Origin: an uncultured virus (IMG/VR IMGVR_UViG_3300042691_024885)
Taxonomy: Duplodnaviria; Heunggongvirae; Uroviricota; Caudoviricetes
DNA: 20,000 bases
Virus record (IMG/VR): IMGVR_UViG_3300042691_024885
Direction: 5' to 3' (one strand)
Shown here: positions 1 to 20,000 of the stretch, piece by piece
Layout: each line of letters opens with the position of its first letter
Numbering within the stretch: position 1 is the first letter of the stretch
Position numbers and translations under genes: made by a program
Notes under the pieces: generated by a model
What the model was told of the DNA's origin: nothing
Databases searched by the model: none
The model's input: the letters and a program-made list of their open reading frames with translations, nothing else

Positions 1-1
1 T

Positions 2-67
2 GTTGATGGTCAAGAAGAACAAACAACTGAAATTTCTGTAACAAACGAAGAAAGTGTTAATGAATAA
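2..67 (+). CDS. 3' end of an upstream gene (partial, ...VDGQEEQTTEISVTNEESVNE*)
   Basis: Open frame from base 2 to TAA at 65-67, ending 3 nt before the next ATG. Product not identifiable. Confidence 0.55.
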   Translation, partial: VDGQEEQTTEISVTNEESVNE

Positions 68-70
68 CAA

Positions 71-2452
71 ATGGATCTATTTAATCCACCAAAACCATTT
101 AATTATAAAATTATGATAAACGATTTAGATTTTTCTGAATTTCAAAACCCAACAATACAAGTTGTATGGGAAGATATACAAGAAAATTTTACGCAAGACA
201 AGATAAAAAGTGTAAAACAATATTTTCAGAAAAAGTACAACTCAACAAATGTAAATGTAGTAACTAAAGTTAAAAATGTTGAGCAAGATACTATGCAAAG
301 TGTTGATGTATCCGTCAACATAATGGATAGTAATTATCAGATTGATCTACTTCGTGAATTTTTAAAATCAAAAGGATTTGAATCTCAAACTGATGAGATA
401 TTATCAATTAATAATATTGTTGAAAATAAAGTTTCTGAATCCTATGATGAAGCAACATCATTCAAAAAATGGTATATTAAAAACATTGAGTTTTCTAATT
501 TCCTATCTTATGGTGATAACCAAAAAATTGATTTTGACAAATGTAATGGTATAACTATTATTGAATCAAATCCACCAAATTTTGGGGGTAAAACGGTATT
601 AAGTGTGGATCTACTAATGTTTTTATTCTTTAACGAAACAACAAAAACGACAAAGGCAGAGGAAATCTTTAATAGATTTACAAACAAGGATAAGGTTGTT
701 GTTAAGGGAGATGTTATTATTGATGGTGAAGAGTATATCATAGTAAGAAACATTGAAAGAAAAATGTCCAAAAAAGGTGAGTGGAATGTTAAAACTGAAT
801 TGGACTTTTTCAAAAAACTTGCGGATGGGAGTTTACAGAATTTTACTGGTGAACAAAGAAGAGAAACTGAAAACTTTATTAAGTCCTCAATCGGAACCAA
901 AGAAGATTTTTTGATGACGATTCTAACCACCGCAACCAATCTTGAGGATCTCATTGACTCCAAGCCTACGGCTAGGGGTCAAGTCCTCTCAAGATTTATG
1001 GGTCTTGAATTCTTAAAAAGAAAAGAAGAAGTTGCAAAAACATTGTATTCGGACTTTTCAAAATCAATGTTATCAAATGTTTATAATACCGAACAATTAA
1101 AACAAGACAATAAACAGTATGAGGAAGACATTAATAATATTAATAATCAGATTAAAACTCTTAATGTTGAACTTGTTGATATTGAAGAAAAATTAAAGGT
1201 GGGTAAAAATTATCGCGATGATATGTTGAGAAAAAAACATACAGATATTGATAATGAAATTGCGCAAACAAACCCAACCAAAGTTCAAGAAGAAATTAAT
1301 TCATTGAATTATCAAAAAGATGAAGTTCTTAAAAAAATGAATGAAATAAATGTTATTGAACCATCTGAATATTATCACGAAGATAAACACGACGAAGCAA
1401 AAGAACAATATAACAATTTAAATAAAGAGTTGATCCAACTTGAAACAAAAATTGAAGAAATTGAAAAATTAAAAACTTCAGTTGAAGGTGGAATTAAATG
1501 TGAACATTGTGGAATTGAGTTAATAAACGCAGCGATCACCAATCAAAAAATTTCAGAACTTGATGGTTTTATCATGCAAAAAGATACAATTTGGACAACA
1601 ATGCAGGTTTTAACAGGCATAGAACAAACATTTGTAAGGTTGAAAAAAGAATTTGATGAGTATGAAAAAAACAAACTTATCAGAGAAAAATACGAATTAA
1701 GTGTTGAAAGTTTTGATTTGAAGACCCAAAATCTCAATCAGAAAATGGAAAGATATAACCAACTTCTTGATAAAATTAAAGAAAATGAAAAAATTGAAGG
1801 TTTGTTGATTAAAGCTGGAATGAGAATTGATGATTTGGAAAGAGAAAAGGCAGATAAAAAAAATAAAATAACTTCAAACGAATTTGAAATTAATAATCTT
1901 AGATCTAAAATAGAAACCAACTTGAGGACTATCATTAAAATAAATGAAGAGTCTGAAAAAGAAAAACTTTATAAGATTTACTTGGAGGCTTTTGGTAAAA
2001 ATGGTGTATCAAAAATTATTATGAAAACAATGATGCCTTTGATAAATTCTGAATTACAAAGATTAATGGAGGATAGTTCATACTTCAGATTAGAAATTAG
2101 GATTAATGATAAAAATGAGGTTGAATTCATTATGATAGATAATAGTACGGGTATTGAAAAACTAATGACATCAGGATCTGGATATGAAAGAACAATTGCA
2201 TCTTTGGCTTTGAGATCAGTTTTAAGTAAAATATGTTCTTTACCTAAACCAAATGTTGTTGTATTTGATGAGGTTTTTGGTAAAATATCAAATGATAATT
2301 TAGATATGGTATCTGAATTTTTCATTAAAATAAAAGAGTATTTTGAGAAAATTTTTGTTATCACCCATAATCCTATGATCAGTCAATGGGCGGATTCCAT
2401 AATAAAAATCAAAAAAGAAAATAATATTTCAGAAATATATCAGCAAGTTTAA
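71..2452 (+). CDS. sbcC: SbcC/Rad50/T4 gp46-like SMC-family recombination ATPase with ~130-aa N-terminal extension
   Basis: IKNIEFSNFLSYG start of the ATPase head, Walker A variant NPPNFGGKT, long coiled coils with central zinc hook CEHC, signature variant SGSGYE, Walker B VVVFDEVFG, H-loop VITH. Confidence 0.9.
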   Translation: MDLFNPPKPFNYKIMINDLDFSEFQNPTIQVVWEDIQENFTQDKIKSVKQYFQKKYNSTNVNVVTKVKNVEQDTMQSVDVSVNIMDSNYQIDLLREFLKSKGFESQTDEILSINNIVENKVSESYDEATSFKKWYIKNIEFSNFLSYGDNQKIDFDKCNGITIIESNPPNFGGKTVLSVDLLMFLFFNETTKTTKAEEIFNRFTNKDKVVVKGDVIIDGEEYIIVRNIERKMSKKGEWNVKTELDFFKKLADGSLQNFTGEQRRETENFIKSSIGTKEDFLMTILTTATNLEDLIDSKPTARGQVLSRFMGLEFLKRKEEVAKTLYSDFSKSMLSNVYNTEQLKQDNKQYEEDINNINNQIKTLNVELVDIEEKLKVGKNYRDDMLRKKHTDIDNEIAQTNPTKVQEEINSLNYQKDEVLKKMNEINVIEPSEYYHEDKHDEAKEQYNNLNKELIQLETKIEEIEKLKTSVEGGIKCEHCGIELINAAITNQKISELDGFIMQKDTIWTTMQVLTGIEQTFVRLKKEFDEYEKNKLIREKYELSVESFDLKTQNLNQKMERYNQLLDKIKENEKIEGLLIKAGMRIDDLEREKADKKNKITSNEFEINNLRSKIETNLRTIIKINEESEKEKLYKIYLEAFGKNGVSKIIMKTMMPLINSELQRLMEDSSYFRLEIRINDKNEVEFIMIDNSTGIEKLMTSGSGYERTIASLALRSVLSKICSLPKPNVVVFDEVFGKISNDNLDMVSEFFIKIKEYFEKIFVITHNPMISQWADSIIKIKKENNISEIYQQV

Positions 2453-2461
2453 TTTTTTAAT

Positions 2462-2469
2462 TATCTTTG
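2462..2469 (+). promoter_or_regulatory. Bacteroidota-type -7 promoter box (TATCTTTG)
   Basis: Matches TAnnTTTG 16 nt upstream of ATG 2486 and shares TTATCTTTGTAAGA with the promoter at 3869. No clear -33 box. Confidence 0.55.
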
Positions 2470-2485
2470 TAAGAAATAATAGAAT

Positions 2486-3031
2486 ATGAAGTATCTAATG
2501 TTCGTTTATGGATCAAGTGAATCCATCAATAGTGAAGACATCACAACAAAAATTGGTAAAGAACTACAACCAGTTACAACTGATGGATCAAGTATAAAAT
2601 ATGTTTTTGGTGATGAAAATGCTATTTTTCATTTTAATTCTGATTTGAGTTTTCAGGAAATGACAATTTATGCCGACATGGTAATTGATTCTTTCCCTGA
2701 ATTTTTATTTGTATTATTACCTTTTAATGGAGAAATTTCATCTAACTTTGATGACGATAGGATGAAACATCTTTTGGATGTTGGTCTTGAAAAAAATAAG
2801 ACAGATAAAAACAGAATTGAAATTGAAATAGATGAGGTTTTATTGAATGACGATGCGATTTTTGATGTGTTTATTGGAATGATAAACGATACTAATAATT
2901 CTTTTGGCAAAAAAAAGAAAGAAGTTATTTGTGAAATGACATTGGATGAATTACTTGATAAGATTGCGGATCATGGTATTAACTCATTAAGTGATATTGA
3001 AAGAAAAAAGTTGGAGGAATATTCAAAATAA
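2486..3031 (+). CDS. Hypothetical protein with C-terminal DUF6576-like helical domain
   Basis: C-terminal LDELLDKIADHGINSLSDIERKKL resembles the LDxILDKI..G..SL...EK..L motif seen at the end of Bacteroidota rhomboid-family proteins. Confidence 0.65.
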   Translation: MKYLMFVYGSSESINSEDITTKIGKELQPVTTDGSSIKYVFGDENAIFHFNSDLSFQEMTIYADMVIDSFPEFLFVLLPFNGEISSNFDDDRMKHLLDVGLEKNKTDKNRIEIEIDEVLLNDDAIFDVFIGMINDTNNSFGKKKKEVICEMTLDELLDKIADHGINSLSDIERKKLEEYSK

Positions 3032-3037
3032 ATATAT

Positions 3038-3838
3038 ATGAAAGAAAAGAACACAGGAGCACCTATTAATCAAGAAGAGATATCTCATTACTTGAAAGAT
3101 ATTAGAAGAATTAAAGTGATGACACCTGAAAGAGAGAAGGAGTTGTCAAAAATTATGATGTCTGAAAATTTGACAGAACGTCAAAGAAAGGAAGTTGAAC
3201 ATGAATTACTTATTGGTAATTTGAGATTCGTCATTACTGTGGCAAAACAATATCAAAATCAAGGTTTACCTCTACCTGATCTAATTAATGAAGGTAATTT
3301 TGGGTTGTTAAAGGCGATCAAAAATTTTGATTGGAGTAAAAATCTACGTCTTATTTCATATGCCGTTTGGTGGATTAAACAGTCAATCATTCAATCTCTT
3401 AATGATCATGCGAGAACTATACGACTACCGGTTAATGTGGTTCAAGAATTACAAAAATCTAAGAAGGAGATTGAAAACAATGGAGGTAAATTATCCGATA
3501 AGTTTTCAACCTTACCTAGTACTATTGACTTGGATATGAATATCAATGAAGAGGGTGATACTTTGATTGATATGATTCCAAATATGGATGCGGACGCTCC
3601 TGATTCCGCATTTAATACTAAAGATCTCCTAAAGGATAAATTGATGAAAACTTTGGATGTGTTAGATGAGAGAGAAAGAATAATTGTTGAGGATTATTTT
3701 GGATTGACTGGTACACCAAGAACTTTAGAAGATATTGGTAGTGATTTTGGGCTTACAAAGGAAAGAGTTAGACAAATTAAGGAGAAAGCATTACGTAAAT
3801 TAAGAAACGACTCTTCAGAATTATTTGAATATTTATAA
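3038..3838 (+). CDS. rpoD: Sigma-70 family RNA polymerase sigma factor (RpoD/RpoS-like, short Bacteroidota type lacking region 1.1)
   Basis: Region 1.2 YLKDI, region 2 NLRFVITVAKQYQNQGLPLPDLINEGNFGL...SYAVWWIKQSI...RTIRLP, region 4 TLEDIGSDFGLTKERVRQIKEKALRKLR. Confidence 0.95.
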   Translation: MKEKNTGAPINQEEISHYLKDIRRIKVMTPEREKELSKIMMSENLTERQRKEVEHELLIGNLRFVITVAKQYQNQGLPLPDLINEGNFGLLKAIKNFDWSKNLRLISYAVWWIKQSIIQSLNDHARTIRLPVNVVQELQKSKKEIENNGGKLSDKFSTLPSTIDLDMNINEEGDTLIDMIPNMDADAPDSAFNTKDLLKDKLMKTLDVLDERERIIVEDYFGLTGTPRTLEDIGSDFGLTKERVRQIKEKALRKLRNDSSELFEYL

Positions 3839-3846
3839 AAAAATAT

Positions 3847-3877
3847 TTTGCCAATTAAATAATATCCATTATCTTTG
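3847..3877 (+). promoter_or_regulatory. Bacteroidota sigma-70 promoter (-33 TTTG, 19-nt spacer, -7 TATCTTTG)
   Basis: TTTG 3847-3850 and TATCTTTG 3870-3877, intergenic, upstream of ATG 3902. Confidence 0.8.
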
Positions 3878-3901
3878 TAAGACAAACAAATAAGATAAGA
3901 C

Positions 3902-4294
3902 ATGACGGTAACAGAAAAAATCACAAAACTACAAGAGTTGACCAAAGAGATTAATTCAATTAAAAAAAACTTCAATATAGATATGTTTAATTTCGTTATT
4001 GAGGAGTTTAAAAAAAGAGGATTTGTAACCGATCCACGAGGAAAAGACTTTGAAAGAGGTCTATACAACTCTGAACTGAAAGTGTCAGTTCGCATCGGTA
4101 ATATTGGGACATCATATATTAGTATATCAGTGATTGATATGGTTAATAACGGAATGAATTGGGGTAGTGCGTATAATAAAATACCTGGAGGCACTCAAAT
4201 CAGATTTAATTACCTTAAAAATGATTTTGAGGGGTTCTACAACACAACTTTTACAAATCGTGTAAAAAAATTGGAAGAAATTTTGGCAAAATAA
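3902..4294 (+). CDS. Hypothetical protein (130 aa), probable early gene
   Basis: Intact ORF with its own host-type promoter. No recognisable motif. Confidence 0.75.
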   Translation: MTVTEKITKLQELTKEINSIKKNFNIDMFNFVIEEFKKRGFVTDPRGKDFERGLYNSELKVSVRIGNIGTSYISISVIDMVNNGMNWGSAYNKIPGGTQIRFNYLKNDFEGFYNTTFTNRVKKLEEILAK

Positions 4295-4312
4295 AAAAAA
4301 TATATATCTTTG
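4282..4312 (+). promoter_or_regulatory. Bacteroidota sigma-70 promoter (-33 TTTG, 19-nt spacer, -7 TATCTTTG)
   Basis: TTTG 4282-4285 and TATCTTTG 4305-4312. The 21 nt from the -7 box onward match the 3870 promoter at 20/21 positions. Confidence 0.75.
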
Positions 4313-4317
4313 TAAAA

Positions 4318-4386
4318 CAAACAAAAGTTCTTTATGTCAGAATACATTAAGAACAACCACGGTCAGAACACCGTGGTTTTGTTTTT
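4318..4386 (+). ncRNA. Candidate twin-hairpin small RNA (ends approximate)
   Basis: Lies between a consensus promoter and a U-tailed hairpin. Hairpin 1 is GTTCTT-T-ATGT-CAGAAT-ACAT-T-AAGAAC (4327-4354); hairpin 2 is AACCACGGT-CAGAAC-ACCGTGGTT (4355-4378). Confidence 0.5.
4355..4386 (+). terminator. Intrinsic terminator (region probably bidirectional)
   Basis: Perfect 9-bp stem AACCACGGT/ACCGTGGTT followed by TTGTTTTT, between convergent genes. The adjacent hairpin 4327-4354 has a U-rich tail on the minus strand. Confidence 0.75.
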
Positions 4387-4780
4387 ATACGAAAATTTGA
4401 AGTTGACCCTTACCAACAGTAAAGTCAGATTTTTTCATTACCGTGATAACGATCAGATTCCAATATGTGGACTCTATTTTTTCAGGATCTATAACAAGAT
4501 TCAAGTTATCCCCTTTCTCTCTTGACACAATAAATCTTCTTTTGTGTCTAATATTACCGTCAATAATATTATATACAATTTCATCTGAAGCCTGTTTAAG
4601 TAGTTTAACAATATCAAAATCACTTATTTTATGTTCAGATCCATGTCTCCACTTTCTTTGTTGCGTATGACCATATTCATCATGGTATAAATCAAAATCA
4701 AAAGTAATCTCATTACTTATCTCATGAAATTTCTGTTCCTGTAATAAAGTTTTTTTAATTAATCCCTCTAACGTTGACAT
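4385..4780 (-). CDS. Hypothetical protein, possible DUF4258-like (RelE/BECR-type) fold
   Basis: Likely start MSTLEG at 4780, just downstream of an ATATTTAT motif. Pattern GHTQQRKWRH...ISDFDI...LIVITVM resembles the H-x-x-x-R...I...VITV pattern of DUF4258. Confidence 0.6.
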   Translation of the reverse strand: MSTLEGLIKKTLLQEQKFHEISNEITFDFDLYHDEYGHTQQRKWRHGSEHKISDFDIVKLLKQASDEIVYNIIDGNIRHKRRFIVSREKGDNLNLVIDPEKIESTYWNLIVITVMKKSDFTVGKGQLQIFV

Positions 4781-4840
4781 AATAATAAATATCATATTAA
4801 CTTCTTTATTTTATTTTTTGATATTTATTGATTATAATTT

Positions 4841-5965
4841 ATGATTATGAAAGAGAAATTTTTACCTTGGTTTTTATTGTTCTGTGCATTAGGTTTATCG
4901 GGTGCTGCGGCATTTTATAGTGTTTATGGGTTATCAATAGTGTTTATTGGTGTTGCGATTCCTGTTATAGTAATGGGATCCTTTTTGGAGATATCAAAAA
5001 TCGCAATTGCGACTTATCTTCATGATAAATGGAAAGAAACTTATGGTATTTTAAAAATATATTTAACAATTGCCCTTGTTATATTATCCGTAATAACTTC
5101 AATGGGGATCTATGGATTATTGAGTAGCGGATTCCAACAGAACATTGCAAAACTTGAAATTAATAATAAGAAAATAAAAAACATTGAGGTTAAAAAAGAA
5201 AGATTTGAGGAAATAAAAAAAGATATATCAAAAGAGAAAGGAACACTTGACGGAGACATAACAAACTTAAGGGATGGACTTTCAAAAAATACAACAACTC
5301 AAAGTGTTGATAGAACAACAGGACAATTAATAACAAGAGCAAATAATGCAAATAGAAAAACATTTGAGGATCAATTAAAACAGGCACAAATAAGAAGAGA
5401 TGAACTTGGAAATAAGTTTGATGCGATTAATGATAGTATTACCGAACTTGATGTTACGATACTTGATATGGAGTCTGAAGAAGTGTCATCAAGTGAACTT
5501 GGTGCTATAAAATATTTAAGTGAAGTACTTGGGTGGGATATAAAAAGAACCGCAAATCTTTTTATATTGATCTTAATATTTGTGTTTGATCCATTGGCGA
5601 TAACTCTTGTTATTGCAACAAATCAAGCTTTTAAAGTAAAGAAAAAAGATGAAGAAACCCCTCAAGTAACCCCTAACCATCCCCCAAGTACCGACCAAGT
5701 AATTGATGAAAAAAGAGTTGAACAATTGACTGATTTACAGAAAGAATCAAAAAAGGTGTGGGATAATGTTCGTAGACTTAGAGAGGAAGGTAAATTACCT
5801 CCACCACCAACTGAAGAAGAAGTTTTAGAAGAACCAACCGCACTTGCGTTTACCCCATATGAAATTGAGAGTAAATCAGATAATGAGGAATTTTTCCAAG
5901 AGGATGTATTTTTTCCTGAAGAAAAAAAAACTAAAAGATTAGTATACACAAAGAAAGATGTTTGA
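4841..5965 (+). CDS. Membrane protein: 3 N-terminal TM helices, long coiled coil, further TM segment, Pro/Glu-rich tail
   Basis: Hydrophobic segments at about aa 8-95 and 240-260 (LFILILIFVFDPLAITLVIA) flank a heptad-rich region. Confidence 0.8.
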   Translation: MIMKEKFLPWFLLFCALGLSGAAAFYSVYGLSIVFIGVAIPVIVMGSFLEISKIAIATYLHDKWKETYGILKIYLTIALVILSVITSMGIYGLLSSGFQQNIAKLEINNKKIKNIEVKKERFEEIKKDISKEKGTLDGDITNLRDGLSKNTTTQSVDRTTGQLITRANNANRKTFEDQLKQAQIRRDELGNKFDAINDSITELDVTILDMESEEVSSSELGAIKYLSEVLGWDIKRTANLFILILIFVFDPLAITLVIATNQAFKVKKKDEETPQVTPNHPPSTDQVIDEKRVEQLTDLQKESKKVWDNVRRLREEGKLPPPPTEEEVLEEPTALAFTPYEIESKSDNEEFFQEDVFFPEEKKTKRLVYTKKDV

Positions 5966-6554
5966 TATTATTGAATTTGGAAACTTCAAACCAACAGGTA
6001 AACAAAAGAAGAAAAAACAAATTATATTAACTCACACATCAAGAGAAGTTAATACATATTTGATGTCATTGAAATATAGGTACAATGGAAGATACGATAA
6101 AATACCAAATTACATTGTAGATAGAGAGGGTAAAATAATAAAGTTATTGAACGATAACGAACATAGTAATTTCTTTCCAACTCAAAACGTAAATAGGAAT
6201 TCAATTGTCATATCATTGGAAAATTTAGGTTGGTTGGAAAAACAACCATTAAAAAATTCACACATTAACTGGATTGGTAATATTTATAATGAGAAGGTTT
6301 TTGAAAAAAAATGGAGAGACTATTTTTTTTGGCAACCATACACTGAAATACAGGTTATTCAAACCGCAAAATTGTGTAAAGAGCTAACAAATAAACTTTC
6401 AATAAATAAAGAATGTGTAGGTCACAACACTAGAGTTAATGGTGTTGAAAAATATGAAGGAATAGTCACTAGAAGTAATTTTAATAGTGAATACACTGAT
6501 TTAAGTCCAGCATTTAATTTTGATGAATTTATAAATTATATAGAAAATGAGTGA
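5958..6554 (+). CDS. N-acetylmuramoyl-L-alanine amidase-like (Amidase_2/PGRP fold), candidate endolysin
   Basis: IILTHT, NYIVDREGKI, NRNSIVISLEN, YTEIQ, VGHN and TDLSP follow the motif order of Amidase_2 proteins. Confidence 0.8.
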   Translation: MFDIIEFGNFKPTGKQKKKKQIILTHTSREVNTYLMSLKYRYNGRYDKIPNYIVDREGKIIKLLNDNEHSNFFPTQNVNRNSIVISLENLGWLEKQPLKNSHINWIGNIYNEKVFEKKWRDYFFWQPYTEIQVIQTAKLCKELTNKLSINKECVGHNTRVNGVEKYEGIVTRSNFNSEYTDLSPAFNFDEFINYIENE

Positions 6555-7170
6555 TTACGAGCAAATACAAAAAATGTTAAAAACAACAAGATCTTTGTTG
6601 GGTGGTAATATCCTTCAAGAGCAAGTTTCTGACATTAAAAAAAGTCATGGATTAATTAATGAACAGGAAGGAGATGAAGATGCCGAAATGATTAACCCAA
6701 TTACAAAAATTAATCCGTTAAAAGATTTAGAAAAAAGAGCAGAATATGAAACCGCCGATTCTGATGAAAAGGAGACTTCAAAAAGTGAAAGAAAAAAGGC
6801 TTACAGAATATCTGGAGGTATATTGGTTTTACATGGGACAGATGAGGCTGATGTTCAGTTAACTACTGATGATAAAAGAGCATTCCAAGAAAGTATGGAT
6901 GAGTTTGTTGCTGAAGTGGCTGAGATTGTGGACTTCAATAAATTAAACGTTTACGATAATAATGTTGAGTGGTCGGGTAAAGTAACTGAACTTGATATTG
7001 AGTTTTTCTTGTCAATTGGAGAATCAAAAGGGGTATATATAAACGGAACGATGATCAAACTTGATGATGATTTTCTTGACTTTGTAAATAAATTACAAGT
7101 TTTCTATGAGAAGTTTAAATCAAAATGGTCAAAAGTTATTGCTGCTAAAAAGAAAACACCTGAGAAATAA
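6547..7170 (+). CDS. Hypothetical acidic protein, probably virion-associated
   Basis: Intact 207-aa ORF overlapping both neighbours (translational coupling). Confidence 0.75.
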   Translation: MSDYEQIQKMLKTTRSLLGGNILQEQVSDIKKSHGLINEQEGDEDAEMINPITKINPLKDLEKRAEYETADSDEKETSKSERKKAYRISGGILVLHGTDEADVQLTTDDKRAFQESMDEFVAEVAEIVDFNKLNVYDNNVEWSGKVTELDIEFFLSIGESKGVYINGTMIKLDDDFLDFVNKLQVFYEKFKSKWSKVIAAKKKTPEK

Positions 7171-7802
7171 TGAAATTTATTAAAAAATTAGATCTTAAAA
7201 GTTTAACAATCATAGGATTGGTGATTGTCTTATTGTTAATGAGGATGTGTACATCTACAGGTACGGGTAATAATCCAGACGATAACATTAAAATAAACGG
7301 TAAAAAATATACAGTTATTAAGAGAGAGATTGATACCGTATATGTACCGACTCACGATACTATATTTAGACCAGGAAAGACAATTTATGTTGATGTACCC
7401 ATTTATGTCAATGTACCACCAAATGTTGACACTGCGGAAATATTGAAAGACTATTATGCTAAATATACATACAAAGATACTTTACGTCTTAAAGATAGTT
7501 TAGGGTATATTGCGATTAGAGACACAATATTTAAAAATAGAATTTTGAATAGACATTTTGATGTTAATGTTAATAAAATTAAGATAAAAGAAGTGGTTTA
7601 TGTTGAACCTGTTAAAAGATTAGAATTTTATTTTGGTGGTGTAATAGGATTTGATAAAGTTGATATTATAAACTTTGCCGGACCAACTTTAATGTTAAAA
7701 GATAAAAAAGATAAAGTATACTCATTAGGAATAGGTTATAATAACGCTAAAACACTTTCAATACAAGGAGGGATGTATTGGAAAATTAAATTTAAAAAAT
7801 AA
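7170..7802 (+). CDS. Envelope-anchored protein / putative lipoprotein, spanin candidate
   Basis: Basic N-terminus, hydrophobic helix, Cys at LMRMC, six D-(S/T)-hydrophobic motifs, and C-terminal amphipathic beta strands ending GGMYWKIKFKK. Confidence 0.65.
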   Translation: MKFIKKLDLKSLTIIGLVIVLLLMRMCTSTGTGNNPDDNIKINGKKYTVIKREIDTVYVPTHDTIFRPGKTIYVDVPIYVNVPPNVDTAEILKDYYAKYTYKDTLRLKDSLGYIAIRDTIFKNRILNRHFDVNVNKIKIKEVVYVEPVKRLEFYFGGVIGFDKVDIINFAGPTLMLKDKKDKVYSLGIGYNNAKTLSIQGGMYWKIKFKK

Positions 7803-7804
7803 AA

Positions 7805-8050
7805 ATGGCACTTACTCAATCTGATAAAAAAGAAATTGAAACTATGATCAGAAAAGAAATAAAAGATTTCTTAGGATCAACTACTGTCAAACAGTTTGAG
7901 GATAAATTAATGGATAAAATCTCAAAAGATGTAAAAAGAGGTAAACTTGAAAAAGACATCAAGGATTTAATCATAAAATCATTCAGAGAGTTCTACACGA
8001 TAATGTATCAACAAAGAAGTTTCTGGGAATCAAGATTCAAAGGAGTGTAA
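7805..8050 (+). CDS. Hypothetical protein (81 aa)
   Basis: Intact ORF with A-rich start context, coupled to the next gene (TAATG). Confidence 0.75.
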   Translation: MALTQSDKKEIETMIRKEIKDFLGSTTVKQFEDKLMDKISKDVKRGKLEKDIKDLIIKSFREFYTIMYQQRSFWESRFKGV

Positions 8051-9051
8051 TGGAAACAAATATCATTGATCAATTTAAGAGTCAATTAGGAAGAGAATCC
8101 GCTTTAGCGGGTATTATGGGGTCTGATTTAACATCAACCAGAAAAGACTTTGCACCTCAGAATGAGAATGAGGATAAAGGTAATGATAAAAGAGAGTCTT
8201 CTTCTGATTATCTTAAAGATGGCGTTACACTTAAACAAGTCTATGAATTAGTTAAGAACAAAAAATTAAGTAATAATAAAATTAAACAAGAAATAAAAAA
8301 ATTACTTAAGAACTCTGAAGAACTCAATGATTTTTTAAAATCATTTATTAGAAAGGAAACCAATGAAGATGTGTCTTTAGATGATACCGTTGGTAAATAT
8401 ACAGGATCCGTTTCAGGTGTTGTTGGTAGTAGAAATGAGAACAAGGAAGCGACGGCATCAGGAGGTGGAGTTGGTGCGTACGATACTCCTTTATTCGGTG
8501 ATATGAAAGAAGAAAAATTAAAAGGAGGAAAGGCAGATAAAAAAACTTTTACTGATTTAGTGAACAAAAACAAAATAAAAGGAAAAGATATTGGTGAGAT
8601 TAAAAAAGAACTATTAAAACAACTTAATAAAGGTATTAAAGTTGAAACGGAACACACTGATGATGAATCTGAGGCTAAAGAGATTGCTTTGGATCATTTG
8701 TTTGAGGATCCTAATTATTATGACAAATTAAAGAAAGTTGAAACTAAAGAGGCAACATCTTCAGGTGCTGGAGTTGGTGCGTATGAAACACCCGCCGCTT
8801 GGGCAAAAACTACAAGTAAAAAACATTGGAGAGGAAAATCAAAAACACAAATACCTGGAGGAAAATTCGTTCAGGTTAAAAAAAAATGTAAACGTTTTCC
8901 ATATTGTAATCAAGGGGATATTAAAGCTCTTAAAATTTTTGAAAATCAAACCTTAAATAAGGTTATTAATGAAATAAGTGATAAATATGATATTCACAAA
9001 GATCTAATAATTGATATTATTTCTAATGAGTTTAAAAAATTGAATAAATAA
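8050..9051 (+). CDS. Hypothetical protein with DUF5661-like domain and two internal KEAT..G.GVGAY.TP repeats
   Basis: KGIKVETEHT...AKEIALDHLFEDPNYYDKL matches the G..VE.EH...IA.DHL.E...YY..L pattern. Repeats at 8443-8490 and 8746-8793. C-terminal CKRFPYC motif. Confidence 0.7.
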   Translation: METNIIDQFKSQLGRESALAGIMGSDLTSTRKDFAPQNENEDKGNDKRESSSDYLKDGVTLKQVYELVKNKKLSNNKIKQEIKKLLKNSEELNDFLKSFIRKETNEDVSLDDTVGKYTGSVSGVVGSRNENKEATASGGGVGAYDTPLFGDMKEEKLKGGKADKKTFTDLVNKNKIKGKDIGEIKKELLKQLNKGIKVETEHTDDESEAKEIALDHLFEDPNYYDKLKKVETKEATSSGAGVGAYETPAAWAKTTSKKHWRGKSKTQIPGGKFVQVKKKCKRFPYCNQGDIKALKIFENQTLNKVINEISDKYDIHKDLIIDIISNEFKKLNK

Positions 9052-9053
9052 AG

Positions 9054-9061
9054 ATATTTAT
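9054..9061 (+). promoter_or_regulatory. Putative phage-specific (late) promoter motif ATATTTAT
   Basis: Same 8-mer lies in sense orientation upstream of at least 7 genes in this window. Confidence 0.6.
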
Positions 9062-9074
9062 AATAAAAAACAAA

Positions 9075-10214
9075 ATGGGAAAAGATAAATATATTGATGA
9101 TTTATTAAAAAAAGTTTTAAATGAAACTTTGGAAGATAAGGCAAACGAAATAATGGAAAAATTGAAATTTAATCCTCCTGGATCTTCATTTGATTATGTA
9201 CAAGAAGGTAGTGTTTGTGAACAATGTGGTGGTGAAGTTATGGAAGGTAGTGTTTGTGAACAATGTTCTATGAAAGAAGGTGAGGTGATGGAAAAACTTC
9301 ATGGAAAACAAAGAAAACTTGATTTAAATAAGAATAACAAAATAGATGCGGGAGATTTCAAACTATTAAGAAAAGGTAAGAAATCAAGTATGGGTGAAAA
9401 TGAAATGGAGGAAGGCAACGCTTTTACTGGAGCACTTTCAAGGGCGAAAAAAGAAGGTAAAGACACTTTTGAAGTTGATGGTAAAAAATATCACGTAAAA
9501 GAATCAAATGATGATGAGGTTTTATATAGATTAGAAAATATTGAGGATAGTGCTTTATTTACCGAAGATGAAATGGTTGATATTATTGAAAGAATTATTA
9601 AAGAAGAAAATAATATTAAAAATACACCAACACCGGCGGGATATACTTATTATGAAAAGGCTCATAAAGGGTCTGGTAAGGAAGAGGATGATTATATGAA
9701 ACTTCTTGCAAAGAAAATGAAAGATTATCTAAAGGATGGATCTAAAGGAGATTTTGATATGAACCCTAAACATTTCCCAAAAGGAAACGGAGAACTTGAA
9801 AAAATGAAGGCTAAAAAATATACGATGTCTGATGACGGAAAAGAATTTTTGGATGATTTTATGAGACCAGGAATGGAAAATCTTGATTATGATGAAATAC
9901 ATCCTGATGAAGATTGGATGAAAGATAATATTGAAGGATCGTCAAGAACCGGAAATAATCCTGAATGGGCAAACGCAGTTGAAACTGATTTAGGTGAAAA
10001 AATTAATAAGAAAAGAAAGGCCAATAAATACGCCAAAGCAAAAAGACAAGCTTATAGAAAATCAAAACAGCCTGTTACTGATGGTGTTGGTGAAAATGCC
10101 GGTCAAGGTATTGACATTAAAGTAGAATCCATTGATGAAAAAAAGGGAATTAAACTTAATGAGGAATTTGATAGAATTAAAAACTTAATGTCTTACACCA
10201 AAAAAACTCAATAA
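9075..10214 (+). CDS. Hypothetical charged protein with two CxxC repeats and an EF-hand-like loop, probable head/internal virion protein
   Basis: EGSVCEQC twice, DLNKNNKIDAGD loop, EGNAFTGAL...FEVDGKKY motif, C-terminal LNEEFDRIKNLM. Confidence 0.7.
   Translation: MGKDKYIDDLLKKVLNETLEDKANEIMEKLKFNPPGSSFDYVQEGSVCEQCGGEVMEGSVCEQCSMKEGEVMEKLHGKQRKLDLNKNNKIDAGDFKLLRKGKKSSMGENEMEEGNAFTGALSRAKKEGKDTFEVDGKKYHVKESNDDEVLYRLENIEDSALFTEDEMVDIIERIIKEENNIKNTPTPAGYTYYEKAHKGSGKEEDDYMKLLAKKMKDYLKDGSKGDFDMNPKHFPKGNGELEKMKAKKYTMSDDGKEFLDDFMRPGMENLDYDEIHPDEDWMKDNIEGSSRTGNNPEWANAVETDLGEKINKKRKANKYAKAKRQAYRKSKQPVTDGVGENAGQGIDIKVESIDEKKGIKLNEEFDRIKNLMSYTKKTQ
9204..9266 (+). repeat. Exact 24-bp intragenic direct repeat (GAAGGTAGTGTTTGTGAACAATGT x2, period 39)
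   Basis: Copies at 9204-9227 and 9243-9266, in frame, each encoding EGSVCEQC. Confidence 0.9.
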
Positions 10215-10242
10215 TTTACAAAAAAATATTGTGTATTATAAT

Positions 10243-10270
10243 TTCTCCATAGGTTAGTTTCTATGGAGAA
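10243..10270 (+). promoter_or_regulatory. Inverted repeat sequestering the start codon of 10263..10727
   Basis: TTCTCCATAG (10243-10252) and CTATGGAGAA (10261-10270) form a perfect 10-bp stem with an 8-nt loop; ATG 10263 is in the right arm. Confidence 0.7.
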
Positions 10271-10727
10271 TTTTTTTAATTACATTACAAAGCCAATGAA
10301 CCAAGAAGATGTTGATATTTGGTTTAGAGTTAATAATATTATTCCTGAAAAAATGGAATTGTATTATGATTTTAGTTTTTCATTATACCAATTAATAATT
10401 GAGACATATCTTGGTGATGATAATAACGGTGAGACTAAATTGTTATTAAATGATGAGGATAAGAAAAAACATTTTGAATGGTGTTGGGATCAAACAATCA
10501 AAAACTTTAAAAAAGAAGAAATTGTTTTTAATAAAAAAGGAGAACATTACGAGTATTTTTTAAATTTCTTTACTGATATATTTTATAATCAAAATGAAAT
10601 AAAAATAAAGAACTCAATAGGAACATTCTTCAAAGATCTATTTGATAGAAATAAATCCTTTACCAAATCTGATCTTGATATGATAAGCGCAATATACAAA
10701 TCATTAGATAAAAATATGAATCTATAA
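10263..10727 (+). CDS. Hypothetical protein (154 aa, aromatic-rich)
   Basis: Intact ORF. No recognisable motif. Confidence 0.8.
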   Translation: MENFFNYITKPMNQEDVDIWFRVNNIIPEKMELYYDFSFSLYQLIIETYLGDDNNGETKLLLNDEDKKKHFEWCWDQTIKNFKKEEIVFNKKGEHYEYFLNFFTDIFYNQNEIKIKNSIGTFFKDLFDRNKSFTKSDLDMISAIYKSLDKNMNL

Positions 10728-10793
10728 TCTTTACATTAACTATTTGTGGTGTAGATTTGAAATAACATAAATAAACTTTTTTTTATATTGAAC

Positions 10794-10967
10794 ATGGAAA
10801 CAATAGAAAGAATTAAAACTCTTACAGAAGAACTTAGTGTTGATTTTACTAAATTTGAAAATGGTAACAAAAGCGCTGGAACTCGTGTTAGAAAAACATC
10901 TCAAGAATTGAAATCACTTTTGCAACAATTAAGAGGTGAAGTTTTGGAAGCAAGAAAAAAGGATTAA
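10794..10967 (+). CDS. Histone H1-like Hc1 family nucleoid protein (57 aa, not in the supplied ORF track)
   Basis: METIERIKTLTEELSVDFTKFENGNKSAGTRVRKTSQELKSLLQQLRGEVLEARKKD contains the family motif GNKxAGTRxRK...L..L...R. A TAGATTTG -7 box lies at 10752-10759. Confidence 0.85.
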   Translation: METIERIKTLTEELSVDFTKFENGNKSAGTRVRKTSQELKSLLQQLRGEVLEARKKD

Positions 10968-10968
10968 T

Positions 10969-11160
10969 ATGACTAGTATAGACACAATATATTTATTCAT
11001 TTTTGTCTTTTCATTGGTTGCTATTTTTAGATCTGTATTCAGGTTTATTATTTCCCTACTACAAGAGAACCCTGAAAAATTGGTTTTTAGTAGTAGGGAA
11101 ACCATTTTTATGGGTTTATTTATTACTTACATAATAACTTATTTAATACAAACTAACTAA
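10969..11160 (+). CDS. Small two-TM membrane protein (63 aa)
   Basis: ATG 1 nt after the Hc1 stop. Two hydrophobic helices, IYLFIFVFSLVAIF and IFMGLFITYIITYLI. Confidence 0.7.
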   Translation: MTSIDTIYLFIFVFSLVAIFRSVFRFIISLLQENPEKLVFSSRETIFMGLFITYIITYLIQTN

Positions 11161-11600
11161 TGGGGTTGTTCAACGAATTTAACATATTATTTCCTTACCT
11201 ACAATCTGTAAGGAAACTAAAAAACTATTTATCTTTTGATATACATTTTCCTGAAAATTGGAAATTACCAAAAAAATACGTTAATGAAAAATCTGTGGTA
11301 GAAAATGAAAAAAATACCGTAGGTTATAGATTTTTTTCGTTTGTTGCCGAATTTAACGAGCAATCTGTTAATGAAATAACTGATAGTATTAAGAATGTGA
11401 TTGCTTATAATAAAGAGAGAGAAGAGAAAGACAGACTATTTCAATCAAAGGTAAATGAGTTAAAATCAATATTTGAAAGACAAAATTTAAATAACCTACA
11501 ATCTTTGAAGTTTGAGATGGGTGAAAATAAAATAGAGTTGGAAGATGATGAAGAAGACAGTGAGCCGCACGGAAGGGATGCAAGAGTGGTTGAGGAGTGA
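11160..11600 (+). CDS. Hypothetical protein (146 aa)
   Basis: Intact ORF coupled by TAATG overlap. Coiled-coil segment and acidic tail. Confidence 0.75.
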   Translation: MGLFNEFNILFPYLQSVRKLKNYLSFDIHFPENWKLPKKYVNEKSVVENEKNTVGYRFFSFVAEFNEQSVNEITDSIKNVIAYNKEREEKDRLFQSKVNELKSIFERQNLNNLQSLKFEMGENKIELEDDEEDSEPHGRDARVVEE

Positions 11601-11751
11601 AATTGAAAAGGATAAGATTGATGTTGAAAAAGAAAAACTAAAATTTCTTAATGAGATCAAACAATTTAAAAAAGAAGATATTGTCCAACCAGTAGTAAAT
11701 AAACCTAAATTAACATTATGGGAGAAAATAAAGAAAATAATAGTGGGGTGA
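11545..11751 (+). CDS. Hypothetical protein (~68 aa)
   Basis: Protein-like composition ending LTLWEKIKKII; overlaps both neighbours. Confidence 0.6.
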   Translation: MMKKTVSRTEGMQEWLRSEIEKDKIDVEKEKLKFLNEIKQFKKEDIVQPVVNKPKLTLWEKIKKIIVG

Positions 11752-12041
11752 TTGAAAAATTAGCTCTAATTACAGATGGGTTACAAAACTTATTCCCAAA
11801 TGGAAAAACTGCCATAATTATTGAGTTGGATTATAAAGAATATAAAAAAATACAAAAAAACTTCAGGGACGTGGATAGTATGTATGAACAATTTAAGATT
11901 GATCTATCTGGTACTGAAATAATTTTTGTTTTAGAGAACACATTGGTTAAAGAAGAACCAAAAAAAATAGAACCAATTAAAAAGAGTATTTGGGATAGAT
12001 TATTCTTTAGAAAAAGTGGTAAATCTTCGGTAAAGAATTGA
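11718..12041 (+). CDS. Hypothetical protein (~107 aa)
   Basis: Intact ORF ending KKSIWDRLFFRK; the start could instead be GTG 11748. Confidence 0.65.
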   Translation: MGENKENNSGVIEKLALITDGLQNLFPNGKTAIIIELDYKEYKKIQKNFRDVDSMYEQFKIDLSGTEIIFVLENTLVKEEPKKIEPIKKSIWDRLFFRKSGKSSVKN

Positions 12042-12638
12042 TTTAGAATAACCTTGAGATTCTAAAATATTGTATAAATATTTTTTTTGTTCAATTGACG
12101 TATCTTTAACCCAAATTGTATCTATCCTACCTTGTTCCATAAAATATTGAGACATTAGATCAATAAATCTATCACAATCTTCCTCACTTTTTAATGAGAA
12201 AAGATCAATATTACTATCCTGTTGAACAGATATTTTATGATTTATTTTAGAAACTAATTTAACACCAACTTTAGGTAGGTATTTTCTTAAAAATATTGAT
12301 ACTGGTATCCTCTTTGAATTTTTAATATCAAAAATATATTCTTCTTTTTTAAATGGAGATATTTCTAATATACTAAAATCAGGATCTTCAATCTCAATTT
12401 TAATCTGTCTACCAAATTCATCTCTCACGTATAGGTTACCTTCATTTGTTTTTTTACCTACTAATGTGATTTCATAATTAGATGATTTACCATTTTCAGT
12501 TTTAACATCAAAAATAACGGATTTATTATCCTCTTTAATTTTATCAAAAAATTTTTTAGCATTATTAAAAGTTTTGAACTTCTTTATAATTCTTTTTTTT
12601 ACTTTATTTTTAAAAAGTACAATTGTATAGTTGTCCAT
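12000..12638 (-). CDS. Hypothetical protein (212 aa)
   Basis: Long intact minus-strand ORF with an ATATTTAT motif upstream (12673-12680 on the minus strand); 42-bp convergent overlap with the previous gene. Confidence 0.8.
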   Translation of the reverse strand: MDNYTIVLFKNKVKKRIIKKFKTFNNAKKFFDKIKEDNKSVIFDVKTENGKSSNYEITLVGKKTNEGNLYVRDEFGRQIKIEIEDPDFSILEISPFKKEEYIFDIKNSKRIPVSIFLRKYLPKVGVKLVSKINHKISVQQDSNIDLFSLKSEEDCDRFIDLMSQYFMEQGRIDTIWVKDTSIEQKKYLYNILESQGYSKSILYRRFTTFSKE

Positions 12639-12653
12639 TTTTTACTATATTTG
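12622..12653 (+). promoter_or_regulatory. Bacteroidota-type promoter for dnaJ (ATTG-N20-TATATTTG)
   Basis: TATATTTG 12646-12653 fits TAnnTTTG, with TTG about 20 nt upstream. Confidence 0.55.
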
Positions 12654-12698
12654 CAGTTGAATATCGTGAATTATAAATATAATTTAATCAACAAATAA

Positions 12699-13631
12699 AT
12701 GAATACTGAAAATTATTATGAAATACTTGGTGTTGATGAAAACGCAACACAAGAAGACATAAAAAAAGCATATAGAAAATTAGCTAAAGAAAACCATCCT
12801 GATAAAGGTGGGGATGAAGAAACATTTAAAAAGATTTCAGTTGCTTATGACTCATTAGGAGATGAAAACAAGAGAAAAGAATATGACTTCCAAAGAAAGA
12901 ATCCATTTGGTCAAGGCGGAGGAGGATATAATGACTTATTTCAAAAAATGTATGATCAAGCATTTGGTGGTACAAGAGAAAGAAATAGAGTTCATGATTT
13001 AGTTATTGATACTCAAGTAAATGTTATAGAATCTTATTTGGGTTCAAACAAAAAGATTACATACAAAAGAAAAATAAAATGTGATCCTTGTAATGGTGGT
13101 GGAGGAGATAAGGTTGTTTGTAATGGGTGTGGAGGTCAAGGTCATACTATTAGACAAATGGGTTCAGGAATGTTTGTTCAAATAGTTCAGGTTGCTTGTA
13201 ATGTTTGTAATGGTACTGGTCAAATGATTATTAAACCTTGTTATAATTGTCATGGAAGTGGAACAAAAGACGAAATGAAATCTGTTGAAATACAATTACC
13301 TCAAGGTATTGATGATGGTCAATTTGTAAGACTACAAGGTGTTGGTGATTTTAGGAATGGGATTTATGGTAATTTGGTTATTAGAGTAAGGTTGATTCCA
13401 TATAATAATTTTGAAAAATTAGGACAACATTTGGTTTACAATGCTTATTTTAATTATGAAGATCTTAAAAAAGATACTCTTGTAATACCACATCCTGATG
13501 GTGATTTATCTATTAAATTACCACAAGTATTTGATACAACAAAACCATTGAGAATTAAATCCAAAGGGTTTAAAAATGAAGTCATTGGGGATCTCCTAAT
13601 TAATCAGCATGTAAGATTTGAAAGGGATTAA
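12699..13631 (+). CDS. dnaJ: DnaJ/Hsp40 chaperone (class A)
   Basis: J domain with HPD (YYEILGV...[17 protein letters not shown]), short G/F region, four CxxCxGxG repeats, C-terminal substrate-binding domain. Confidence 0.95.
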
Positions 13632-13786
13632 AATAGGGAGTACACTAATTTTATTATTTCAATAGTTCCATATACCGATGTCCCAAATATGTATGAACCG
13701 ATTATAACCATACCCCACTGATTTTTACTTAAACCTTTTTTACATACTCTACAACCTGTTACTTGAGTTGCTTTTTTCTTTTCCAT
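13628..13786 (-). CDS. Small CxxC + single-TM protein (52 aa, not in the supplied ORF track)
   Basis: [52 protein letters not shown] fills the dnaJ-methylase gap; ATATTTAT motif at 13807-13814 on the minus strand. Confidence 0.7.
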
Positions 13787-13870
13787 AGTAAGTAATAATA
13801 TTTAAGATAAATATAAAAGTGAATTGATTTACCACTATAAATAAATTATAATTATAAGAAAAAATAAATT

Positions 13871-14722
13871 ATGTGTGTAAGTTATATAGGTGGTAAGTCA
13901 AAAATCGCCCCACAATTAATAATCCCTAATATCCCAAAAGATATTGAAACGTATGTTGAACCATTTAGTGGTCAATTTTGGACATTTTTTAAAATGAACT
14001 TGGAAGACTACCCAAATTTAAAAACTGTCGTTTATAACGATTTTAATAAATTGAATTATAATATGTATCAATGCTTAAAGGATCATAAACAACTCCTTCA
14101 GGAATGTGAGAAGTTGTTAATTCAAGAAAAAGGAGTTTACCCGACTAATCCAATTTGTGGAGAATTGTTCGCCAGGTTTCAGGCTGAAATATTTGATGAA
14201 AATTTCAGGGTTAAAGCTTATGATTATGAAACCGCAGCCAAATATGTTTATGTATTAACACAAGTATTTTCAGGATCTAACCCTGCTAAATCTAAATTCA
14301 TTGATTTAAAGGGTAAATATCACTCTAAATTCACATCATTTAAAAATAAGTTAAAAAATGAAAATTGGCAAAAAATGTTTGAAAGAATAGATTTTGTTGA
14401 AAATATGGACTTCCAAAACGTAATTGAAAAATATGATACCTCAACGACATATTTTTATGTTGACCCGCCTTATTATGTGGTTGGAGAAGGGAATTATTAC
14501 TCAAATCACGACTTTGATAGAAATGATCATGAGAGATTAGCCAAAACATTACACAATATAAAAGGTAAGTTTAGTCTTTCATATTATGACTTTGAACTAC
14601 TTCACGAATGGTTCCCTGAAGATCAATACAGATGGGAAAAGAAACAATTTGCCAAGGCGGCATCGGCAAAAAAAGGTGAGAAACAAAACATGGGAGAAGA
14701 GTTACTCATAATGAATTATTGA
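13871..14722 (+). CDS. DNA adenine methyltransferase, Dam/D12 class
   Basis: SYIGGKS, YVEPFSG, VYNDFN, catalytic YVDPPYY, KGKFSLSY, terminal EELLIMNY. Target sequence cannot be read from the window. Confidence 0.92.
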   Translation: MCVSYIGGKSKIAPQLIIPNIPKDIETYVEPFSGQFWTFFKMNLEDYPNLKTVVYNDFNKLNYNMYQCLKDHKQLLQECEKLLIQEKGVYPTNPICGELFARFQAEIFDENFRVKAYDYETAAKYVYVLTQVFSGSNPAKSKFIDLKGKYHSKFTSFKNKLKNENWQKMFERIDFVENMDFQNVIEKYDTSTTYFYVDPPYYVVGEGNYYSNHDFDRNDHERLAKTLHNIKGKFSLSYYDFELLHEWFPEDQYRWEKKQFAKAASAKKGEKQNMGEELLIMNY

Positions 14723-14772
14723 TTAGTTAAACATTTTTAATTTTTGTTATATTTATAGTAAAAAACAATCAA

Positions 14773-16617
14773 ATGGAATTAGTAAAAATTTTATCATCCG
14801 TAGTACAAGAAAAAGTTACCCCAAAGTTGAAGTTGACCGAGATATCAAATAAATTGATGAATCAACTAATTGTAAAGTTCAGTAAGGAAACTGAAGATGC
14901 TGAAGATCAAATTAAAACATATATTAACGACTTTGAAAAGATCAAAGCCGGATTACCAGCAGAAAAAAGAGATATTACAAAATATAGTTATGAACAATTG
15001 GTTTCTACTATTAGGTCTAAAAGAATCAAGAAAGAAGAAGGGGAGTTGTTCAAAAAGTATATGCCAAAAGTAAAAGGATCTGATCAAAGAGTTGTAAAGA
15101 GATTGATCAAAAAGTTTTTGGAGATTAGAGATCTACTTCCTAAAGGTGAGAGAGATTTAATGAGATATTCATATTTAAGATTAAGTGAATTAATTCAAAA
15201 CAAATTCCCAACTCTAATTACAAAATATGCTTATGATAAGTTTAGAAAGGAAAGAAGTGACTTAACTAATGAGCAGATATTATCATATGTGGAAAGATAT
15301 ATTGATCTGTATGATAGATTAGAACCAGGAACTCCACCAATTTTATTAATGTCATTTGATGATCTTGAGGCTGCGCTTGACCATTTACCTGATGGTGATG
15401 ATACTCAAACAAAGAAAACAGATGATTTTGGTGATATTGAAACTATCTATGATAAGGATAATTTATATATCTTTAAACCAAACGGGAAAGAACAATGTAT
15501 TAGATTGGCACATGGTAGACCTTGGTGTACATCAAGAATAGGTGGAGGTAACCTTTACTATAACTATCGTTTGGAGAACAACCTAACACTTTATTATGTT
15601 ATTGATAGAGATAAACCATATGATGATCTAAACTTTGCTGTTGTTATTCTTGTTGATACTTACGGTGGAAAAAGAATTGCTGACGGTAAAAATATGGCGG
15701 GAGGATTCTCAGGACATAGAGTTGAGAATTGGAGAACAATTTCAGAAAAAGTTCCTAAATTGGCAGATAAAGAATATTTGTTTACTCCAGATCCTCTAAC
15801 TGATAGAGAAAAAGCGTTATTGAGAAAGTACAAAAATATCTCCATCCAAGATGATGCGGTTAAGGAACTTGGATCTGTTGAGGATGCTGAATTTTGGCTT
15901 GAAATATCAAGTCCAAATCTAACAAACAGACCTAATGTTTATATTAATTTACCTGTTGAACTTAAAAAGAAATACATTTCATTGGGTATGGATTTAACTG
16001 GTGATATGATTAAGAACTCCGAACCTGAAGTTGTTAAATATTATTTGGCAAGAAAGATTGATTCTTTGAGAACAAAATCTTTATCACAACTTACAAGTGC
16101 GGATGTTACGTTGATCAATATGCCAACATTGAAAAACTTGAAAGAGGAATTAAAAGTTAAATATGCGGGTCAAGTAACAAGTGGAGGAGATTCAATAGTT
16201 GATATTAAGTATCCTAACGATGACAGCTCAAAATACATCGCATTGTTTGGTTTTGATGAGTTATTTAAAAATTTACCTGATACAATATCATATTTTACTT
16301 TGGTTAATAAATCAACAGATACTTTAAATTTGGATATACCACCATCAATTTCCAAGTTCAAAAACTTAATTGCGTTGGTTCTTGAAAATTGTGTTAAAAC
16401 ATTACCTGAAGAAATTGGACAAATAGATTCTTTAATGTTCTTAACTTTACAGAATAATCCTAATTTGGTATCTTTACCTGAATCTTTGGCTGATCTTGAT
16501 TTCTTGGAATTGATTTCATTGTCAGGATCAAGCCCGAATGTTCAAATACCGGAAAGACTTAGAAGAAAAATGATGGAAGAAGGAGACGGATTCTATCACA
16601 TTGATCACGAATCTTAA
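14773..16617 (+). CDS. Multidomain protein: N-terminal helical repeats, central WCT-motif domain, C-terminal leucine-rich repeats
   Basis: Repeat units ending RDITKYSYEQL, RDLMRYSYLRL and PILLMSFDDL; HGRPWCTS...YYNY...LYYVID; LRR units IPPSISKFKNLIALVL, LPEEIGQIDSLMFLTLQNN, LVSLPESLADLDFLELISL. Confidence 0.8.
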   Translation: MELVKILSSVVQEKVTPKLKLTEISNKLMNQLIVKFSKETEDAEDQIKTYINDFEKIKAGLPAEKRDITKYSYEQLVSTIRSKRIKKEEGELFKKYMPKVKGSDQRVVKRLIKKFLEIRDLLPKGERDLMRYSYLRLSELIQNKFPTLITKYAYDKFRKERSDLTNEQILSYVERYIDLYDRLEPGTPPILLMSFDDLEAALDHLPDGDDTQTKKTDDFGDIETIYDKDNLYIFKPNGKEQCIRLAHGRPWCTSRIGGGNLYYNYRLENNLTLYYVIDRDKPYDDLNFAVVILVDTYGGKRIADGKNMAGGFSGHRVENWRTISEKVPKLADKEYLFTPDPLTDREKALLRKYKNISIQDDAVKELGSVEDAEFWLEISSPNLTNRPNVYINLPVELKKKYISLGMDLTGDMIKNSEPEVVKYYLARKIDSLRTKSLSQLTSADVTLINMPTLKNLKEELKVKYAGQVTSGGDSIVDIKYPNDDSSKYIALFGFDELFKNLPDTISYFTLVNKSTDTLNLDIPPSISKFKNLIALVLENCVKTLPEEIGQIDSLMFLTLQNNPNLVSLPESLADLDFLELISLSGSSPNVQIPERLRRKMMEEGDGFYHIDHES

Positions 16618-16629
16618 AAAAACAATATT

Positions 16630-16929
16630 ATGGGAAATGTTGACGTTGAAATTTATCTATCGCAACTAATTAATTTCTTTGAGAATAATCCAAACGATCT
16701 AATGGAATTAATCGGAGAAGTTCAAAAGGATGACTTTTATAGGAAAGTTAAAGAGAAGTGTGAGGATAATTTGAAAAATGGCGAAGACATTAGTTTAACT
16801 AGAACCCAAATAGTTGATATTGTATTAGAACTTAAGTTTGGTGAAGTAGAGAGAGAAGGAAATGTTGTTGCACATAGTATTGATAAGTTTTTCCAAAAAA
16901 CAAAGTTCGGATTAATAGGATTAAATTAA
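16630..16929 (+). CDS. Hypothetical protein (99 aa)
   Basis: Intact ORF with A-rich start context. Confidence 0.75.
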   Translation: MGNVDVEIYLSQLINFFENNPNDLMELIGEVQKDDFYRKVKEKCEDNLKNGEDISLTRTQIVDIVLELKFGEVEREGNVVAHSIDKFFQKTKFGLIGLN

Positions 16930-17705
16930 TTAATATAAATAACTTTACCATTTTTTAAATAACGATAAATTGAAGTGTGAGAAATACCCATTCCTTCCAT
17001 ACATTCTTTTATTGATGTGTATGTTTTACCTGAATTTACGTCCATTACTTTTTTTGCGTTAGGACTTTTACCGCCTTTATTATCCCTCATTAATGCTGAT
17101 TGTCTTATTTTCTCAATAACTTCTGGGTTTTTAGTTGGATTATTAGTTAGGTTTCTCAACCTCAAATCTTCTCTAGGTTTATTTTTTCTTGGATGATTTT
17201 CAGTCCCATTTAACCAAATGGATTTTTGTGATTCACTAACTTTTTTTTTGGTTTCATTATTTTTCATTGGATTATTTTTTTTCATTCTAATACTTTGTTT
17301 TATTTTATTATGTTGTAGTTTCATTGGATTGTCATCTGAACTCATCCGATTTTTTTGTATTGATTTAACTAATTCTGAAACAATAACACCTTTAGATCCC
17401 TCACCACCATCTGTAAAATTAACTAAAGTCCCCTCATTTAAATCTTTCCTACCATACTTTTTTATGTATTTAATTTCTGATAACATGGATTCATCCCAAG
17501 TTAAAAAATCCTCAATAATCTCAACCGACCAAGAAACTTTATTTGTTATTCTAATCCAATATTTATTATGTTTATGAATAGCATAAGCACGACTATATGT
17601 GTTGGTATCACATTTACCACTAGCTTTTATATTAACGGTTCCTCTACCAACATAAAAAACTTCATTATTGTCTAATCTTCTGTGTAAATAAACATAACAT
17701 CTCAT
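16926..17705 (-). CDS. Free-standing GIY-YIG-like homing endonuclease with NUMOD-type DNA-binding repeats
   Basis: Likely start MRCYVY at 17705. YVYLH...FYVGRG...R...E...YG...GTLVNFTDGGEG, then NPMK/NPTK repeats and a C-terminal NUMOD1/HTH-like KKVMDVNSGKTYTSIKEC...ISHTSIYRYL. Confidence 0.85.
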   Translation of the reverse strand: MRCYVYLHRRLDNNEVFYVGRGTVNIKASGKCDTNTYSRAYAIHKHNKYWIRITNKVSWSVEIIEDFLTWDESMLSEIKYIKKYGRKDLNEGTLVNFTDGGEGSKGVIVSELVKSIQKNRMSSDDNPMKLQHNKIKQSIRMKKNNPMKNNETKKKVSESQKSIWLNGTENHPRKNKPREDLRLRNLTNNPTKNPEVIEKIRQSALMRDNKGGKSPNAKKVMDVNSGKTYTSIKECMEGMGISHTSIYRYLKNGKVIYIN

Positions 17706-17766
17706 ATATATAAATATATGGGTTTGGTATAAACACCCCATAATTTTAAAATTTTTTTTGATGTTA

Positions 17767-17797
17767 GTTGGTTATTATAAATTATTTACTATCTTTG
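17767..17797 (+). promoter_or_regulatory. Bacteroidota-type promoter (GTTG-N19-TATCTTTG)
   Basis: TATCTTTG 17790-17797 upstream of ATG 17824. Confidence 0.7.
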
Positions 17798-17823
17798 TTT
17801 TATACTTAAAAAAACAAAATATT

Positions 17824-18579
17824 ATGATCTACACACCAGAACTTATCAAATCAGTGGCACCCTCAATTTTTGCAACATCAGCGTCTAATAAGTTGTCTAA
17901 TAAATACGTATTCGTACCTACAGACCAACTTATTGAATATTTTGATCGTGAAGGTTGGCAAATTTCAGATGTTAAACAAACAGGAAAAGGAATTCACGCA
18001 ACACACCAAGTAAGATTTCGCAATGGAGAACTTCCACCTGTAGGGGATACATTGGTTGAGGCAATCATTAAAAATTCTCACAATGGAATGTCAACATTAT
18101 CAGTTTCCGCAGGATTACACAGAGTATGTTGCTCAAACGGATTGACGGTTCCCACATCAGTTGCGGACAAATTCAACGTAAGACATAGCGGGTTTGAACT
18201 TGACGATGTAAAACGATTGATGGACGGGTTCTCAAAGAAATTACCATTGATCCAAGGATCTGTTGGACGAATGATGGAACGAGAACTCACAATTGATGAA
18301 CAAATCCAATACGTTCAGAAAGCATCAAAAATCCGATGGGCGGAAGGGTCAATCCCAAGTGACAACCAACTCGTTGATATCCTTACACCAAATCGTGTGG
18401 AGGACAATAAGAACGACTTGTGGACAACATTCAACGTGGTACAAGAGAAGTTTGTACGAGGAGGTTTTGACTACCGAACTAATACGGGTCGTAAATCAAA
18501 ACTACGAGATCTTAAAAGTATTATGGCGGTTAATACAATCAACACAAAACTTTGGGAACTTGCCGAAGAAATGATTTAA
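17824..18579 (+). CDS. DUF932 (DUF945) family phage/plasmid protein
   Basis: APSIFA...SNKYVFVPT...EGW...H.VRFR...NSHNG...AGLHRVCCSNGL...RH...R.ED...DLWTTFNVVQE...GG...N.KLW.LAE. ATG 17824 is preferred to the upstream TTG because the promoter lies between them. Confidence 0.88.
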   Translation: MIYTPELIKSVAPSIFATSASNKLSNKYVFVPTDQLIEYFDREGWQISDVKQTGKGIHATHQVRFRNGELPPVGDTLVEAIIKNSHNGMSTLSVSAGLHRVCCSNGLTVPTSVADKFNVRHSGFELDDVKRLMDGFSKKLPLIQGSVGRMMERELTIDEQIQYVQKASKIRWAEGSIPSDNQLVDILTPNRVEDNKNDLWTTFNVVQEKFVRGGFDYRTNTGRKSKLRDLKSIMAVNTINTKLWELAEEMI

Positions 18580-18586
18580 AAACAAC

Positions 18587-18612
18587 GGAGGGTTAATCAC
18601 CCTCCTTTTTTT
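18587..18612 (+). terminator. Intrinsic terminator
   Basis: GGAGGGT-TAATC-ACCCTCC followed by T7, immediately after the DUF932 stop. Confidence 0.9.
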
Positions 18613-18618
18613 GGTAAT

Positions 18619-19008
18619 ATGAAAAAACAGAACATTATAATAAATTGGTTAAACAAGGAGTTTGGTAATTTAACTAAAGTAGTTAGAGGTGATAAAACAT
18701 TTTACATTGATAAGGATAGATTACCGTTATTATTTTATTGTCATGATAAAAAAAATGGGTTTTTTTATGTGAGTTATAAAAGAATTTGGTTACTTTTTGA
18801 AACCATTTTTGGTATGGAATATCAACAAATACAGGATATCCTGAAGATATGGTTGGAGGAAACCTATAATTTGAGGGGACTCACACCCTACTATTTTCAG
18901 TATTCCTCTTATTCCACGTTGGAGGAAACCTATAATTTGAGGGGACTCACACCCTGCACAGACGAATCTCTTATTTACAGAAACTGTTGGAGGAAACCTA
19001 TAATTTGA
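18619..19008 (+). CDS. Hypothetical small protein whose C-terminus is encoded by the repeat-spacer array
   Basis: About 78 aa of unique sequence, then LEETYNLRGLTP twice (repeats 1 and 2); stop codon lies in repeat 3. Confidence 0.7.
   Translation: MKKQNIIINWLNKEFGNLTKVVRGDKTFYIDKDRLPLLFYCHDKKNGFFYVSYKRIWLLFETIFGMEYQQIQDILKIWLEETYNLRGLTPYYFQYSSYSTLEETYNLRGLTPCTDESLIYRNCWRKPII
18852..19008 (+). CRISPR. Orphan CRISPR-like mini-array, type VI-B-like 36-bp repeat
   Basis: GTTGGAGGAAACCTATAATTTGAGGGGACTCACACC identical at 18852-18887 and 18918-18953, plus a 23-bp truncated copy at 18986-19008. Spacers are 30 bp (18888-18917) and 32 bp (18954-18985). No cas gene in the window. Confidence 0.65.
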
Positions 19009-19014
19009 TTTAAT

Positions 19015-19356
19015 ATGGAAAATAATGAAATAAAATATTTTAGTAGGGTTGAAGATTTCTTGAAATCCTTATTAACTAAAACTGGTAAAGTATATAGTGT
19101 GATTGATTGTATGGATCCAATACCATTAACACCTGAACTTCTATTAACTAAAAAATTTACAACTGAATATTTAAATAGTAAGTCATATGGTGGTAGTTTA
19201 GTTCATTTAGATGGTATATTTAGACATCAATCAGGAATTTATATTTACCTATCAAAAACAGAAGTTGAAACTACTTATAAGATAAAGATAATATACGATG
19301 TAATACAACTTGATGAGGTTATATTATTCATAAAAAATTTAATGAGATTAAAATAA
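19015..19356 (+). CDS. Hypothetical protein (113 aa)
   Basis: Intact ORF starting 6 nt after the array. Confidence 0.75.
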   Translation: MENNEIKYFSRVEDFLKSLLTKTGKVYSVIDCMDPIPLTPELLLTKKFTTEYLNSKSYGGSLVHLDGIFRHQSGIYIYLSKTEVETTYKIKIIYDVIQLDEVILFIKNLMRLK

Positions 19357-19402
19357 TATTATTTTTTACGCTACTTGGTGATAATTATAATAAAAGACAC
19401 CA

Positions 19403-20000
19403 ATGAGCACACAAAAAGGACACATATATAAAATAACAAATCTAATAAACAAAAAAGAATATATTGGATGTACGATTAATTCTATAAATAAAAGATTTGA
19501 AGAACACGTTTACAGATGTTTAAAAACTGACTCTAATACTAAATTTTGTAATTCTATTAGAAAATATGGGGTTGAAAATTTTAATATAGAAATAATTGAA
19601 GAATGTAATGTATTAAATATTTATGAAAGAGAAAAATTTTATATTACCGAATTCAAAACGTATAAAAATGGATTAAATTCTACATTTGGTGGTGAAGGGT
19701 GTTTAGGATATGTTCATTCGCCTGAAATAAGGAAAAAAATTTCGGAAAATACTAAAAATGGTAACTCACACAAAGGTAAAACTTATGAAGAGTTATATGG
19801 GGACAAGGCGGACGAAGAACGAGAAAAAAGAAGATTATCAGTTAAAAAAGGTTGGGGATCAATATCAAAAGAAGAAAAAGAAAAACGAGTTAGTAAAATT
19901 TATGAAACTAAACAAAAAAACTCAAAATATGGGGTTGAATTAGTTAAGGAAATAAAACAAAAAATAAATGAGGGGATAAAAATTAAACAATTAACAGAAC
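19403..20000 (+). CDS. GIY-YIG homing endonuclease with NUMOD3-like motif (partial, runs off the window; not in the supplied ORF track)
   Basis: MSTQKGHIYKITNLINKKEYIGCT...KRFEEH...SIRKYGVENFNIEIIEEC...EREKFYI...NGLNSTFGGEG...HSPEIRKKIS. Confidence 0.9.
   Translation, partial: MSTQKGHIYKITNLINKKEYIGCTINSINKRFEEHVYRCLKTDSNTKFCNSIRKYGVENFNIEIIEECNVLNIYEREKFYITEFKTYKNGLNSTFGGEGCLGYVHSPEIRKKISENTKNGNSHKGKTYEELYGDKADEEREKRRLSVKKGWGSISKEEKEKRVSKIYETKQKNSKYGVELVKEIKQKINEGIKIKQLTE

Follow-up and report, generated by a model that had tools for sequence, protein, structure and literature searches.

A conserved twin-hairpin RNA of freshwater jumbo phages tracks a convergent RNase-like gene and may act as its RNA antitoxin

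What is the function of a short piece of phage DNA that holds a host-type promoter, two hairpins with the same tip, and a terminator? The locus lies in a 20,000-nucleotide stretch from an uncultured tailed phage, here called the window, which sits in a 33-kb virus record encoding a sigma-70 gene, DnaJ, a D12 methylase, and a RAD50-like gene. We infer a Bacteroidota host from the promoter type and from a structural match of a neighboring protein to Tenacibaculum phage PTm1, a match that was not located by sequence. The element at positions 4282-4386 is real and conserved, and its features and neighbors are collected in Table 1. The 130-aa gene upstream of it has no match in Pfam or among PHROGs, and its homologs occur only here and in the group of locus L022.

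Table 1. Positions of the RNA element and its neighbors in the window
Feature	Position	Strand	Remarks
Phage sigma-70-family gene	3038..3838	+	Pfam, synteny; left border of the variable interval holding the cassette
130-aa accessory gene	3902..4294	+	own promoter 3847-3877; not a constant part of the cassette
Bacteroidota housekeeping-type promoter	4282..4312	+	-33 TTTG 4282-4285; -7 TATCTTTG 4305-4312
Predicted ~70-nt non-coding RNA	4317..4386	+	A-rich 5' leader, two hairpins, U-tail; fold and covariation
Hairpin 1	4327..4354	+	variable in the lower stem; small internal loop; tip U-G-U-CAGAAU-A-C-A nearly invariant
Hairpin 2 and U-tail	4355..4386	+	stem-loop 4355-4378, loop CAGAAC 4364-4369, tail TTGTTTTT 4379-4386
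Convergent partner gene, 131 aa	4385..4780	-	136 aa if started from the upstream ATG at 4795
TATTTAT-type motif	4783..4793	-	directly upstream of the partner gene; putative phage (late) promoter

The promoter overlaps the last codons of the 130-aa gene, and 19 nt separate TTTG from TATCTTTG. In the Bacteroidota -33/-7 consensus, as given in the available text of PMC6847099, the final G of the -7 element lies at -5, which places the predicted start near 4317 and yields an RNA of ~70 nt. The TTTG/-7 pattern alone is not rare (four found in the window, 2.0 expected), so the support for the promoter comes from its conservation in relatives. Both hairpin tips read GU-CAGAAY-AC within 4327-4378, with the loop CAGAAT of hairpin 1 at 4338-4343, and the segment 4316-4388 folds at -22.8 kcal/mol (z = -5.6), a stability that 0 of 200 shuffles equals. 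Paired self-closing 10-mers with 9 of 10 letters alike and 18-40 nt apart number four in the window versus 0 or 1 in 20 shuffles. A terminator scan marks 10 sites of the window as terminator-like, hairpin 2 with its U-tail among them, and this hairpin is predicted to double as an intrinsic terminator. As judged from the sequence, the element is single-copy per genome: the GU-CAGAAY-AC 10-mer has exactly two copies in the window and exactly two in six of seven related phage records searched, the seventh adding two single 10-mers without an evident hairpin. A 63-codon frame does start inside the RNA at ATG 4334, and since only 3 of 24 homologs keep this ATG we rejected a short peptide as the product. 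The sequence-only reading of this DNA, which described a Bacteroidota consensus promoter, a U-tailed terminator, no credible ORF between them, and two adjacent hairpins with a shared tip, was accurate on each of these points.

A scan of viral contigs for the twin motif returned 49 stretches. At least 73 locus records carry both motifs and a terminator-type second hairpin, many of them re-fetches of one contig; at least 24 distinct cores stand among the twin-motif records from the viral, metagenome, and stem-anchored scans, and the sigma proteins of these loci are 48-100% identical to that of the window. Our alignment comprises 24 rows: the window, 22 distinct cores, and a single hit of the model. 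It excludes the window's twin and a truncated copy. In it, 95.8% of pair cells are paired, 8 of 18 pairs have changed on both sides, and the pairing score exceeds all 500 shuffles and all slid registers; for hairpin 2 the paired fraction is 99.5%. The covariance check in relatives that the earlier reading had proposed bears out the fold. G-U cells outnumber A-C cells by 13 to 3, which identifies the plus strand as the folded one. Conservation reaches 99% in the tip of hairpin 1, 77% in its lower stem, 60% in the 5' flank, and 97% in the loop of hairpin 2, the tip figure being biased because most rows were found by the motif; this is the reason for the anchored tests described below.

The same alignment bears on two other proposals. 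The sequence-only reading had suggested that ACAAAA and TTTTGT close a three-way junction. The two words can indeed pair in the window's genome, but all six pairs form in only 4 of 24 copies and the C-G pair only in the window, and we rejected the junction as a conserved feature. It is also highly improbable that the 10-mers, spaced 25-27 bp apart as direct repeats, are DNA sites recognized by a DNA-binding protein or base-pairing seeds for an RNA target. The nearly fixed repeat spacing would suit DNA sites, and CAGAA is complementary to UUCUG, a word present in the tRNA-like anticodon loop of L376 (by eye, a putative tRNA-Gln(CUG)); however, compensatory and G-U changes preserve both stems, which DNA sites would not need, and the motif does not recur at other places in these genomes.

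Relatives of the RNA are found in a family of freshwater jumbo phages of about 300-320 kb, where the element is accessory. It is present at 4 of 80 loci anchored on sigma and at 1 of 80 anchored on the amidase, both counts including the window's own phage, and none of 12 near-complete relatives has a strong match, which makes a replication origin or packaging site unlikely. An Rfam search, also proposed by the earlier reading, gave no match at E <= 5 near 4317-4386, and 12 related loci gave nothing at gathering level, with sub-threshold noise only from two short stretches. Across 185,579 prokaryote genomes, none of 32 pattern matches places both motifs in hairpin tips. Three metatranscriptome contig sets from the same study contain 0 records on 3000-5900, a result that is uninformative either way.

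Looser motif scans gave mostly unrelated sequences among the matches listed. One phage group (L003, L038, L041, L042, and L048, at ~3001-3054) has the same 10-mer in palindromic operator-like repeats downstream of a similar promoter, an architecture that differs from that of the window's RNA. In a separate family of phage sequences (L464, L470, L492, L510, L521, L524, and L529), a conserved GC-rich hairpin region lies ahead of a similar terminator stem, and the loops are unrelated. Five bacterial contigs (L376, L393, L625, L626, and L636) carry two GTCAGAACAC direct repeats right after a tRNA-like 3' end, without hairpins; these are possibly recombinase arm sites of an integrated element.

The gene that converges on the RNA encodes a protein with conserved residues H38-x3-R42-x2-R45 and T113-V114. 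Across 101 family members, H38 is kept in 101, R42 in 90, R45 in 73, and T113 in 99. An N-terminal leader ends in L/I/V-x-E15 (L-Q-E15 in the window), and E15 is present in 97 of the 101. Sequence searches found 64 close relatives and 290 representatives at E <= 0.001; the cultured phage collection holds only distant homologs, in unannotated huge phages. The structural model has a pLDDT of 84, with residues 33-41 poor, and its top fold-search rows are RelE, HigB, BrnT, CdiA-CT, a colicin-type RNase, and T4 RegB. These rows span 62-92 residues at Z 3.7-5.7 and rmsd 3-5 Å, where the trust level of the tool is ~8, and the second-ranked match is an unrelated transpeptidase. Foldseek returned a RegB-type endonuclease from a viral library (E 6e-5) and nothing at E <= 0.001 from the PDB. 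DUF4258 matches weakly in only 2 of 101 family members, and PHROGs and PDB sequence searches gave nothing useful. Such weak matches point to a BECR/RelE-like alpha/beta RNase fold as the probable one for this model. No small antitoxin ORF lies beside the gene at this locus.

TATTTAT or a one-letter variant stands ahead of the partner gene in all 27 upstream regions inspected by eye. The motif precedes 6 of 40 contig genes, four of them with similar leaders, versus ~3% by chance; these occurrences include ones ahead of 4841, 9075, and 14773, and several such genes have leaders ending in L/V-x-E. From these sequence patterns we infer that TATTTAT may be a late promoter and the L-x-E leader a capsid tag. 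In many relatives, the terminator hairpin behind sigma includes the TATTTAT word.

To what extent do the RNA and this gene travel together? A partner-anchored scan that used the protein alone, and was therefore blind to the RNA, retrieved 19 loci. All 17 loci of the partner's own clade (63-100% identical) carry both loops, while in the two sister-clade loci (44-45% identical) a promoter precedes a twin hairpin whose loops are different. Partner-linked copies have the promoter in 20 of 20 cases, with diverged spacers, and copies that lack the partner, which we call orphans, in 0 of 14. Of the distinct RNAs reached through the partner, 9 of 10 have both loops perfect, versus 1 of 6 reached at the orphan site by way of an unrelated anchor gene, the single perfect one being the query's own locus (Fisher p 0.008; rows not independent). 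Close kin inflate all of these linkage counts. The RNA and the gene are convergent, on opposite strands, both here and in mapped relatives. Together these comparisons show at the sequence level that retention of the promoter and of perfect loops goes hand in hand with that of the partner gene. Two members of the protein family lie apart from such RNAs: the complete genome G008 encodes one at another site, its His-Arg motif intact, and lacks RNAs of all three classes looked for, and a distant homolog in a 484-kb phage has no adjacent RNA.

Convergence raises the question of whether the RNA is antisense to the 3' end of the partner mRNA, in a type I-like manner, or whether the hairpins only stop two convergent transcripts. 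The U-tail meets the partner stop codon at 4385-4387, the minus strand of the element also folds, with a U-run after hairpin 1, and orphans persist as terminators, all of which such a role would accommodate. We nevertheless regard it as very unlikely. Both loops have the same orientation, and G-U pairs favor the plus strand. In 7 of the 17 partner-anchored loci the RNA lies 1.0-1.9 kb from the partner, behind inserted genes, and in 6 of these 7 the terminator that adjoins the partner gene shares the stem and differs in the loop. The loop is thus unnecessary for termination, and its conservation at this distance does not require overlap with the mRNA. Counted as distinct loci, the loops are perfect in two of three such distant cases, and two of the three have the separate terminator. 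Pairing with the 5' region of the partner is absent (167 of 200 shuffles are as good). The sequence-only reading had set its RNA against plain back-to-back terminators, and loop conservation, covariation, and the promoter contrast between linked and orphan copies come down on the side of the RNA: the data support a discrete, promoter-driven small RNA with two conserved loops of a protein-binding type, as predicted from sequence comparison.

Orphan RNAs are located after the sigma gene or, relocated, after a 98-aa gene ~12 kb away. A scan anchored on the 98-aa gene covered 51 loci, of which 7 have strong and 5 weak plus-strand matches to the model; beyond the six distinct RNAs counted above, five loci there retain only a relic or the terminator. 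Loops of the orphans decay, with natural variants that carry A for Y or a C-to-U change, while the terminator stays, which is explained if hairpin 2 also ends transcription; eight orphan copies, most of them found by the motif itself, keep perfect loops. Among five orphan-bearing records, the 93% complete one, with a decayed orphan, lacks a partner homolog, another has a partner-family member of a different clade with its own RNA, and completeness in the remaining three is 6-44%. A quick sigma tree (54 rows) requires at least four changes of the linked state and puts sigma-site orphans at three or more places, which indicates joint loss of partner and promoter more than once, the counts not being independent. 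In the window, a 271-aa gene (16926-17741, minus strand) is inserted between a 99-aa gene and a DUF932 gene, the junction at which relatives carry relocated orphan RNAs; locus L032 has both the insert and an orphan RNA.

The leading idea of the sequence-only reading was a sponge of the CsrB or anti-defense kind, a decoy for a host RNA-binding or defense protein, which would merely share a cassette with the neighboring gene. An early host-type promoter and two identical loops would fit a decoy, as would the patchy spread of the RNA in a variable interval (the 4 of 80 sigma loci) and the orphans that retain perfect loops. The distribution runs the other way. The integrity of promoter and loops tracks a neighboring phage gene, with neither a promoter in orphans nor a linked partner without one; the loops differ when the partner clade differs; and the prokaryote genome matches and Rfam contain no cellular structure with these loops. 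We consider a sponge quite unlikely. The reading's last option, an antitoxin-like RNA, which it named without considering the linkage to the partner gene, is the one that gains support.

The interval after sigma holds further structured RNAs. Thirteen of 80 sigma loci have a partner-family gene, and each such gene faces a structured RNA: the twin hairpin, a variant twin hairpin, class II, or class III. The variant (loops CAUCAU and UCAAAGCG) accompanies the sister partner clade (L323:6567-6632, L598), and L270:4800-4860 resembles a decayed orphan of it. Class II, a conserved RNA of ~125 nt (L272:3256-3390 and relatives), is found at 26 of 80 sigma loci, in most cases directly behind the sigma stop codon; it comprises a terminator, two further hairpins in which compensatory changes are visible, and, probably, a pseudoknot at the 5' end. 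Class III (L296:4850-4975, L306:6520-6655, L319:7990-8125, and L297) is branched, ~130 nt long, and without a U-tail, its last stem overlapping the last codons of the partner gene that converges on it. L291, L293, L305, L335, and L336 add at least three structured spacers to these, most of them promoter-preceded and terminator-ended, one being common to L291, L305, and L319 and another to L293 and L336. None of these RNAs matches Rfam, and the interval is a convenient source for the discovery of RNA motifs. RNA class departs from the protein tree outside the window's clade: class III sits on two branches that are far apart, and one branch has both class II and class III. By eye, a YRGAA word recurs as the CAGAAY loops of class I, as CRGAAK after the class II pseudoknot, and as UAGAAG in class III, and is absent from the L323 variant; it could be a common binding word or chance in AT-rich sequence.

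Dependence between RNA and protein appears one-sided. After removal of duplicates, 62 complete intervals from sigma to the late operon remain, and a structured RNA is found in 11 of 11 with the partner family and in 18 of 51 without it. The protein would thus need an RNA that can stand alone, which is the asymmetry of toxin and antitoxin. If five other structured spacers (judged by eye) are counted, the partner-less intervals with structured RNA rise to 23 of 51, so the interval is an RNA hotspot in any case. The asymmetry matters for a further alternative, in which the two would make up a functional ribonucleoprotein, or the protein would process the RNA as a substrate or be activated by it, and the pair would jointly act on the host, for example on translation or a defense system. 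Such a complex would account for the same linkage, promoter retention, and orphan decay, and the T4 RegB-like matches show that this kind of fold can be a processing enzyme. It predicts mutual dependence, however, which the RNA-only intervals and the lack of protein-only ones (0 of 11) speak against; RNA and partner also appear to use different promoter types, and the RNA is without a variable guide segment. We judge this alternative possible, if unlikely.

One-way dependence, joint loss of promoter and loops, and loops that change with the protein clade fit an RNA that restrains its neighbor. We therefore favor, with moderate confidence and on comparative sequence evidence, an RNA antitoxin that binds and restrains the phage's own RNase-like neighbor protein. 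The two identical loops would be binding sites for the product of the convergent gene, keeping it inactive, and one RNA might engage two protein molecules through its two tips. The partner would be a toxic RNase. The RNA would be made from its host-type promoter at DNA entry and the protein late, from the phage-type promoter, and the L-x-E leader may direct the protein into the head. A bolder version, which we regard as rather unlikely, turns the pair into a virion-delivered poison with an RNA antidote, a selfish element of lytic jumbo phages with one BECR protein family and at least four interchangeable antidote folds (twin hairpin, variant twin hairpin, pseudoknot RNA, and multi-branch RNA). 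Here the late RNase would be loaded into heads by its leader and injected with the DNA, and silencing it would require that the incoming genome have a gene for the matching RNA, transcribed immediately by the host polymerase; in a mixed infection, competitor heads would be loaded too and their progeny would fail.

How would an RNA antitoxin of this kind relate to known systems? CsrB and RsmZ show one short motif on several hairpin loops with unrelated stems, the loops being many and GGA-bearing. The window's RNA likewise displays one short motif on loops with unrelated stems, but it has only two CAGAAY sites, no GGA, and no Rfam match, and the linked protein is phage-encoded. Type I systems need complementarity to the toxin mRNA, whereas the RNA here lies at a distance in the 7 loci described above, though overlap is possible in the window. 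A full-text search of accessible papers, covering main texts, did not find the RNA or its pairing with the partner described, and neither "non-coding RNA" nor "BECR" occurs in the available text of a jumbo-phage overview (PMC7824862). The partner resembles RelE/ParE, DUF4258, colicin-like BECR ribonucleases, and T4 RegB in predicted topology and His/Arg motif, with weak matches. In the available parts of PMC11980606 and 10.64898/2026.08.28.747851, BECR/RelE families are described with protein antitoxins or immunity proteins, and the term "RNA antitoxin" is absent from the main text available for both.

Two kinds of RNA antitoxin come closest. According to the available text of 10.1101/2025.04.15.648962, RCd22 (RF03085) bears two hairpin motifs in one RNA and neutralizes AbiF by direct binding. 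The likeness lies in a short, promoter-driven, terminator-ended RNA beside an RNase gene on phage DNA, and the AbiF-type feature of two hairpin motif copies in one short RNA is present here. AbiF, as described there, is Abi_2/Cas13-related and co-transcribed downstream of its RNA, whereas the partner is a 131-aa BECR/RelE-like protein encoded on the opposite strand behind its own putative promoter, and the second motif of the window's RNA, unlike that of RCd22 in that account, is the terminator loop itself. The abiF motif RF03085 has no match at E <= 5 near 4317-4386, and neither the 130-aa nor the 131-aa neighbor matches Abi_2/AbiF in Pfam. Type III systems (ToxIN, CptIN, TenpIN, and AbiQ), some of which occur in phages, share the repeated protein-binding units between promoter and terminator and an RNase toxin, as far as the available text of PMC12283969 describes them. 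There the antitoxin is upstream of the toxin in one operon with a terminator between, and its RNA consists of tandem H-type pseudoknot repeats, whereas the window's pair is convergent on opposite strands and its RNA, by covariation, is two simple hairpins. The class II pseudoknot-like RNA of other partner clades is nearer to type III, by look only. ToxN is not among the Pfam or fold-search rows listed for the partner, of which the top ones are RelE-like; absence from such lists is not decisive. The best reading by analogy is a pair that would work like AbiF/RCd22 or the type III antitoxins while being a member of neither. The module is tiny, with one 131-aa gene and one 70-nt RNA. Binding-type RNA antitoxins are known for ToxN-like and AbiF toxins; if our reading is right, a BECR/RelE-like RNase would be the third protein fold, restrained by a 70-nt RNA in a convergent layout, on a jumbo phage rather than as a host defense.

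Follow-up and report, generated by a model that had tools for sequence, protein, structure and literature searches.

The stretch of DNA analyzed here, hereafter the window, is 20,000 nt long and corresponds to bases 2020-22019 of a 33,144-nt IMG/VR record of an uncultured virus of the Caudoviricetes (IMGVR_UViG_3300042691_024885), which has a G+C content of ~30% and an estimated completeness of 11%. The window encodes a sigma factor, DnaJ, a Dam-type methylase and GIY-YIG endonucleases, and it carries a small gene that runs directly into a repeat-spacer array. The features of this locus are as follows:

18587-18605, predicted on both strands: terminator-like hairpin, G+C-rich with T-runs on either side, 13 nt upstream of the ORF
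18619-19008, + strand: ORF of 129 aa that continues from repeat 1 across repeat 2 and both spacers to a TGA in the truncated repeat 3
18619-18887, + strand: conserved phage domain of ~90 aa, defined by homologues, an AF2 model, a codon test and a profile search
18852-18887, + strand: repeat 1, 36 nt, which doubles as codons 78-90 of the domain
18888-18917, + strand: spacer 1, 30 nt, with a perfect protospacer on separate freshwater metagenome contigs that have unrelated flanks
18918-18953, + strand: repeat 2, 36 nt, 100% identical to repeat 1
18954-18985, + strand: spacer 2, 32 nt, with a perfect protospacer in a secreted M28-peptidase gene on a Flavobacteriales chromosome
18986-19008, + strand: truncated repeat 3, the first 23 nt of the repeat, which retains the invariant core ACCTATAATTT and ends 6 nt before the next ATG
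19015-19356, + strand: downstream gene of 113 aa, with no assigned function

A repeat search of the window showed that 18852-18889 and 18918-18955 are identical (100%) and that a third copy at 18986-19008 matches the first 23 nt, with start-to-start distances of 66 and 68. Related arrays and protospacer matches set the boundaries of the unit, and we therefore consider the repeat to be 36 nt and not 38 nt in length. The 129-aa ORF reads repeat 1 as (W)LEETYNLRGLTP and loses the frame after spacer 2. A preliminary description, made from the letters and an ORF list, had reported that the frame of the ORF is kept across spacer 1 and repeat 2, with the TGA in repeat 3 as its end, that no AT-rich leader separates the gene from the array, and that the unit is flanked by a terminator and the next gene. 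The ORF list and the repeat search agree on the first point, the position of repeat 1 within the ORF bears out the second, and the hairpin at 18587-18605 together with the ATG at 19015 accounts for the third. Because repeat 1 lies inside the ORF there is no non-coding leader at the window locus, and the A+T-rich non-coding leader that is a generic feature of CRISPR arrays is absent from this locus and across the family of related loci. The 113-aa downstream gene is probably not part of the mechanism, since it adjoins the module in only 7 of 49 loci.

The protein domain gave no match to a known family or fold in the resources searched. Pfam and PHROGs returned nothing for the 129-aa ORF, tblastn against INPHARED phages gave no match, and a cluster look-up yielded 'hypothetical protein' only. 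A confident AF2 model of the domain (pLDDT 91.9) predicts one helix, four strands and two helices, with the last helix partly encoded by repeat 1 and an RGxTP tail that also derives from repeat 1. Foldseek found no PDB entry at E ≤ 0.001, a wide structure search with VIA-align reached a best Z of 4.3 without matching a solved fold, and a search of the ESM Atlas matched no cluster (best scores 0.79). In the homologue alignment, the part encoded by repeat 1 is the most conserved, with W78, L79, T82, Y83, N84 and L85 invariant, and the tails differ after it, many of them finishing in the repeat read in one of three frames. Single-base codon differences across codons 9-77 comprised 1162 synonymous (40%) and 1728 nonsynonymous changes, a synonymous share above the expectation from random mutation, and we conclude that the domain is under purifying selection. 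No variation occurs in the repeat core ACCTATAATTT, third codon positions and the rare Thr codon ACC included, which shows an additional constraint at the nucleotide level.

We found the domain in 106 ORFs across the 49 loci, where it also occurs as an in-frame C-terminal fusion on unrelated proteins, including an Fe/Mn superoxide dismutase, a protein with a weak DHH match below the Pfam cut-off, and others. A profile search recovered 719 cluster representatives at E ≤ 1e-3, with 151 passing E ≤ 1e-10, and the domain is mostly C-terminal. The distant members have the identical layout with other repeats, each of which is the member's own C-terminal coding sequence. Multiple copies of the module occur, and its conservation extends down to ~40% protein identity. 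No conserved neighbor gene was found in the 49 loci, the best neighbor family occurring in 15 of 49. The domain may be the repeat-specific component of the system; the preliminary description had suggested, as one of two options, a dedicated partner that might bind or process the repeat RNA.

The homologue search with aa 1-86 retrieved 49 homologues (identity 49-100%), and the repeat was present at the 3′ end of the gene in 45 of the 49 viral loci encoding a relative, on the gene strand in all. Recurrence of the same layout in 45/49 related viral loci places the gene-plus-array pattern far beyond chance. The preliminary description had proposed to test whether homologues of aa 1-90 are each followed by an array whose first repeat encodes the protein end and whether repeat and protein co-vary. 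The first point is borne out by the 45/49 viral loci and the distant members, and the second by the distant members, in which a different repeat goes with a different C-terminus. Across the family we counted 78 arrays or single repeats with copy numbers of 1-8. The 74 distinct spacers measured 30 nt (33 spacers), 29 nt (17), 31 nt (16), 32 nt (7) or 33 nt (1), so that with a 36-nt repeat and 29-33-nt spacers the arrays have the architecture of a generic CRISPR array, which consists of direct repeats of 23-50 nt and unique spacers of similar length. In most arrays the terminal repeat is cut after 22-23 nt and abuts the next start codon, lying 6-10 nt before the ATG; this start codon is often that of the next paralogue, and tandem gene-array modules are consequently common.

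The arrays turn over, in a way that fits gain at their gene-proximal end. The flanks of loci L022 and L037 match at 96.7% identity (1197 nt upstream) and 98.9% identity (1002 nt downstream), and the two loci have no spacers in common; six loci that agree in repeat variant and trailer likewise carry wholly different spacers. Conserved spacers (sp11/63 and sp30/58/66) and degenerate repeats are found at the gene-distal end, and L042 differs from L040, L041 and L043 in missing only the gene-proximal spacer. The family thus has the polarity of CRISPR arrays, with a variable end and a conserved end that closes in a degenerate terminal repeat. Because old spacers and degenerate repeats lie far from the gene and L042 lacks the gene-proximal spacer only, the gene end behaves as the leader. 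Contigs from four metagenome runs that mapped on the window showed no alternative spacer content.

The source of the spacers was traced from metagenomes to bacterial genomes. In two runs from different studies, separate contigs matched either spacer 1 alone (18888-18917) or spacer 2 alone (18954-18986) with 0 mismatches and unrelated flanks. The matches to spacer 1 alone showed loose ends at 18888 and 18917 (X8, X12). A metagenome scan with a piece of spacer 2 led to a 13.5-kb bacterial contig (G+C 41%) with a T9SS sorting-domain protein and housekeeping genes, on which the target is a secreted M28 peptidase. This contig belongs to the species-level genome G422, a relative of a Flavobacteriales MAG, as judged by a transporter that is 100% identical, and within that genome the spacer 2 protospacer lies at G422:C10:98015-98047 (33/33 identical). 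The contig that matches window spacer 1 is of unassigned origin. Searches of IMG/VR with the window spacers returned only the array itself, and no protospacer for the family spacers was found in ~890 kb of related phage DNA.

Thirty-three spacers were tested against relatives of G422 (two from the window, 10 from L008, seven from L007, five from L020, four from L011 and five from L012), and 11 of them matched the G422 clade with 0-4 mismatches over contiguous lengths of 28-33 nt. The targets are ordinary genes that encode a peptidase, a solute-binding lipoprotein, an epimerase, CoaE, a methyltransferase, YfhO, a MutS-like protein, YceI, PurA and DnaK, and one site is intergenic. Five of the 11 protospacers are in sense orientation, four are antisense and two lie in no long frame, a distribution that does not resemble selection for RNA targets. 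Contig 4 of G421 carries three protospacers from two phages within 20 kb. Overall the targets resemble a random sample of the chromosome, which fits passive capture as well as purposeful guiding. On the 3′ side of the protospacers, in array orientation, A is present at +2 in 9/11 and at +3 in 9/11 (P ~1.3e-3 per position against a background of 33% A). This NAA motif corresponds to 5′-TTN on the opposite strand, and the spacer 1 contig also has CAA at the motif position. Spacers copied from other DNA next to a short motif, as in CRISPR systems, are therefore present in this family, on the strength of the 11/33 spacers and the spacer 1 contig. The array, its turnover, the host origin of the spacers and the flanking motif form the descriptive core of this work and are close to certain.

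Both sets of observations bear on a further proposal of the preliminary description, in which the gene end is an integration site for a Cas1-Cas2-type integrase. The gain of gene-proximal spacers fits the polarity of the arrays and the spacers are captured host DNA from beside NAA, so that the integration-site part agrees with the data; the Cas1-Cas2 part found no counterpart, as the five phage records and the protospacer-bearing genomes examined yielded no Cas1.

The array belongs to T4-like jumbo phages (~300 kb) of freshwater Flavobacteriales. Related phage records measure 107-304 kb, one of them complete at 304,365 nt (G003), and the relatives encode a T4-type portal and capsid, SprB repeats and a T9SS-associated domain. 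The locus is present in 20 DNA runs from 18 studies, mostly of lake and freshwater samples, and none of the 22 runs listed for it is an RNA run. Moraphages are described as aquatic jumbo phages of Flavobacteriia with genomes of 200-307 kb, DnaJ/DnaK chaperones and predicted Bacteroidota hosts (PMC12619734). The present phages may belong to this lineage, to judge by features consistent with that account, namely ~300-kb relatives, DnaJ in the window, a T4-type portal and capsid, SprB/T9SS-type domains and a freshwater habitat.

A sister subfamily, subfamily B, keeps its arrays in frame. It comprises 13 viral loci of other phages, the longest contigs measuring 214-322 kb, and has a 36-nt repeat of which 25/36 positions are identical to the window repeat by manual count. 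Its 28 distinct spacers are 30, 33 or 27 nt in length, all multiples of 3, and in the ORF frame 0/28 contain a stop, compared with 8-18/28 in the five other frames (P ~5e-8). The ORF continues to the far end of the array, taking in conserved old units, and on into a conserved tail. In the window subfamily, on the other hand, the first spacer is a multiple of 3 in 20/42 cases and stops are not depleted (14/42 in frame 0, versus 19 and 16 in the other frames). The preliminary description had also suggested that each new spacer rewrites the protein tail, which does not hold for the window subfamily with its lengths and stops but agrees with the in-frame, stop-free arrays of subfamily B. Possible reasons for the frame constraint in subfamily B are that translation has to reach the tail or modules further on, that ribosomes cover the transcript, or that the array has a real use at the protein level. 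Against 41 G422 relatives, subfamily B spacers gave two weak matches only (E 5e-4 and 7e-4), they had no match in 1.2 Mb of sequence searched, and a locus search with P0075 came back empty.

We next consider the machinery that might build or use these arrays. Searches for Cas1, for the Nop domain and for a TnpB-type domain above cut-off each gave 0/5 among the phage records searched, and PADLOC identified no Cas protein among the 115 ORFs of phage genome G001, reporting only a WYL protein and an SNF2 helicase. The cas genes that a CRISPR-Cas system has in its locus or genome were thus not found in the phage records searched. The array-rich records used in these searches reach 37-51% completeness, and G003, the only complete genome, retains no more than a vestigial repeat; the machinery could therefore be located in phage DNA outside these records or be encoded by the host. 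On the host side, Cas1 was not found in at least five of the six protospacer genomes (G422, G421, G420, G411, G424 and G418), a result that is weak because these are MAGs, from which CRISPR loci often drop out. Cas1 was present in 8/41 relatives of G422, the more distant ones, and Cas9 in 1/5 host-clade genomes tested. The Cas1-adjacent arrays in host-clade relatives were V-A-like, II-C-like with 36 nt, or of 47-48 nt, and all are unlike the phage repeat, with ~40% similarity between the phage repeat and the II-C repeat of G432; the II-C-like arrays have a period of 66 and a 36+30 geometry equal to that of the phage arrays.

Cellular copies of the phage repeat were not found in the genomes scanned. 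A degenerate 21-nt pattern of the repeat, run against one genome per species for 185,579 species, gave 13 single chance matches and no array, and none of the 13 continues as the repeat. A looser 36-nt pattern gave three single matches in 401 Bacteroidia genomes, versus four for the control. Consensus folding of 44 distinct repeats revealed no conserved structure on either strand, a search for a tracrRNA-like anti-repeat in 589 kb of phage DNA returned only chance matches of 12-16 nt, and Rfam reported neither a CRISPR-DR nor any other credible family for 18400-19200 at E values up to 10. The repeat was also considered as a type VI-B direct repeat, which its 36 nt and 5′ GTTG fit; this assignment failed at the 3′ end, which is CACC, and for want of a conserved fold. 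A literature search combining a 9-nt piece of the repeat with 'Cas13b' returned no paper.

As the best explanation of these results we tentatively put forward, at somewhat less than an even chance, an adaptive array carried by the phage. It would sample the chromosome of the host with the gene end as leader, rely on phage machinery and yield guides against host DNA. In this model the gene itself would replace the leader, the first repeat being the last 36 nt of the coding sequence of the domain. New spacers of ~30 nt would be copied from the host chromosome, from either strand, beside NAA (5′-TTN on the other strand), and inserted at the gene-proximal repeat by a putative enzyme cutting 36 nt apart, which would duplicate the repeat. 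Older units would drift distally, where the repeat would degenerate or shrink to its first 22-23 nt. The array may then be transcribed into guides, which could direct a putative phage effector, of a kind that Cas models do not yet recognize, to host DNA, with shut-off of the host or degradation as the outcome. Inferred elements of this model are the integrase, the guide function, the transcribed strand and the role of the domain. Two results count against a guide model, in that neither a conserved repeat fold nor an anti-repeat was found, and the in-frame, stop-free arrays of subfamily B are not what a pure guide-RNA model predicts. That the arrays form a Cas-independent, phage-owned adaptive system, with the 3′ coding end of a domain that is copied many times per genome and fused to other enzymes as the integration site, and with ~30-nt host pieces chosen by the TTN/NAA motif and turned into guides for a later infection of the same host lineage or, in subfamily B, into translated cassettes, is possible, if on balance rather doubtful.

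Four other explanations were weighed against the phage-owned guide array. Host Cas1-Cas2 of a II-C-like type, with a 36-nt repeat and a 30-nt spacer, might use the 3′ end of the gene as a pseudo leader-repeat, insert pieces of degraded host chromosome at this site and leave neutral scars or a selected decoy sink that keeps new spacers out of the host's own array. Period-66 Cas1-adjacent arrays of host-clade relatives share the geometry of 36 + ~30 nt, the spacers resemble a random sample of host genes, phage cas genes were not found in the records searched, and non-canonical integration at non-CRISPR sites has reportedly been documented. We nevertheless regard this explanation as unlikely, given that Cas1 was seen only in the more distant relatives and not in at least 5/6 protospacer genomes, and that the repeat is unlike any host-clade repeat seen and absent from the cellular genomes scanned. 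The multi-copy module, conserved to ~40% identity with a repeat that co-diverges with the domain, favors instead a dedicated and long-lived mechanism. Use of the arrays at the protein level, as a cassette store in which each unit appends a conserved 12-aa motif and a variable 10-aa segment to the C-terminus of the domain, appears a little less likely still. It would account for subfamily B, where 28/28 spacers are multiples of 3 and 0/28 have an in-frame stop, where the ORF passes through the array to a conserved tail and where multi-module ORFs exist, but not for the window subfamily, where only 20/42 are multiples of 3 and stops are not depleted. Moreover, the spacers are verbatim host DNA from either strand, including non-coding DNA, in a frame unrelated to that of the host gene, and the in-frame constraint could also have another purpose, be it access to the downstream tail or to later modules or the retention of ribosomes on the RNA.

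The arrays might alternatively exploit host effectors, with phage transcripts loading host Cas9, Cas12a or Cas13b, which would be turned on the host chromosome or saturated. The 36-nt repeat starting with GTTG, the ~30-nt spacers and the NAA 3′/TTN 5′ motif are traits of class 2 systems of Bacteroidota, the wider host clade includes genomes with Cas9 and with V-A-like arrays, and use of host Cas proteins has been proposed for Cas-less phage arrays in the portions of the huge-phage study compared (Al-Shayeb et al. 2020, PMC7162821). We consider this improbable, because the mini-arrays of viruses have repeats identical to those of the host, according to the passages compared (PMC11656645), and none identical was found here: there was no array in the 185,579 species genomes, the looser pattern gave 3 versus 4 control matches in 401 Bacteroidia, similarity to the G432 II-C repeat is ~40%, Cas9 was present in 1/5 host-clade genomes, and the CAAC-3′ end and conserved fold of VI-B repeats are absent. 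Least probable, in our judgment, is that the repeats serve as iteron-like binding sites for proteins or as promoters embedded through a TATAAT core, with filler DNA in between. This would explain the invariance of the core ACCTATAATTT even at third codon positions and the form of the truncated last repeat, in which precisely this core is left, 6-10 nt ahead of the following ATG, but filler is not expected to be verbatim host DNA of fixed length taken from beside a motif. The sequence CCTATAAT was considered as a general phage promoter and dropped, as it is not a genome-wide promoter motif: it has 6 copies in the 304-kb G003, and most of the G001 copies lie within arrays.

If the arrays do constitute a Cas-independent system, it would be an offensive counterpart of CRISPR immunity with proteins unrelated to Cas1, Cas2 and known effectors. 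Cas-less phage arrays are usually explained as borrowed parts of host CRISPR systems. The family described here does not fit that explanation, because its repeat lies in phage coding sequence, co-diverges with it over hundreds of clusters and was not found in the cellular genomes scanned, and because its spacers are fresh host-chromosome DNA. Should the machinery be phage-encoded, the arrays would represent a new way to build and use adaptive guide arrays and might supply compact integrases and effectors. Were the machinery to come from the host instead, the arrays would still allow hosts to be assigned to uncultured jumbo phages, as they did here by pointing to the single species-level genome G422, and would still form a natural record of infections. 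Subfamily B poses the question of why a repeat-spacer array must be translated.

Among known systems, virus-borne mini-CRISPR arrays, reportedly described by Medvedeva and colleagues in 2019, share with the present family the absence of Cas and the presence of one to a few spacers. As summarized in the passages compared, the repeats of such mini-arrays are identical to those of the host CRISPR and their spacers mostly target related viruses (PMC11656645), whereas here the repeat was not found in the cellular genomes scanned and 11/33 spacers match the host chromosome, so that neither property is shared. RNA anti-CRISPRs (Racrs), or solitary repeat units, are likewise phage-borne CRISPR-like repeats without cas genes, but in the text compared they are solitary, intergenic, promoter-driven mimics of host repeats (Camara-Wilpert et al. 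2023, PMC10651486); the present arrays have real spacers, lie within an ORF and have no host counterpart among those found.

The II-C and VI-B arrays of Flavobacteriia resemble the phage arrays in their 36-nt repeats, ~30-nt spacers and GTTG start (PMC8092290; 10.1101/092577). The VI-B direct repeat, as given in the compared part of the preprint, is 36 nt long with pairing 5′-GUUG and CAAC-3′ ends and a poly-U loop (Smargon et al., 10.1101/092577), and VI-B loci lack cas1/2 and borrow adaptation in trans (10.1101/092577; PMC8092290). In contrast, judged by the features stated in the text of the preprint, the CAAC-3′ end and the conserved fold are absent here. The variable end here adjoins the GTTG end of the repeat, the opposite of the arrangement in F. 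columnare (Hoikkala et al. 2021, PMC8092290, in the sections compared), and Cas9 and Cas1 were not found in the protospacer-carrying genomes examined. TIGR-Tas systems (Faure et al. 2025, as covered in the relevant part of the review PMC12385481) are also non-CRISPR tandem guide arrays found largely in phages. They use two short spacers (~20 nt in total), no PAM and a Nop-domain Tas protein, whereas the present arrays have contiguous ~30-nt spacers and a flanking motif, and the Nop domain was found in 0/5 phage records.

The closest likeness among these comparisons is to the compact arrays of huge phages, and we conclude that the present family is a variant of these Cas-poor arrays. In the parts of that study compared, most CRISPR loci of huge phages are without Cas1/2/4 and many have no effector, while matches to host chromosomes were reported for some of the spacers (Al-Shayeb et al. 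2020, PMC7162821). The present family shares the giant phage, the short arrays, the lack of Cas1, Cas2 and Cas4 and the host-chromosome origin of some spacers. It differs from what is described there in having the 3′ coding end of a conserved, multi-copy domain as its first repeat, in its tandem and sometimes fused modules, in that no Cas was found where searched, in its in-frame sister subfamily, and in a repeat that matches no cellular array in the genomes scanned. The repeat-coding fusion, the multi-copy domain, the co-divergence of repeat and protein and the in-frame subfamily were not found in the text of the literature compared.

We found that the conserved ~90-aa phage domain whose C-terminal end is encoded by repeat 1 also occurs in several viral loci as an in-frame C-terminal fusion partner of unrelated proteins, including a protein with an HExxH motif and an Fe/Mn-SOD region, one that matches DHH only weakly and an unknown protein of 550 aa. 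In some ORFs, the order domain-array-domain is contained within a single frame.

ORFs with these arrangements, by viral locus:
L008:1870-3363
L034:1885-4347
L012:1885-4761
L050:1495-3300
L011:1621-3264

In a sister subfamily from other jumbo phages (L143-L155; for example L149:1501-2235), the arrays keep strictly to the reading frame. Each of its 28 spacers has a length that is a multiple of 3, none of the 28 contains a stop codon in the ORF frame, and the ORFs read through the array into a conserved tail.

The only complete genome, that of the related phage G003 (304 kb), has a single degenerate repeat at the gene end (L033, 3832-3894), and a vestigial AACCTATAAT lies shortly downstream of it, immediately 5′ of the next gene. 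This region looks like a decayed array module.

In the window, the DUF932 gene, the array module (domain gene plus array) and a 113-aa gene are flanked by two homing-endonuclease-like genes:
16926-17741, minus strand, homing-endonuclease-like gene, matched to a PHROGs homing-endonuclease family only
19403-20000, plus strand, homing-endonuclease-like gene with a GIY-YIG domain by Pfam

The window also encodes a sigma factor of the sigma-70 family that contains regions 1.2, 2 and 4 (3038-3838), a Dam-type N6-adenine methyltransferase (13871-14722), a protein of 614 aa whose C-terminal part gives a weak Pfam match to leucine-rich repeats (14773-16617), and a full-length DnaJ with J, zinc-finger and C-terminal domains (12699-13631). 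Phages of the aquatic 'moraphage' lineage, which was described in 2025 (PMC12619734), have DnaJ as a marker.

The related phage G001 encodes a small WYL-domain protein (L069:3415-3822; G001 43415-43822), 30 kb from its arrays. WYL domains are often associated with CRISPR-associated regulators.

On contig 4 of the host-clade genome G421, the protospacers of sp9, sp15 and sp48 are clustered within 20 kb (154878-174904; L131, L132), although these spacers belong to arrays on two different phage contigs. Two of the three protospacers also occur in a second genome, G411, 1.3 kb apart. The clustering may mark a hot spot for spacer acquisition.

The phage repeat is unlike any of the arrays in more distant relatives of the host clade (L118, G432 contig 23, 1-160; L134/L135), which comprise type II-C arrays with a 47-nt repeat adjoining cas9-cas1-cas2 as well as V-A-like arrays.
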